The notes: generated by a model from the letters alone, not told the origin. A stretch of 64,000 bases of DNA from Thermodesulfobacteriota bacterium (GCA_049320885.1 JBMORA010000009.1:96001-160000); one strand, 5' to 3'. Positions 1 through 64,000 are shown, counted from the first letter of the stretch. Program-made: numbers and translations.

Positions 1-1773
1 CTTGTCCCGGGAATTTTCGTAAACAAGACGAATGTCGCTGCTCGACAACAAATCGGTTTGTTCCGCCAGGAGGATCATATCCCGGTCGAAACAGGCCAGC
101 AGACAATATTTCAATTCCGTCCGGTCGAGCAACGACCATTGCCGCCGGGAATAATGATAGGACCAATTGTTCCCCTGTCTGGGGAAATCGATCCATTCCG
201 GATGTCCGAATTCATTACCCATGAAATTGAGATATCCGTTTCCGGCTGTGGCCAGGGTGATCAGCCGGATCAATTTGTGAATGGCCAAGCCGCGGTCGAC
301 TCTCAGATTTCCATCTCCAGCCATCATATGTTCGTACATGTCGGCGCCGATCAGGCGAAAAATGAGGGTTTGATCACCCACCAGGGCCTGGTCATGGGAT
401 TCGGCATAACCGATGGTTTTTTCTTCCCGCCGGCGGTTGGTCAGTTCATACCAGAGATGGCCCATGGGCCAGTCCTCATCTCTTGTCTCCTTTGTTAATT
501 TGATCCAATAATCCGGAACGCCCATGGCCAGCCGGAAATCGAAGCCGTATCCACCCAGGTCAACGGGAAAGGCAAGCCCCGGCATGCCGCTGACATCTTC
601 CGCAATGGTCGCCGCATCCGGCCGTAGGAGATGGATGACCCGGTTGGCCAGCGCAAGATAGGTCAGCGCATCTTCATCCACGGTTTCATCAAAATAATCG
701 GAGTACTCTGTAAAGGCCACGCCCAGCCCATGATGGTGGTACAGCATGCTGGTAATGCCGTCGAAGCGAAATCCGTCGAAGCGATATTCGTCCAGCCAGA
801 ATCGGCAATTGGATAGAAGGAAATGGAGTACTTCGATTTTACCGTAATCAAAGCATCGGGAGTCCCAGGCCTCATGTCTTCCCCGGGGGCCGTCGTGGAA
901 ATATTGATACGGTGTTCCATCGAACCGGCTGAGCCCCTCCACTTCATTGTTGACCGCATGGGAGTGAACCAGATCCATAATGACGGCCAGGCCGGCCGCA
1001 TGGGCGGCGTCGATAAGGGCCTTGAGATCTTCCGGTGTTCCAAAACGGGAAGACGCGGCAAAGAAATTGGATACGTGATAACCAAAGGATGCGTAATACG
1101 GATGCTCCTGGATCGCCATCAATTGCAGGGTGTTGTATCGCGCCGCGATGATGCGGGGCAGCACGTTTTCCGTGAATTCCTGATAGCTGCCGATTTTTCC
1201 ATCCTCCTGGGCCATTCCAATGTGGGCTTCGTAAATGATGGGCGGTCTGGGGCTTCGCCTGTAGGTGTCCAGGCGCCATGGGTATGGTGTCTGCGGCCGC
1301 CATATCTGGGCGTTAAATATGAGTGTGCGTGGATCCTGCACGACCCTGCGGGCATAGGCAGGAATCCGATCTCCCTGCCCGTCCGGCCAATGAAGTCTCA
1401 GCCGATACAGATCCCCATGATGAAATCGATCTTCGGGCAGCCGGATCTCCCACTCCCCCGGCTTGCCGTTCGGTTCCAGGGCGAATTCGTTTTTTTCCTT
1501 CCAGGCGCTCATTTCGCCGATAAGAAAAATCGCGGTGGCGTTCGGGGCCCATTCCCTGAATATCCATTGACCGTTGCGGAAATGCATCCCGAAATATTCG
1601 TGACCGTTTGCGAAATCGGAAAGGTTTTCCTGCGGGTGTGTCAGGCGCTTTTCCATTGACTGGATTTTTTCGATCCGCCGCAGGAGTATTGTCCGATAGG
1701 CACCCAGGCCGTTATCGGCGGCGATCAACGCTGCGCATCGTTTGTCGGGGGTTCCGGTGCGCATGGTTTTCAT
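1..1773 (-). CDS. glgB: 1,4-alpha-glucan branching enzyme (GH13_8-like), partial, 3' end beyond window
   Basis: Not in the ORF track because it runs off the edge. Hand translation from ATG 1773 (ATGA overlap with the glgA stop) gives FREWAPNA, WDSRCFDYG, FDGFRFDGITSMLYHHHG and YAESHDQALVGDQT. Confidence 0.95.
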   Translation of the reverse strand, partial: MKTMRTGTPDKRCAALIAADNGLGAYRTILLRRIEKIQSMEKRLTHPQENLSDFANGHEYFGMHFRNGQWIFREWAPNATAIFLIGEMSAWKEKNEFALEPNGKPGEWEIRLPEDRFHHGDLYRLRLHWPDGQGDRIPAYARRVVQDPRTLIFNAQIWRPQTPYPWRLDTYRRSPRPPIIYEAHIGMAQEDGKIGSYQEFTENVLPRIIAARYNTLQLMAIQEHPYYASFGYHVSNFFAASSRFGTPEDLKALIDAAHAAGLAVIMDLVHSHAVNNEVEGLSRFDGTPYQYFHDGPRGRHEAWDSRCFDYGKIEVLHFLLSNCRFWLDEYRFDGFRFDGITSMLYHHHGLGVAFTEYSDYFDETVDEDALTYLALANRVIHLLRPDAATIAEDVSGMPGLAFPVDLGGYGFDFRLAMGVPDYWIKLTKETRDEDWPMGHLWYELTNRRREEKTIGYAESHDQALVGDQTLIFRLIGADMYEHMMAGDGNLRVDRGLAIHKLIRLITLATAGNGYLNFMGNEFGHPEWIDFPRQGNNWSYHYSRRQWSLLDRTELKYCLLACFDRDMILLAEQTDLLSSSDIRLVYENSRDK

Positions 1774-3284
1774 CTGGCGATCAGCGGGCGCTGGAGCATC
1801 ATTTCGTATAAATCCATATATTGCCTGGCCGTGACATCGTGGTTGAAGGCGGCCAGGCTTTCCGTCATGATGCGAGCGATTTCCATTTTTTTAAGGTCGG
1901 AAGGCAGTTGAAAAAAGTCCATGGCTTGATCCACAGCCCAGAACAAGCCGTTTGCGTCGTAATATTGGAATAGAAATCCGTTTCCTGTATGCCTGCCCAC
2001 ATCCAATGGTTTGACGGTGTCATGGATGCCTCCGGTATCATGGGCCACGGGAAGCGCTCCATATATGGGTCCGATCATCTGGGGCAACCCACAGGGCTCA
2101 AAAAGCGAGGGCATCAGGATGAAATCGGCGGCTCCATAGGCTAGACAGGCCAGTCTTTCATCAAAATCACAAATGGCCACGCGGTCTTCCAGTTGATGAA
2201 AGTTGACGATCCGCTCAAAATGCTGCCGGAAATCGCCGCTGGCCACAAAAATAATTTCGAGTTGGTGGTCCCAGTATTTCGATATCACGGCATACATGAT
2301 TTCCGCCAGCAACTGACAACCCTTTTGGACATGGTCCAGGCGGTGGGGCCAAAAAAACAACGGCGCTTTTTCGTTTTGGATCAGGCCCACGGATTGCTGC
2401 AGCGCCAGTTTGTTGCGTTTTTTTCCAGCCGGATGATTCTCTGGTCCGTAGGCAGTCTTCAGGTTCTTGTCGGTGGAAGGATCGAAGGACGGATCAGGGG
2501 CATTCAATATCCCCACGGCGCAACCCGCGAGGTGCTTGTTTCTCAGCTCGGCCTGAATCTGCGGTTCGATAAATCGATGCCTGCCTTCAGCAACTTCCAG
2601 CAGGAACGTGGGACTGACGGTATTGACGAAATGGGCTGCAAAAATGCCGCTGGCCAGAAAATCCACCGGAATCGTTTCGCGTGTTTCTTCATACTGCTCC
2701 GGCCGGGATTCATAATAGAGATTCTGCCAAAAATAAGCGGCATCGATGCCACGGTCCTCGATATGCGCCAGAAGGGCTTTTACGGTATACACGTTATGCA
2801 CCGTGAACAAACAGGGCGTGCCCATGGCTCTGGCCATGGCAGGAATCAGTCCGGTCATCCAGTCATTGCAATGGATCAGATCCGGTTGAACCCTGGGGAC
2901 GATATTGTTGATCACTTCCCGCTGGAAGGCCAACGCGATTTTAATATTTTCCCAGCCGTAACTGGAATACACCCGGTTCATGTAAAAAAAGGCGCGGTCT
3001 TCCGCCAGATGAATCCTGTCCCCGGGCATTTTTTGCCAGAAAAGCTTTCGTTGGTTTTTGATCAGATTGGAAAAGCCGTTATCGAACATCATGCGGTAAT
3101 CGGGCAAGGCCACATGCACGTCCGTTCCTTGTTCGAAAAGGGCGCCGATCAGGGCGGCGGATACATCCGCCAGTCCACCGGCTTTTGCCGTCAGATAATT
3201 GGCGATATTCCCCATTCCCGGAGGCAGGTAGGTGACTTCCGGTGTTATAATCAGAACCCGCGGTGATTTTTTATTTTTCGGCAT
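1770..3284 (-). CDS. glgA: Glycogen/starch synthase (GT5)
   Basis: KAGGLADV, HCNDW, FTVHN, MPSLFEPCGL and TGGIHDTV motifs; lies between glgP and glgB. Confidence 0.93.
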   Translation of the reverse strand: MPKNKKSPRVLIITPEVTYLPPGMGNIANYLTAKAGGLADVSAALIGALFEQGTDVHVALPDYRMMFDNGFSNLIKNQRKLFWQKMPGDRIHLAEDRAFFYMNRVYSSYGWENIKIALAFQREVINNIVPRVQPDLIHCNDWMTGLIPAMARAMGTPCLFTVHNVYTVKALLAHIEDRGIDAAYFWQNLYYESRPEQYEETRETIPVDFLASGIFAAHFVNTVSPTFLLEVAEGRHRFIEPQIQAELRNKHLAGCAVGILNAPDPSFDPSTDKNLKTAYGPENHPAGKKRNKLALQQSVGLIQNEKAPLFFWPHRLDHVQKGCQLLAEIMYAVISKYWDHQLEIIFVASGDFRQHFERIVNFHQLEDRVAICDFDERLACLAYGAADFILMPSLFEPCGLPQMIGPIYGALPVAHDTGGIHDTVKPLDVGRHTGNGFLFQYYDANGLFWAVDQAMDFFQLPSDLKKMEIARIMTESLAAFNHDVTARQYMDLYEMMLQRPLIAR

Positions 3285-3302
3285 TCCGTTTCACTCGTTT
3301 TG

Positions 3303-5855
3303 TCACGCCCAGGTGATTAAACCGGGCGTGAACCGGATTAAGTCATCACCTCTGGGGGTTACCCGGGCCGTGAATCCGTAGCGACCGGCGTTCTGACATT
3401 CAATGTCGCAGGCATACAGGTATTGCCCGTTACCACGGTCTTCTTCCATATTCATTCTTTCCAGGAGTCCGGGTGCTACCGAATCCACCGATTTCAGGGT
3501 CCCGTAATACAGCTCGACCTCGACTTCATCCGGAAGCAGGTTGCCGAGGGATACCTCACTGGTCAGGCGGAATTTTTCCCCCACTTGAAAAGGGCCTTCC
3601 GCCTTTCTCACCGGCGGATTGATGCGGATATGCTTCCATTCATTTTGCAGCCTTTCGCGCAACCGGTTCAATTTGCGGGCTTCCTCGGCCTGATTGGCCA
3701 ACAGGCGATGGAGTCGTTCCACCGCCGGTCGGTAGAAGTGCTCCTCATAACGCCCCACCATTTTGGATGCCGAGAATTGCCACATGGCCATTTTCATGGA
3801 TGATTTCATTTTTTTCAACCAGGTTTCGGGGACATCTCCGTGCTTTCTGTCATAAAAGCATGGAATTACGTCGTTTTCGAGGATATTGTACAAGGCCTGG
3901 CTTTCCACTGCATCCTGATATACGAAATCACCGTATTCCTCTCCGTTTCCAATGCGCCACCCCCGGTCTTCCCCATAGGCTTCGTCCCACCAGCCGTCCA
4001 TGATGCTGACATTCAGGACACCGTTGATAGCGGCCTTCATCCCGGAAGTTCCGCAGGCTTCGTAGGGTCGCCTGGGGGTATTGAGCCATACATCGGCGCC
4101 TTGAACCAGATGCCTGGCGATGTTGATGTCGTAATCTTCGAGAAAAATCAATTTGTGACGGATGTTCGATTTTCGTGCGAACTGGATCAGACGTCGGATC
4201 AACTCCTTGCCTTCATTGTCTTTCGGGTGGGCCTTGCCGGCAAAAATGAACTGGACGGGATATTTGTCGGACGTAAGGATCGCTTCGAAGCGGGACGGAT
4301 CCTGCAGCAGCAGGTTGGCTCTTTTATAAGTGGCGAAACGGCGCGCAAATGCTATCGTGAGGCTGTCCTGGTCGAGCACGGACTCGGCCTCTTCCATTTG
4401 GGCTTTCGGAGCATTGCGCCGGCCATATTGTTTCACCATCAGCGCCCGGCAGGTACGGATAAGTCGCGCACGGCTCATTTCATGCGCCCGCCAGAGTTCT
4501 TCTTCATATATCTGATCGATCCGGTTGATAATCTCCGGTTCTTGGGTTTTCATGTACCATTCCGGGCCAAGGTAGCGGTCGAACAGGAGCGAGTTTTCAA
4601 TGGAAATCCAGGAGGGGATATGAATTCCGTTGGTAATATGGGTTATGGGAACTTCGTCTTCGGGGCGTCCCGGCCAGACGTGCGACCACATTCGGCGGGC
4701 GGTGCGGCCGTGAAGTTTGCTTACCCCGTTGCAATATCGCGACATCCGCAGCGCAAGGACAAACATGGAAACAGGTGCTTCGTATCCATGGCTCTCGGCG
4801 GGCTGCCCCCATTTAATCAATTCATCAACAGCGATGTCCAGACGCTCCTCGAAGGGTTTCAGGCAAGGGCGGACCAGATGCACCGGAAATTCGTCATGCC
4901 CGGCGGCAACCGGGGTGTGGGTAGTGAATACGGTTGTGCGCGCCAGGATTTCCATGGCGACTTTCAAATCAAGGTGATGGAACTGCATGAACTGCGCGAG
5001 GCGTTCCAGGCCGGCGAAGGCGCAATGGCCTTCATTCATATGAATGATGAGTGGATTGATATTCAATCTTTGGAGGGCCTGCATTCCACCGATGCCCAAT
5101 AATACTTCCTGGGAAAGACGGATGGCCGAGTCGGCTGCATAAAGTCTGGCTGTGATTTCGCGGATGGGGGGTGGGTTTTCCGGCAAATTGGTATCCAGGA
5201 GCAGCAGGGGAATTCGCCCGATATGCAGTTGCCAGACCAAGGCCCGGATGTCGCCGTCAGGTCCTGTAACCGTGACATAGACTTCCTTGCCGTCGCTGTT
5301 TTTGGCGCGTTGCAGCGGCATGTGATACAAATCCGTCTCGGGATATTCTTCCTGCTGCCATCCTTCCGGGTTGAGGTATTGGTGGAAATACCCTTTACGG
5401 TAAAGGAGGCCGACACCGACGATGGGCAGGCCGCTGTCGGAAGCCGCCTTCAGATGATCCCCGGCCAGTATGCCCAACCCTCCGGCAAACAGCGGCAGGC
5501 TTTCATGAATGCCGTACTCCATGGAAAAATACGCAATTTTCCCGTCAGTTCCGTAGGGCGTTTCGGTAAAGTCAACCGGTTCGACGATATGCCGCTCGAA
5601 GGCGATCCTGACCCGTTGCTGATGGGATAAAAAACTATCGTCCCGGGCCAGCTCTTCCAGACGTTCCTGGGAAATCAGTGTGGAAAAAACGATTGGATTT
5701 CGTTCGGCTTTTTCCCAAAGCCGCGGATTAATCCGCCGAAAAAGTTCTATGGAATCGAGATTCCAGCACCACCACATGTTTCGGATCAGCTTTTCGAGAA
5801 ATGACAACGATTCCGGTACTTTGGGAAAAACCTGGAAGGTTTGGAGGTAACTCAT
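3303..5855 (-). CDS. glgP: Alpha-glucan (glycogen) phosphorylase
   Basis: YFSMEYG, GGLGILAGDHLK, HMNEGH, ARRFATYKR and the PLP-lysine motif EACGTSGMKA. Confidence 0.96.
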   Translation of the reverse strand: MSYLQTFQVFPKVPESLSFLEKLIRNMWWCWNLDSIELFRRINPRLWEKAERNPIVFSTLISQERLEELARDDSFLSHQQRVRIAFERHIVEPVDFTETPYGTDGKIAYFSMEYGIHESLPLFAGGLGILAGDHLKAASDSGLPIVGVGLLYRKGYFHQYLNPEGWQQEEYPETDLYHMPLQRAKNSDGKEVYVTVTGPDGDIRALVWQLHIGRIPLLLLDTNLPENPPPIREITARLYAADSAIRLSQEVLLGIGGMQALQRLNINPLIIHMNEGHCAFAGLERLAQFMQFHHLDLKVAMEILARTTVFTTHTPVAAGHDEFPVHLVRPCLKPFEERLDIAVDELIKWGQPAESHGYEAPVSMFVLALRMSRYCNGVSKLHGRTARRMWSHVWPGRPEDEVPITHITNGIHIPSWISIENSLLFDRYLGPEWYMKTQEPEIINRIDQIYEEELWRAHEMSRARLIRTCRALMVKQYGRRNAPKAQMEEAESVLDQDSLTIAFARRFATYKRANLLLQDPSRFEAILTSDKYPVQFIFAGKAHPKDNEGKELIRRLIQFARKSNIRHKLIFLEDYDINIARHLVQGADVWLNTPRRPYEACGTSGMKAAINGVLNVSIMDGWWDEAYGEDRGWRIGNGEEYGDFVYQDAVESQALYNILENDVIPCFYDRKHGDVPETWLKKMKSSMKMAMWQFSASKMVGRYEEHFYRPAVERLHRLLANQAEEARKLNRLRERLQNEWKHIRINPPVRKAEGPFQVGEKFRLTSEVSLGNLLPDEVEVELYYGTLKSVDSVAPGLLERMNMEEDRGNGQYLYACDIECQNAGRYGFTARVTPRGDDLIRFTPGLITWA

Positions 5856-6054
5856 TTTTCATCCTTTTTCATATTCAGCAAAATCATCTGCAAGGTCCCC
5901 GGCCTGCCCGGTTTCATCAGAAGGCGGAAGCGTTTTGGGGATGGTATCGCGCTTTCAAGAGGCAAAACCCCGAATCGGATGATGTTGAGGCGGCGATTGG
6001 GACGTCCCGCTATCAGTCCTTCGCCTTCGAATTTAAACCATGAAATGAGATTTC

Positions 6055-6083
6055 TTTATACCCAAACAGCCCAAAGATGGCAA
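6055..6083 (-). promoter_or_regulatory. Putative sigma70 promoter of the glg operon
   Basis: Minus-strand TTGCCA-17 bp-TATAAA, about 200 bp upstream of glgP. Confidence 0.55.
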
Positions 6084-6244
6084 GTGGTTCTTTTCCGTGG
6101 GACGAGGCGGAACATCACTGCCCATGATGTTTCATTCGACAAATTAAGTTATAATAATTGGCAAGAAGAATAAGTGGGTTTAAACCTCCCTCGTCTGTGG
6201 ATATAGAGATTGAAGTTTTTTTCGTTCTTTTATAGAGTCATGAA

Positions 6245-6961
6245 ATGGAAAAATCCGATCCCATCTCCTACGACAAATATATCAAGGCGTTGATGGATAT
6301 CAGCCGCGCCATCACGTCGGATCTGTTCCTCGAGGATCTGTTGAAATTGATCGTGATGGTTACGGCCAAGGTCATGAACGTGGAAATTTGCTCCCTCTGG
6401 ATGATCAACGAAAATGAAAATCCCCCCAAAATCAGACTGGAAGCGACCCAGGCGATTAATCCGGAATACGTGAAAGACCGGTCGTTGAACCTGAACGAAG
6501 GCGTCGTCGGTTATGTGGCGACGCGGAAAAAACCGCATATCATTAAAAATGTGTTGAAGAGCCACCGGTTCAAGGAGAAGGAAATGGCCCGCAGGTTGGG
6601 CCTGGTTTCCATGCTGGGGGTGCCACTGCAGCTGAAAAACGAGAAGGTCATCGGGGTATTGAATTGTTTTACCGCCCATCCACATGATTTTTCCGAAACC
6701 GAGGTGAATCTTCTGGCCACGGTGGCCAACCAGGCAGCGGTGGCCATATTGAACACCGAACTCATGGTTCAGAAAAAAATTATCCAGGAAGAGCTGGAGA
6801 CCCGCAAGCTGATTGAAAGAGCAAAGGAAATCATCATGCTCCGCAATCAAATCCAGGCGGACCAGGCATATCGATGGTTGCAGCAGCGCAGCATGAATTC
6901 CCGCAAAAGCATGCGCCAGGTCGCGGAAGCGATTGTCCTTTCGGATGAATTATATCAATAA
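6245..6961 (+). CDS. GAF + ANTAR domain RNA-binding antiterminator
   Basis: GAF features (EGVVGYVA, SMLGVPL, VIGVLN, FSETEVNLL) followed by the ANTAR signature RKLIERAKEIIM...QAYRWLQQRSMNSRKSMRQVAEAIV. Confidence 0.92.
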   Translation: MEKSDPISYDKYIKALMDISRAITSDLFLEDLLKLIVMVTAKVMNVEICSLWMINENENPPKIRLEATQAINPEYVKDRSLNLNEGVVGYVATRKKPHIIKNVLKSHRFKEKEMARRLGLVSMLGVPLQLKNEKVIGVLNCFTAHPHDFSETEVNLLATVANQAAVAILNTELMVQKKIIQEELETRKLIERAKEIIMLRNQIQADQAYRWLQQRSMNSRKSMRQVAEAIVLSDELYQ

Positions 6962-7041
6962 CGCGCCGTCCTTTTGCATTCAAACTTAATACTTGACATT
7001 TTATTTTAGATATACTTAATTAATCGATCATAGAGGATTCA

Positions 7042-7093
7042 GGTTCGGTACAAAGGCGTACCTGAGCCGCCTGCCAACCAGACAAAGGCGTCT
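7042..7093 (+). ncRNA. ANTAR-target twin stem-loop RNA element
   Basis: P1 GGTAC-AAAGGC-GTACC (7047-7062, extendable by GGTTC/GAGCC) and P2 AGAC-AAAGGC-GTCT (7080-7093). Both have hexaloops with A1 and G4 and sit directly downstream of an ANTAR gene. Confidence 0.88.
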
Positions 7094-7134
7094 ATCCTGT
7101 CGTTCATTTCGGACGATGGGGGGCGCCTTTTTTT
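7084..7134 (+). terminator. Leader intrinsic terminator overlapping ANTAR hairpin P2
   Basis: AAAGGCGTCT (7084-7093) pairs with GGGCGCCTTT (7121-7130), inner GTCGTTC/GGACGAT stem, T7 tract at 7128-7134. Confidence 0.87.
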
Positions 7135-7171
7135 ATTGACCGGTATGATATTATGCACGAGGAGAAAAAAA

Positions 7172-8809
7172 ATGAGATTTCAAAAAAGCAACGATGTATT
7201 GGGTACCGCTAACCGGGGAAATCCTGCGGAATCAGGTCTTTGTACACTCTGTCGGGCTGATTGCCAGGGCAAATGCGAAACCTGGCTGTCCAGCCTGGTA
7301 GGCCGTAAATTGTTGTATCCCAGGGATTTCGGTTTTGTGACGGCCGGTGCGAACAATACGACCCATGTCGGCGTGTCCTATAATTCTCTTCGCATTCAGG
7401 GATATGCCTACGGAGCTCATGGACTGAGCCAGAATTTGACCAATAATCCGGACGACTGTATTTTCCCGAATGTGGATCTGACATCCGAATTCGGTTACGA
7501 GGTTAAAACCAAATCGAAAATTCCGTTGATGACCGGAGCGCTTGGCTCCACCTTCATCGCGGCCAAATACTGGGATGCGTTCGCAGTGGGCGGGGCGTTG
7601 ATCGGGATTCCCATCGTTGTGGGAGAAAATGTCGTGGGCGTGGACAAGGAATCCACCATCACCAACGGCAAAGTCACCAAATCGCCGGAACTGGATCGCC
7701 GCATTGACACCTATCTGCGGTATTACGACGGTTATGGCGCCATCATTGTCCAGATGAATGTCGAGGATACGCGGAATGGTGTGGCCGAATATGTGGCCAA
7801 AAAATACGGTGACAAGTGCATTATCGAGCTCAAATGGGGTCAGGGCGCCAAGGATATCGGCGGAGAGATCCAGGTTTCCAGCCTGGAATATGCCCTTTTC
7901 CTGAAGAAAAGAGGCTATGTGGTGGATCCCAATCCGGAATTGCCCGAAGTCCAGGAAGCCTTCAAACAGGGTGCGATCAAATCATTCGCCCGACACAGCC
8001 GTCTCGGTGGCACCAATCTGGATACGGTCGAATTGGTTCGCGAAGATTTCATGAAGAGTGTCGATTACCTGAGATCCCTCGGCTTTAAACGGATTTCCCT
8101 TAAAACCGGTTCCTATGGGATGGAAGAACTCGCCATGGCCATCAAGTTCGCCACCGATGCCAAAATGGATCTGCTGACCATCGACGGTTCCGGCGGCGGC
8201 ACCGGCATGAGTCCCTGGAACATGATGCAAAGCTGGGGCGTACCCTCCATCAACCTGCACGCCAAGGCATACGAATATGCCAGCATTCTGGCCGCCAAGG
8301 GTCAACGCGTGGTCGATCTTTCGTTCGCCGGCGGATTCGCGCTGGAAGACAGCATTTTTAAAGGCCTGGCGCTGGGCGCGCCGTATACCAAACTGATTTG
8401 CATGGGCCGCGCCATCATGGTTCCCGGCTTTGTGGGTGCCAATATCGAGGGTGTGTTGCATCCCGACCGCAAGGAAAAAGTGAACGGGAACTGGTCTGAA
8501 CTGCCCAAAACCGTCACCAGTATCGGCAGCAGCGCGGAGGAAATTTTCGCTTCTTATTTCGATGTCCAGAAAAAAGTCGGCAAGAATGAAATGAAAAACA
8601 TTCCCCTCGGCGCCATCGCCATCTGGACCATGGCGGATAAACTGTCCTGCGGATTGCAGCAGCTGATGGCCGGCGCTCGCAAATTCTCGGTCAATCAGTT
8701 GAGCCGCCGCGACATTTTTGCCGCAAACCGGGAAACCGCCAAGGAGACCGGCATTGCTCATATTTCCGACATCAATGATGAAACCGCCAGGAAAATCCTG
8801 AATTCCTAG
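7172..8809 (+). CDS. FMN-binding glutamate synthase family protein (stand-alone synthase domain)
   Basis: N-terminal CTLCRADCQGKC, ELKWGQGAK, TIDGSGGGTGMSP, FAGG, KGLALGA and MGRA motifs; AGGAGA RBS before ATG 7172. Confidence 0.88.
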   Translation: MRFQKSNDVLGTANRGNPAESGLCTLCRADCQGKCETWLSSLVGRKLLYPRDFGFVTAGANNTTHVGVSYNSLRIQGYAYGAHGLSQNLTNNPDDCIFPNVDLTSEFGYEVKTKSKIPLMTGALGSTFIAAKYWDAFAVGGALIGIPIVVGENVVGVDKESTITNGKVTKSPELDRRIDTYLRYYDGYGAIIVQMNVEDTRNGVAEYVAKKYGDKCIIELKWGQGAKDIGGEIQVSSLEYALFLKKRGYVVDPNPELPEVQEAFKQGAIKSFARHSRLGGTNLDTVELVREDFMKSVDYLRSLGFKRISLKTGSYGMEELAMAIKFATDAKMDLLTIDGSGGGTGMSPWNMMQSWGVPSINLHAKAYEYASILAAKGQRVVDLSFAGGFALEDSIFKGLALGAPYTKLICMGRAIMVPGFVGANIEGVLHPDRKEKVNGNWSELPKTVTSIGSSAEEIFASYFDVQKKVGKNEMKNIPLGAIAIWTMADKLSCGLQQLMAGARKFSVNQLSRRDIFAANRETAKETGIAHISDINDETARKILNS

Positions 8810-8833
8810 GCAACGCTCATCCCGGAATCCATT

Positions 8834-8871
8834 AAAGAGAGGCCGTCCGCTTTCATCGGGCGGCCTTTTTT
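8834..8871. terminator. Intrinsic terminator between convergent genes (likely bidirectional)
   Basis: GGCCGTCCG/CGGGCGGCC stem (8841-8865) followed by a T run, with an A-rich 5' side. Confidence 0.75.
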
Positions 8872-10207
8872 ATTTCAGCTTGATCCATAGAATGACGGCA
8901 GGCTGGCTGCCGGTATTCTTCCATTGCGACGGGGTGGTTTCCGCCAGATAGATGGTATCCCCCGCCTGGAGCGTCTGTACTTCGTTTTTCATGATCACCT
9001 CCAGGGTGCCCTCAAGGAGATATCCCAGTTCTTCGCCCTTATGAATGAAAAAATGGGCGGGCAGCTTTTTCCGGGCTGGAATCTGGATCAGGTATGGCTC
9101 GGCCTTGCCGTTGAAATCCGGAGGGGTCAGCATTTTTCCCGTTATGCAACCCTTGGGCAGGTCGGTAAAATGGACCGGTACGCTCGAGTCAGCCTGGAAA
9201 ACCAAGCGCCGGCGCGTTTCGTTTTTATCCTGGAAAAAAGCTCCGACGGAAACGGAAAGGTTTTCGGCCATTTTAAATAAAGCCGGCAGGGACGGATAAA
9301 TCAGATTGCTTTCCACTTGCGATATGGTGCTCGGCGTCACGCCGATCATGCTGGCCAGTTCCTTTTGGGAGAGCCCCTGCTTTTGTCGTATCGTCTTGAT
9401 TCGTTTACCCAATTCATAGATATCGAACGCCTGGCGGCTCTTTTCAAAACCGATGTCGGCGCCTTCGCTGACGTACTGGAACGGTTCGTTCAGGTTTTCC
9501 GGGTTGCGTTTTTCCGCTTTCAGAATGGTGAGGGTGGTTTTTCCCCTTTTAATGGCCAGATCCACGGCAACCTGGGCGATTTGATTGATATGGGCTTTCA
9601 GGCGGCTGGAATGGGCGCCTTTTTCAACAACCCAATACGCAATGGTATCCAGTTCGTACAGACGGGGGCAGGACCGGGAGTAGAATTTCAGAACATGTTC
9701 CTCCCCTTCCCATAAATCCTGCATGCCGGTAAGGCTTTCAATGACAAAACGAACATCCCCCAACATGGTTTTATGCAGGCCGTAAATGGCTTCGGCGACT
9801 TTTTCCGGCTTCCAGGGTTCATTGACCTTGATAATCTGATACGGCCATTGGGCTCCGTCTTTCTCATAAAACTTGTTGAAGATTTCCGAGCCATCCCCCT
9901 TACCGTTGGTAAAACAGTCCAGAATCGTCAGGTTTTGGTTTTCCCCCAGGGAGCCGAGTTTCTCCAACAGGTTTTTCGGGGAACGGTCGAAACTGACATA
10001 GATGATCGGTTTGTTTTGAATCTGGGATTCCCGGATGAAATTCATACAGAAAACCGCCGCAAGGCTTCCGGCGTCATCATACCAGATCACATTGTCGCCA
10101 ATATACAGTCCGCCAAGCAACTGGTCCAGCTGATTGACGCCGGATGAAACCCGTTTTTTCCTGGCCGGCATGGTTGCGACATCCTCCAATGATTGGTTCT
10201 CCGTCAT
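8870..10207 (-). CDS. Regulator: degenerate RecA/KaiC-like domain + XRE HTH + cupin
   Basis: SSGVNQLDQLLGGL N-terminus with no Walker A; HTH LSQKELASMIGVTPSTISQVESN; cupin HKGEELGYLLEG. Confidence 0.8.
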   Translation of the reverse strand: MTENQSLEDVATMPARKKRVSSGVNQLDQLLGGLYIGDNVIWYDDAGSLAAVFCMNFIRESQIQNKPIIYVSFDRSPKNLLEKLGSLGENQNLTILDCFTNGKGDGSEIFNKFYEKDGAQWPYQIIKVNEPWKPEKVAEAIYGLHKTMLGDVRFVIESLTGMQDLWEGEEHVLKFYSRSCPRLYELDTIAYWVVEKGAHSSRLKAHINQIAQVAVDLAIKRGKTTLTILKAEKRNPENLNEPFQYVSEGADIGFEKSRQAFDIYELGKRIKTIRQKQGLSQKELASMIGVTPSTISQVESNLIYPSLPALFKMAENLSVSVGAFFQDKNETRRRLVFQADSSVPVHFTDLPKGCITGKMLTPPDFNGKAEPYLIQIPARKKLPAHFFIHKGEELGYLLEGTLEVIMKNEVQTLQAGDTIYLAETTPSQWKNTGSQPAVILWIKLK

Positions 10208-11160
10208 TTGGCTGTAAAGGTCAACCTGGTCCCCGACATATTCAACAGGAATTGGTCCGGCATTTGTGTTTCAATATAGTGGACTGCCGACCGTCCGGTG
10301 CAATGGGTTGGAACCACATATTCGGGTTGTAAGGCTTTCAGGGCTTCAACCGTCGGCTTGACGACACGGTCCATATCCGCCCCGGAAAGATGGAACCCTC
10401 CGATGACGGCGCAAATCCGGTCGACACCGGTGACAGATCGGGCTTGATGCACTGTGTTGACGATGCCGGAATGGGCGCAACCGGATAGAATCACCAAGCC
10501 TCTACCAGCGACATGAAAAACCAGCGCCGAATCGTCTTCAATGGGATCCGGTTTGGCTTCGCCCTGTTCTTCGCACCAAAGATTCGGGGCGCCTTTTTCA
10601 AATTCGGTGATCCTCGGGATTTCCCCCAGGAAAAGCGCCGACCGGTCCAGCAGGAAATAGGGCCGTTCGGTTTCAACGATTCTGGCGCCGGCGCTGATGG
10701 CTTTTTCCCGGGTAAAGGCAGGGAAAACGAGTTTAAAATCGTCTGTGATCTTGAGATAGCGGGGGTTTTTGAAAGCCGCGGGATGAAGCACCAGTTCGAG
10801 ACCCGTTTTCCCGGTCATCTGGATTAACGGTCGCATGCCGCCCACATGGTCCAGATGTCCATGGGACAAGGCCAGGGCCTCCACTCCGGTCAAATCGGCC
10901 TGCAAGGCGTCTGCATTGAAGGCGGCTCCGTGCTCGGAAAAACCGAAATCAAACAGCAGGGATCGCCGGCCGGATGAGCCGGTGACGGTGGCCAGGGTGG
11001 AAAAACCATGTTCGGCCAGAATGCTGTTTTTGATTTCGAGGCCTTTCAACGGCATGGCCCGCTGAATCACGGAAGAATTGTCCTGGGACACCAGGTCGAT
11101 AAAATTATCCTGCAGGGTGAGGATTTCCACTTTGGCAACTTCCGCGAGTTGCTGATTCAT
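10204..11160 (-). CDS. MBL-fold metallo-hydrolase (MJ0448-like)
   Basis: AEHGFS, SHGHLDHVGG, SGCAHSG, GGFHL and PTHCTG motifs. Confidence 0.88.
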   Translation of the reverse strand: MNQQLAEVAKVEILTLQDNFIDLVSQDNSSVIQRAMPLKGLEIKNSILAEHGFSTLATVTGSSGRRSLLFDFGFSEHGAAFNADALQADLTGVEALALSHGHLDHVGGMRPLIQMTGKTGLELVLHPAAFKNPRYLKITDDFKLVFPAFTREKAISAGARIVETERPYFLLDRSALFLGEIPRITEFEKGAPNLWCEEQGEAKPDPIEDDSALVFHVAGRGLVILSGCAHSGIVNTVHQARSVTGVDRICAVIGGFHLSGADMDRVVKPTVEALKALQPEYVVPTHCTGRSAVHYIETQMPDQFLLNMSGTRLTFTAK

Positions 11161-11172
11161 GGGCTTGTCTCC

Positions 11173-11679
11173 TTATTGAAAACAAATATCTTTCAGAAGG
11201 TCATCGATACCAAGTCGCGTCAGCCGGATTCTAAGAAATTCCGAGATGGTCGGTTGATAGGGTTTGACGGACAGCACCATCCCGGCTTCCCGCGGTGTCC
11301 TTGCTCCCTTTTTGCTGTTGCAATTCCGGCAGCTGGCAACGCAATTATCAAAGGAGGATGCGCCGCCCTGCCGTTTCGGCACAATGTGGTCAATGGTCAA
11401 TTCATTGGATTCCGTTCTGCAATAGGCGCATTTGAAGCCGTCGCGAATCAGCACGTTTCGTTTGCTGAAAGGGACCTTGCTGCGGTAAATGGTTCGGATG
11501 AATTTGACGAGTTTCATGACCGTCGGGATTTTAATCGCCAGACCCTCCACATTTCTGATGATTCTTTCCGAATAGCTCAAGACTTCCACTTTGTCCTTGA
11601 TCATTAAGCGCATGGCCCGTTTCCAGTCCACGACATTGAGAAATGAATAATCCGCATTCAGCAAAATGCATGGAATCAT
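11173..11679 (-). CDS. HNH endonuclease (McrA-like)
   Basis: LLNADY, RDGFKCAYC, TIDHIVP, NCVASCRNCNSKKG; GGAGGA RBS before ATG 11679. Confidence 0.9.
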   Translation of the reverse strand: MIPCILLNADYSFLNVVDWKRAMRLMIKDKVEVLSYSERIIRNVEGLAIKIPTVMKLVKFIRTIYRSKVPFSKRNVLIRDGFKCAYCRTESNELTIDHIVPKRQGGASSFDNCVASCRNCNSKKGARTPREAGMVLSVKPYQPTISEFLRIRLTRLGIDDLLKDICFQ

Positions 11680-11839
11680 GGATTCCTCCATCCACCCGTT
11701 TCGCCGGTATCAACTGAGTGCTGCCGGAGCTTCCGGCCGAACGATTTCCGTGGTTGTAATTTTCCTTTTATAAATATACGGGGTGCTTTTCGTCAAGGAC
11801 ACCGGGCGGCGCACGTCGATCCGTCTTCCCGTGAAACCG

Positions 11840-12172
11840 TCAGGGCGTCATCAGATGTCCGATCACGTCGCCAGTGTCCACCACTTCGTCGGTTTTGTCT
11901 TCATACCAGTGCAGCAGTCGCATTTCCGGACCGAACACGAAATAAAACGCCGTCCCGACGGCGGCATCGTCGGTCAGGTAATATTTCATATAGTAGTAAC
12001 CGTCTGCTTTTTTTCCGGACCACACCGGTTTATCCAGCCGTTCGGTCAGATCGGACCTCGTCATGCCGGGCCGGATTTGCTTCAACGCCTTTTTGGAGGA
12101 ATATGCGGCGCAGCCGAATGTCAGGCAGCTTATCACGACCAGCAACATCACTCCTTGTATTGTTCTCATCAT
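11840..12172 (-). CDS. Small lipoprotein (SmpA/BamE-like)
   Basis: Hydrophobic signal peptide with lipobox TFGC, then IRPGMTRSDL. Confidence 0.6.
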   Translation of the reverse strand: MMRTIQGVMLLVVISCLTFGCAAYSSKKALKQIRPGMTRSDLTERLDKPVWSGKKADGYYYMKYYLTDDAAVGTAFYFVFGPEMRLLHWYEDKTDEVVDTGDVIGHLMTP

Positions 12173-12176
12173 ATGG

Positions 12177-13988
12177 TTATCCGATTTGTTCAATGACGCC
12201 GCGGTTGTCTGTATACATGGCATCCAGCAGCTCCTTGTATTTCGCTTCCACGATTTTTCGCCGGACTTTCATCGTGGGGGTCAGTTCGCCTGTTTCAACC
12301 GTCAACGGTTTGGGAAGAATTGAAAATTTTTTAATGGTTTCAAAACGGGCCAGGCGGCGGTTGATGTCATCGACAGCCTGTTGGATTTCCGCGATGAGGC
12401 TTTCGCTGCGGATCAACTCCTGAAATTCCAGTTCCCCATATCCTTTGGCTTTGCCCCAGGCCGTAAGATTTTCCGGCGAGAGCGACAAGAGAGCCGTCAA
12501 ATAATTCCGGCGATCGCCGTGAACCATGGCCAGTTCGATCAGGGGGTGATTCATCAAGAGATTTTCGATATTCGATGGAGTCACATTCTTGCCGCCGGAA
12601 GTGACGATGATTTCCTTCTTTCTACCGGTGATCCACAGATACCCGTCGTCGTCCAATTTCCCCAGATCCCCGGTATAAATCCAGCCATCGGGGGTTAGGG
12701 TCGTCCGGTTTAATTCCGGTTGGTTCAGGTATCCCGGGAATACGATATCCCCTCTTACCATGATTTCGCCGTCCGCGGCTATTTTCAGTTCAATACCGGG
12801 GAGCGGCCTGCCCACGGAGCCGAAGCGATAGGCTTCCGGTGTGCAGAGGGTGCAGAAACACGATACTTCCGTCTGGCCGTATCCCTCCAGGACCAGCATT
12901 CCGCAGGCATGAAAAAATTCGAGAATATCCACCGATATGGGCGCGGAGGATGACAAAAAATAGCGTACCCGGCCGCCGAAGATATTTCTGATTTTTCGAA
13001 AGACCAAGCGGTCGGCCAGCTGATATTGCAGCTGCAGCAAGAGAGGTATCGAAAGCCGTTTCTGCTTTCTCCTGCTCACGGATCGGCCGGTGCCTTCCGC
13101 CCATTGAAAAAGACCGCGCTTGAAAGGGGAGGCATTGGCGACTTCCGAGCGGATACGGGCATAGGCTTTTTCGAAAATTCGCGGGACGCTGCCGAAAAAG
13201 GTCGGACGGATTTCGACGATATCCTCCAGAATCCGGGAGATGTCTTTCACATAAGCCGCCGTTATGCCCCTTGAGATCCGCATGTATTGTCCGGCCACGC
13301 GTTCACCCACATGGGAGAGGGGCAAAAAAAACATCATCAGATTCCCGAGCCTGTCGTCGCCGATCACCTCCGCTGCTTTCAATTCGGCCAGGATATTTTT
13401 GTGCGTTAGGCAGGCGCCTTTGGGAGGGCCGGTGGTGCCGGAAGTATAAATGATGATGGCCACATCCTCGGGACGGATGGACTGTTCAACCCGTTTGACC
13501 ATATCGGGGTCTTGTTTCAGGGCCTCCGTCCCGCCTGCCAGGAAATCCTTCAAGGCGGTGGTCTTCGGCAGATGGGTGCCGCCGTCCCATACGACAATCT
13601 GGCGGAGATGAATCAATTTGTCCAGAAAGGGAAGCAGCTTCTGCAGCAGGTCTTCGTTTTCGACAAACAGAACGGTGGATTTTGAATCCTCCAGAATGTA
13701 GGCGGATTGTTCGCCGGACAGGGTCTGGTAAATGCCGACGCTGATGCCGCCGCAACACAGAATCGCCAGATCCGTCAAGGTCCATTCCAGCCTCGTATTG
13801 CCCAGAATCGAGACCGTATCGCCGGGTTTTACCCCTGAAGAGACGAGGGCGGCGCCGATCTGGTCCACCCGGGATTCCACTTCCCGCCAGGTCACCGGAT
13901 GCCAATCCCCGCCCTGTTTGATCAGGAATCCCGCTTTTTCACTATCCACCCGGCAGCGCTGCCGAATCATGTCCGGTAAATGTCGCAT
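12177..13988 (-). CDS. Long-chain fatty acid-CoA ligase (AMP-binding)
   Basis: YTSGTTGPPKG, EGYGQTE, TGDLG and GRKKEIIVTSGGKNVTP. Confidence 0.92.
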   Translation of the reverse strand: MRHLPDMIRQRCRVDSEKAGFLIKQGGDWHPVTWREVESRVDQIGAALVSSGVKPGDTVSILGNTRLEWTLTDLAILCCGGISVGIYQTLSGEQSAYILEDSKSTVLFVENEDLLQKLLPFLDKLIHLRQIVVWDGGTHLPKTTALKDFLAGGTEALKQDPDMVKRVEQSIRPEDVAIIIYTSGTTGPPKGACLTHKNILAELKAAEVIGDDRLGNLMMFFLPLSHVGERVAGQYMRISRGITAAYVKDISRILEDIVEIRPTFFGSVPRIFEKAYARIRSEVANASPFKRGLFQWAEGTGRSVSRRKQKRLSIPLLLQLQYQLADRLVFRKIRNIFGGRVRYFLSSSAPISVDILEFFHACGMLVLEGYGQTEVSCFCTLCTPEAYRFGSVGRPLPGIELKIAADGEIMVRGDIVFPGYLNQPELNRTTLTPDGWIYTGDLGKLDDDGYLWITGRKKEIIVTSGGKNVTPSNIENLLMNHPLIELAMVHGDRRNYLTALLSLSPENLTAWGKAKGYGELEFQELIRSESLIAEIQQAVDDINRRLARFETIKKFSILPKPLTVETGELTPTMKVRRKIVEAKYKELLDAMYTDNRGVIEQIG

Positions 13989-14255
13989 TTCTATCCTCCG
14001 TGACTTCTTGCCGTGTTACAAGAAAAGCTGGAAAGGATGGTTCACCAGATAAATCACAATCTGTTTTGAACGTCAAACAGGATTCAAACCCCGGGTCCGG
14101 ATCCCAACCGGCGCCGTTGAAATGATTCGGGGGTTTGACCTTGACGGCGCCGGCATCGATCCCGTATAGTTCCCACAGCGATGCCGGGTTGAAAGGCCGG
14201 CCTTTCAGTCGACGATGCCTTCCCGGCTATTTTTCGATGGATACAACGGAATCTC

Positions 14256-15071
14256 ATGCTGCGGCGCTTTTCAGACAACTCCGATCTGTTCAGGCATCTC
14301 CTTGGAAAACTGAATCCGTTTGCGGGGGCGCCTGGATTTTTCGCCATGGACGCAGCTGACAAGGCCGCCGCTTCCTCCGTTCTTTTTCTGCTGGGCGACT
14401 GCAATGGGGAACCCTGCCTGATTCTCAACAAACGCTCCCGACACGTACGTCAGCCGGGTGATCTTTGTTGTCCCGGCGGCGGCATACACTCCCGTCTGGA
14501 TCCGGTATTGGCCAAAGTGATTGCTCTTCCGTTCCTCCCCCTCGGGAGATGGCCTTATTGGAAGGGATGGCGGCGGCGGACGCCACGTAGAGCCAGGCTG
14601 TTATCCCTGTTGCTGGCCACCGGGTTGCGGGAAGGCGTGGAAGAGATGCGGTTGAATCCGTTCCGGGTACGGTTTTTGGGGGTCCTGCCGCCCGAGCCGC
14701 TGGTCATGTTCCGGCGCACGATTTATCCCATGGTGGCTTGGCTCCCTCACCCGCAGCGCTTTTATACCAACTGGGAAGTGGAAAAGATCGTATCCATTCC
14801 CCTGAGTGCGCTGCTCGATCCGGAGCGATACCGGCAGCTTCATCTGTATCTCGGGCAATCGGAGGAAGACAGCGGGGATGTTCCTGAAGGGATGGTCCTG
14901 CCCTGCTTTGTCCATGAGACCCCTTCCGGCGGGGAGCTTCTCTGGGGCGCAACCTATCGTATCACCACTGTATTTTTAAAAATGGCCTTCGACTTCAGCC
15001 CTCCCCCGGCGGCGGCCCTCCCGAGTGTCGCCGGTTTCCTGGATCAGCGGTATCTGGGAGGGGGGAAATGA
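14256..15071 (+). CDS. Nudix hydrolase, CoA pyrophosphatase-like
   Basis: LNKRS, PGDLCCPGG, ATGLREGVEEMRL and LWGATYRI. Confidence 0.8.
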   Translation: MLRRFSDNSDLFRHLLGKLNPFAGAPGFFAMDAADKAAASSVLFLLGDCNGEPCLILNKRSRHVRQPGDLCCPGGGIHSRLDPVLAKVIALPFLPLGRWPYWKGWRRRTPRRARLLSLLLATGLREGVEEMRLNPFRVRFLGVLPPEPLVMFRRTIYPMVAWLPHPQRFYTNWEVEKIVSIPLSALLDPERYRQLHLYLGQSEEDSGDVPEGMVLPCFVHETPSGGELLWGATYRITTVFLKMAFDFSPPPAAALPSVAGFLDQRYLGGGK

Positions 15072-15123
15072 ACGGCCGCGGCTGTTGTTTTCAATCAATT
15101 GAAGATCTGACCAAGGAGTCGAG

Positions 15124-15690
15124 ATGAATCCAGATGACGCTCTGCCGGGTGAAAAGATCCATACCCGCAATATCGACGTATCCACCTATTCCATGGGAGA
15201 AAAATGCATCATCGTTGAGGGGATTCTGCGGGACGACCGGTTGAAACCGTATTACCGGATGACGGGTGAACAGCACCCTCCCCACACCGTTCACTGCATG
15301 GCCATCCGCATGCAGGTGTCCGGCGATGACCTCACCATCACGGATATCACCGCACGGTTTGACTCCTTCCCCCAGGCCGATTGCCCGAAGACCGCTGGAA
15401 GTCTGACCCAACTCATCGGGTGGAAGATCGCGCCCGGGTTCACCCAGAAAGTGAAGAATCTGATCGGTGGTAATACCGGCTGCGCGCACCTGACCGCCTT
15501 GTTGATGGCCATGGCCCCGGCAGCCGTCCAGGGGTACTGGAGCAACCGCTCTCAAAAGCCGCGGGATGAGAACATCCCGGTCGAGATCATGAATCAATTC
15601 CTGATCGACACTTGCTGGGTTTGGCGGCGGGAAGGGCCGCTGGCCCAAAGCATCCTGGCCGCAACCCAACCGGCGAAGCAAAAGACCTGA
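15124..15690 (+). CDS. DUF2889-like protein
   Basis: HTRNI, VHCM, CP, GCAHL and DTC pattern; AAGGAG RBS. Confidence 0.7.
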   Translation: MNPDDALPGEKIHTRNIDVSTYSMGEKCIIVEGILRDDRLKPYYRMTGEQHPPHTVHCMAIRMQVSGDDLTITDITARFDSFPQADCPKTAGSLTQLIGWKIAPGFTQKVKNLIGGNTGCAHLTALLMAMAPAAVQGYWSNRSQKPRDENIPVEIMNQFLIDTCWVWRREGPLAQSILAATQPAKQKT

Positions 15691-15748
15691 CAGGATAGAC
15701 TTCCGAAAATTGGCGGCCCCGGTTTCCAGGGGCAGCGGGGACCAATTG

Positions 15749-16510
15749 TCAGGGGCGTTGACGGATACCGGACGGCTTGATGTCTACTTCCAAGCGCACC
15801 ATCTGCCTTTTGATCCATGCGCTTCTACCCCGTACATAAGGAGACGGGTTACGCACTTTCAGAAGCCGCGGATTTGGCAGCACGGCGGCCAGCAAGGCGG
15901 CTTCGTCCCTGGAGATGTGTGTGGCGGAACTTCTACCGAGCAGCTTTTCCGCCGCCGCGCCTACACCATAAATGCCGTCGCCGAATTCCGCGATATTCAC
16001 GTATACTTCCAGGACCCTTTTTTTACTCCACAGCAGTTCGATCAGGACTGTGAAATAGGCTTCCAGGCCTTTCCGGAGATAACTTTTCCCGGACCAGAGG
16101 AACAGGTTTTTGGCCACCTGCTGGGTGATGGTGCTGGCCCCCCGCAACCGCCGGCCCCGGTGGTTGCGTCTCACCGCCTTGGCGATGGATTCAAAATCAA
16201 AGCCCCAATGATCCAGAAATTTTTGATCTTCCGAAGCCATCACCGCCAAAAAGACATGCGGTGAAATCGATTCCCAGGCTGTCCAGTTGTAATGGAGCCC
16301 CCGATTCCGTTCCCGGCTGAAAAATTTTTGCAGCTGTCTTTCCAGAATAAAGGCGCTGGTGGGAGGCGGCAGCCAGCGAAGACATAGCACCAGGGCGGCC
16401 GACAATAACACCGCGGCACCGATCACGCGAAAGATCCGCCGCATGATCGGTGAGCCGCTTCCGGGTGGATGACCTGCCTTTTGGATGGGTTGTTTCTTCA
16501 TGGTTTCCAT
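15749..16510 (-). CDS. mtgA: Monofunctional peptidoglycan transglycosylase
   Basis: SEDQKF, RGASTITQQVAKNLFL, RKGLE, KKRVLEVYVN; start codon uncertain. Confidence 0.92.
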   Translation of the reverse strand: METMKKQPIQKAGHPPGSGSPIMRRIFRVIGAAVLLSAALVLCLRWLPPPTSAFILERQLQKFFSRERNRGLHYNWTAWESISPHVFLAVMASEDQKFLDHWGFDFESIAKAVRRNHRGRRLRGASTITQQVAKNLFLWSGKSYLRKGLEAYFTVLIELLWSKKRVLEVYVNIAEFGDGIYGVGAAAEKLLGRSSATHISRDEAALLAAVLPNPRLLKVRNPSPYVRGRSAWIKRQMVRLEVDIKPSGIRQRP

Positions 16511-16612
16511 TCCGGATCAGAGCACCATGGAGAAAGCCTGGAATGAGCTGATCACCGACGGAACCGTCGCCGGGAATTTGAATCGATATCTGCCATAGCT
16601 GTCCATGGGCGG

Positions 16613-17377
16613 TCAGACCGCGCTGGCGCCGCCATCCACCAGAAGGGTCTGGCCGGTGATGAAACCGGCGCCAGCCGAGCACAAAAACAGAACCGGATGG
16701 GCGATGTCCATGGGCTCCGGAATCCGTCCAAGGGGGATGGTTTTGACGATCTGTTCGTGAAGCTGCGGGTTGGACCAGAACAGTTGGCTGAAGCCGGTTT
16801 TCACCATGGACGGGGCCACGGCGTTGACCTGAATATTGAAAGCGGCAAGTTCCTGGGCCAGCACCCGGGTCATCATTTCAATTCCGGCTTTGGCGATTCC
16901 ATAGATTCCCATGGCCGGCGCAGCGCGGCGGCCGGCAATGGAAGAGATGCTGACGATTTTACCGCTTTTCTGTTCCCGCATGATTTTTCCGGCCTTCCGG
17001 GAACACAAATAGGTCCCGCCGAGATTGGAATCGATGATTTTTTGCCAGAGGGCCGGATCCGCGTCCAGCAAGTTCGTGACGATGTTCATGCCTGCATTGT
17101 TGATCAGTCCGTCCACCTGGCCGAAACGTTCAAGAGTCTGCTGAAACAGGCGGTCCACATCGGCTTCCTTGCCCACATGGGCGGATACGGTCAGCAAGCG
17201 ATCATCCCCGGCGCCCAGCGCCTCCCTGGCCGCGGCCAAACCTTCTTCTTTCCGCCCGCAGATCACCACCCGGGCGCTCTCCCGCAACAGCAGTTTCGCG
17301 ATTTCCAGACCGATGCCGCGGCTTCCTCCGGTGACCACGAATACTTTGTCGACAAGACCGTATGATGGTTGATGCAT
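16613..17377 (-). CDS. SDR family oxidoreductase
   Basis: TGGSRGIG, NNAG and YGIAK motifs. Confidence 0.92.
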   Translation of the reverse strand: MHQPSYGLVDKVFVVTGGSRGIGLEIAKLLLRESARVVICGRKEEGLAAAREALGAGDDRLLTVSAHVGKEADVDRLFQQTLERFGQVDGLINNAGMNIVTNLLDADPALWQKIIDSNLGGTYLCSRKAGKIMREQKSGKIVSISSIAGRRAAPAMGIYGIAKAGIEMMTRVLAQELAAFNIQVNAVAPSMVKTGFSQLFWSNPQLHEQIVKTIPLGRIPEPMDIAHPVLFLCSAGAGFITGQTLLVDGGASAV

Positions 17378-17394
17378 GCTGCTTTCCTTTCGCG

Positions 17395-18162
17395 TTAGAG
17401 GGTTGCCGCGATAATCGCCGCTCCGATGGCTCCATTCACCTGGGCGTTGTCATAGACCATGATGGGGGCGTTCAATTTTTTTTCCATGGCCTTGACGACA
17501 CCGATGTTCTTGGCGACGCCGCCGGTCATCATGATCGGGGGCTGAATGCCGATGCGGTTGCCCATGGCGAGTACCCTGGAGGCAATGGATTCATGGATTC
17601 CGGCGATGATGTTGGCGCGTTTTTCTCCTTTGGAAATCAATGAGATCACTTCGGATTCGGCAAAAACAGTACACAGGCTGCTGATCACCGCGGCGTTATC
17701 GGCCGTCAGGGACAAGCTGCCGAAGGCGTCCAGATCCACCTCTAGCGCCCGGGCCATCACTTCCAGAAAGCGGCCGGTTCCGGCGGCGCATTTATCGTTC
17801 ATGGCAAAATCCTTGACCTTGCCGTCGGCGTCGATGACAATCGCCTTGCTGTCCTGGCCGCCGATATCGATGATGCCCCGGGTGTCCGGGTGATGAAAAT
17901 GGGCACCCACCGCATGGCAGGTGATTTCCGTCACCGCCTTGTGGGCAAAGGTCACGCTGTTGCGGCCGTAACCGGTGGCGATGACGCGCTGAACCTCATC
18001 CGGCCGGATATTCAGCTGACGCAACAATTCGTTGTAGACCTGCTGCCCCGCGTTACGGGCATTGTATCCGGTCAGGATCACATGCGTGCCGAGAACGGTA
18101 TGGTTGTCGATGGCGGCGGCCTTGGCGCTGATGGAGCCGATATCAACTCCGACGGTAATCAT
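17395..18162 (-). CDS. 2-hydroxyacyl-CoA dehydratase activator (HgdC/HadI-type ASKHA ATPase)
   Basis: GVDIGS, ATGYGR, DIGGQDSK, MNDKCAAGTGRFLE and CTVFAESE. Confidence 0.92.
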   Translation of the reverse strand: MITVGVDIGSISAKAAAIDNHTVLGTHVILTGYNARNAGQQVYNELLRQLNIRPDEVQRVIATGYGRNSVTFAHKAVTEITCHAVGAHFHHPDTRGIIDIGGQDSKAIVIDADGKVKDFAMNDKCAAGTGRFLEVMARALEVDLDAFGSLSLTADNAAVISSLCTVFAESEVISLISKGEKRANIIAGIHESIASRVLAMGNRIGIQPPIMMTGGVAKNIGVVKAMEKKLNAPIMVYDNAQVNGAIGAAIIAATL

Positions 18163-18242
18163 GAATCACCTCTTTGAAAGACATGCAATGAATTATGGCC
18201 AATACCATCTTCCGCAGCGTCGTGCAACAGACGTCAGGGGAA

Positions 18243-19481
18243 TTATTTCAGCATTTCAATGAATGCGTCGATCCGGGTTTCGATCTGGCCTTCGGAAAAA
18301 TTGCGCTCATCCACCATATCCGCTTCGATCATCAGGGTCGGCAGGCCGCGCTGTTCCTGAACGATCCGCTGGATATCATACTGGCCGAGGGAATACGGCT
18401 TGCAGCTGCGGTTGGAATGGAGCACCAGTCCATCCACCTGGTACTTGTCGGCCATTTTGATGATCCGGGCAGCCATTTCATCCGTTCCGGTATTGAGGAA
18501 AATACGGGTATAGCATTCGGCCATGGAACCCAGAAAATTATTTTCATCCAGATATTCCATGGAGCTGCACCAGCCGGAGGTGTAGGTGTCGGCCACCAGG
18601 CAGGCGTCATGGGCGGCGAACTTTTCGGATAGCCAGCGGGTTTTGAACCAGATGGGCAGGTTATCCCACAGCAGGCGGTATTTTTCATTCGGCAGCATGG
18701 AGATGCCCGCCGCGATGCGTTCCTTCATTTCCGAAAGCAGCATTTCGTAATAATCCACCACTTCCTGTTTGCCGCGCAGGGTGACGATCAGGGCCAGATG
18801 GAAAAACGCGTCGAAGCAAGTCATGGGCGCCGGTTTGTGCATGGTCGTATCCAGGACCGCCTGCCACAGGCGCTGCCCCTTGATGGATAACATGCCGACT
18901 TCCTGCATGCGGTCGTAGTCAAACGGCTTGCCGCAGACGGCTTCCAGAAAGGCGATGTATTCCATGATTTGCTTTTCAACGTAGCGCTTGATTTCCGGGG
19001 AATATTCCTTGTGGCAGATGGGCGTATCCAGGATGAACAGCGGGACGTTGAAATAGCGGGCCTGGACTTCATACCATTTCAGAACGGTGCCACAGATGTT
19101 GTTGCAGCAGATCAGCATGTCCGGTTTGGGCAGACCGCCGATGGGTCCGCCGTTGACAATGGCGCTGGCGATATCGGCCCGGGCATAGGAGCATAAATCC
19201 CGGGCATACCCCATTTCTTCGGATTTTTCGCACAGGGCGACCCCCATTTTGCTGGCTCCGATCATGGCGCCGTAGTTTTCCGGGTAGACCGGGATGACAT
19301 CCATGACGATCAGGGGTTCAACCGGTCCGCCGCTGGTGATCCAGGCGATTTTTTTGCCGGTTTGTTCCGTGGGCGTTTTGGCTTCGATGTAATACGCCGT
19401 CATGATATCCTTCATTTTCCGGACGGCCTTGATTTTCCGTTTTTCGTTTTCCGGGTCTTTGACCTGAGCGGCTTGTGACAT
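18243..19481 (-). CDS. 2-hydroxyacyl-CoA dehydratase / BcrB-type subunit (HGD-D family)
   Basis: YPEN, DLCSY, NNIC, HSNRSCK, IEADMVD and TRIDAFIEML. Confidence 0.87.
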   Translation of the reverse strand: MSQAAQVKDPENEKRKIKAVRKMKDIMTAYYIEAKTPTEQTGKKIAWITSGGPVEPLIVMDVIPVYPENYGAMIGASKMGVALCEKSEEMGYARDLCSYARADIASAIVNGGPIGGLPKPDMLICCNNICGTVLKWYEVQARYFNVPLFILDTPICHKEYSPEIKRYVEKQIMEYIAFLEAVCGKPFDYDRMQEVGMLSIKGQRLWQAVLDTTMHKPAPMTCFDAFFHLALIVTLRGKQEVVDYYEMLLSEMKERIAAGISMLPNEKYRLLWDNLPIWFKTRWLSEKFAAHDACLVADTYTSGWCSSMEYLDENNFLGSMAECYTRIFLNTGTDEMAARIIKMADKYQVDGLVLHSNRSCKPYSLGQYDIQRIVQEQRGLPTLMIEADMVDERNFSEGQIETRIDAFIEMLK

Positions 19482-19514
19482 GGTATGCTCCTTGATGAAT
19501 GGTTGCTACTCGGG

Positions 19515-20630
19515 TTACAGCATTTCCATAAAGGCTTCGCAGCGGGTGCGCAACTGCCCTTCGGAAGCGGTCTGGTCCTCGATTTCCAGCATCAGGTGAG
19601 GAATCCCTTCTTTTTCGAGCATGGTTTTCATATACGGGTAATCAAAGGCATGGGGATCGCAGAACTTCAGGAAGACGAAGATGACGCCTTTCGCGCCGTA
19701 CTCCTTCACCTGTTTCAAAAGGTAATCGCCCCGATTGGTGTTGCCGGAATGTTTCGCGGGGCAGACCACGCGGTTCAGATACCGATCGGCAATGGCCGCC
19801 ACTATGTCTCCCCGGTCATCGATCCGGCCTTCGAAATAGCGGGCGCCGGTGCAAAAATCGTCCCATACGACACGGCCGCCGGAAGACTCGATCACCCGGT
19901 AAATATCCGGCATGTTGCACAGGCCGCCGGTCAGAACGATGCGCTTCCCTTCAGCCGTGGAGTCCCGGCCGGGGTCCAGGGCAGCCAGAAAATCCTCCAG
20001 GACCGAGCTGAAATCCGCTCGGTCCATGATCATGGATGCCCTGAAAATGGTATGGACATCGCTGCTGCCGACAGCCCCGGGATGGTTGCGCCGGATGGCG
20101 TACAGCCGGGACAGTCCGTCACGGATGCGGTTATAGGTCCGGACGGCCGCGCCGAGCTGTTGATCGCCGATTTCGGCCGCCAGGGCTGTCTGCAGCTCGC
20201 TCCTGAATTTGTTCAGCACGTCCACCATGTAGGCCCCGGCGCTGTCCGTATTCAGTTTTACGGGCAGGACCACATCCAGATGAAATTTACCTTTGATATT
20301 CAAACGCCATATATCGGACAGGCGCTGGATGGAATCACAGGTATGGGGAAAGACCGTCCCGTCCAGAAAATCAAGGCGGCCGGCCAGGGCGTCCTCCAAT
20401 GCGCCGCGGACAAGGCTGCAGCTATAGGCCTGGAGGTGGGCGTCGGCCTTGGATATGCCCGTGCTGCTGCCGAAAATGCGATAGGGCAGGGCGCCCGCCG
20501 CGGTGATGATTTCTTCCGGCGTGTAGGAACAAAAGTGGCCGACGATGCTGCCGCCGGTTTTTCGTTTCCATTCCATCGCATACCTGTCGGGATAGCGGAC
20601 GATTTCCGAGAAAAGTGATAGGGGCTCCAT
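19515..20630 (-). CDS. 2-hydroxyacyl-CoA dehydratase / BcrC-type subunit (HGD-D family)
   Basis: CSYTPEE, HTCD, DDFCTGAR, KFCDPH and TRCEAFMEML; start placed at ATG 20630. Confidence 0.87.
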   Translation of the reverse strand: MEPLSLFSEIVRYPDRYAMEWKRKTGGSIVGHFCSYTPEEIITAAGALPYRIFGSSTGISKADAHLQAYSCSLVRGALEDALAGRLDFLDGTVFPHTCDSIQRLSDIWRLNIKGKFHLDVVLPVKLNTDSAGAYMVDVLNKFRSELQTALAAEIGDQQLGAAVRTYNRIRDGLSRLYAIRRNHPGAVGSSDVHTIFRASMIMDRADFSSVLEDFLAALDPGRDSTAEGKRIVLTGGLCNMPDIYRVIESSGGRVVWDDFCTGARYFEGRIDDRGDIVAAIADRYLNRVVCPAKHSGNTNRGDYLLKQVKEYGAKGVIFVFLKFCDPHAFDYPYMKTMLEKEGIPHLMLEIEDQTASEGQLRTRCEAFMEML

Positions 20631-20711
20631 GGGACGTCTCCTTCTGTTCTGCTTCGCTCGCCGGTAATTCATCGGCTGGCAGCTTGAATCCGGCTCGCAA
20701 TTTGAATCTTA

Positions 20712-20761
20712 AAACATACCGAACAGTCTGTTTATGTAATACAGGGGAAAACCGGTGTCAA
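20712..20761 (-). promoter_or_regulatory. Promoter (-35 TTGACA) and palindromic operator upstream of the dehydratase operon
   Basis: Minus-strand TTGACA at 20756-20761; near-palindrome AAACATAC-N6-GTCTGTTT at 20712-20733. Confidence 0.5.
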
Positions 20762-20797
20762 TATGTAGTTGGCCGCCGATGGATCAGCGCCCGGAAT

Positions 20798-21538
20798 TCA
20801 GTGGATTGTCGGCTTTTTCGGCTCATCGTCCCGTTTCCGGCCGTCGATGACGGTGAAGCGTGCCCGGCGGCGGCGATACTGCCAGTTCCCGTAAGCCGAT
20901 CGCAGGCGGAGGATCGGATGGAGGTTGCCGAATCCTTTGAAATAGGCGTAGCCCATTAAAATACCGCCCAGATGGTAGGCGCCGGCCGGATTGGTCTTGG
21001 CCAGAAACGTCAAAAGGGTGATCAGAGCGGTTCCGTAGCTGATATATCTGGCTTTGACCGGCAGGATGAACATCAGCAGCATCGTGGCCTCGGGATTCAA
21101 CAAGCCGAATACGACCATCAGGGCCAATATGCTGGGCACCATGCCCATGAAAGGCTGATCCAGACCGGGCACCATGCTGAAGATGAGCCCCGGGACAGCG
21201 CCCCCCAAGGCCGCCAGAAAGAAAAGGATCAGGAACCGCCGGCGGCCCATGGCGTGTTCCACGGGTGCGGCGATGAAATAGAAAGCCAGGCAGCTGAATA
21301 GAAACGACACCGGGAATTGGGGCGGCTGAATAAACGGGTGGGTGATCACCTGAAAGGGATGAAAGCGCGGATCGGTCAGGGGGAACATGGCGAGGGTTTC
21401 AACCAGGGGCAGGCCGAGCCAGTGCTCCACCAGAAGCTCGATGACGTAAATCCCAACATAGACCAGCAGCAGGGTTTTGCCCAGACGGGTGAGGCCGCCG
21501 CCGAATCCGGCAGGGGTTAATGTGGCGTGGGGTTGCAT
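20798..21538 (-). CDS. Rhomboid-like intramembrane protein
   Basis: Multiple TM helices, VEHAMGRRRF, YHLGG, C-terminal FTVIDG...PTIH; the catalytic GxSG motif appears altered (GMVP). Confidence 0.72.
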   Translation of the reverse strand: MQPHATLTPAGFGGGLTRLGKTLLLVYVGIYVIELLVEHWLGLPLVETLAMFPLTDPRFHPFQVITHPFIQPPQFPVSFLFSCLAFYFIAAPVEHAMGRRRFLILFFLAALGGAVPGLIFSMVPGLDQPFMGMVPSILALMVVFGLLNPEATMLLMFILPVKARYISYGTALITLLTFLAKTNPAGAYHLGGILMGYAYFKGFGNLHPILRLRSAYGNWQYRRRRARFTVIDGRKRDDEPKKPTIH

Positions 21539-21671
21539 GTTTTTCCTCCGGTCCTGGCCGGACTTGTTGGGTTATGGTACATCCGCTGCGTCCGGAAACA
21601 GGTCTTGTCTATCAAGATACGGCATGCCTGTAAAGAGGGTTTCCGCATCGGCTGCCGTGCCAGGATATTGA

Positions 21672-21700
21672 TTGACAACAGGCTGTTATTAAAATATAAA
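21672..21700 (+). promoter_or_regulatory. Putative sigma70 promoter of the SBP gene
   Basis: TTGACA-17 bp-TATAAA. Confidence 0.65.
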
Positions 21701-21861
21701 TATCAAAAGAGCAGTTCGTATTTTGATCAGAATCACGCCAGGCCGATCCGTTTCAGGCAAACGGATTGCATTCCAACCGTTTTTACGTTCCGTCCGTCGA
21801 CAGGTTGGGCCGTTTTCGGGTAACGGCCATATCCATGATATCCTTACCATGGGAGGTGTGC

Positions 21862-22587
21862 ATGAAACGGTTTTCTTTGATGTGTTTTTTTCTGTTGTTG
21901 CCGGTCATTGCTTGGGCGGAGAAAGTGGTTTTTGTCAGCGAGGATTATCCGCCGTATGAGTACATGGAGAATGGTAAGGTCGTGGGTTTTGACGCGGACA
22001 TTATCCGGGAGGTCTGTTCCCGCATCGGCGTTGAGGCGGATTTCAAGCAATGGCCCTGGAAACGGGCCATGGTCAAGGTCAAGGACGGTTCGGTGGACGC
22101 CATTTTTTCGCTGTTTCGCACTCCGGAGCGGGAGGAGTTTCTGATTTTCCCGGCGGAACCGCTCAGCTCGGAAAAAAATGTGGTCATCGTCCGCAAGGGC
22201 AGCCCGTTGAAACTCACCAGGCTCGATGATTTAAAAGGTAAAACCGTGGGCGTGGTGGTGGAATATTCCTATGGCGCCGAATTCGACAATTTTTCGGGAA
22301 TTGAAAAGGAAGTCTGCAAAAGCACGGAAAACATGCTGCAAAAATTGGATGCGAAGCGCATGGACATCGCCGTAATCAACGAGCATGTCATGCGCTACCT
22401 CAGCCGCAAGCTCGGATTGCAGGACCGTTTCGACATCCAATTTGTCTTGAACGAGGACCCCATGTACGTGGGTTTTTCCAAAGCCAAGGGCGGCCGCAGC
22501 CAGGAGCTGGCCGATAAATTTTCCGCCACCCTGAAGCAACTGAAGACCGAGGGCCGGCTTGCGGCCATCATGGCCGCTTATAAATAA
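21862..22587 (+). CDS. Periplasmic substrate-binding protein, family 3 (orphan)
   Basis: Signal peptide, DYPPYEY, GFDADI, PWKRA, DLKGKTVG; GGAGG RBS. Confidence 0.87.
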   Translation: MKRFSLMCFFLLLPVIAWAEKVVFVSEDYPPYEYMENGKVVGFDADIIREVCSRIGVEADFKQWPWKRAMVKVKDGSVDAIFSLFRTPEREEFLIFPAEPLSSEKNVVIVRKGSPLKLTRLDDLKGKTVGVVVEYSYGAEFDNFSGIEKEVCKSTENMLQKLDAKRMDIAVINEHVMRYLSRKLGLQDRFDIQFVLNEDPMYVGFSKAKGGRSQELADKFSATLKQLKTEGRLAAIMAAYK

Positions 22588-22695
22588 TGGTTATTTCGAG
22601 ATTGAATCTTCGGGATTGTTCGGATAAAAACAGTGACCCATCAGGGAGATGTTGGCGAATTTCCGGTAAACCGTGTCCGATCATTGTAAAAGGCG

Positions 22696-23838
22696 ATGTT
22701 CATGAAAACCGGTAGACAAACGAAAGGATTCGGCCAATCCGGTTTGGTATGGCTGACGGCGCTTTTGGTGCTTTCCGGATTGGGATGCCATAAAAAAATG
22801 ACATTCGAATCCACCCCGACGTCGCCTGCGGCTTTTGTTGCAGACTCAGAACCTGCGGTTGACTTAGGCGACCTGGCAAGAAGCGAGAAGGCCGAAGCGG
22901 AAACGGCGGTTTTTGTCGATCAACGGATGATCTTCTACGACGGTTTTGTCAAACTCCGGGCGGTGAAGCCGGAAGAGGTTATCGATGCCGCCTCGAAACT
23001 GGCGGCATCGGCCGGCGGCTACGTGGAACAGATGCGGCCGGGAAGGGTCGTTCTGCGGATTCCCGCGGCCCAATTCGAGGTGGTCTACCAGGCGGCCTTG
23101 AAACTGGCGGAAGTGCTGGAAAAATCTGTGAGCGCCCGGGATATCACGGAGTCTTTTCAGGATACGGCCTTGCGGTTGAGCACGGCTGTCGCGGCCCGGG
23201 ACCGGCTGGTGGAACTGCTGGGTCAATCCAGGGACGAAAAGGAAAAAATCCGGCTGTTGAAGGAAATCCAGCGGCTGAACGATCAGATCGAAAGTCTGGA
23301 AAACCTGAAGGCCATGCTGTCGACCATGGCGGCCTTTTCCAAGCTTACGATCCTGGTGGAGCAGCGCAGGCTGGTTTCCGGCCGCGCCGATCCGGAGGAG
23401 ATCGCCGAGTTCAGATGGATTTCGTTGCTTTCGCCGTTCAAGCGGGAGGCGCAACCGGATTCCCGGCGTCTGGATTTTGCCGTTCCGCCGGATATGCTGG
23501 CGCTCGACCGGGAAGGGCTGTTCATCGCCGAGGGAGCGGACGGCGCCGCCTTCTGGTCCACGACCCGCCCGAATCGTCCGGAAGGGGACAACGCTTTCTG
23601 GATCGAAGCCATCAAGGTGCGCCTTTCGCCTGAATTCAAGGAGGTCGACACCCGGCAGGCCGGGGACTTCACCATCGTCCGGTTTGTCGAAAACGCTGAA
23701 ACACCCTATGTGTATCTGATCGGGGTGAACATCGCGGAAAAGCGGCTGGAATTGGTTCAGGTCTACTTCCCTTCCAAGAGCCATGAGGAGCGATACGGCG
23801 CCGGAATTTTGGATTCCATCACGCGAGGTGCCCGATGA
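22696..23838 (+). CDS. DUF4349-like lipoprotein with extra C-terminal domain
   Basis: Lipobox LSGLGC; GGYVE...LRIPA...ARDITESFQD followed by a coiled coil. Confidence 0.7.
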   Translation: MFMKTGRQTKGFGQSGLVWLTALLVLSGLGCHKKMTFESTPTSPAAFVADSEPAVDLGDLARSEKAEAETAVFVDQRMIFYDGFVKLRAVKPEEVIDAASKLAASAGGYVEQMRPGRVVLRIPAAQFEVVYQAALKLAEVLEKSVSARDITESFQDTALRLSTAVAARDRLVELLGQSRDEKEKIRLLKEIQRLNDQIESLENLKAMLSTMAAFSKLTILVEQRRLVSGRADPEEIAEFRWISLLSPFKREAQPDSRRLDFAVPPDMLALDREGLFIAEGADGAAFWSTTRPNRPEGDNAFWIEAIKVRLSPEFKEVDTRQAGDFTIVRFVENAETPYVYLIGVNIAEKRLELVQVYFPSKSHEERYGAGILDSITRGAR

Positions 23839-24470
23839 GCGGCCGCAGCGACTGCCGGGGGCGATTTACCGCAAGCCTGATCCTGCTGGCTGTTCTTGCG
23901 GGCGTTTGCACGCCGGTTTTCGCCCAGTCCCCGGGAGCGATGACTTCCAGGATGGTTCTGAAGGTGAGCGATCCGGACCGCATCGCGGACCTGCTGGCGG
24001 AAAAGGCCGTTGCCATGGGGGGCTATTTCGTCGAGCGCGACAATCGTTCCATCAGACTCAAAATTCCGTCGGCGTCCATCGAAGCGTTTGGCGAGTTTGC
24101 CATGGCTAAGGGAACGGTCCTGACCAGGGAACTGAGCAGTGAAGACGTCTTCTCGATTTTAACCGAGAAAAAAGCCCGGCTGAAATCGAAACGCCGCGTG
24201 CAGGCTCAATATCTTGATGTCCTGAAAACCGCCCGGGCCGACGCCGTCGTCATGGTGGAAAAGGAGATCGCGGCACTGGTGCAGGAAATCGAGATCCTGC
24301 AGGGCGAGATCCGGCTGCTGGAGCATCGCCTGGCTTTTGCCGAAGCCCTCATCGAGTTTACCTTCAAGGATCGCTCCGCGCCGCCGGTGAGCGGAAATTC
24401 TTCGTTTCCCTGGCTGAATACCGTCAACATCACCGATCTTCTGGAAGAGTTTCAACATGAACGCGAATAA
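23835..24470 (+). CDS. DUF4349-like exported protein
   Basis: Signal peptide; GGYFVE...LKIPS...SEDV followed by a coiled coil; ATGA overlap with the upstream gene. Confidence 0.7.
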   Translation: MSGRSDCRGRFTASLILLAVLAGVCTPVFAQSPGAMTSRMVLKVSDPDRIADLLAEKAVAMGGYFVERDNRSIRLKIPSASIEAFGEFAMAKGTVLTRELSSEDVFSILTEKKARLKSKRRVQAQYLDVLKTARADAVVMVEKEIAALVQEIEILQGEIRLLEHRLAFAEALIEFTFKDRSAPPVSGNSSFPWLNTVNITDLLEEFQHERE

Positions 24471-24924
24471 ACCCCATGCCATGATGCTCCTGCTGTTGCT
24501 GCTGCTGATCGTTGGCGCCGGCTGTCCCGCGCGGCAACAATGGATCGCGCCAGCCGGATTTGCCGTATATCCGAATGAAAAACCGCTCAAGGCCGTCAGT
24601 CCGGACGGGGTGGTGTACCGGGTCAGGGTCGAACCCAACAAGCAATATCGGGCCGGCTTGCCTTTCTGGAAGGAGGCCATGAAAAAACGGATGCTCGATG
24701 TGGGCTATGTCTTCCAGCGGGAAACCGACATTACGGCCAACGGTAAATCCGGCTATCTGCTGGAGCTGGCCGCTCCGGTGGGCGCAAAAGATTACCTTTA
24801 TCTGATCGCCTTTTTCATCGACGATGAAGACAACCTCGTCATCATGGAGTCCGCCGGCGAGGTCACCCGCTTTGATCCCCGCCGCAAGGATATCGTCACC
24901 GCCATCCAGACAACCCGATTTTGA
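24457..24924 (+). CDS. Lipoprotein of unknown function
   Basis: Leu-rich signal peptide, lipobox GAGC, overlaps the upstream gene. Confidence 0.7.
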   Translation: MNANKPHAMMLLLLLLLIVGAGCPARQQWIAPAGFAVYPNEKPLKAVSPDGVVYRVRVEPNKQYRAGLPFWKEAMKKRMLDVGYVFQRETDITANGKSGYLLELAAPVGAKDYLYLIAFFIDDEDNLVIMESAGEVTRFDPRRKDIVTAIQTTRF

Positions 24925-25093
24925 TCAAATCCGAAGAGGCCGCTGTCGGAACCGGATTTGCATCTTGTACCCCGGTGGAATTCTATGATAGAGGGTTTTT
25001 ACGCTCATCTTTCTGTCATCGCGCTGTTTTCCGATTCCCGAAAGGGCGTTCGGGAAGGCGGAGAAACGGATATCCAACCAGGCGGGTTATGCT

Positions 25094-27112
25094 ATGGAGA
25101 ATACGAATACGGAAAGTCAAGCCCCATCCGAGCCGGAAGACCTCGGGATGACGGTGGCGCAATACTTTTTGACCATCTTTCGTCTGCATTTGAAAGCCTC
25201 TCCATACGCGCAGACGGAATGCCGGCTGCTAGGGGCGGCCGGTGCGAAGAACAACCGCCGGACCTACGAGCTGAGAATCCAACAGGAAGAGGAATGGAAA
25301 ACCCGCCGGATGACCATCATGCCCCTGGGCGAGGGCAGCGGCAGTAAAAGCAAATGTTTTTACGTTATCTACGATGATCACCTGGTGGTGAAGATCCCGC
25401 CGGTTCCCATCACGGACTTTTCAAAATATATCGGCTTTATCCAGGTGGAGCAACGGATCGCCGTTCGCCTGGCGCCGCGGGTCTGCATTACACCGAGTGT
25501 TTCCGTTATCATGCAGCATGCTTTTCCACTCCCGGAAGACGAAAACGAAACCCTTTCACCGGAAGAATCCGAGGCCGCTTACGTGAAATGGCTGGCCGAC
25601 AATCCCGATGCCCAGTCCCATCTGAAAATCAACGGCGGTTTTGTTTTTTTCATGGATCTGGCCAGATATTTCATCCTGGCCGATGTACTCGACAGCCTGC
25701 GGGGAAGAACCCGGGATTCGATGGAGGACGAGATCACGAAAAATTCCGGCGTACTGTTCGATATCCATAATTTCGAGGGTCGGTACGGGCACGGCACCGG
25801 CCGCATCGGAGAAGCCCTTGCCGCGGTTTACAGTGAATACGAAAAGCGGTTGCGGAACCTGCTGGAAGGCGCGCGGATTACCGTATCGAAGATCCAGTAT
25901 AAATTTCAGGAATGGTTTTCCGCTCATTTGGCCGGCGCCGTCATCGATGAAACGAAGGAGCAATCCGTTTCCGTTGACATCATTCCGGCCATGAACCGGC
26001 TGATCAAAACGGTTTTGGAGGAGAACGGGGAGGCGGTGGGCGCCTATAGGGAGTTGATCCGCCGTTTCCTGATGAAAAAAAGCTTTTCCCAGAGCCGGAC
26101 CCAGATATCCAGCATCATAAACAATATAATGGATCTGCTGGCCTATCTGGGTCGAAAGCGCGTGGCCATGCGGGATTTCAAGCCGGACAATGTGCTGGTG
26201 GCGGGGGATCCGGGACGCTACCCGAATTTTCTGTCATCGCCGGACGCATTTTTTCTCGGGTTGATTGACGTTGAGACCGCCATCATCATCGATCCGCAAA
26301 AGGATACGCCCCTGCCGCAGCCGCGTCTCGGCGGAACCCCGCTGTTTTCAACACCGTCGCAACTGGTGACCAACGAGCTTCTCGCCCAGGCGTTTGGCGA
26401 CGTTTCCCGGATTTTTTTCCTGCAGGACTGGTACGCGGCCATGGTGATGATGTACAAGGTGGTGACCGATGAAAATCTGTTTGTGCAGACGGCGAAAACC
26501 CTGCCGGGAATTATCCGCACGATTCAAAAAGCGGCCAGGGAAAAGCGGTTCACCATCGAGGTGGTGGAGGCGGTCAGCGCTTCCTTCTGGAAGAGCGCCG
26601 TTGCCGAATACCGACAGCATGTGGCCCAGCGGGAAAAAATGTTGCGGGCTGTGGAGACGGTGGTTCCCAGAACCGCAAACGCATTGATGATGGAAATTTT
26701 TCAGGAGGAAAAAGAGCGCAGCGAAACCCGAATCCGCAACCGTATCGCGGTCCAGACGTATTATAAAACGGAAAAAAATCAGGAACAGTTGTGGAAAGCC
26801 TCCGCCCAGCAGGTTGAGAGCCTGTTGTTGAATATGACGGAGTCCGACCCGAAGACCGAGGAACAGCACACAACGGAAAGCAGGCGCTGTTTCCTGACGG
26901 CGCTGCTCGCGGAAAAAAGCCACATCGCCAGATGCCAGGATTACATCGAGCGCTTCCGCAACAATGAACCCATCCGTTTCGATGGGTTCGAGCTGCTGAA
27001 TATTTTTTTCAATTGTGTCTACCGGCGGATGTATCCGGAATCATGGGGCGCTGTTCATGCCGGTCCCCTCCTTGATCTGCCGGCCCCAATTGCGGCGAAC
27101 CAATCACATTGA
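25094..27112 (+). CDS. Atypical protein-kinase-like protein
   Basis: GEGSGSKSKCFYV, LVVKIP, MRDFKPDNVLV, LIDVE, GGTPLFSTPS and QDWYA occur in kinase subdomain order. Confidence 0.7.
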   Translation: MENTNTESQAPSEPEDLGMTVAQYFLTIFRLHLKASPYAQTECRLLGAAGAKNNRRTYELRIQQEEEWKTRRMTIMPLGEGSGSKSKCFYVIYDDHLVVKIPPVPITDFSKYIGFIQVEQRIAVRLAPRVCITPSVSVIMQHAFPLPEDENETLSPEESEAAYVKWLADNPDAQSHLKINGGFVFFMDLARYFILADVLDSLRGRTRDSMEDEITKNSGVLFDIHNFEGRYGHGTGRIGEALAAVYSEYEKRLRNLLEGARITVSKIQYKFQEWFSAHLAGAVIDETKEQSVSVDIIPAMNRLIKTVLEENGEAVGAYRELIRRFLMKKSFSQSRTQISSIINNIMDLLAYLGRKRVAMRDFKPDNVLVAGDPGRYPNFLSSPDAFFLGLIDVETAIIIDPQKDTPLPQPRLGGTPLFSTPSQLVTNELLAQAFGDVSRIFFLQDWYAAMVMMYKVVTDENLFVQTAKTLPGIIRTIQKAAREKRFTIEVVEAVSASFWKSAVAEYRQHVAQREKMLRAVETVVPRTANALMMEIFQEEKERSETRIRNRIAVQTYYKTEKNQEQLWKASAQQVESLLLNMTESDPKTEEQHTTESRRCFLTALLAEKSHIARCQDYIERFRNNEPIRFDGFELLNIFFNCVYRRMYPESWGAVHAGPLLDLPAPIAANQSH

Positions 27113-27195
27113 CAAGCCCCGGAATTTTTACTATAGGATGTCGCATAATCGCGGGCTGAAGTCCGACTGTAAAATCCGATTGTCCAGATAATCTG

Positions 27196-27257
27196 AAACC
27201 ACGATGGATACCGCATGCCACGAAGGCGTGATCGTTTCCCGTGGTTTTTTTGTTTTT
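27196..27257 (+). terminator. Leader terminator/attenuator upstream of the Ni/Co ECF operon
   Basis: AAACCACG (27196-27203)/CGTGGTTT (27240-27247) stem with inner CATGCC/GGCGTG, followed by T7-G-T5; lies downstream of TTGACA-17-TATAGG (27109-27137). Confidence 0.65.
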
Positions 27258-27277
27258 ACGGCTGGAGGAGGCCTTTC

Positions 27278-28051
27278 ATGAAACAATTTATTATCGTTGC
27301 CTGTGTATTTGGTTTTTTTTGTTGTTACACCAGCAGTGTTTCCGCGCACTTCGGCATGGTCATTCCCAGCGACACGATGGTCATGCAGGAAGACAAGCGC
27401 AGTATTGATCTGACCCTTTCCTTTTCGCACCCCTTCGAGGGGATCGGCATGGAGCTGGTGAAACCCGCCCAGTTCGGCGTCATGACGGCTGGAAAGAAGA
27501 CCGACCTCCTGCCGCAGTTGAAAAAAACGGCGGTGATGGGTCACGGCGCGTGGCAGCTCGCGTATCCGATGAAGCGACCCGGGGTTTACATGTTCTATAT
27601 GGAACCGGCGCCGTATTGGGAACCCGCGGAAGACTGCTATATCATCCATTATACCAAAACCGTAGTCACCGCTTTCGGCGACGATGGGGGCTGGGACGCG
27701 GAAATCGGACTGAAGACGGAAATCGTGCCGTTGGCCAGGCCTTTCGGGCTGTATGCCGGAAACACCTTTCAGGGGGTGGTGAAGGTGGATGGAAAGCCGG
27801 TTCCCTATGCCGATGTGGAAATCGAATACTACAACAAGGATGGGAAAGCCAAGGCACCCACGGAGTACATGATCGCCCAGGCCGTCAAAGCCGACGCGAG
27901 CGGCGTGTTTACCTATGCAACGCCGGCGGAAGGCTGGTGGGGGTTTGCCGCCCTGAACACGGCCGACAAAAAAATAGCACATGAAGGCCAGGACAAGGAG
28001 GTTGAAATCGGTGCCGTCCTCTGGGTATATTTTCATGAATGGGGCTACTGA
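27278..28051 (+). CDS. DUF4198 / NikK-like periplasmic component
   Basis: Signal peptide ending [39 protein letters not shown]; first gene of the cbiM/Q/O operon. Confidence 0.8.
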
Positions 28052-28121
28052 TCGGAAAAGCAAGGTGGCTGGCCCGAAATGGACCATATAATTATTTTGT
28101 CCTGACATTCAAGGGGTTGCA

Positions 28122-28760
28122 ATGCATATCTCGGAAGGAGTGTTATCCGCGCCGGTCCTGATTGCCGGCGCGGCCATCACCGCCGCGGGCACTGCCGTGG
28201 GGTTGAAGCATCTCGATTACGACCGGATCGCCCAGGTCGGCATGCTGTCCGCCGCCTTTTTTGTCGCCTCCCTGATTCAGTTCAACATCGGGCCGGCGAG
28301 CGTCCATTTGGTCATGAACGGAATCGTGGGGCTGATGCTCGGCTGGGCGGCTTTCCCGGCCATACTCGTGGCGCTTGTTCTGCAGGCCTTTTTTTTTCAA
28401 TTCGGCGGAATTACGGCCCTGGGCGTCAATACGGTCAACATGGCGCTTCCCCCGGTGATCTGTTACTATGTCTTCCGGGGCTTGATTTGGAAAACCCGGC
28501 CGGTGGCCGCCGCCGCCGCCTTTGCTTGCGGATTTCTGTCGGTGGGCCTGTCGGCCCTTCTGTTGGGCCTGTCGCTTCTGTTCACGGAAGAAAATTTCCT
28601 TGAAGTCGCGGGGCTTATTATCACCGCCAATCTCCCGGTGATGACCATCGAGGGTGTGGTCACGGTATTTTGCGTGGGCTTTCTGAAAAAGGTCGATCCC
28701 TCCTTGCTGCCGGGGTTTGGAACAGCAGCGGCGGGCGGGAGTGGAAACGGCGCCGAATAA
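28122..28760 (+). CDS. cbiM: Co/Ni ECF transporter S component (CbiM/NikM)
   Basis: N-terminal metal-binding MHISEG; SVHL, QFGGITALGVN; multi-TM. Confidence 0.9.
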   Translation: MHISEGVLSAPVLIAGAAITAAGTAVGLKHLDYDRIAQVGMLSAAFFVASLIQFNIGPASVHLVMNGIVGLMLGWAAFPAILVALVLQAFFFQFGGITALGVNTVNMALPPVICYYVFRGLIWKTRPVAAAAAFACGFLSVGLSALLLGLSLLFTEENFLEVAGLIITANLPVMTIEGVVTVFCVGFLKKVDPSLLPGFGTAAAGGSGNGAE

Positions 28761-28779
28761 GGAGGACGGGATTTTGTCA

Positions 28780-29421
28780 ATGGATATACTGCAATCGATA
28801 CCAAAGCGATACCGCGCGGCGGCTGTCGTCATCATGATCGCCGCCATGGTTTTTTCCCCGGGCAGGGCCTCCGCGCATCGGGTAACCGTGTTTGCCTGGA
28901 TCGAAGGCAAGACGGTTCATACGGAAAGCAAGTTCAGCGGCGGCCGCGCCCCGAAAGATTCCCTGGTGGAGGTTTTCGATCTTCAAGACCATAAGCTGCT
29001 GGAAGGCCGGACCGATGAAAACGGTGCCTTTTCCTTTACACCCCCCGAATGGAAGGCCATGAAAATTGTCCTGACAGCCGGGCAGGGGCACCGGGGCGAT
29101 TGGACATTCACCGAGCAGGATCTGCAGGCGGAAGGCGTTCTCCATACCCCGGCGAGCGTGCCGGCATCCCCGGCGGAGCCGCCATCGGCTATATCGGAAA
29201 ATGCCGACTCCGGGAGCGGCGGGGCCGGTGATAAAGAGAGTATCGAAGCCATTGTTGAGCGGGCCCTGGACAAAAAAATGGCCCCCCTGTTGCGGGAGCT
29301 TAAAAAACTGGAACAGGCCGGATCGGAACCGCGATTCAGGGATGTCATGGGGGGCATCGGCTACATTTTGGGCATCGTGGGGGTGGCGGCCTATTTCCGT
29401 TCCCGTCGCAAAGCAGGATAA
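28780..29421 (+). CDS. NikL/CbiL-like accessory membrane protein
   Basis: Signal peptide ending AHRVTVFA, GRTDENGAFSF, GH motif, C-terminal TM GGIGYILG. Confidence 0.72.
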   Translation: MDILQSIPKRYRAAAVVIMIAAMVFSPGRASAHRVTVFAWIEGKTVHTESKFSGGRAPKDSLVEVFDLQDHKLLEGRTDENGAFSFTPPEWKAMKIVLTAGQGHRGDWTFTEQDLQAEGVLHTPASVPASPAEPPSAISENADSGSGGAGDKESIEAIVERALDKKMAPLLRELKKLEQAGSEPRFRDVMGGIGYILGIVGVAAYFRSRRKAG

Positions 29422-29432
29422 GCGTATCAGCC

Positions 29433-30188
29433 ATGATTGAGGAACCTTTTGCCACCGGAAGGGGCTGGATTCACCGCCTGGATCCCACTGTGAAAATCAT
29501 CGCCGGGATGATATTGTCCATGGAAATCGCCGTGGCGGAGCGGTTTTCAACCCTGACCACCGCCGGCCTGCTTGCCGCCTTGCTCATTCTGACGGCAAGA
29601 CTGCCGCTTGCGCCTGTACTCAAACGGCTGTCGGTTCTGGCCGGATTCATGCTGCTCATGTGGGGGATCCTCCCGTTGACCTACGAGGGGGAACCGTTCC
29701 ATCAATACGGCCCGTTGATCTGGACCCGCCCCGGCATCATGTTGTCAACCCGGATCACCCTGAAATCCGTGACCATCCTCATGATTTTCATGGCCCTTCT
29801 ATCCACAATGCCCATTGCCGCCCTGGGACGCGGACTCAATCGTCTCCGTGTGCCGGACAAGCTGGTATTTCTGTTTCTGATGACCTACCGGTATATTTTC
29901 GTCATGGAGGATGAATACCGTCGCCTGGCCAGGGCCGCCAAGATCAGGGGGTTCCGGCCCGGAACCAACCTGCATTCCTATCAAACCTATGCCTATCTGA
30001 TCGGCATGCTGTTCGTGCGCGCCAAACGAAGAGCCGACCGTGTTTATCAGGCCATGCGATGCCGTGGATTCAGCGGGAAATTCCATACCATTCAGACCCT
30101 GCAGTCGAATCCGGCCCTGCAGCTCATTTTTTCCGTCGCGATGCTATCCGCGGGGGTCCTGCTCGGCGGTGTCGAGTGGGTACTGTAA
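29433..30188 (+). CDS. cbiQ: ECF transmembrane T component
   Basis: IHRLDP, LRVPDKL, YRYIFV and AMRCRGF. Confidence 0.9.
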   Translation: MIEEPFATGRGWIHRLDPTVKIIAGMILSMEIAVAERFSTLTTAGLLAALLILTARLPLAPVLKRLSVLAGFMLLMWGILPLTYEGEPFHQYGPLIWTRPGIMLSTRITLKSVTILMIFMALLSTMPIAALGRGLNRLRVPDKLVFLFLMTYRYIFVMEDEYRRLARAAKIRGFRPGTNLHSYQTYAYLIGMLFVRAKRRADRVYQAMRCRGFSGKFHTIQTLQSNPALQLIFSVAMLSAGVLLGGVEWVL

Positions 30189-30413
30189 CCGGATACTTCG
30201 TGAGCCCTGGGAGCCAGCCGGTTTGCCGGTTCCACCACCGGCATGCGACAACGAGTGCCGGATGCGATCGCCTTTCACTTGATCTTGATCCGGTTCCGGC
30301 GTATAGACTGGCCGTAGCGGCGCGGTCTCGTGGTTCCGGCGGTTTCATGGCGCCTGCTGTGGTGATCTGGAAAAGGATCGGGATGCAGGCCATACGGAGG
30401 ATACGGTTGCGAC

Positions 30414-31142
30414 ATGGGTTCACACCAGCCCCTCATACAACTTGAAGGCATTTGTTATGGATATCCGGGCCAGGGGGAGGTCCTGAGCGGGCTGGATCTG
30501 TTCGTCCATCCCGGCGACCGGATCGGCCTGGTGGCGCCCAACGGCAGCGGGAAAACGACCCTGTTTCATATCATCATGGGGCTGCTGAAACCCTCCGCCG
30601 GCTCCATCACCTTGTTCGGCAATCCAATCAAACGGGAGCGGGATTTCGCGGAAATCCGCCACCGCATCGGCCTGCTGTTCCAGGATGCCGACGATCAGTT
30701 GTTCAGCCCCACCGTGCTGGAGGATGTGGCCTTCGGGCCGCTCAATATGGGCAAATCCAAGGAAGAGGCCATCGAGATTTCGTGCAAGACCCTTGAACGG
30801 TTAGGCTTGGGAGGTTTCGAGGACCGCATCACCTACAAGCTGTCCGGAGGGGAAAAACGCATGGTGGCCCTGGCGACCATCCTTGCCATGTCGCCGGCCG
30901 TTCTACTGCTGGACGAACCCACCAGCGGGCTGGACGACCAAACCAAGAACCGCTTGAAGGATATCCTGCTGTCCCTGGATCTCGCCTACATTCTCATATC
31001 CCATGAATTCGAATTCCTGGCGGCGACCACCCACAAAATTTTCACCATGGAAAGCGGACGGATTCTCACGGACCAGGAAATTCAGGTCCACCGCCACGAA
31101 CATGCCCACCTGCACGGCAAGCAGCCGCACCGGCATATGTAA
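30414..31142 (+). CDS. cbiO: ECF ATPase with His-rich tail
   Basis: PNGSGKTT, FQDADDQLF, LSGGEKR, LLDEPT; C-terminus HRHEHAHLHGKQPHRHM. Confidence 0.9.
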   Translation: MGSHQPLIQLEGICYGYPGQGEVLSGLDLFVHPGDRIGLVAPNGSGKTTLFHIIMGLLKPSAGSITLFGNPIKRERDFAEIRHRIGLLFQDADDQLFSPTVLEDVAFGPLNMGKSKEEAIEISCKTLERLGLGGFEDRITYKLSGGEKRMVALATILAMSPAVLLLDEPTSGLDDQTKNRLKDILLSLDLAYILISHEFEFLAATTHKIFTMESGRILTDQEIQVHRHEHAHLHGKQPHRHM

Positions 31143-31191
31143 CCGGCGGGAGCGGTTTTTTCCCCGCCGATGGGATCTTCCAGCCGGATGG

Positions 31192-32253
31192 TCATCGCTT
31201 CATTGTCTTTTTTGCTGTCTTGAGGAAGCGTCCGAAGGCCCTGTCCTTTTTTCGTTTTTCCAGGTAGGACATCTCGTAGTGTTCCGACTCTTTCCGGAGT
31301 TTCAAATAATTGAAATAGCGTTCTTCACTCAACTCGCCGCTGGTGATTGCGGAAAGAACGGCGCAGCCCGATTCATGCGTGTGGCTGCAATCGGCATAGC
31401 GGCAAGCCATGGAAAGAGCGATAATATCGTCAAACTCTTTGGCTACCCCTTCACTGGCGCCCAGCAGGCCTACTTCTCTCATTCCAGGGGTGTCAATGAT
31501 AACGCCTGTTTCAAGGACAAGGAGCTGTCGCCGCGCCGTCGTGTGGGTACCTTCCCCTGTTCCGCTGACAGCCTTGGTATCCAGATCGTCCCGCCCAAGC
31601 AGATGATTGATCAGGGTCGTCTTGCCGACTCCGGATGACCCGAGCAGGCAATAGGTTCGTCCGGGTAGGAATACCTGGCGAAATTCGTCAAAGCCGCTGC
31701 CGGTCAGGTTGCTGATCGCCATAACCCTGGCCGTGATGCCGGCCTGTCTGATCGCCGCAAGCTTCTGTTGCAGCTCGTCATGGGTGATCAGGTCTGTTTT
31801 GGTAAGAATGACAATCGGCTCAACATGGCCGTCAGCCGCCATCACCAAATACCGATTCAGCCTGGGCAAATTGAAGTCAAAATGACATGCCTGGACAATG
31901 AAAGCGATATCCATGTTGGCGGCGATCATCTGGTAGTCCACTTCCACGCCGGCACGTTTCCGGCGTAAGAATGTCCTTCGTGGAAAGACCCCATGGATGA
32001 TTGCGAAGGTGTCATCATTGTGATACCGCACGGTGACCCAGTCGCCGACACATGGCAGCTCGACCGGCGACTCAACATGGAAATGGAATTTTCCCGCCAG
32101 TTCGGCGGGAATCTCTTTGTGTTCATTCCGGATCATGTAGGAATTGCGGTCGACCGCCGATACGCGTGCAATGCCTTGATCCTCGTGGCGGATGGCATCG
32201 GCTCGGGCTTCAAACCAGTGGTCAAATCCGAGATCATTCAATTTCATGATCAT
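31192..32253 (-). CDS. rsgA: Ribosome small subunit-dependent GTPase A
   Basis: VGDWV, LTKTD, GSSGVGKTTLIN, HTT, DTPGMR and CRYADCSHTHESGC. Confidence 0.93.
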   Translation of the reverse strand: MIMKLNDLGFDHWFEARADAIRHEDQGIARVSAVDRNSYMIRNEHKEIPAELAGKFHFHVESPVELPCVGDWVTVRYHNDDTFAIIHGVFPRRTFLRRKRAGVEVDYQMIAANMDIAFIVQACHFDFNLPRLNRYLVMAADGHVEPIVILTKTDLITHDELQQKLAAIRQAGITARVMAISNLTGSGFDEFRQVFLPGRTYCLLGSSGVGKTTLINHLLGRDDLDTKAVSGTGEGTHTTARRQLLVLETGVIIDTPGMREVGLLGASEGVAKEFDDIIALSMACRYADCSHTHESGCAVLSAITSGELSEERYFNYLKLRKESEHYEMSYLEKRKKDRAFGRFLKTAKKTMKR

Positions 32254-32289
32254 TTGATTTCGAAAATCGGGACTCAAGTTGGAAAATAC

Positions 32290-32321
32290 AAAAAGGCCCG
32301 GAGGTTGATTTTCTCCGGGCC
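32290..32321 (-). terminator. Intrinsic terminator downstream of the tRNA pair
   Basis: GGCCCGGAG/CTCCGGGCC stem followed by T5 on the minus strand. Confidence 0.75.
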
Positions 32322-32334
32322 CTTGATGGTATGT

Positions 32335-32411
<77 letters not shown>

Positions 32412-32456
32412 GCATGGGAATGCCGCCGAAACAGGAAAACGGCAGCATCTGAAACA

Positions 32457-32532
32457 TGGTAGGCGGAACAGGGATTGAACCTGTGACCCTCGGCTTGTAA
32501 GGCCGATGCTCTCCCAGCTGAGCTACCCGCCC
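32457..32532 (-). tRNA. tRNA-Val (TAC)
   Basis: GGGCGGGTAGCTCAGCTGG...CCTTACAAG...GGTTCAATCC...CCA; 76 nt. Confidence 0.97.
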
Positions 32533-32574
32533 GCACAGTTGAACCCACCCTGTGTCCATCCAAAACGATTGCAA

Positions 32575-32603
32575 CCTCTACCAGGTAACCCCGGTGATGT
32601 CAA
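32575..32603 (-). promoter_or_regulatory. Putative promoter of tRNA-Val/tRNA-Asp
   Basis: Minus-strand TTGACA-17 bp-TAGAGG. Confidence 0.5.
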
Positions 32604-32618
32604 GCGAAAAGAAGCAAT

Positions 32619-35048
32619 TTAATTTTCGGCTCCGGCCTTTTCAAACATGAATTCAAACGGGTTGCCCACCTCCTGGAAAAGGGTTTCCCCTTCCTTCAGG
32701 ATCAGGGCATGTTCCAGCACCTCATCCATGTGTTCCACCGTGATAATTTTGATCTGTTTGGAAATGGCCGTCGGAATTTCCTTCAGATCCTTTTCATTTT
32801 CCTTGGGAATCAGGACGGTTTTAATTTCCCCGCGATGGGCCGCCAGTATTTTTTCCTTGAGCCCGCCGATGGGCAGCACCCTGCCGCGCAGGGTGATCTC
32901 CCCGGTCATGGCCACATCCCGCCGGACGGTCCGTTGGGTCAAGGCGGAAACGATGGCGGTGCACATGGAGATACCCGCCGAGGGGCCATCCTTGGGGATC
33001 GCCCCTTCGGGAACATGGATGTGGATATCGCACTGTTTATGGAATTCATGGTGGATGCCCAGGCGCTGGGCCCTGGAGCGCACATAGCTGACTGCCGCCC
33101 GGGCCGATTCCTTCATGACATCCCCCAGTTTTCCGGTGATGATCAGCTCCCCCTTGCCGGGCATGATGACGGTTTCGACCGTCAACAGATCCCCGCCCAC
33201 CTGGGTCCAGGCCAGACCGGTAACCAGACCGACCTGATCCTTCTCTTCCACCTGGCCGTGGCGGAATTTCGGCGGGCCCAGGTATTTGTTGATGGAGCCG
33301 GAGGTCACGCGGAATGCCCCCGCTTCGCCTTTTTTCACCATCACCTCCCGGGCGAGTTTGCGGCAGATGGCAGAAATCTCCCGCTCCAGATTGCGCACAC
33401 CGGCTTCGCGGGTATATTGCTGGATGATGGTGAAAACGGCGTTTTTGGAGAATTCCACCTCCTGTTTTTCCAGGCCGTTGGTCTGGATTTGTTTGGGAAC
33501 CAGAAACTCCTTGGCAATGTTGTATTTCTCGTATTCCGTGTACCCGGGAATGCGGATGATTTCCATCCGATCCTGCAACGGCAGGGGGATATCCGGCAGG
33601 GTGTTGGCCGTGGTGATGAAAAGAATGTCGGACAGGTCGTAATCCAGATCCAGATAGTGGTCATTGAAATTGTTGTTCTGCTCCGGATCCAGGACCTCCA
33701 GCAAGGCGGCGGAAGGGTCGCCCCGGAAATCCATGCTCATCTTGTCCACTTCGTCCAGGCAGAAAACCGGGTTGTTGACCCCGGCCTTTTTCAGCGACTG
33801 GATGATCTTGCCCGGCAAGGCGCCGATGTAGGTCCGGCGGTGCCCCCGGATTTCGGCTTCATCGCGAACGCCGCCCAGGGAAAGGCGGACGAATTTTCTT
33901 CCGGTGGCCCGGGCCACGGAGCGGGCCAGGGATGTCTTGCCGACGCCCGGAGGCCCGACAAAACATAGAATCGGGCCGCGGATTTTATTCACCAGGGATT
34001 GAACCGCCAGATATTCCAGGATGCGCTCCTTGGGCTTTTCCAGGCCGTAATGATCCTGGTTGAGGATTTCCTCGGCCTTTTGAATATCCTGGTGGATTTT
34101 ACTTTTTTCGAACCAGGGCAGGCTGATGATCCAGTCGATATAATTCCGCACCACGGTGGCTTCGGCCGACATGGGGGTCATCATTTTCAGCTTTTTGAAT
34201 TCATGGCGGACCTTGGTGGTGGCCTCCTTGGACATGCGTTTGCGTTTGATGCGCTTTTCCAGCTCTTTCAGCTCGTCAGCCTGGCCTTCGTCGGCTCCCA
34301 TCTCCTTTTTGATGGCCCGCATCTGTTCGCTGAGGTAATAATTCTTCTGGGTTTTCTCCATCTGGGTCTTGACGCGGCCCTTGATCCGCTGTTCGACGTT
34401 GTAAATCTCAATTTCCGCCTTGATCAGCTGCAGCAGGGTCGAAAGCCGGTTGCCGATGGAGACGTCCTCCAGCAACCGCTGTTTGTCCTGAATTTTGAAG
34501 GAAAAATGGGCGGCGATGGTGTCCGCCAGCTGGGACAGGTCGGAAATGGACGCCGCGTTGGAAATCAAGTCCTTGGAGATGCTTTTGTTGACATTGGCGT
34601 ATTCCTCGAAGCTTTTGAGGATGGCCCGTTTGAGGGCTTCGCCTTCCGCTTCCGATACCGTGGTTTCCGGAATGGAAGCAAGTTCGACCTGAAAGAATTG
34701 CTCGGCGGAAACATACCGGGCGATGCGGGCCCGGACCTTCCCTTCCACCAGGGCCTTGACGGTGCCGTCCGGAAGACGCAGCAGCTGCAGCACGTTTCCG
34801 ATGGTGCCGACTTTGTAGATATCTTTTTCCGTCGGATTGTCGATGTTGGCCTTGTTCTGGGTGGCCAGAAAAACACTTTTATCCCGGTTCATGGCATCGG
34901 TAAGCGCGTTGACCGATTTGGTCCTGCCCACAAAAAGGGGGGCGACCATATGCGGGAACACGACAATATCCCGCAGGGGAAGCAGGGGAAGCGTGATATG
35001 GGTCTCGTCGTGGTCGTCCTGTTTGAACAATTTGGGTATGTTGATCAT
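32619..35048 (-). CDS. lon: ATP-dependent Lon protease
   Basis: [28 protein letters not shown] and IGGLKEK; follows clpX; start placed at ATG 35048. Confidence 0.97.
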
Positions 35049-35169
35049 AGCTGGCTCGATGTTTCCGCTCGGATGATTCCGGCTTTGAAGGGGGATTGGG
35101 GCGCGCCAAGTGTTCCACATCCCCATGCAACGTATGGTTCAGGGTGACCTGCCGAATTGGTTGCTGCGT

Positions 35170-36413
<1,244 letters not shown>

Positions 36414-36414
<1 letters not shown>

Positions 36415-37031
36415 TATTTGTCCTCCGCGCGTTCCAGTTTGTCCAAATCATCCCTATTGGTGATGACATGGTCGATGATGCCGAATTCCCTGGCTTCCTT
36501 CCCGGACATAAAAAAGTCCCTGTCCGTATCCACCTGAATCTGTTTGATGTCTCTTCCGGTATGAAAGGCCAGGATTTCGTTCAGCTTGTCCTTCATCCGG
36601 AGTATTTCCTTGGCCTGAATGGCGATATCGGATGCCTGGCCCTGGGCGCCGCCCATGGGCTGATGAACCATGATGCGTGAATTCGGCAGCGAGTAGCGTT
36701 TGCCTTTTTTCCCGGCGGCCAGCAGGAGCGCCGCCATGCTGGCTGCCTGTCCGATGCAAACGGTGGTGATATCCGGTTTGATGTATTGCATGGTGTCATA
36801 GATCGCCATGCCCGCCGTCACAATACCGCCGGGGCTGTTGATATAAAAGTTGATATCCTTGTCCGGATCCTCGGATTCCAGAAAAAGAAGCTGGGCGATG
36901 AGCAGATTGGCGATTTCATCCGTGATGGCGGTGCCGACAAAAAGAATTCTGTCTTTCAGAAGCCGGGAGTAAATATCGTATGCACGCTCTCCCTTGCTGG
37001 TTTGCTCAATTACCATGGGTATCAATGGCAC
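36414..37031 (-). CDS. clpP: ClpP protease subunit
   Basis: [23 protein letters not shown] and HQP; GTG start. Confidence 0.98.
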
Positions 37032-37043
37032 GTTGCTCTCTCC

Positions 37044-38369
37044 TTATTGTTCGGATGTTGCGGCGTCGCTTTTTTCCGGTTCAATTTCTTCGACCGTACT
37101 GTTTTCTATGATAAGCCTGATTGCCTTTTTTTCAAGTAGCGTGTGGGTAAAAAGCTCAAGCCTGTCCTGATGTTCCTGATAGTATTGCCGGATGGTTTCC
37201 AGCGGCTGGCGGAAGGTTTCGGCCATCTCCTGAAAACCGGCTTCTTTTTCCTCGTCGGACAGGACCATTTTCTCCTGTTCGACAATGGCCCCCAGGATCA
37301 GGTGGCGCCGCACCTGCTTTTCGGCGGTGCCCCGATAGCGTTCCGACAGCTTGGCTCTGTCCTGCCCGATCTGCTCCAGGGTGACGTTGCTGGCGGCGAG
37401 GGCCCTTTCCGTTTCTTCCAGAATACCGTCGAGTTCATATTGAATCAATGAATCCGGCACCTCGAAATCGGTTTTGGCGATCAGGGCTTCGAAGATCTGC
37501 TCATTCAATTCCTGCTCAACCCGTTTTTCATACCCCTGCCGCAGATTATCGGTGATTTTATCCCGTAATGCAACCAGCGATTCAAAATTTCCCATTTTTT
37601 TGGCAAAATCGTCGTCGATATTCGGCAGAACCTCCTCGCGGACTTCTTTCAGGGTCACCTGGAACTGGATGGTCCGGCCGGCAAGTTGTTTGTTCTGGTG
37701 GTCTTCCGGAAAATGGATATCGAACCGTTTTTCTTCCAAGGGATGCATGCCGATCAGTTGCCGGTCGAAATCCGCCGCGATGGCCCCTCTGCCGACCTTG
37801 AGATTGAAATTTTCGGTTTTCTGGGTTTCCTGATAGGGGTTGCCTTCATGGAACCCTTCGTAATCTATAATGATATAATCACCGTCGCGTACGGCCCGGG
37901 TTTCCTCGATCGGCTTGAGTTTCGCCATGTTCTTGCGGAGCATTTCAATCTGGGCGTCCACTTCCTGATCCGAAACCTGATAGCGGGACTTTTTCAATGT
38001 CAACCCCTTGAAATCAATAGCGCTGATTTCAGGACGGATTTCGATGGCGGCCTGATAGCGATAGGGTTCGCCGGCGGTGAGAATCGTCGGATCGATCTTC
38101 GGTTCTCCCACGAGCGCCAGGCTGTTCTCCTTGATGGCGGTAAAGAAGGATTCCTGGATGAGTTTGGATGTCACATCGGAATGCACATCCTTTTTAAACA
38201 TCCGCTCCAAAACCGACCGGGGGGTTTTCCCGGGCCTGAAGCCTTTGATTTTGGCTGTTTTTTGCAGCTGTTTGTAAGCGGCGTCGATTTCTTCGCTGAC
38301 CCGCTGCGCCGGGATTTCGATATGCAGGTTTTTTTTCACGCTGGTTTGATTTTCGACCCTTACTTGCAT
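37044..38369 (-). CDS. tig: Trigger factor
   Basis: GFRPGK ribosome-binding motif, FKBP domain, canonical tig-clpP-clpX order. Confidence 0.96.
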   Translation of the reverse strand: MQVRVENQTSVKKNLHIEIPAQRVSEEIDAAYKQLQKTAKIKGFRPGKTPRSVLERMFKKDVHSDVTSKLIQESFFTAIKENSLALVGEPKIDPTILTAGEPYRYQAAIEIRPEISAIDFKGLTLKKSRYQVSDQEVDAQIEMLRKNMAKLKPIEETRAVRDGDYIIIDYEGFHEGNPYQETQKTENFNLKVGRGAIAADFDRQLIGMHPLEEKRFDIHFPEDHQNKQLAGRTIQFQVTLKEVREEVLPNIDDDFAKKMGNFESLVALRDKITDNLRQGYEKRVEQELNEQIFEALIAKTDFEVPDSLIQYELDGILEETERALAASNVTLEQIGQDRAKLSERYRGTAEKQVRRHLILGAIVEQEKMVLSDEEKEAGFQEMAETFRQPLETIRQYYQEHQDRLELFTHTLLEKKAIRLIIENSTVEEIEPEKSDAATSEQ

Positions 38370-38488
38370 CACATTCCTCTCCAACTGGTGAAACTGCCGT
38401 GAACGGAATTCCATTCATCGGCATTTTCCTGATCTAACTGAATTAGATCCGATGATTAGACCTTCGATGAGACCTAAATGATTAATGA

Positions 38489-38575
38489 TGGTGCGAGAGG
38501 GGAGACTTGAACTCCCACTCTGTCTCCAGAGCTGGATCCTAAGTCCAGTGCGTCTACCAATTCCGCCACTCTCGC
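38489..38575 (-). tRNA. tRNA-Leu (TAG)
   Basis: GCGAGAGTGGCGGAATTGG...ACTTAGGAT, long variable arm, GTTCAAGTC...CCA; 87 nt. Confidence 0.96.
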
Positions 38576-38713
38576 ATCGCTCGTCGCACTCTTTGTTGTT
38601 TTGCTTCCCATGACAGGCGGTATCATTTTCCGTTCTTGACTTTTATGTAAAAAAATTCTTTTAATTATAAAGCTACAATAAATAGTACCGATCCCCACAG
38701 GTGTCAAGCGAAA

Positions 38714-39487
38714 TTGGAAAAGCGCCATCCTTTTGGAAACAGGAGCCAGATCTGGCCTAGCCTATTGAAAATCAGCGGGATTGTTCTGCCGCTGTTGATC
38801 TGCTGCGGGGTTTCATCCGCCCGGATCGATCATCCCCGGTTTCATCGGAAAATTGCACCGATTGTCATTATCGATCCAGGACACGGCGGGTACGATACCG
38901 GCAGTCGGGGCTCCGCGGGAACGTTGGAAAAGGAGGTCACCCTGGCATTGGCGCAGTTACTGGTCGCGGAGCTCAAGAACCGGTATCAGGTGATTCTGAC
39001 ACGTTCGGACGATTACTGGCTGGATCTCAACAGCCGCGCGGCCGAAGCCAACTATCAGGGAGGCGATCTGTTTTTAAGTCTGCATGCATCCGCCGGATTC
39101 GGCTTCACCGTAAAAGACCTGACGGTCAGCTATTATCAGACCGCATCCGGCAACGAGGCCCATCCGCCGGGAGACGGTGAGCCGCCGGTTGACACCAACG
39201 ACCCGCCCACCTGGGAAAACACCCAGCGCGCCCATTATCCGGAAAGCAAATCCCTGGGCATGGCTCTTCAGGAAAGTCTCGGCCGGATAGCCGGGGGGGC
39301 TGCCGTGAGGCTCCAGGGGCTGCCGCTGGCTATCCTCGCCGGTGTCGATATGCCGGCGGTCATTCTGGAAATCGCTTATCTGACCAATCCGGCCGAGGAA
39401 CTCAAGCTGATAGACGAACGCCATGCGGCCGCGCTGGCCCAGGCCATCGGCCAGGGGATCGATGCCTATTTTTCCAAAAAGCGGTAA
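38714..39487 (+). CDS. N-acetylmuramoyl-L-alanine amidase (Amidase_3)
   Basis: IDPGHGG, EKEVTL, FLSLHA and ILEIAYLTN; start uncertain. Confidence 0.88.
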   Translation: MEKRHPFGNRSQIWPSLLKISGIVLPLLICCGVSSARIDHPRFHRKIAPIVIIDPGHGGYDTGSRGSAGTLEKEVTLALAQLLVAELKNRYQVILTRSDDYWLDLNSRAAEANYQGGDLFLSLHASAGFGFTVKDLTVSYYQTASGNEAHPPGDGEPPVDTNDPPTWENTQRAHYPESKSLGMALQESLGRIAGGAAVRLQGLPLAILAGVDMPAVILEIAYLTNPAEELKLIDERHAAALAQAIGQGIDAYFSKKR

Positions 39488-39541
39488 CGGTCTTTATGGG
39501 CTTGCGAAAAGGGCTAATGCGTGATAGGAAAGGCCCAAAAT

Positions 39542-39619
<78 letters not shown>

Positions 39620-39737
39620 CAACGCCAAGGCGTTGCAGGCGATCCGCAAGACTTTTTCCGGGGACCCCGGATTTTCCCCCAGGACGGCCAGCCGAGGGCA
39701 TCAGAAGTCGAAGCCGCCGTTTAGATGGAGGCTTTCG

Positions 39738-40787
39738 TCAATTCCGCCCTTCTTCGATCCACTGCATCATCAGGTTGTAGCCCACCGACAGAACGATGGC
39801 CCCGGTGAACAGCCCGATCAGGCCGGAGAAGATCATCCCACCGATGGCGCCGAGGAAGATGACCAGCATGGGCACTTGGGAACCTTTTCCCATCAGCAGC
39901 GGTTTCAGTACATTGTCCGAGAGACCGATGATAACCAGCGCGAGTGTCCATAAAATAGCGGGCAGCAGCTCATTTGCCGAAAAGAGATAAATGATGGCGG
40001 GCAGCATTACAAGGAAGGAAGGCAATTGGATAATGGCCAAAAACATGACAGCAAAGGCCCAGAGTCCTGGAAAGGGAACATCCGCCAACACGAAAACCGT
40101 ACCGGCTGCAAGAAACTGAAAGAAGGCAACCCCGAGGATGCCCTTGGCGACATTTTTGACGGTCGCCCCGGCGACGGGGAGCATCTCCTCGCTGCGCTTT
40201 CCGGCGAGACGCTGGAGCAGTTTCCGCATAAAAGCCGCCGAAGTATCGGCCTTCGCAAGGAAGATGCCGGCAATGATCACCGCGACAAGAAACATGAAAA
40301 CGCCCCTGCCGAAACCGCCCAGCGGGGCGATAATATTCCTGCCCAGTTTCGACAGGGGTTCCCGGTAGGTAGTGATAACCGAACCCAGGCTCTCGGAGGC
40401 GCGCAACCATATTTCCGAAACGGGTTTCCCGATCAGGGGCCACCCGGCCACGGAGGGGTCGGGGGGAGGAATCACAATGGCATGGTCCCTGAACTGGATA
40501 ACGAGGTTTTGTATCCCCTCCAGCAGCGATTTGATGAGAAAGGCGGTCGGCAGCAGGAGGATGGCGAGGATCAGCAGGGTCAACAGAATGGCCACCAGGG
40601 TATTCCGGTTTCCCAGCCACGGTTTTACCTTCGTAAAGAGAGGGTGGAGGGTGACGGCAATAATGGCTCCCCAGATCACGGGTTCGAGAAAGGGGAGGAT
40701 GATCCCGATACACCAGGCGATGAGCGCGAAAAGGACAACGATCCGTAAAATGGTGTCGATCAAAGGGGTGTTAGCGGTTTGGTTCAT
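39738..40787 (-). CDS. AI-2E family transporter
   Basis: Multi-TM, SDNVLKP and GAIGGMIFSGLIGLFTG; AAGGAG RBS before ATG 40787. Confidence 0.88.
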   Translation of the reverse strand: MNQTANTPLIDTILRIVVLFALIAWCIGIILPFLEPVIWGAIIAVTLHPLFTKVKPWLGNRNTLVAILLTLLILAILLLPTAFLIKSLLEGIQNLVIQFRDHAIVIPPPDPSVAGWPLIGKPVSEIWLRASESLGSVITTYREPLSKLGRNIIAPLGGFGRGVFMFLVAVIIAGIFLAKADTSAAFMRKLLQRLAGKRSEEMLPVAGATVKNVAKGILGVAFFQFLAAGTVFVLADVPFPGLWAFAVMFLAIIQLPSFLVMLPAIIYLFSANELLPAILWTLALVIIGLSDNVLKPLLMGKGSQVPMLVIFLGAIGGMIFSGLIGLFTGAIVLSVGYNLMMQWIEEGRN

Positions 40788-41144
40788 ATGCGCACCTTCT
40801 CCTTTACCGGAAAACAGTGCGTCAATGGATATGGGCCGCCGCTTTTTCCATGATTGCATCTGTTTTTGATTTATGGTAAATAAGGCCATTCCTCTATACT
40901 TCATCATTACCTGTGCTGTCACTAAAAAACAATCGAGCTGAAACCGGAACCGTGGATTATCGGTTTGATGATATGTCCGACATCCACAATAAAGCTTGAT
41001 AACAGTGGAAATCCGGGAATCTGACGTTTTCAATCGGGTTCCGCTGCCGTTGCCGTCAAAAAAAACCTATTCAAACCAACCCTTCACATGGCGTCCGGTT
41101 GTCCGAAATTCAAGGATAGAAGTCGAAGAAAAAGGAGAGACAGG

Positions 41145-43700
41145 ATGATTTCATTTGCCAATTTAAAAGTCGGAACCAAATTGCTGATCAGCTTCTCCAC
41201 CATGATCGTCCTGATGGCGCTGATCGGGTTTTCAGGCTATCTGAGCATGAAGGAAATTCAGAACCAGTTGAACGCCATCTTTACCGTGCGCCTTCCCAGC
41301 ATCGATTATCTGATCGAGGCGGACAGGGATTTGCAACAGCTCCTGGTGGCGGAACGCTCCATGATTTTTGTGGATGTGCAGACCGATGAGTTTAAAGGAC
41401 TTGTGGAGGAATATGAAACCAACCTGAAACAGTCAAGGGAGCGCTGGGAAAAATACAAGGCCCTGGCAACCTCGGCGGAGGAATCGGTGCTGATCCCCAA
41501 ATTCGAGGAAGCCAGGGGCAATTGGGAAAAGGTGTCCAGGAAAGTCGTGGACAGCCGCATTGCGGATACCCGGGACGGCAGGCGGGAAGCCATCGACCTG
41601 ACCAAAAGCGAGGCCAAAACCAAATTCGAGGAAATGCGGGATTTCATCGATCAGTTGACCGGCATCAATCTCGCGATCGCCAAGCAGGCGGACCAGTCGG
41701 CGAAGGCCAATTTTCAAAAGACCAGTATATTCCTGTTCACGGTCCTGCTCGTCGGAATTCTGATCGGCATCGGTTTCACCTGGATCATCAGCCGGGGCAT
41801 TTCCAGGCCGATCATCCAGGTGGTCAAATTCGCCGAATCGCTGCGAAGCGGAAATTTACGGGCCAACCTCGGAACAGACGCGTCGGGTCATAAAACCAAA
41901 GAGGGGGAAGCCCAACAAGCTAGGGTAACCCGAACCGACGAAATCGGAATCCTGCTATCCGCCATGGCCGGCATGCGCGACAGTCTGCGAAACAAGGCGG
42001 ATGTGGCTGAAAAAATCGCCGCCGGTGAATTGTCCACCCAGGTGGATATCTTGTCCGAAGAGGACATCCTTGGGAAAGCCCTTGCCGTGATGATCGCGAA
42101 TCTGAATCGGCTTTCCAATGACATCAATCAATTGTCGGAAGATATCCGCAACGGCAAATTGGAGGTCCGGGGGAAGAGCGATGAATTCCAGGGCGGCTGG
42201 CGGCATTTGGTGAACAATATCAATGAACTCATCGCGTCCTTTGTGGGTCCCATCAACATGACCTCGGAGTATATCAAGCGTATTTCCAACGGTGATATCC
42301 CGGAAAAAATCACCGCCGAATACAAGGGCGATTTTACGGTCATCAAGGAAAACCTGAATCAGTGCGTGGACATCATGCAGGGGCTGTTGAACGAAGTGAT
42401 CCTACTCATCGAAGCGGTCAACGACGGGGATCTGGATAAACGAGGGGATGCCAAAAAATTCTTCGGCGACTGGGGAACGCTGGTCACCGGCGTCAATGAT
42501 CTTATCCAGGCCTTTGTCAGGCCTTTCAACCTGACGGCTTCCTACATCGACCGAATTTCCAAAGGCGACATTCCCGAGGCGATCCAGGAAGAATACAAGG
42601 GCGGCTTCAATGAAATTAAAAACAATCTGAATACGTTGATTGAGGCCACCAACACCGTGGCCAATCTTTCCCAGGAGATTTCCAAGGGCAATCTCATCGT
42701 GAACGTGGAGAAACGGTCTGAAAAAGATCGGCTCATGGAGTCGCTGGACCGGATGGTGAAAGATCTGACGCAAATTGTTGTGGATGTGCAGACGGCGGCT
42801 GATCAGGTTAACAGCGGCAGCCAGCAGATCAGCTCCGCCGGACAGCAGATGTCCCAGGGAGCTACAGAACAATCCGCCGCCGTAGAGCAGGTATCGAGTT
42901 CCATGGAACAGATGAACAGCACGGTTCAAGGCAATGCCGACAATGCCCGCCAGACGGCCGTGATCGCCCAAAAGGCGGCCGGAGACGCCGAAACGGGCGG
43001 CCGGGCGGTGGCGGAGACGGTGGCGGCCATGAAAAATATTTCCGAAAAGATCAAAATCATAGAGGAAATTGCCCGCCAGACCAACATGCTGGCCCTGAAT
43101 GCCGCCATCGAGGCAGCCCGGGCCGGCGAACACGGCAAAGGGTTTGCGGTGGTGGCGGCGGAAGTCCGCAAGCTCGCCGAGCGGAGCCAGAAAGCCGCCC
43201 AGGAAATCAGCGAGTATTCCACTTCCAGTGTGGAAGTTTCGGAAAAGGCCGGCAGGCTGCTGGAGAGCATTGTGCCCAATATTCAAAAAACCTCCGAACT
43301 CATTCAGGAGATAAGCGCCGCCAGTTCCGAGCAGGCCAGCGGCATTCAGCAGGTCACCAGCGCCATCGATCAGCTGGATCAGATCATTCAACAGAACGCC
43401 TCCGCCACGGAGGAAATGGCGGCCACCGGCGAGGAACTTTCCGGCCAGGCCGAACGTCTCAAGGAGATCATTTCGATTTTTCAGGTGGATGAGCAAAAAA
43501 TCTACACGGCCTCCCGGATCTCCGAATTTTCCGCAACCGGAAAGGGAGATCGACCCGAGCCGCTTCGCAGGCTCAAGGCTCCCAAGATCTTGGCGGCCCG
43601 ACGTGCCGTCGGACCGAAAACCGGCAAGGGAGTCGGCGAAAAGGTGGGGGTTGCCCTCCATCTGCAGGATGAGGAGGATGACGGTTTTGAGCGGTATTGA
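41145..43700 (+). CDS. Methyl-accepting chemotaxis protein (4HB sensor, poly-HAMP)
   Basis: Two TMs, repeated HAMP units, [31 protein letters not shown]-terminal GFERY. Confidence 0.95.
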
Positions 43701-43752
43701 TGGATTTCATATTCCGCAGGGAAAGCGCGATCATGGCTGAACCAAAGCGAAG

Positions 43753-44925
43753 TTACGGCTTTTCCTCATAGCCGAACCGTGGGTCCACCGCAAGAAAGCC
43801 GCCGAACAGCAGGCCGCCGAACAGCGCGACACCGGCGCTGAAAGCAAAAAGGCCGAAGGCCCCGATCCGGTCGAACAGATACCCGTTCACCACGAAGCCG
43901 ATGGTGATGCCGAGGCCATAGGTCACGGCGTTGTTGACGGCCTGGCCCACGGTTTTGGCTTCAGCCGGCACGATGCGGTCGATGTACAGAATGCTGGCGA
44001 CGTGAAAGGCGCCGTAGGTCAGGGCGTGGAGGGCCTGTGAGGCGAGAATCACCGCCGGCGAGCTGGCGAATGCGAGGATCAACCATCGCGCCACGGCTGC
44101 CGCGAAAGTGACCAGAAGGACTTTCTCGATGGAAAAGCGCCGGAAAATGGCCTCGGATTTGATCATTACGACGATTTCGGCCAGGGATGCCAGCCCCCAG
44201 GCAATGCCGACGAAGGTCTTGCCGTATCCCAGAGCCTCCAGATGGATCGAAAAGAATCCATAGTACATGCCGTGGCTGACCAGCATGATGAAGGCACAGA
44301 TCAGGAAGACGATCAGGCGGCCCTTCAGCAGACGCGGCGCCTCGGCGGCGGAGGGCAGGACGGCGGAGGGCGCCGAGCGGGGGATCCCGCAGGAAACCAC
44401 TGCCTGAAGCAGGGAACCCGCGAATATCAGCATGATCACGATATCGACGGAATAGAGATCGATGAGCCAGCCCACCAGCATCACGGCGGCGATGAAATGG
44501 ATCGACCCCCACATCCGGATACGGCCGTACCGGTTTCTTTCCGCACCCAGGATGTCCATGGTGAATGCCTCCAGAAAGGATATCAGGGGCGCATAAAAAA
44601 AACCGTAGACCAGACTGATCACCAGCATCCAGTGGAAATCGGAGGTTAAGAGGAACAATCCCCATGCCAGGGCGCTGATGAAATTGCAGCCGATGTATAT
44701 GGGCCTTCTGGTCTTGTAGCGATCCGCCAGGGCGCCCCAGAAAAGGGGAAACAAGACCGTGGCCACGGTCCTGATCGCCGACAGGATTCCGATTTCAAAT
44801 CCGCTGAATCGGAGGTGATGACAGTAGAGATTGAAATAGGGCAGAAAAATACCGAGAACGCCGAAATACAGGGAATACTGGCCCCCGAGGAACACGTACC
44901 GGTGCGGTGACTGGATTCGTTTCAT
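43753..44925 (-). CDS. MFS transporter (HcaT-like)
   Basis: About 12 TM segments, WGALADR and YGRIRMWGS. Confidence 0.87.
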   Translation of the reverse strand: MKRIQSPHRYVFLGGQYSLYFGVLGIFLPYFNLYCHHLRFSGFEIGILSAIRTVATVLFPLFWGALADRYKTRRPIYIGCNFISALAWGLFLLTSDFHWMLVISLVYGFFYAPLISFLEAFTMDILGAERNRYGRIRMWGSIHFIAAVMLVGWLIDLYSVDIVIMLIFAGSLLQAVVSCGIPRSAPSAVLPSAAEAPRLLKGRLIVFLICAFIMLVSHGMYYGFFSIHLEALGYGKTFVGIAWGLASLAEIVVMIKSEAIFRRFSIEKVLLVTFAAAVARWLILAFASSPAVILASQALHALTYGAFHVASILYIDRIVPAEAKTVGQAVNNAVTYGLGITIGFVVNGYLFDRIGAFGLFAFSAGVALFGGLLFGGFLAVDPRFGYEEKP

Positions 44926-45168
44926 TGGAAAAACAGGCCCATCCCCTTTACAAACCGGAGCGGGAATGCTAAATTCCCTCCGATTCGCCGTTCTGTTTGA
45001 AAAATACAAAATGGCATCGCTCACCGCGGAAATAGAAAGTCGTCGATTCAAGCGTTCCATTTAGCTTCTTCCCGATGCTTTTTCAACTGCTAATCGTGCG
45101 GATCAGAACCCGGTTTTGTTGTAACCTTGGCGCAGCAGGTTTCATCCCGACTCTCTAAGGAGCTGAAA

Positions 45169-45615
45169 ATGGAATTCATTAAAATCCGTTTTGGAAATGA
45201 CCATAGTCAACCTGGTCAAAAGTTTGAGAAAACCATTGCCGAAATGTTTCAGTCCCTCAATCCCATGTTCACCATTTCGGAACGGGCATGGAAACCGCTG
45301 ATGGATATTTACGAGACGCCCGATGAAATTTATATCCTGGCCGAGATCGCCGGGGTGGGCAAAGAGGACCTGGAACTGGAAATCAATCGCAAGGCGGTCA
45401 AAATTTACGGACAGCGCCGCTGCTCCCCGCCGGTGGAGAATGCCCGGTTCCGGCTCGCGGAAATCCAGTACGGTTTTTTCGAACGCATGCTGTTTTTACC
45501 CGCCCCCATCGATACGGAGCAGGTGTCGGCGTCCTATTCCAACGGATTGCTGCAGGTTCGACTTTCCAAACTGCCCAGGGATATAACCCATTCCATTCCC
45601 ATCAGTGATGGCTGA
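45169..45615 (+). CDS. Hsp20/alpha-crystallin small heat shock protein
   Basis: PLMDIYET, EIQYGFFER and ASYSNGLL; AAGGAG RBS. Confidence 0.9.
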   Translation: MEFIKIRFGNDHSQPGQKFEKTIAEMFQSLNPMFTISERAWKPLMDIYETPDEIYILAEIAGVGKEDLELEINRKAVKIYGQRRCSPPVENARFRLAEIQYGFFERMLFLPAPIDTEQVSASYSNGLLQVRLSKLPRDITHSIPISDG

Positions 45616-45710
45616 AGGGCCCAGTGTCTCACGCGCATGCCGGGATCACGGGAACATGAGGATGAACTCTCCGCTTTTTGCGATTCTGATCCAGTAACCA
45701 GGAGGAACAA

Positions 45711-48059
45711 ATGTCTGACAATCCGCTATCGATGGAAATTGATCCGAATACTATGCCGAAACAATTGCCGATACTGCCTCTATTCGAGGTCGTGCTGTTT
45801 CCCAAGATGGTGCTGCCGCTGGTGGTGATGGAAGGGCAGTCGATCCAGCTCATCGACGAAGCCATGGCAAAGGACCGCATCATCGGGCTGGTCTCCTCGC
45901 GGAAATCCGAAGTCAGCGAATCCTATACGCCGGATAACCTCTATACCGTCGGCACCTCGGCCGTTATCCTCAAAATGGCCAAGGCGGATGAAAACAAGGC
46001 CCAGTTGATGGTCCAGGGGATCAGCCGCTTTAAAATCGAGCGCTTTGTGGACGGCAAGTCCTACCTGCAGGCCCAGGTATCCCCGGTTCCGGACAAGGCG
46101 GCCGACGACAAGGAGTCGAAGGCGCTCATGGCCAATCTCGTGGATCTCTACAGCAAGGTGGTGAAGCTCTCCCCCAGTCTACCCCAGGATATCAGCAACA
46201 TGGCCCGTTCCATCGAGGATCCGGGCATTCTGGCGGACATGGTGACCTCCACGATCAACTCTTCCATTGAGGAAAAACAGAAAATACTGGAAATACAGGA
46301 GGTAAAAAAACGCCTGAAAGAAGTCACCCGCATGGTCAACTACCAGCTGGAGATCCTGGAGCTGGGAAGCAAGATTCAATCCCAGGTCAAGGGAGACATG
46401 GACAAGAAACAGAAGGAATACTATTTGCGCCAGCAGCTGAAGGCCATCAAGGAAGAACTGGGGGAAACCGATGAATCCAGTGTCGAAATCGATGAATACC
46501 GGGCGAAAATCAACGAGAAACAGCTTCCCGAGGAGGCGTTGAAGGAGGCCGAGCGGGAATTGAACCGGCTCGGTCGCATGCATCCGTCCTCCTCCGAATA
46601 TACCGTTTCTTCCACGTATCTGGACTGGCTGACCAGCCTTCCCTGGAACGAGAGCACGGAGGATAATCTGGACATCGCCAAAGCCAGAAAGATCCTGGAC
46701 GACGATCATTACGGGTTGGAAAAGGCCAAGAAACGGATTATCGAATACCTGGCGGTTCGCAAGCTGAAACCGGATTCCAAAGGTCCGATTCTGTGTTTCG
46801 CCGGCCCGCCCGGCACGGGGAAAACCTCCCTGGGCCATTCCATCGCCAAGGCCCTGGGCCGGAAATTCATCCGCATCGCCCTGGGCGGCGTGAGGGACGA
46901 GGCGGAGATCCGGGGGCATCGCCGCACCTACGTGGGGGCCCTGCCCGGCCGCATCATCCAGGGCATCCGGCGGGCGGAATCGAAAAATCCGGTTTTCATG
47001 CTGGATGAAATCGATAAGGTCGGCAGCGATTTCCGGGGAGATCCTTCCTCGGCCCTATTGGAAGTCCTGGATCCGGAGCAGAATTTTTCCTTTTCCGATC
47101 ATTATCTGGACGTGCCCTTCGACCTGTCCAAGGTGATGTTCATCACCACCGCGAATGTCCTCGACACCATCCCGCCGGCCCTGCGGGATCGCATGGAAGT
47201 CTTGCAGCTGCTCGGTTATACCGAGGAAGAGAAGATCAGCATCGCCAACCGCTACCTGATTCCGCGTCAACGGGACGAGCACGGACTCAAGACCAAGCAG
47301 TTGGCCATTTCAACCCCGGTTCTCCGGCATATCATCAGCGGTTACACCCGGGAGGCCGGTTTGCGGAATCTGGAGCGGGAGATCGCCGCCATCTGCCGCG
47401 GGGTGGCCGCCAACATCGCCGAGGGGAAGAAAAAATCGGTTTCCATCGCCATCAAGGATATAGCCGATTATCTCGGACCGGTCCGGTTCACTTCCGAGGA
47501 AATCACCAGGGTCGGAACACCGGGCGTGGCCATGGGTCTGGCGTGGACGCCCGCCGGAGGAGAGTTGCTGTTCATCGAAGCCACGGCCATGAAGGGCAAG
47601 CACGGTCTGACCTTGACCGGACAACTGGGCGATGTCATGAAGGAGTCCGCCACGGCCGCCCTGAGCTTCATCCGATCAAACGCCAAAAGCATCGGCGTGC
47701 CGGAAGATTTTTTTGAAAACCGGGATATCCATGTGCATGTTCCGGCAGGCGCGATTCCCAAGGACGGTCCTTCCGCCGGAGTCACCATGCTGACGGCGCT
47801 GACCTCCCTGCTGACCGGCAAGCCGATCCAGGAAAAACTGGCCATGACCGGAGAAATCACCCTGCGCGGGCAGGTCCTGCCGGTGGGCGGCATCAAGGAG
47901 AAAGTGCTGGCGGCCCATCGTGCCGGAGTCAAAACCATTATCCTGCCCAAATGGAATGAAAAGGATCTGTTCGATATTCCGGCCAATGTCCGCAAAAGCA
48001 TCAAGTTCCATTTTGTGGACAAGATGAGTCAGGTGCTGAAGATCGCCCTGCGCAAATAA
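45711..48059 (+). CDS. lon: Second ATP-dependent Lon protease
   Basis: [29 protein letters not shown] and VGGIKEK. Confidence 0.96.
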
Positions 48060-48166
48060 AATCCGGAGGAACGAAAATCGGTAGTGCCGATATTCTGTAA
48101 AATGGAACCATGCGGATAGGATTCATCGAACACAGCGAAGCCCCGGTGCGGCGGCAACCAGGCGGA

Positions 48167-48940
48167 ATGTCAAAACGGGACGGAAGGAACGGCCTTGCGC
48201 GATTCCGGTCGCTGCTGACCGGCGCCCGGATTTTCCTCTGGCTGCTGCCGGCGATCTCCCTGGGATGCCTGCCCAAGGCGCCGCCCGTGGCGCCGCCCGG
48301 TTATCCGGCGCCCTACAAGGTCGGCGGTGAATGGTATCAACCCATCCCCAACGCAAAGGACTTCCGGCAACTGGGCATCGCCTCCTGGTATGGGGAAGAT
48401 TTCCATGGACGCAAAACCTCCAGCGGCGAAATTTACAACATGCATGCCATGACGGCGGCTCACAAAACCCTGCCGCTGGGAACATTCGTGCGGGTCCGCC
48501 ACCAGGGAACCGGGCGTGAAATCGTGGTCAAAGTCAATGATCGGGGGCCTTTCGTCAGCGGGCGGATCATCGATCTTTCCTATGCGGCCGCGAAGGAACT
48601 GGGCATCGTGGACATCGGCACGGCCCCGGTTCAGGTGGTGGCCCTGGGCAGGGCGGCCGGGGGATCCGGTTCCGATTCGCCGGCGTATATACCCGGCGAC
48701 TATTATTCCGGCAACTTCACGTTCCAGGTCGCCGCTTTCAAGGAACTCGCCAATGCCGAGCGGCTGAAAACCAAACTGGGCAAAACCTATCCAAACGCGC
48801 ACATCTTCAAATGGGACAATGGAAAGGACGTGTTCTACCGGGTTCGCGTGGGGCGATATTCGAACCTGGAACAGATCGCTGCGGATGAAACCATACTGGC
48901 CCGGGACGGATATCCGGATGCGTTTATTGTGGCCGAATAG
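48167..48940 (+). CDS. rlpA: RlpA lytic transglycosylase lipoprotein with SPOR domain
   Basis: Lipobox [29 protein letters not shown]-terminal QVAAF...YRVRVG; start uncertain. Confidence 0.92.
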
Positions 48941-48955
48941 CCCGGAAACACCGCC

Positions 48956-49546
48956 ATGGAAATGAACGCAGGCCTCAATCGGATCGTCTTCATGGATCGG
49001 GACGGGGTCATCAACCGGGACTCGCCGGATTACATCAAGGGCTGGAGCGAGTTCGAATTCCTGCCGGGCAGCCTGGAGGCCATGGCCCATCTTACCCGGA
49101 ACGGGTTTCGAATCATCATTGTCACCAACCAGTCCATCATCAACCGCGGCATGGTCCGGCCGGCAATCCTGGATGACATGTTCCGGCGCATGACGCAGGC
49201 CGTGCGGGAGGCCGGCGGTGACATCCTCGATATTTTTTTCTGCCCCCACAGGCCGGAAGAAGACTGCGATTGCCGGAAACCGCGGACCGGCATGCTGCAG
49301 AAGGCCCGGCGCATCCACGGGCTCGATCTTTCCAGAACCTATATGGTGGGCGACAACGCCAAGGATATTGAATGCGCCAGGAATGCGGGTTGCGGCAGCG
49401 CCATCCTTGTCCTGACCGGCAGCGGCCTGGAAGCTGTTGGGATCCTGGAACGCAAGGGGATACGACCCGACCATGTCGCCGCCGATCTCCTGGCGGCCGC
49501 CCGCTGGATCACCGGAGGCGGAATGGAAGGGGAAACTCGTTCATGA
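48956..49546 (+). CDS. gmhB: D-glycero-D-manno-heptose 1,7-bisphosphate phosphatase
   Basis: DRDGVIN, VTNQS, CPH...CDCRKP and MVGD. Confidence 0.9.
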   Translation: MEMNAGLNRIVFMDRDGVINRDSPDYIKGWSEFEFLPGSLEAMAHLTRNGFRIIIVTNQSIINRGMVRPAILDDMFRRMTQAVREAGGDILDIFFCPHRPEEDCDCRKPRTGMLQKARRIHGLDLSRTYMVGDNAKDIECARNAGCGSAILVLTGSGLEAVGILERKGIRPDHVAADLLAAARWITGGGMEGETRS

Positions 49547-51708
49547 TCCGGCTGGCAGGGCAGGTGGAACGGATCACCTTCCACAATCCGGAGAATCACT
49601 ACACCATCGCCCGCATCAGCACCCGCGAATCCAGATCGCTTGTCACCATCGTGGGATATATGCCCGGTGTGCAAGCGGGGCAGGATCTCCATATCGGCGG
49701 CTCCTGGGAAACCCATCCCAGGTACGGCCAGCAATTCAAGATCACCACCTTCGAAATCGCCTTGCCTGCCACGGTGGAGGGTATCCGCCGATATCTCGAA
49801 TCCGATGCCGTCAAGGGTATCGGCAGGGTCATGGCCGGGAAACTCTTGGCTTCCTTCGGTCCCCGCACCCTGGAGATTATCGCCAACGAGCCCGAGCGGC
49901 TGACCGAAATCGAGGGCATCGGCGGCCAGAAGGCCGAGGCGCTTCACCGGGCCTGGAAGAAGCATCATGCCCTGATCGACATCATGCGGTATCTCCAGGC
50001 CCACGGCGTCAAGGCAGCCTATGCCGCTCAAATCCTGAAAATCTACGGCGAGGACGCCGTTGCGGCCATCCAGGCGGATCCCTTCCGGCTGGTGGATGAC
50101 CTGCCCCAGGGCGGCTTCCTCATCGCCGACGCCATCACCCGGCATATGGGACGCCCCAAGGATGATCCCGGGCGGATCCGGGCCTGTCTGTTCTATCTGC
50201 TGGACCAGGCCGCCGCTGAAGGGCATGTGTTTGTCCACGAAGACCGGCTGATCCAGCGCGTCGATTCTTTTGAGATCGATGCGGACCAGGCCGCCCGATC
50301 GCTGGAAGGGATGGCCGCAAGGGGCGAAATCGTCGTCGAGGAGGGCATCGAGGACGGCGAGGCCCGGGCGGTTTTCAGCCGGGAGCTTCATCGGGCGGAA
50401 AAAGGCATCGCCGGCCGTATTCACGGCATGGTGTCGATTCCGGTGGAATCCCTGGATCAGAACGCGTCCCTGCTCGCCGCGGAAGTCTTCAACAGCCTGG
50501 CCATCCGGCTGTCCGAAGAGCAGCTGGGGGTGCTGGAGGCGGTTCTCGCCCAGCGGGTCGCGGTCATCACGGGGGGGCCGGGTACGGGAAAAACCACCTT
50601 GATCCGGGCGCTTTGCGCCGTATTCAAGGCCGCTGGCCGGCGGACCATACTGGCCGCTCCCACCGGCCGGGCGGCCAGGCGCCTCACGGAAGTGACCGGT
50701 TGGGAGGCCCAGACGATTCACCGTCTGCTGGGTTATCATTTCCAGGAGGGGCGATTCGAGAAGAACCAGGACGATCCCTTGGATGCGGATGCGGTCATCG
50801 TGGATGAAGCCTCCATGGTCGACACCCTGCTCATGCATCACCTGCTGAACGCGACGCCGCTTCGATCCCGGCTGGTGCTGGTGGGGGACGTTTTTCAATT
50901 GCCGTCCGTTGGGCCGGGTAACGTGCTGGACGACCTGATCCGCTCCGGAAGGCTGCCGGTGTTCTATCTGTCCCGGATTTTCCGGCAGGCCCGCCAAAGC
51001 GCCATCATCGTCAACGCCCATCTGATCCGGCAGGGGGAATTCCCGGATATCCAACCGACGGAAGCCGTTGCGGCGGACACCGATTTCTGTTTCCTTTCGA
51101 CCGATGACCCGCGGGAAATGCCGGAACGGATCATCGACCTCTGCCGCAGCACCATCCCCCAACGGTTTTCCTTTGATCCCATCCGGGACATTCAGGTGCT
51201 CACGCCCATGCACAAAGGCGTCGTGGGCACCCTGCAGCTCAACCGGTTGCTGCAGGCGGCCCTGAACCCATCCGCCGGATTGATGGAACACATGGGCGCC
51301 TCCTTCCGGATCGGTGACAAGGTGATGCACCTGAAAAACAACTACCAGAAGGATGTTTTCAATGGAGATATCGGCACCATCATGGATTGCGACGGGGAAA
51401 ACGGGAGGTTGCTGGTGGATTACTACGGCCGGACCATCAGCTATGAAACCGAGGAACTCGGCGAGGTCACGCCGGCATACGCCATTTCGGTCCATAAATC
51501 CCAGGGATCCGAATACCCGGCGGTCATCATACCCCTGGTCACCCAGCACTATCCGCTGTTGCAACGCAATCTTCTTTATACGGCGGTCACCCGCGGCAAG
51601 CAACTGGTGGTGCTCATCGGATCACCCAAGGCTTTTTCCATCGCCCTGCATAACGACACGGCCCAGAAACGTTTTACGCGGCTGCGGCATAAACTGGAGA
51701 ATGGATAG
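49543..51708 (+). CDS. recD2: RecD2-like SF1B helicase
   Basis: HPRYGQQF, HhH motifs, GGPGTGKTT, DEASM and HKSQGSEY; ATGA overlap with gmhB. Confidence 0.93.
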   Translation: MIRLAGQVERITFHNPENHYTIARISTRESRSLVTIVGYMPGVQAGQDLHIGGSWETHPRYGQQFKITTFEIALPATVEGIRRYLESDAVKGIGRVMAGKLLASFGPRTLEIIANEPERLTEIEGIGGQKAEALHRAWKKHHALIDIMRYLQAHGVKAAYAAQILKIYGEDAVAAIQADPFRLVDDLPQGGFLIADAITRHMGRPKDDPGRIRACLFYLLDQAAAEGHVFVHEDRLIQRVDSFEIDADQAARSLEGMAARGEIVVEEGIEDGEARAVFSRELHRAEKGIAGRIHGMVSIPVESLDQNASLLAAEVFNSLAIRLSEEQLGVLEAVLAQRVAVITGGPGTGKTTLIRALCAVFKAAGRRTILAAPTGRAARRLTEVTGWEAQTIHRLLGYHFQEGRFEKNQDDPLDADAVIVDEASMVDTLLMHHLLNATPLRSRLVLVGDVFQLPSVGPGNVLDDLIRSGRLPVFYLSRIFRQARQSAIIVNAHLIRQGEFPDIQPTEAVAADTDFCFLSTDDPREMPERIIDLCRSTIPQRFSFDPIRDIQVLTPMHKGVVGTLQLNRLLQAALNPSAGLMEHMGASFRIGDKVMHLKNNYQKDVFNGDIGTIMDCDGENGRLLVDYYGRTISYETEELGEVTPAYAISVHKSQGSEYPAVIIPLVTQHYPLLQRNLLYTAVTRGKQLVVLIGSPKAFSIALHNDTAQKRFTRLRHKLENG

Positions 51709-51780
51709 GGCGCTTTCCACGCCCCTAAGGGCCTGTCTCTCCGGGTCCCGCCGGTGGTGACGGAGGCAGGCCAATCCGGA

Positions 51781-53268
51781 CTAGTGATCCAGATCCCGGA
51801 AGCGATTCAATTCGGCCAATGCCTCCATGTCCTTTTTATATAATGCCTTCCAGCCGACTTTGCGGACAAGTCTTTCGTAATGGCGCTTCAGGAACGGTTT
51901 GAAGGCGTACACCCAGATGGCGGTCCACAACTTGCCCTGGTCGCGGGTGCGCCGGGTCGGATCCCACCAGCCCAGCACATTCTGGCGGTGATACCAGAAC
52001 AGATATTGCAAGTCCTCCGCCTCCAGGTGGCGGGTCCGGACGTTGGCCCATAGCCCGTTATAGCGCTTATAATCCGTACGGTTGGCCACCAGACCCTGGT
52101 CGATCAGTTTTTGGCGCATGCCGGTTTTGGGATACGGGGTCAGGATTTGGACGTAGGCGGCATCCGTCTGGATGTCATTGAGAAACCGGTAATTCTCGAT
52201 GATGGCGGTTTCGTCGTCGTCCGGGAAGCCGAAAATCAAACCGCCGATGACCATGATGCCGTATTTGTGACAGTTCGCAACCGCCTTGCGGGAGGCGTCC
52301 ACGATATTGCCCTTCTGGGCGGCTTCCAGGTTTTTTTGGGAGGCGTTTTCTATTCCCAGGAAAACGGATTTGAACCCGGCCAGGGCCATTTTCCGGACCA
52401 TCTCCTCTTCCCGGGCCATGGTCAGACAGTCCGCCTGGACCACGATGTTCAGATTTCGGTATTTCCTCGCGATAATGGCGTCGCACAGCTCGATGACCCG
52501 TCCGGGATCCAATACCAGGTTGTCGTCCACAATAAAAACCCAGCGGGTCTTGCGGTTGTGGTAGATGTCGTCCAGATCCGAAAGGACCCTCTCCAGGGGA
52601 AAGACACGGAAGGATCTTCCGTACATATGCTTCATGCTGCAGTAATTGCAGTTGCGGGTGCAGCCCCGGGACGTCTCCATCAGCTCAATTCTGGAATACA
52701 TGATGTGATAACCCCAGGTCAGGCGGCGTTTGTCGCGGATGGGCAGTTTGAGGGCGGCGAGGTCCAGGTTTTCCGATCGCGGATTGTGCACGAACACGCC
52801 GTTCTCCTTGTAGGAGAGGGAAGGGATCGCGCGGATGTCGTCTTCATCGGCAAGGGCGTTGACCAGCCGCCGGCAAGCTTCCTCCCCTTCCCCCCGGATC
52901 ATGAAATCGATCCAGCGGGCCTCCTCGGAAGCGGCGATTTCCTCGCTCATCAAGGTGGCATGATAGCCGCCGATGACGATCTTGACTGTCGGCCGGAGCT
53001 GTTTGATCAGACGGATCAGGCGGACACAGGTGTCATACTGCCAGGCCATGGCCGACAGGCCCACGAGGTCCGGCTGGATGCGGGTGATGATCCGGGTCAC
53101 ATACCGACGCAGCTTTCGGCGCTCACGGATGAGATCGACAATGTAGACTTCATGGTGGTCATCGATGTTGCCGCCCACGCTGGCGATTCCGTGGCCGGGC
53201 ATGTGGATGGCGGAATGGTGAATGATCATCGGCGCCACATCGGGCATGGACATCAGGATGACTTTCAT
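51781..53268 (-). CDS. Cobalamin-binding radical SAM enzyme
   Basis: B12-binding region (DLVGLS, GGYHAT, GEGE), SRGCTRNCNYC, DDNL and TPYPKT. Confidence 0.9.
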   Translation of the reverse strand: MKVILMSMPDVAPMIIHHSAIHMPGHGIASVGGNIDDHHEVYIVDLIRERRKLRRYVTRIITRIQPDLVGLSAMAWQYDTCVRLIRLIKQLRPTVKIVIGGYHATLMSEEIAASEEARWIDFMIRGEGEEACRRLVNALADEDDIRAIPSLSYKENGVFVHNPRSENLDLAALKLPIRDKRRLTWGYHIMYSRIELMETSRGCTRNCNYCSMKHMYGRSFRVFPLERVLSDLDDIYHNRKTRWVFIVDDNLVLDPGRVIELCDAIIARKYRNLNIVVQADCLTMAREEEMVRKMALAGFKSVFLGIENASQKNLEAAQKGNIVDASRKAVANCHKYGIMVIGGLIFGFPDDDETAIIENYRFLNDIQTDAAYVQILTPYPKTGMRQKLIDQGLVANRTDYKRYNGLWANVRTRHLEAEDLQYLFWYHRQNVLGWWDPTRRTRDQGKLWTAIWVYAFKPFLKRHYERLVRKVGWKALYKKDMEALAELNRFRDLDH

Positions 53269-53310
53269 GGTTCCTCTCTTTGTATCGGTTTCGGTACGCT
53301 CACCGGCATG

Positions 53311-54126
53311 TCAGTCCGGACCGGCCGTATCCGCAGGACCGGGGTTCCGGGTCTGGGGCTCCAGCAACTGCCTAACCTTTTCCATTACTTGGGATGTCGA
53401 CCCGGAGGGCCCTTGCCTGTCCGGGGGAAGGATGCCCATCAGGTCGACCCGGATGGGACTGCCGCCGCAGGTATGAAACAAGAAACGGCCCGGCTGAAAC
53501 AATTGATCCGTATTCCGGATGCGGACCACAGCGATGGGGGCGCCGTGTCTTCTGGCGATGGAGAAGGCCCCTTTGTTGAATTCGCCCAGGCGGCCGTCAC
53601 GGCTGCGGGTGCCTTCGGGAAAGATGAACAGATTCCCCCCGGATGCCAGAAACGCCGGCATGCGGTTCATCTGGCGGATCAGAATGTCGGCGAAGTCCCC
53701 TTTGGCCTCGGAGGGCATATAGCCGGAAAGTTTCAACATCCGGCCGAAAACCGGGATGCCGAACAGCCCGCTTTTGACGATGGTCTTGTGCCTGGGGTAA
53801 ATGGACATCAACAGCAACGGGTCCAGGTATGACAAATGGTTGCTCACCACCACCGAGGAGCGCACGGCTTTCACATCCGGGTGGATTTGCAGTTTCCGCC
53901 AGGGCATGAGGAGCCGGATCAGCAGGAACAAACCCTTGTAAAAAAAATGATTCAAGCGTTGATAGGCCGTTTCCCGCCAGCCGGCGAACGGAAACGCCGC
54001 TAGGTACCAGAGGGCGAAAAACACTAAAAATCCCGCCGTGTAATAGGTCCACAGCACCAGGGTGATGGCCAGATCGGGAATGATCCGGAGCGATGCGGCC
54101 ATGACCGGCGGAATGGTTCGCTGCAT
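53311..54126 (-). CDS. PlsC-like (lysophospholipid) acyltransferase
   Basis: NHLSYLD and FPEGTRS motifs, N-terminal TM. Confidence 0.9.
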   Translation of the reverse strand: MQRTIPPVMAASLRIIPDLAITLVLWTYYTAGFLVFFALWYLAAFPFAGWRETAYQRLNHFFYKGLFLLIRLLMPWRKLQIHPDVKAVRSSVVVSNHLSYLDPLLLMSIYPRHKTIVKSGLFGIPVFGRMLKLSGYMPSEAKGDFADILIRQMNRMPAFLASGGNLFIFPEGTRSRDGRLGEFNKGAFSIARRHGAPIAVVRIRNTDQLFQPGRFLFHTCGGSPIRVDLMGILPPDRQGPSGSTSQVMEKVRQLLEPQTRNPGPADTAGPD

Positions 54127-54127
54127 G

Positions 54128-55366
54128 TCAGGAGTCCGCTTTTTTCAGCAACAGGCAGGTGTTCACGCCGCCGAAGGCGAAATTTTGAATCGCGGCGACG
54201 CGGATGTCGGCTTCCTGCAATTTCGTGGCGTGCCGGATCATGGCGCAGCGTTTGTCGATTTCCACCAGATTCAAGGTCGGGGCGATCCAGCCTTCCGCCA
54301 TCATGTACAATGTCAGGATGGTTTCGATGACGCCGCAGGAGCCCATGGTGTGCCCCATATAACTTTTCAGGCCGGTGACCGTGGGTCCGTCGCCGTAAAC
54401 CCTGGCAATGGCCTGGGCCTCAATGACGTCCCCCATCTTGGTGGCCGTTGCATGGGCGCTGATCAGATCCACGTCGTCGGAAGTGATTTTGGCTTCCGTG
54501 AGTGCCAGCTTCAGGGTCTGGGTGATGCCGTCGATATTGGGCAGGACAAGGTCCCCGCCGTTGTTGTTGCAAGCAAAGCCGATGATTTCGCCGAGGATCG
54601 GCGCACCCCGCCTGCGGGCGAATTCATATTCCTCCAGCATCACGGCGCCGGCGCCTTCGCCGACCACCAGCCCGTCGCGTTGAACATCAAACGGCCTGGG
54701 CGTCAAATGGGGCGTGTCGTTAAAGCGCGTGGAGCAGGCCAGCAGATTGTCGAAAACCGCCACGGTGGTGGTATCGTATTCATCCGCGCCGCCGCAGAGC
54801 ATGGCGTCCTGCAGGCCGTATTTAACGGCTTCATAGCCGAAGCCGATGGACTGACTGCTGGTGGTGCAGGCCGTGGAGGAGGAGATCACCCGGCCGGTTA
54901 TGCCGAACATTTTGGTGATGTTGACGGCCGTCGTATGCACCATGGATTTCAGATAGTCCACCGCGCCGATGGAGGAGAACTTGGTTTTGGAGCCGCTGAA
55001 GAAGGTTTTGTAAATATCCCGCTGGACGGTGGGGCTGCCGTGGGTGGAGCCGAAGGCCACTCCCAGGCGGCCGGAGCCGATGAAGGTGGGTTCCAGACCG
55101 GATTGGGCCAGCGCATCCTTGGCCACCTGACAGGCGTAATACGCCACCGGACCCATGGTTTTACTGTACTGGCGCTTGAAATCGTAAGCGATGGGGTAAT
55201 CCACGGTGCCAAAAACCCCGGACTGAATGTACTGTGAAAGCAGGCCGTCGTCCCTCAGCGGTTTCACGCCGGAAATGCCTTCCAGTAGATGCCGGCAAAT
55301 TTCCTTGGGGGTGTCGCCGATGGGTGTTATTGCAGAACATGCTGTAATTACGACTCTTCTGTCCAT
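54128..55366 (-). CDS. Type II beta-ketoacyl-ACP synthase (FabF/ApeO-like)
   Basis: TACTTS catalytic Cys, HATAT, KSYMGHT and NFAFGG. Confidence 0.92.
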   Translation of the reverse strand: MDRRVVITACSAITPIGDTPKEICRHLLEGISGVKPLRDDGLLSQYIQSGVFGTVDYPIAYDFKRQYSKTMGPVAYYACQVAKDALAQSGLEPTFIGSGRLGVAFGSTHGSPTVQRDIYKTFFSGSKTKFSSIGAVDYLKSMVHTTAVNITKMFGITGRVISSSTACTTSSQSIGFGYEAVKYGLQDAMLCGGADEYDTTTVAVFDNLLACSTRFNDTPHLTPRPFDVQRDGLVVGEGAGAVMLEEYEFARRRGAPILGEIIGFACNNNGGDLVLPNIDGITQTLKLALTEAKITSDDVDLISAHATATKMGDVIEAQAIARVYGDGPTVTGLKSYMGHTMGSCGVIETILTLYMMAEGWIAPTLNLVEIDKRCAMIRHATKLQEADIRVAAIQNFAFGGVNTCLLLKKADS

Positions 55367-55399
55367 GTTTGCCCCGTTAAACCAAAGCGGAAAAGGCGT

Positions 55400-55660
55400 T
55401 CACCCCCGGCTTCTGCGGGAGGCCATCAATTCAATATAATCCAGAATCTGGCGAATGGTGCGAACCTCCATGGCGATTTCCTTTTCTTCGCGGCTTAATT
55501 CCGTGTCCAACATGATCTCGATCTCCCGCAGGAGTTCGATGCCGTCGATGCTGTCAAATCCATGCATATCCCGCAAATCATCGTCCAGGCCCGGGTTGTC
55601 GATCTCGAACGAATCCCTGAAAATCCCCCGTATCCTGGTTTGTATTTCTTCCCGTGTCAT
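55400..55660 (-). CDS. Acyl carrier protein
   Basis: Small acidic protein with GFDSIDGIEL phosphopantetheine site; start placed at ATG 55660. Confidence 0.88.
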   Translation of the reverse strand: MTREEIQTRIRGIFRDSFEIDNPGLDDDLRDMHGFDSIDGIELLREIEIMLDTELSREEKEIAMEVRTIRQILDYIELMASRRSRG

Positions 55661-55843
55661 CAATGCCCGATCTTCCAAATTGAATAAATGAACCGTTTTA
55701 CGCGCCGTCCCGAGCCCGGCCATTCCGTCCTCCGCAACCATGGGCCTTGTCTGCCGATGAAAGGCCAGCGGCGATGTCCATCGGCGAAAACCCCCGATTC
55801 AATACTACACAACCCGACTCAATTCAAAAGAAAAGTGGCGGAT

Positions 55844-56737
55844 TCATCCATCCGTGCCGTTGTTTTCCAGAAACGGCTCAAAATGATACCATTCAAACGG
55901 GTGACGGCGCAGGGCCTGCTCGAGGGTGTCCGCGTACTGCTGGGCTGCCCGCTGGATGGCGGCCTCCCTTTCCGCGCGGGCGGTTGTTTTCAGAAACATG
56001 GGCGGCGACAGGACGAAATGATATTTCCGGGCGTCCAGGCGGAAGGCAAAAAAAATGAACAACGGCGCCCCGGAGACCTGGGCCAGGGTGAAGGGCGCCA
56101 TGGGGAGCCGGATGGGGTGTCCCAGAAAACGGGCGGGAACGGAGCGTTGCTCCGGTTTCCAGATGATGTCTCCGGTCTGAAGGACCAGGCCGCCTTCCCG
56201 GATGAAACGGACCCCCTCCAATATGTCCAGGGGAGACCCCTGGGCTGTATCCACCGCCAGGATGCGGATGCCGCTTTCCGCAAGGTTCTGTTTTTGGAGG
56301 CGTTCGATTTCCTCCTTGTCGCGGATTCCCATATACATCAGCAGACGCATGTCCTGCCATTGGCGCTGCAAGAGATGGGCGGCCACATCCCAGTTGCCCA
56401 GGTGCGACATTAAAATGATCCCGCCGGTTTTGTCGCGCATGGCGGCCTCGATGTGGTCATGGCCTTCGGATGTGAAGCTGATGGCATCCGTCGTCCGCAC
56501 CAGGCAGCGATCCCAGAAAACGGTGGTGAACTGCTGGAACTGCCGAAAAGTGCACCAGAGATGATAATACACGGATCGGCCGGGAAAAAGGGCGCGGTAA
56601 AACCGGAGACCCACGCCCACCCTGCGGGGAAACAGCAGGAAATATCCGGCGGCGATTCCTCGCGCGACAAGGATGAACAGCCAGTCACCCAGGACGGCGG
56701 ACAGCAGGGCCAGAAGACGATAAAAGACCGCCCGCAT
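55844..56737 (-). CDS. LpxL/HtrB-family ACP-dependent acyltransferase
   Basis: SHLGNWD (HX4D), FLG.P and HPFEWYHF. Confidence 0.85.
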   Translation of the reverse strand: MRAVFYRLLALLSAVLGDWLFILVARGIAAGYFLLFPRRVGVGLRFYRALFPGRSVYYHLWCTFRQFQQFTTVFWDRCLVRTTDAISFTSEGHDHIEAAMRDKTGGIILMSHLGNWDVAAHLLQRQWQDMRLLMYMGIRDKEEIERLQKQNLAESGIRILAVDTAQGSPLDILEGVRFIREGGLVLQTGDIIWKPEQRSVPARFLGHPIRLPMAPFTLAQVSGAPLFIFFAFRLDARKYHFVLSPPMFLKTTARAEREAAIQRAAQQYADTLEQALRRHPFEWYHFEPFLENNGTDG

Positions 56738-56738
56738 G

Positions 56739-57572
56739 TCAAGACTCCCGTATCGGGCAGGGGGCGGGCCGTCGGCGCAGGCGCCCCGGAAGAAACAGTC
56801 TCAGGACGATCAGGCGTCCGAATGTGGCGGTATTGCGCATGAAATCCACGAAGGGCCGGAAATGGGAGATTCTTCGCCCGCCGGATTGATAGACCACCCC
56901 CACCGGTATTTCTGTTACGGGCAGTCCTTTCCACTGCGCTTTTACCAGCACTTCCACCTCAAACTGGAACCTCCGGGAGCGAACCCCCAGGTGCAGCGTC
57001 TCCGGCAGCGGATACAGCCGGAATCCGCTTTGGGAATCCGTCATGCGCGGTCCGCCCGCGGCCCATACCCAGAAATTGGAAAACCCCCTGCCAAAGCGGC
57101 TGGTCCAGGGCGCTTTTTCGGTCCGCATGCCGGTGCGGCGCCCCACAATCAGGGCGCGTCCTTCCGTCATGCTGGCCCGGATCAATAACCGTGCGTCCCC
57201 GGGGTTATGCTGCCCGTCGGCATCCAGGGTGACGGCCCAGTCCGCTGTTTCAGCGGCCTTCACAAGACCGGTCACGATGGCCGCGCCCTTGCCCAGATTG
57301 CGGTCATGACTCATTATCCGGATGCCGTCCATTGTCCGGAGGATGTCGCCGGTCTTGTCCGTGGAGCCGTCATTCACCACGATCACCGGAAGCCGCAGCT
57401 TCAAGGTTTCGCGGACAACCTCCGCCACCTTGCTTTCATGGTTGTAAACCGGAATCACCACTGCGATGCGGTGACGGGAAACAGGGGCGCCGCCTTCCAT
57501 GGCGGCCGATGGATGCCCCTCGGCAGGGGCGGGGCGGTTTCCGGCCCCAGCGCTTTCCCGGTTATTCTCCAT
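56739..57572 (-). CDS. GT2 glycosyltransferase
   Basis: IPVYNH, VNDGSTD, GKGAA, DADGQH and DSQSGFRLY. Confidence 0.9.
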   Translation of the reverse strand: MENNRESAGAGNRPAPAEGHPSAAMEGGAPVSRHRIAVVIPVYNHESKVAEVVRETLKLRLPVIVVNDGSTDKTGDILRTMDGIRIMSHDRNLGKGAAIVTGLVKAAETADWAVTLDADGQHNPGDARLLIRASMTEGRALIVGRRTGMRTEKAPWTSRFGRGFSNFWVWAAGGPRMTDSQSGFRLYPLPETLHLGVRSRRFQFEVEVLVKAQWKGLPVTEIPVGVVYQSGGRRISHFRPFVDFMRNTATFGRLIVLRLFLPGRLRRRPAPCPIRES

Positions 57573-57927
57573 ATACCGTAACGGTTTCGGTCTTCCAGAC
57601 GCCTAGAATATTAAAAATTTCCTTGTCGGCAAAATAGACGGTACGCAGGTGGTGCTTCCGGGCGATATCCCCGATTCCATTGGAGTCGATTTCAGCATAG
57701 AACCCGTAACCGGAAAACGGCTCTTTGACCTGGATCATCCGGCCGTTATAATCCTTGGATACAACCGTGGGGGTTTGATTCAGATTGGTGGTGAGCGGAA
57801 CCGTCACCCAGGTAAACACCGCGCCGGGCAACATTTTGGCTGCGCATCCCATCAGCAGGGGCGGCAGGAGCACCAGCATGGTCAAAAGAGTCAGAGGGTT
57901 GCTCTTGGGGTAACCTTCAGTCGCCAT
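57562..57927 (-). CDS. TRL-like lipoprotein
   Basis: Lipobox LMGC, G..FT..T.PL, and ending ADKEIFNILGVWKTETVTVYGE; start placed at ATG 57927. Confidence 0.65.
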   Translation of the reverse strand: MATEGYPKSNPLTLLTMLVLLPPLLMGCAAKMLPGAVFTWVTVPLTTNLNQTPTVVSKDYNGRMIQVKEPFSGYGFYAEIDSNGIGDIARKHHLRTVYFADKEIFNILGVWKTETVTVYGE

Positions 57928-58219
57928 ACACCACCACCCGCCAGCGGGTATACAGCCCCAGGGCGACTTGAAAAATCTCCTGGTCGGCATGGCGCATGAC
58001 CGTGATGTTGCCGTTGCGCGCCGCGGCGGCGTAACCCGCGTCACCCCAGGCCACCAGCCACAGAACGCTGTAGGCTTCCGCCGTACCGACCTTGGTTCCC
58101 AGCTCCGTCCGGTCCAGATCGATATCCAGGGGGGTTTTGGTGTTGACATAGGCGCAGCCTCCGAGACACGTGAGCAGTATCCCCAAGACCAGGATCGTTC
58201 TGCCGGGATGGGTTTTCAT
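57917..58219 (-). CDS. TRL-like family lipoprotein
   Basis: Lipobox LGGC, SVLWLVAWGDAG..AAA.NG.I, and ending ADQEIFQVALGLYTRWRVVVYGD. Confidence 0.78.
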   Translation of the reverse strand: MKTHPGRTILVLGILLTCLGGCAYVNTKTPLDIDLDRTELGTKVGTAEAYSVLWLVAWGDAGYAAAARNGNITVMRHADQEIFQVALGLYTRWRVVVYGD

Positions 58220-58395
58220 GATGGCATACCTTTATCAAGAATTACGATTTGTTGAACCGCAGCGGTCCAGTTCTATTTTGTCTATAACACGCCGGACCGT
58301 AAATTTCTATGGATTCCTCGGAGGCGGATAGCGGGTCCTGATGCAGTTAAAAGCAGGGCCTTTCGGAATACGACGATCCACAATTTTTTCAGACC

Positions 58396-58424
58396 TTGAC
58401 ATGGCCATATTGATGGCCTATTAT
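58396..58424 (+). promoter_or_regulatory. TA operon promoter with twin operator boxes
   Basis: TTGACA-17 bp-TATTAT; ATGGCCAT (58401-58408) and ATGGCCTA (58413-58420) lie across the spacer. Confidence 0.75.
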
Positions 58425-58430
58425 ATTGCC

Positions 58431-58673
58431 ATGATTCATGTCAATATCGCAAAATTTAAAGACAACATCAGCCAGATGCTGCTTTTGGTCGAAAAGGGAC
58501 AAGAGATTGCCATATGCAAGCGCAATGTTCCCATCGCCAATTTGGTGCCCATTGAGCGGAAGAATATTTCCAACCGTACGCAACTCGGCTGCGGAAAGAA
58601 AAGTGTGAAGATCAAAGCCGACCCGACCCTGCCGATGATACCGGAAGATCATTGGGACATGTTGACGGAATGA
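58431..58673 (+). CDS. Phd/YefM family antitoxin
   Basis: VNIAKFKDNISQML..VEKGQEIAICKRNVPIANLVP; ATGA-coupled to the PIN toxin. Confidence 0.88.
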   Translation: MIHVNIAKFKDNISQMLLLVEKGQEIAICKRNVPIANLVPIERKNISNRTQLGCGKKSVKIKADPTLPMIPEDHWDMLTE

Positions 58674-59062
58674 AGCTGATTCTCGACACTTGTTGTATCC
58701 TCTGGTCTGTATCCGATCCGGATTCCCTGTCCAAAACCGCCAGATTGCTGCTGCAGGACGAGAAAGCGGAGATTTTTGTTTCACCCATCAGTTCCGCCGA
58801 GATCGCATGCGCCACCGAGAGAGGCAAGATCGAGCTGGATCGTCATTGGAAGGTATGGTTCCGTCACTTTGTCACTTTGAACGGCTGGGGAGTGGAAAGC
58901 ATTGATTTGGCGATCATGGAGGAGGCTTATTCTTTACCGGAGAGGTTTCATGCGGATCCAGCCGATCGAATTATTACGGCGACCGCCAGACTTCGCAACT
59001 ATACGCTGGTGACCGCCGATCAGAAAATTCTTTCCTACCCGCACGTCAATGCCATATGGTAG
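58670..59062 (+). CDS. vapC: PIN-domain toxin
   Basis: LILDT, SPISSAEI, HADPADRIITATA and LVTAD. Confidence 0.9.
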   Translation: MKLILDTCCILWSVSDPDSLSKTARLLLQDEKAEIFVSPISSAEIACATERGKIELDRHWKVWFRHFVTLNGWGVESIDLAIMEEAYSLPERFHADPADRIITATARLRNYTLVTADQKILSYPHVNAIW

Positions 59063-59124
59063 CGGTTGCTATGTCAGCAGCCGGCCTCTCATGGTTGACT
59101 GGTACCGCATCCGGCTTCCCATTG

Positions 59125-60843
59125 TCATGGTAAAAACGCCAGGCCCCATGTTCCCGGACCCATGTGGGCTCCGGATGTCAGGGAAAGGGGTTGCAGGAGG
59201 ATTTCCGCCTTGGGGTACCGTCGGGTGATCTCGGGCAGAACGGTTTCCGCCACCCAGGGACGGTTGTCCGAGTATTCCAGCATGATCATCGGGTTGTCGG
59301 CCGCCGTGAATGTCGCCTGGAGTTTTTCCAGGGCGAAAAGGACCTGCTCCTTCCTGTTTTTCACCACCCCGGCTTTTTGAGCGCCTTCCGCCCGGGGGCT
59401 GATAATCGGCTTCATGTGCAGCAGATCGCCGAAAAACCCGCTGGTTTTGGACAACCGGCCTCCGGCCGCCAGGTATTTCAGCCGTTCCAGAAAAATATAT
59501 TCCTCGCATCGCTGGATGGCGGCGGCGGCGAAATCCAAAACCCGGCGACCATCCGGTTCCGTCAGGGCAAGCCGGGCCGTTGCCAGGGCGATCATCCCCA
59601 GTCTGCCGGAAGCGGCCGTCGAGTCGATGATGGTCATGCGATCCTCGGGATCATTCTCCATCTTCCAGGTGGTGGCGATATCATGGTTGCCGGTATAAAC
59701 GGAGCCGACGCAGAGGTAGAGCACCCGGCGGTAGCGGCTCAACGCGCTGGCATAGCACTGATGGCGCTCGAAAACCGAAGCCTGGGCCGTGGAGACTTTC
59801 ACCCCCCGGCGCATGGCGGCATAGAGTTCCCGCGGGTCGGCCAGGGTTTCCGGAAGGCAGTTCTCACCCATGACGAGATAACTGTCCAGCAGGGTCATCC
59901 GGTACTTGCGGGCATCCTCCTTGGTCAGGGAGCCGGCGGCGTCGGTCATGATGTGAACCGCCGCCTCGTCGGGCAGGGGGGCGCCGCCGACCCGGTTGTC
60001 CAGCGGTTCATCCGACCATTGCAGAACATCCCCCAGGGATTCGATGGCTTTTCGGGCCGCATGACGATCCGACGTGTGCAGATGAATCTTGATCCGGGAT
60101 TCTTCCGGAATCACGACGACACTTTCGCCCAAGGCCGACAGGGCCTTCACATCCGTATCGGACATGCGTTTCATCTTCACCAGGGTGTCGACACAATATC
60201 CTTCGGCTGCCACGGCCTCAAAGTTCCGGGCAATCCGCAGCCGGCCGGAAAAAATCTCGGTGACGGGCGCAACGGTGACGGATCGGTCCGCCAGATGCCG
60301 GAAAAAGCCGTCGAGGTAAATATACATCCCCAGCGCCCCGGCATCGACGACACCGGCGTCCCGCAACACCGGCATCATATCGGTGGTGGAACGGACCGTG
60401 GCCTGCAGATAGTCGATCAAGGAGCGGCAGAGGGCTTCGTCCTCGAAGGGAATGGGGCGGTGTTGCTGCCGGCCCATGAATTCCGCGAGGGCGTCGAAGA
60501 CGGTCAGCATGGTGCCGGGTTTGGGAGCCACCACTGCCTTCCGGGCCGCGTCCCGACCCGTCTTGGCAGCTGCATGCAAATCCGCGGGCGAGCCGCAAGC
60601 CAGCAGCTCGTTGAGAAAGCGATTGGCGATGTTGCCGGAATTGCCCGTTGCCGCGCGCAGCAGGTTGCCGGCCACGGCTTCCAGGTTGTCGTTCATCCGG
60701 CGCAGGGGCGCCAGGCTGATTTTCAAATTCCGGCCCGTATCCGCATCGGCCACGGGGAATACATTGATCTGATCCAGCAGGTCGGTCCAGGAGACCAGGC
60801 ATTCATATCCGGTGACAAAGGCCTGCCGCAGCCGTCCATCCAT
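59125..60843 (-). CDS. DAK2 + DegV fusion (fatty acid kinase FakA/FakB-like)
   Basis: N-terminal INVFPVADADTGRNL, GNSG, GTMLTV, VVDAGA, KIHLH; C-terminal DegV IMTD, STAQ, IDS, GGRL, KPII, AHMGPG. Confidence 0.88.
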   Translation of the reverse strand: MDGRLRQAFVTGYECLVSWTDLLDQINVFPVADADTGRNLKISLAPLRRMNDNLEAVAGNLLRAATGNSGNIANRFLNELLACGSPADLHAAAKTGRDAARKAVVAPKPGTMLTVFDALAEFMGRQQHRPIPFEDEALCRSLIDYLQATVRSTTDMMPVLRDAGVVDAGALGMYIYLDGFFRHLADRSVTVAPVTEIFSGRLRIARNFEAVAAEGYCVDTLVKMKRMSDTDVKALSALGESVVVIPEESRIKIHLHTSDRHAARKAIESLGDVLQWSDEPLDNRVGGAPLPDEAAVHIMTDAAGSLTKEDARKYRMTLLDSYLVMGENCLPETLADPRELYAAMRRGVKVSTAQASVFERHQCYASALSRYRRVLYLCVGSVYTGNHDIATTWKMENDPEDRMTIIDSTAASGRLGMIALATARLALTEPDGRRVLDFAAAAIQRCEEYIFLERLKYLAAGGRLSKTSGFFGDLLHMKPIISPRAEGAQKAGVVKNRKEQVLFALEKLQATFTAADNPMIMLEYSDNRPWVAETVLPEITRRYPKAEILLQPLSLTSGAHMGPGTWGLAFLP

Positions 60844-61265
60844 CAGCTGGCCTCCAGCGCCATCCGGATGTCCTCCGGTATTTCGAACAGCAATTCCATT
60901 TCCGGCATTTTCACGGCCACCTGTTCGCTTTTCCCTTTGGTGCAGACGGTATTGCTCCGGACAAGCCGGATTTCAAAATCCAGGGAGATTTTGTATCTGG
61001 CTTCGGTCACCGTCGCCCGGCAACTGAATTCGTCCTGGTACCGCAACGGAATGATGTATTTGGTGGATGTGCGGGTGATGGGGAAGATGATCTGGTTTTC
61101 AAGGGAATAGGCATGCAGGTCGACGCCGCAGTTTTTCAACAGGGCGAATCTGGCCATGTCAAAATATTTGAAATAGTTGCCATGCCAGACAACCTGCAGC
61201 GGATCCAGGTCGTGAAAGGGAACGGCCAGCATGATTTCAAATCGTTTGGGTGTTTCGGGTTTCAT
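60843..61265 (-). CDS. Acyl-CoA/ACP thioesterase (4HBT/YbgC hotdog)
   Basis: FHDLDPLQVVWHGNYFKYFDMAR; stop overlaps the DAK2-DegV start. Confidence 0.9.
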   Translation of the reverse strand: MKPETPKRFEIMLAVPFHDLDPLQVVWHGNYFKYFDMARFALLKNCGVDLHAYSLENQIIFPITRTSTKYIIPLRYQDEFSCRATVTEARYKISLDFEIRLVRSNTVCTKGKSEQVAVKMPEMELLFEIPEDIRMALEAS

Positions 61266-61271
61266 GTCTTT

Positions 61272-64000
61272 TCAAGGCAGCGATTTCGGTGATTGGGTTT
61301 GGTTTACCGTGGGCTTTTGAGAACGCCCGGGTGATGATTTCATGACGGTCGCATTTTTTTCCACCATCTGGGTATCCGGATGCACCAGAAATTCCAGGTC
61401 ATCCAGATCCTGGGTGAGGCTGATCAGGGTGGTGTTGTCCATGGTCGGAAAAGCGCCGCAGCCCTCGCCCGCATCACAGACCAGATAGTCGTTATCGTGA
61501 TCGGTGCCGGCGATCAGCCGGTAGTTGCCGGCCGCAATTCCGTCGATTCGGAAATGATAACCATCCCCATCGCGGGCGGCCGAGACCTCGTACAGCGACT
61601 GGGTGGCGCCTTCGTCGAGCAGCAGCACATAGATCAGCCCCAGATTTCCGACGGCATGGGTATCGCTTTGCAGAACAGTCATATAAATCTGCAACTCGGA
61701 CTGGTTGCCGTTGTCGGCCGCGAATGCCACGGTTGCGGAATAGCGCGCCGGTGTCAGACCGGTTCGATCGATTTGAAGCAGGTAGGTTCCTGTGCCGTTT
61801 TCCTTTACATCTTGAGTTGTTACGGAGAGCCAGGAGGCATTCTCGACGACCTGGACGACGCGGATGGCATCGTCGCTGGTGCTTACGGTGACGACAAGCT
61901 CATTGGTGACGCCGAAATCATAGGTGCTCGGGTTGAGGCTGAGATAACCGGGAACGCCTTCACCGCCGCCCAGCCGTTGCGCGGCGGATACGGCGCGCAG
62001 GGCGTCGATGAGTCCGTATCCGTAGAGATCGTCCCGTCCCGCGGCACCGATGTCATTGGTGATTTTCAAATCAGGGTTGTTTTCAGCCAGCAGGGCGTCC
62101 AATTCCGCGGGTGTCATGGCGGGATGGACGCTTTTCATGAGGGCCGCGACACCGGCCATGTGGGGCGCGGCCATGGATGTCCCCTGCAGGGCCTTGTAGG
62201 CCGAAGCCCTCAACCCGGTTCCGCCATCCTTGGCGGAGGTGCTCAATATTCCGGGATCATTTGTGAAGTCGCCGCCGGGTGCGGCGACGTCGATATGGGG
62301 ACCGTAGTTGGAATAGGAGGCTTTTGTCCCGTTCTGGCCCACGGCGCTCACCGCGATGACCCCCTCTTCATCCGCCGGGGAAAAGAATTCATCGGAATTG
62401 TTGTTGCCGGCCGCGGCGATCACGATGAGGCCGGCATTGCGGGCGGCGTTGATGGCTTCCCGCAGGGTCTGGGAGGCCCCCGGACCGCCCAGGCTCATAT
62501 TGATGATGTCGGCCCTTTGGCTGGGGACGGTTCCGGAAATGTTGGCCAGCCCCGCTGAATAATAGATACACTGGGCGATATCGGCGTCGGTGCCGCCCGC
62601 CGGTCCCAGGGCCCGCAGGGGCATGATTTTCGCGCCGAATGCGATTCCGGCCACGCCGACGGTGTTGTTGGTCCGGGCCGCGATGGTGCCGGCCACATGG
62701 GTTCCATGGAAGGTGCTGGAGCCGATGGTGTCGCTGTCCCCGGGGTCGTCCGGATTACCGTCAATCCCGTCGCCGTCGCCGCTAGCGGCAGGATCGGAAA
62801 CGAAATCATAGCCGGCCACCAGTTGCGGGCTGAGATCTTCATGCAGGAGATACACGCCCGAATCGATCACCGCGACGATGACCCCGCTGCCGTCCGCGAT
62901 ATCCCAGGCATCCGGTACCTGAATGGCCGGGAAATCCCATTGCTGGGAATAGAACCGGTCATTGGGGGTGAGCACGGGCCGGCGGATGCGGTTGGGCTCG
63001 GCGAATTCCACCCCCGGTTCCTTCCGAAGTCCCTTGATGCGTTCAATGGTGGCCAGTTTGGCCGTGATTTCCGGCGCGAGCTCAAATCCGGCGGTTTGCA
63101 GATCCTGCACAATGGAATGGCTGCCGGTAGCGCCGGTTTCCAGACGGGATGCTTTTCGGTCGATATCGAAGGCCATCAGATTGGCCCGCCCCGGAAGGTC
63201 GGTCACCCTCCGCAGGCCCAATGAGTCCGTGGATGCGTCGGCAAGATTTGCCCGGGAGCCGGCGGTCTTCCCGGTGATTCCAGCGCGAAACTTTACCAGC
63301 GCCTGCCCTATGATAAAATCGTCCGCGACATTGAGCCTTTCCCCGGAAATATCCGCCTGGGAGCCGGCATCGGAGACGTTCAGTACGTAATTGGATGCGC
63401 CTTCGAAGGCATACACCACGATGTAGAATTCGCCGCTCTGGCTGACAGCTATCTCCTCGGCTCTTCCGGTTCCTTCAGAAGATATGGTATTCCCATTGTT
63501 GTCAACAAGGTACAAGTCAAGATCATTGGCGGTGACATCCTGGACCAGCCAGTCGGCGATTTGCAGATAAATGAGTTGGCCGGCCACCAGGGTGATGCGA
63601 AAATAATCGCTTCTGTCCGATCGATGGGCGAAGCGGTCATCGCCGGAGCTGCCGCCGCCTGTCGGGGACTTGGTAAGAAATCCGCTGACGGTGGCCGGGT
63701 TCGGCAATTGCTGGGCGGCCGCAAGGGTGTTGTTGGGGGTATAATCTTCATTCGGATCGTTGGTGTCGCCGTCCACCGCATTGCGGCCGGCGGTTGAAAT
63801 CGTGCCGGAAATGTGGAAAAGCGGGGTGACGATAACCGTAATGACCGCCGATCCGGCGGCATTGCCCGTATCCGTTGCGGTCAGGGTGATTTGGTGGGTT
63901 CCGGCTGTCAGGGCCGTGGTGGTGAGGTTCGTTCCGGTTCCCAGCTGCCCGTCCCGATCCGAGGTCCAGACCAGGGAGGCGCCGCTCAGTGTACCGTTTT
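61272..64000 (-). CDS. S8 subtilisin-like protease with PKD/Ig-like, PPC and C-terminal beta domains, partial (5' end beyond window)
   Basis: Catalytic triad VIDSG / HGTHVAG / GTSMAAPH. The frame stays open from 63776 to the edge (WTSDRDGQLGTG...GTHQITLTATD). Confidence 0.92.
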   Translation of the reverse strand, partial: NGTLSGASLVWTSDRDGQLGTGTNLTTTALTAGTHQITLTATDTGNAAGSAVITVIVTPLFHISGTISTAGRNAVDGDTNDPNEDYTPNNTLAAAQQLPNPATVSGFLTKSPTGGGSSGDDRFAHRSDRSDYFRITLVAGQLIYLQIADWLVQDVTANDLDLYLVDNNGNTISSEGTGRAEEIAVSQSGEFYIVVYAFEGASNYVLNVSDAGSQADISGERLNVADDFIIGQALVKFRAGITGKTAGSRANLADASTDSLGLRRVTDLPGRANLMAFDIDRKASRLETGATGSHSIVQDLQTAGFELAPEITAKLATIERIKGLRKEPGVEFAEPNRIRRPVLTPNDRFYSQQWDFPAIQVPDAWDIADGSGVIVAVIDSGVYLLHEDLSPQLVAGYDFVSDPAASGDGDGIDGNPDDPGDSDTIGSSTFHGTHVAGTIAARTNNTVGVAGIAFGAKIMPLRALGPAGGTDADIAQCIYYSAGLANISGTVPSQRADIINMSLGGPGASQTLREAINAARNAGLIVIAAAGNNNSDEFFSPADEEGVIAVSAVGQNGTKASYSNYGPHIDVAAPGGDFTNDPGILSTSAKDGGTGLRASAYKALQGTSMAAPHMAGVAALMKSVHPAMTPAELDALLAENNPDLKITNDIGAAGRDDLYGYGLIDALRAVSAAQRLGGGEGVPGYLSLNPSTYDFGVTNELVVTVSTSDDAIRVVQVVENASWLSVTTQDVKENGTGTYLLQIDRTGLTPARYSATVAFAADNGNQSELQIYMTVLQSDTHAVGNLGLIYVLLLDEGATQSLYEVSAARDGDGYHFRIDGIAAGNYRLIAGTDHDNDYLVCDAGEGCGAFPTMDNTTLISLTQDLDDLEFLVHPDTQMVEKNATVMKSSPGRSQKPTVNQTQSPKSLP

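Follow-up and report, generated by a model that had tools for sequence, protein, structure and literature searches.

The window analysed here is a 64,000-nt stretch from a Thermodesulfobacteriota bacterium (GCA_049320885.1 JBMORA010000009.1:96001-160000; genome G000), and it carries ten minus-strand genes at 51781-61265. Pfam profile searches return the families named in an initial annotation of this DNA: 4HBT, Dak2 with FakA_M and DegV, TRL (two genes), GT2, Lip_A_acyltrans, PP-binding, ketosynthase (KS), Acyltransferase, and B12-binding with Radical_SAM. The shared orientation and the four close junctions are real, namely a TGATG overlap at 60843, an 11-bp overlap at 57562-57572, and single-base gaps at 56738 and 54127. 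A plus-strand toxin-antitoxin insert (58431-59062), overlooked in the annotation, breaks the run; it comprises a Phd/YefM antitoxin (58431-58673; weak PF02604 match) and a VapC-type PIN toxin (58670-59062; 50.7 bits). This insert of ~0.9 kb is recent and lies outside the pathway; its GC content is 49% (0.49 vs 0.57-0.63 in the flanking genes), and it is absent from two close relatives, the same-genus genome G111 and L072. The pair has its own promoter-like TTGACA-17-TATTAT (58396-58424) and a palindrome at 58403-58418, in a promoter/terminator scan that was overall at chance level (8 vs 5.6 +/- 2.4).

The KS (54128-55366) and the acyl carrier protein (ACP; 55400-55663, ~87 aa, PF00550) are specialised, as the initial annotation proposed. 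The KS scores 284 bits against a TIGR03150 cut-off of 494 and the ACP 24 bits against a TIGR00517 cut-off of 70, whereas a pair on contig C33 passes both (623 for FabF, 100 for AcpP); a housekeeping role for the window pair is thereby rejected. The best PDB matches of the KS are 4EWG (PpApeR, 328 bits) and 7F27 (AbApeR, 312 bits) versus 221 bits for FabB. In a KS phylogeny, a check that the annotation suggested, the window KS is sister to ApeR (support 100/99). Residues C167/H305/K334/H339 and Y138/F205 are kept in 113/113 KS orthologues, and the ACP serine S38 in 107/107. The ACP probably starts at 55663/55660; a PDB search with it is uninformative, and ApeF of Escherichia coli CFT073 does not match it at E<0.01. 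The hotdog thioesterase (60843-61265, 140 aa) is the best genome match of CFT073 ApeK (69 bits) and keeps D21/H28 in 39/39 orthologues.

Three further enzymes resemble those that attach aryl polyenes to lipid. The GT2 glycosyltransferase (56739-57572; PF00535) is the best genome match of ApeJ residues 8-231 (99 bits), with D68, D117-x-D119 and H122 kept in 62/62 orthologues; its start at 57572 is uncertain, as five of the six relatives compared align only from residue ~31-35. The LpxL-type acyltransferase (55844-56737; PF03279) matches the C-terminal half of ApeJ, residues 357-549 (50 bits), and has H112 in 73/73 orthologues and E or D at position 117 in 73/73. The PlsC-type acyltransferase (53311-54126; PF01553) is the best genome match of ApeD at 46 bits, with the housekeeping PlsC barely behind at 44, and H97/D102 are kept in 102/102 orthologues.

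Gene order is conserved in relatives far above chance, as predicted. Among the 43 well-flanked loci out of 80 GTDB loci, the KS is accompanied by the ACP and PlsC in all 43, the radical SAM (rSAM) gene in 35, the kinase in 33, LpxL in 31, GT2 in 30 and the thioesterase in 13. The first TRL lipoprotein (57917-58219; PF13146, lipobox LGGC) occurs in 4/43 of these and in 2/38 related loci of a second count, and the second (57562-57927; weak PF13146 match, lipobox LMGC, start probably ATG 57927) in 5/43 and 3/38. The TRL genes and the rSAM gene are accessory. An S8 peptidase gene 6 bp upstream of the thioesterase and a RecD2 gene downstream are rejected as pathway members, since none but the closest relatives have either gene in that position (2/43 and 1/43, respectively).

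The initial annotation noted that chain-length factor (CLF), ketoreductase (KR), dehydratase (DH), aryl-CoA ligase, LolA and MMPL genes are missing here. This is true of the window: no CLF, DH, LolA or MMPL orthologue is found in it, and the sole KR-like match, at 16.6-17.4 kb, belongs to an unrelated SDR. It is not true of the genome, which has a KS-CLF fusion, KR, DH and LolA on contig C39 and MMPL and an AMP ligase on contig C38. Nor is the window block self-contained, as these genes are contiguous with it in relatives: all eight inspected, which were picked for having KS and MMPL on one contig, carry a single contiguous ~30-kb cluster. Co-occurrence over 151 genomes of the order (both/KS only/other only/neither) is 39/3/2/107 for the KS with the C39 rSAM, 38/4/2/107 with the kinase and 38/4/2/107 with the C38 MMPL, counts that include related and hence non-independent genomes, just as the eight superclusters were chosen for linkage. 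The three KS carriers without the C39 marker are G036 (61% complete), G149 (89%) and G112 (95%), and the latter two keep MMPL. Pfam also recognises LolA and a DUF3261-like gene on C39, and in relatives the MMPL, LolA and DUF3261 export genes are kept together with the pathway. The window genes form one third of a conserved cluster that G000 carries in three separate places; this cluster is related to aryl-polyene (ape) clusters and widespread in sulfate-reducing bacteria.

The resemblance to ape clusters, already noticed in the initial annotation, is upheld by the KS tree and the conserved order. Of the 18 CFT073 Ape proteins (names as in PMC8253772, Table 1), 11 find their best G000 match within these loci: four in the window (ApeR, K, J, D), five on C39 (ApeQ, P, O, I, E) and two on C38 (ApeM, H). 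Identity to Ape proteins is low, at 29-42%. The best matches of the KR ApeQ, the dehydratases ApeI and ApeP and the transporter ApeM thus lie outside the window, on C39 or C38, and the Pfam assignments (ApeI-like, ApeP-like, MMPL) agree. ApeE matches the C39 ACP (53 bits). The C39 KS-CLF is sister to ApeO (support 99/99), and its top PDB match is 9s5h; its C-terminal half matches PF13723 Ketoacyl-synt_2 (31.7 bits), and CFT073 ApeC itself gave no match. With CFT073 queries, ApeA and ApeG find no match in G000, and the best match of ApeB lies outside the three loci. G000 has one KS in the ApeO clade and one in the ApeR clade, and counterparts of the attachment enzymes ApeD (by a small margin), ApeJ and ApeK. 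The C38 ligase is ApeH-like (95 bits), and the KS keeps Y138/F205; an aryl head is a candidate only, because no dedicated aryl-starter gene is recognised. Compared with the apeA-R clusters of E. coli CFT073 and Xenorhabdus doucetiae, the window shares the ApeR-clade KS, ApeK, both ApeJ halves and ApeD; C39 shares ApeO with a putative ApeC (fused), ApeE, ApeQ, ApeP, ApeI, LolA and the DUF3261-like protein; and C38 shares MMPL and the AMP ligase. Beyond these, the present cluster has the Dak2-DegV kinase and several radical SAM enzymes, along with two more KS, a second thioesterase, a deacetylase, a GT25-like gene, a fusion of MMPL with a methyltransferase and, in many cases, a PlsY variant.

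The kinase gene (59125-60843, 572 aa) joins FakA_N (Dak2), FakA_M and a full DegV/FakB domain in one chain. It matches the FakA structures 7W7H and 8VIP as well as DegV/FakB, sharing with the FakA/FakB pairs of Staphylococcus and Streptococcus the residues of the kinase and Zn sites, along with a complete DegV domain for fatty-acid binding; it differs in that DegV replaces FakA_C and that no PlsX partner is found. N27/D33/D35, C217/H254/H256 and T352/Q354/R463/H560 are invariant in 57/57 orthologues and agree with residues required in S. aureus FakA, according to the available text of PMC11617999. The fusion is likely a fatty-acid kinase with intact catalytic residues, and its lack of FakA_C would make it a natural test case for two competing Fak models. 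No further Dak2 domain is found in G000; a separate DegV gene lies on contig C61. Within the order the fusion is confined to pathway carriers. The fusion itself is not unique, since the architecture is common in other phyla, where it is even fused to PlsY.

The initial annotation had a scavenged fatty acid activated onto the ACP. This is doubtful, as that step would need PlsX, which is found neither in this genome nor in any of the 151 genomes of the order searched. The acyl-phosphate more plausibly goes to a PlsY. A divergent PlsY lies inside the cluster in seven GTDB loci and 3/8 superclusters, and of 21 low-scoring PlsY matches 18 belong to the 44 genomes with the pathway. No PlsY of the cluster type is present in G000, so the proposed kinase-to-PlsY step would depend on an ordinary one. 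Ordinary PlsY occurs in 114/151 genomes, mostly without the kinase, and its presence therefore does not single out a kinase route. A role for the fusion as PlsX stand-in for general phospholipid synthesis is rejected: PlsX is found in 0/151 genomes with or without the kinase, and with PlsY in 114/151 the kinase cannot be an order-wide source of acyl-phosphate.

The B12-binding rSAM enzyme (51781-53268) shares its B12-binding and CxxxCxxC architecture and its fold with cobalamin-dependent radical SAM enzymes (TsrM, TokK, CysS, MgmA, OxsB, BchE, HpnR). Identity to solved members is only 16-20% (AprD4, TsrM, MgmA, OxsB), structure and atlas searches give fold-level likeness, and no NCBIfam cut-off is passed. 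The CxxxCxxC motif is kept in 65/65 orthologues. These form a >50%-identity family of their own (856 bits vs 472 for the next), whose nearest outgroups bear automatic labels as names. Sister-clade enzymes (38-42% identity) lie behind KS-CLF-AMP ligase genes in 27/35 well-flanked metagenome loci, 26 of them with an ACP. The window-type enzyme occurs in 25/151 genomes, all KS carriers, and is missing in 17/42 carriers, one of these by frameshift. It appears to be an optional tailoring enzyme, most likely C-methylating an unactivated carbon of the acyl chain, with about even chances against C-C bond formation or oxidation. A link to 10-methylhexadecanoic acid, a marker of Desulfobacter and anammox bacteria, was also considered; the papers found in one literature search do not contain the term. 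For acyl (non-isoprenoid) lipids, modification by radical SAM enzymes has hardly been explored: a 2026 review (PMC13459092) gives no examples beyond ladderanes and the Jaw5 product.

Taken together, the window block is probably the lipid-anchor arm of a split aryl-polyene-lipid-like pathway, assembling the glycerophospho-glycolipid anchor of an outer-membrane lipid. What the analysis shows are the gene identities, intact catalytic motifs, the ApeR/ApeK/ApeJ/ApeD correspondence and the linkage to C39 and C38; the steps are proposed after the APEL model for Xenorhabdus, which includes ApeF, ApeD and ApeJ (10.1101/2020.12.19.423268). The ApeR-like KS would extend an acyl chain on the window ACP, using the C39 FabG and ApeP/ApeI-like dehydratases; double bonds are probably left in the chain, because no enoyl reductase is recognised among the scanned genes. 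The thioesterase may free or proofread ACP-bound chains. The Dak2-DegV kinase would convert the free acid to acyl-phosphate, from which PlsY would acylate sn-1 of glycerol-3-phosphate, and the PlsC-like enzyme would place an ACP-bound chain at sn-2. GT2 would then add a sugar, the LpxL-like enzyme could acylate it with a second chain from the C39 KS-CLF, and export would proceed via MMPL (C38), LolA and the DUF3261-like protein (C39). Two published results speak against this model: according to the available text of PMC8253772, ApeK was inactive as a hydrolase in vitro, and E. coli lacking apeR went on making the main APE lipid.

Alternatively, the product may be no exported APEL-type glycolipid but a non-pigmented, modified membrane phospholipid or lipid-A-like species with branched or unsaturated chains at both glycerol positions, GT2 and LpxL acting on LPS-type acceptors. 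The dedicated kinase, PlsY variant and PlsC make up a full phosphatidic-acid route in relatives, GT2 and LpxL are missing beside the KS in ~30% of well-flanked loci, and a PagL-like gene occurs in nine loci. This is nevertheless unlikely, given that the two halves of ApeJ find their best matches in GT2 and LpxL, which an ape cluster of Pseudoalteromonas likewise encodes separately, and that dedicated export genes stay with the pathway.

A ladderane or other polycyclic or cross-linked fatty acid, made from all three loci as proposed for anammox candidate clusters and attached to glycerol by the window block, is improbable. Clusters of this FAS-II/radical-SAM type have been on record in deltaproteobacteria since 2009 (PMC2649909), and 'ladderane' calls in Desulfobacterota appear in PMC9902471. 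The available text of PMC2649909 describes Kuenenia stuttgartiensis and Desulfotalea psychrophila loci with FAS-II paralogues, rSAMs, an MMPL-type protein, ligase, glycosyltransferase and deacetylase in common, a likeness by gene classes. C39 fits this pattern: besides a KS-CLF fusion it has a rSAM enzyme above the cut-off of TIGR04072 ('rSAM_ladder_B12'; 382 vs 360) and three other rSAMs. Relatives also carry further gene classes of the common set, namely MMPL, ligase, deacetylase and, in 17 loci, a gene resembling phytoene dehydrogenase. Related loci occur in Desulforhopalus, of the same host phylum. The window rSAM, which the initial annotation likened to those of anammox clusters, scores 104 bits against the same cut-off and is rejected as a ladderane-type enzyme. 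The anammox Cluster I set (amxACP, amxFabZ, FabF2/FabFmut, phytoene dehydrogenase, B12-rSAM) is not found as such in the window, and the best phytoene dehydrogenase match in G000, on another contig, reaches only 26%. Moreover, the same text reports that ladderanes were not found in D. psychrophila, and the available texts of 10.64898/2026.05.19.726425 and PMC4790861 describe no experiment tying any candidate gene to ladderanes.

A still less probable route, that of the initial annotation, would have the block alone scavenge, extend, radically modify and transfer a fatty acid to a glycosylated acceptor, as its separate position in G000 and the internal order kept in many relatives might suggest, but it has no KR or DH, PlsX for moving acyl-phosphate to ACP was not found, the rSAM is absent from 17/42 carriers and only 3/42 KS carriers lack the C39 marker.

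For the aryl-polyene-lipid-like pathway, 'undescribed', the term of the initial annotation, fits the product and not the cluster type: within reach of a literature search (subscription papers and bioRxiv supplements lay beyond it), no paper was found that describes the product or reports a Dak2-DegV fusion from clusters of this kind, and the available text of PMC2649909 has no mention of DegV, so that the fusion is absent from that account. What sets the cluster apart is a Dak2-DegV kinase in an order where PlsX is not found (0/151) and an optional B12-rSAM in 25/42 carriers. A broader but doubtful proposal is that about a quarter of the Desulfobacterales export a glycolipid with polyene chains that as many as six radical SAM enzymes remodel while they are bound to a carrier protein, forming C-C bonds by a chemistry akin to that of ladderanes; thioesterase and one-piece kinase would replace PlsX in feeding PlsY, and with the window B12 enzyme a rSAM family that works on acyl chains bound to ACP would have its first member open to characterisation. 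If so, cultured carriers would open ladderane-type radical lipid chemistry to testing outside anammox bacteria. The existence of such cultures makes lipidomics feasible, unlike in anammox bacteria. The cluster family occurs in 42/151 sampled genomes of the order and 23/301 of the phylum, and cultured carriers include Desulfogranum japonicum DSM 18378, Desulforhopalus sp. IMCC35007 and Hydrosulfovibrio ferrireducens CB1MN. A window-type rSAM is also present in Desulfosarcina ovata subsp. sediminis.

The ten minus-strand lipid genes at 51781..61265 form a real, conserved block, an arm of a cluster family that is recognised yet still unsolved. Gene calls and Pfam/NCBIfam searches recover all ten with the families assigned in the initial annotation, whose four gene junctions are exact on recheck; it overlooked a plus-strand Phd/PIN pair (58431-59062, GC 0.49). 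This pair is a recent toxin-antitoxin insert. In G111, another genome of the order sample, the kinase and TRL1 genes lie ∼30 bp apart without it, locus L072 likewise lacks it, and the pair carries a consensus promoter of its own, in which a palindrome sits between the -35 and -10 hexamers. Including this promoter, the insert spans 58396-59062, antisense to the operon; the ATG stands just 6 nt past the -10 box, and the pair is possibly leaderless.

Orthologous ketosynthase (KS) genes (69-92% identity) occur in 42/151 genomes of the order and 23/301 of the phylum, and relatives' names fall in Desulfobacterales, Desulfobulbales, and Syntrophales. Gene order is conserved, as anticipated: ACP and PlsC lie beside KS in all 43 well-flanked GTDB loci (those whose flanks reach 6 kb or more upstream and 5 kb or more downstream, out of 80, four of which repeat order genomes), followed by the radical SAM enzyme (rSAM, 35), kinase (33), LpxL (31), GT2 (30), thioesterase (TE, 13), and TRL (4-5). 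Flanks were fetched for 38 of the order's 41 remaining carriers, many of them truncated at contig ends, and there the neighbours are ACP (35), PlsC (31), LpxL (29), GT2 (28), kinase (25), TE (22), rSAM (19), and TRL (2-3). Because TRL genes are so rarely kept beside KS, the TRL lipoproteins are accessory. Across 39-113 orthologues each, the KS, kinase, GT2, two acyltransferases, ACP, TE, and rSAM keep their catalytic motifs without change or almost so.

The KS is non-housekeeping, as the earlier reading presumed. A separate acpP-fabF pair on contig C33 passes both the AcpP and the FabF cut-offs. The window KS scores 284 against the FabF profile, where the cut-off is 494, and 396 against PRK09116, where it is 470. 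The nearest solved structures are 4EWG and 7F27, identified as ApeR in excerpts of PMC8358021. In a KS tree of 27 rows, in which one long branch (the C49 KS) joins nearby and was left in, the clade of the window KS groups as sister to a pair of ApeR proteins (support 100/99), and a fusion of KS with chain-length factor (CLF) on contig C39 is sister to ApeO (99/99).

The window block and the C39 and C38 loci are most probably three pieces of one pathway. The C39 piece (∼65.9-80.4 kb) encodes a B12-rSAM, DUF3261-like lipoprotein, LolA, FabG, ApeP-like dehydratase, ACP, and the KS-CLF fusion, together with a TIGR04072 rSAM, ApeI-like dehydratase, second ACP, two rSAMs, two KS, a TE, and a dehydratase; the C38 piece (∼20.2-30.2 kb) encodes a GT25-like gene, MMPL-methyltransferase fusion, deacetylase, SPASM rSAM, and AMP ligase. 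When 18 aryl-polyene (Ape) proteins of E. coli CFT073 were searched against the source genome (G000; 5.6 Mb, 98% complete), best matches of 11 fell in these loci: ApeR, ApeK, both halves of ApeJ, and ApeD in the window, ApeQ, ApeP, ApeO, ApeI, and ApeE on C39, and ApeM and ApeH on C38. ApeB, ApeF, and ApeL match best elsewhere in the genome, and the CFT073 queries ApeA, ApeC, ApeG, and ApeN gave no match in it. A single ∼30-kb cluster joins all three pieces in 8/8 relatives preselected for KS and MMPL on the same contig, and in Desulfobulbales the pieces are interleaved. Across the 151 genomes, which include kin and hence are not independent counts (no p-value is given), KS and a C39 marker occur together in 39, KS only in 3, the marker only in 2, and neither in 107; for KS with kinase, and again for KS with MMPL, the figures are 38, 4, 2, and 107. 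As a pathway the block is not complete by itself, its partner genes being on C39 and C38.

Within the C39 piece, a tandem paralogous rSAM pair (G000:C39:74348-76509; L069:14349-16510; 30% mutual identity) has no NCBIfam match; its second member, with 76-83% identity across carriers, is the most conserved pathway marker among those tested. Behind the C38 piece (G000:C38:30146-34640; L152) lie a second AMP ligase, an ACP, a 455-aa protein matching neither Pfam nor NCBIfam, and a TIGR04072-like rSAM (358 bits); none of the four was seen in more than one further fetched locus.

In the model for aryl-polyene lipid (APEL), ApeD places a conjugated acyl chain built on ApeF on sn-2, ApeJ adds GalNAc and transfers the ApeE-bound chain to it, and ApeM/L/N export the lipid (10.1101/2020.12.19.423268). 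The window encodes enzymes matching APEL anchor assembly but adds the kinase, which would supply the sn-1 chain through PlsY. By this analogy the block is fairly likely to be the anchor assembly of an APEL-type lipid. Against this reading stand low identity to Ape proteins, a window ACP not matched by ApeF, an unproven aryl head, the lack of a cluster PlsY in G000, and the absence of hydrolysis by ApeK in vitro according to part of PMC8253772.

The kinase (59125..60843) comprises FakA_N, FakA_M, and a full DegV domain without FakA_C (domain search; predicted model pTM 0.91), an architecture common in other phyla. Residues N27/D33/D35 and C217/H254/H256, invariant in 57/57, correspond to the catalytic triad and Zn site of S. 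aureus FakA (PMC11617999). The kinase has the sole Dak2 domain found in G000 and is present in 23/23 phylum-level KS carriers; four further phylum genomes have the kinase without a scored KS. Acyl-phosphate can pass to PlsY, or via PlsX to ACP (PMC10848957, in extract). PlsX (PF02504) was found in 0/151 order genomes, with a control search positive in 9/14. PlsY of the ordinary type, the only one in G000, occurs in 114/151, most of which also lack the kinase; in 7 GTDB loci and 3/8 superclusters the cluster itself includes a divergent PlsY.

The window rSAM (51781..53268) occurs in 25/151 genomes, every one a KS carrier; among the 42 KS carriers, 17 have no full match, one of them with a frameshift. 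No NCBIfam cut-off is reached (BchE 169; TIGR04072, the ladderane-type family, 104), and the enzyme falls in a family of its own (856 bits against 472 for the next). Structure comparison of its predicted model finds resemblance to AprD4, TsrM, MgmA, OxsB, CysS, and TokK at 16-20% identity. Since sister-clade rSAMs lie downstream of KS, CLF, and AMP ligase (27/35 well-flanked metagenome loci, many closely related), sequence context points to acyl-ACP or lipid as the putative substrate. B12-rSAMs are mostly methylases (PMC13142503), and the chances that the window rSAM would methylate appear roughly balanced. A different cluster type surrounds the sister-clade enzymes (L181, L199, L209, L229-L234, and similar loci), with LpxL-like acyltransferase, KS, CLF, FabH-like, AMP ligase, ACP, esterase/small uncharacterised protein, B12-rSAM, and SDR genes.

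The initial annotation's "undescribed pathway" holds for the product but not for the cluster type. The literature search found no paper that treats this product or places the kinase in clusters of this sort. Rattray 2009 (PMC2649909) reports comparable clusters from D. psychrophila, Geobacter, and Pelobacter, with ladderanes looked for in D. psychrophila but not found. "Ladderane" clusters of unknown function are noted in Desulfobacterota (PMC9902471, in part), and the ladderane-type pathway is unsolved according to PMC4790861, PMC10139942, 10.64898/2026.05.19.726425, and PMC13459092.

About 17 kb before the window, which corresponds to G000:C9:96001-160000, a TIGR04072-like rSAM (296 bits) is divergent from an O-methyltransferase, the best ApeB match (G000:C9:76505-79021; L239). 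Judged from ORF starts and KS matches alone, G000:C49:38492-44064 is another complete cluster of FAS-II-like type (SDR, FabH-like, FabG, FabZ-like, KS, ACP, PlsC-like), and G000:C43:5381-20988 holds multi-KS ORFs of very large size that look like a PUFA-type synthase. In some relatives, loci L060, L135, L143, and L149 carry extra BtrH/DUF4872, FabH-like, ABC transporter, PagL-like, or U32 genes, which we take to be typical of flexirubin-like clusters. In the window, an S8 subtilase with a PPC domain (61272->64000) ends 6 bp before TE, an adjacency restricted to the closest relatives. Translations also reveal a pair of genes for Lon-type proteases (32622-35126 and 45711-48059) within 11 kb, one behind tig-clpP-clpX and the other behind an Hsp20-like gene.
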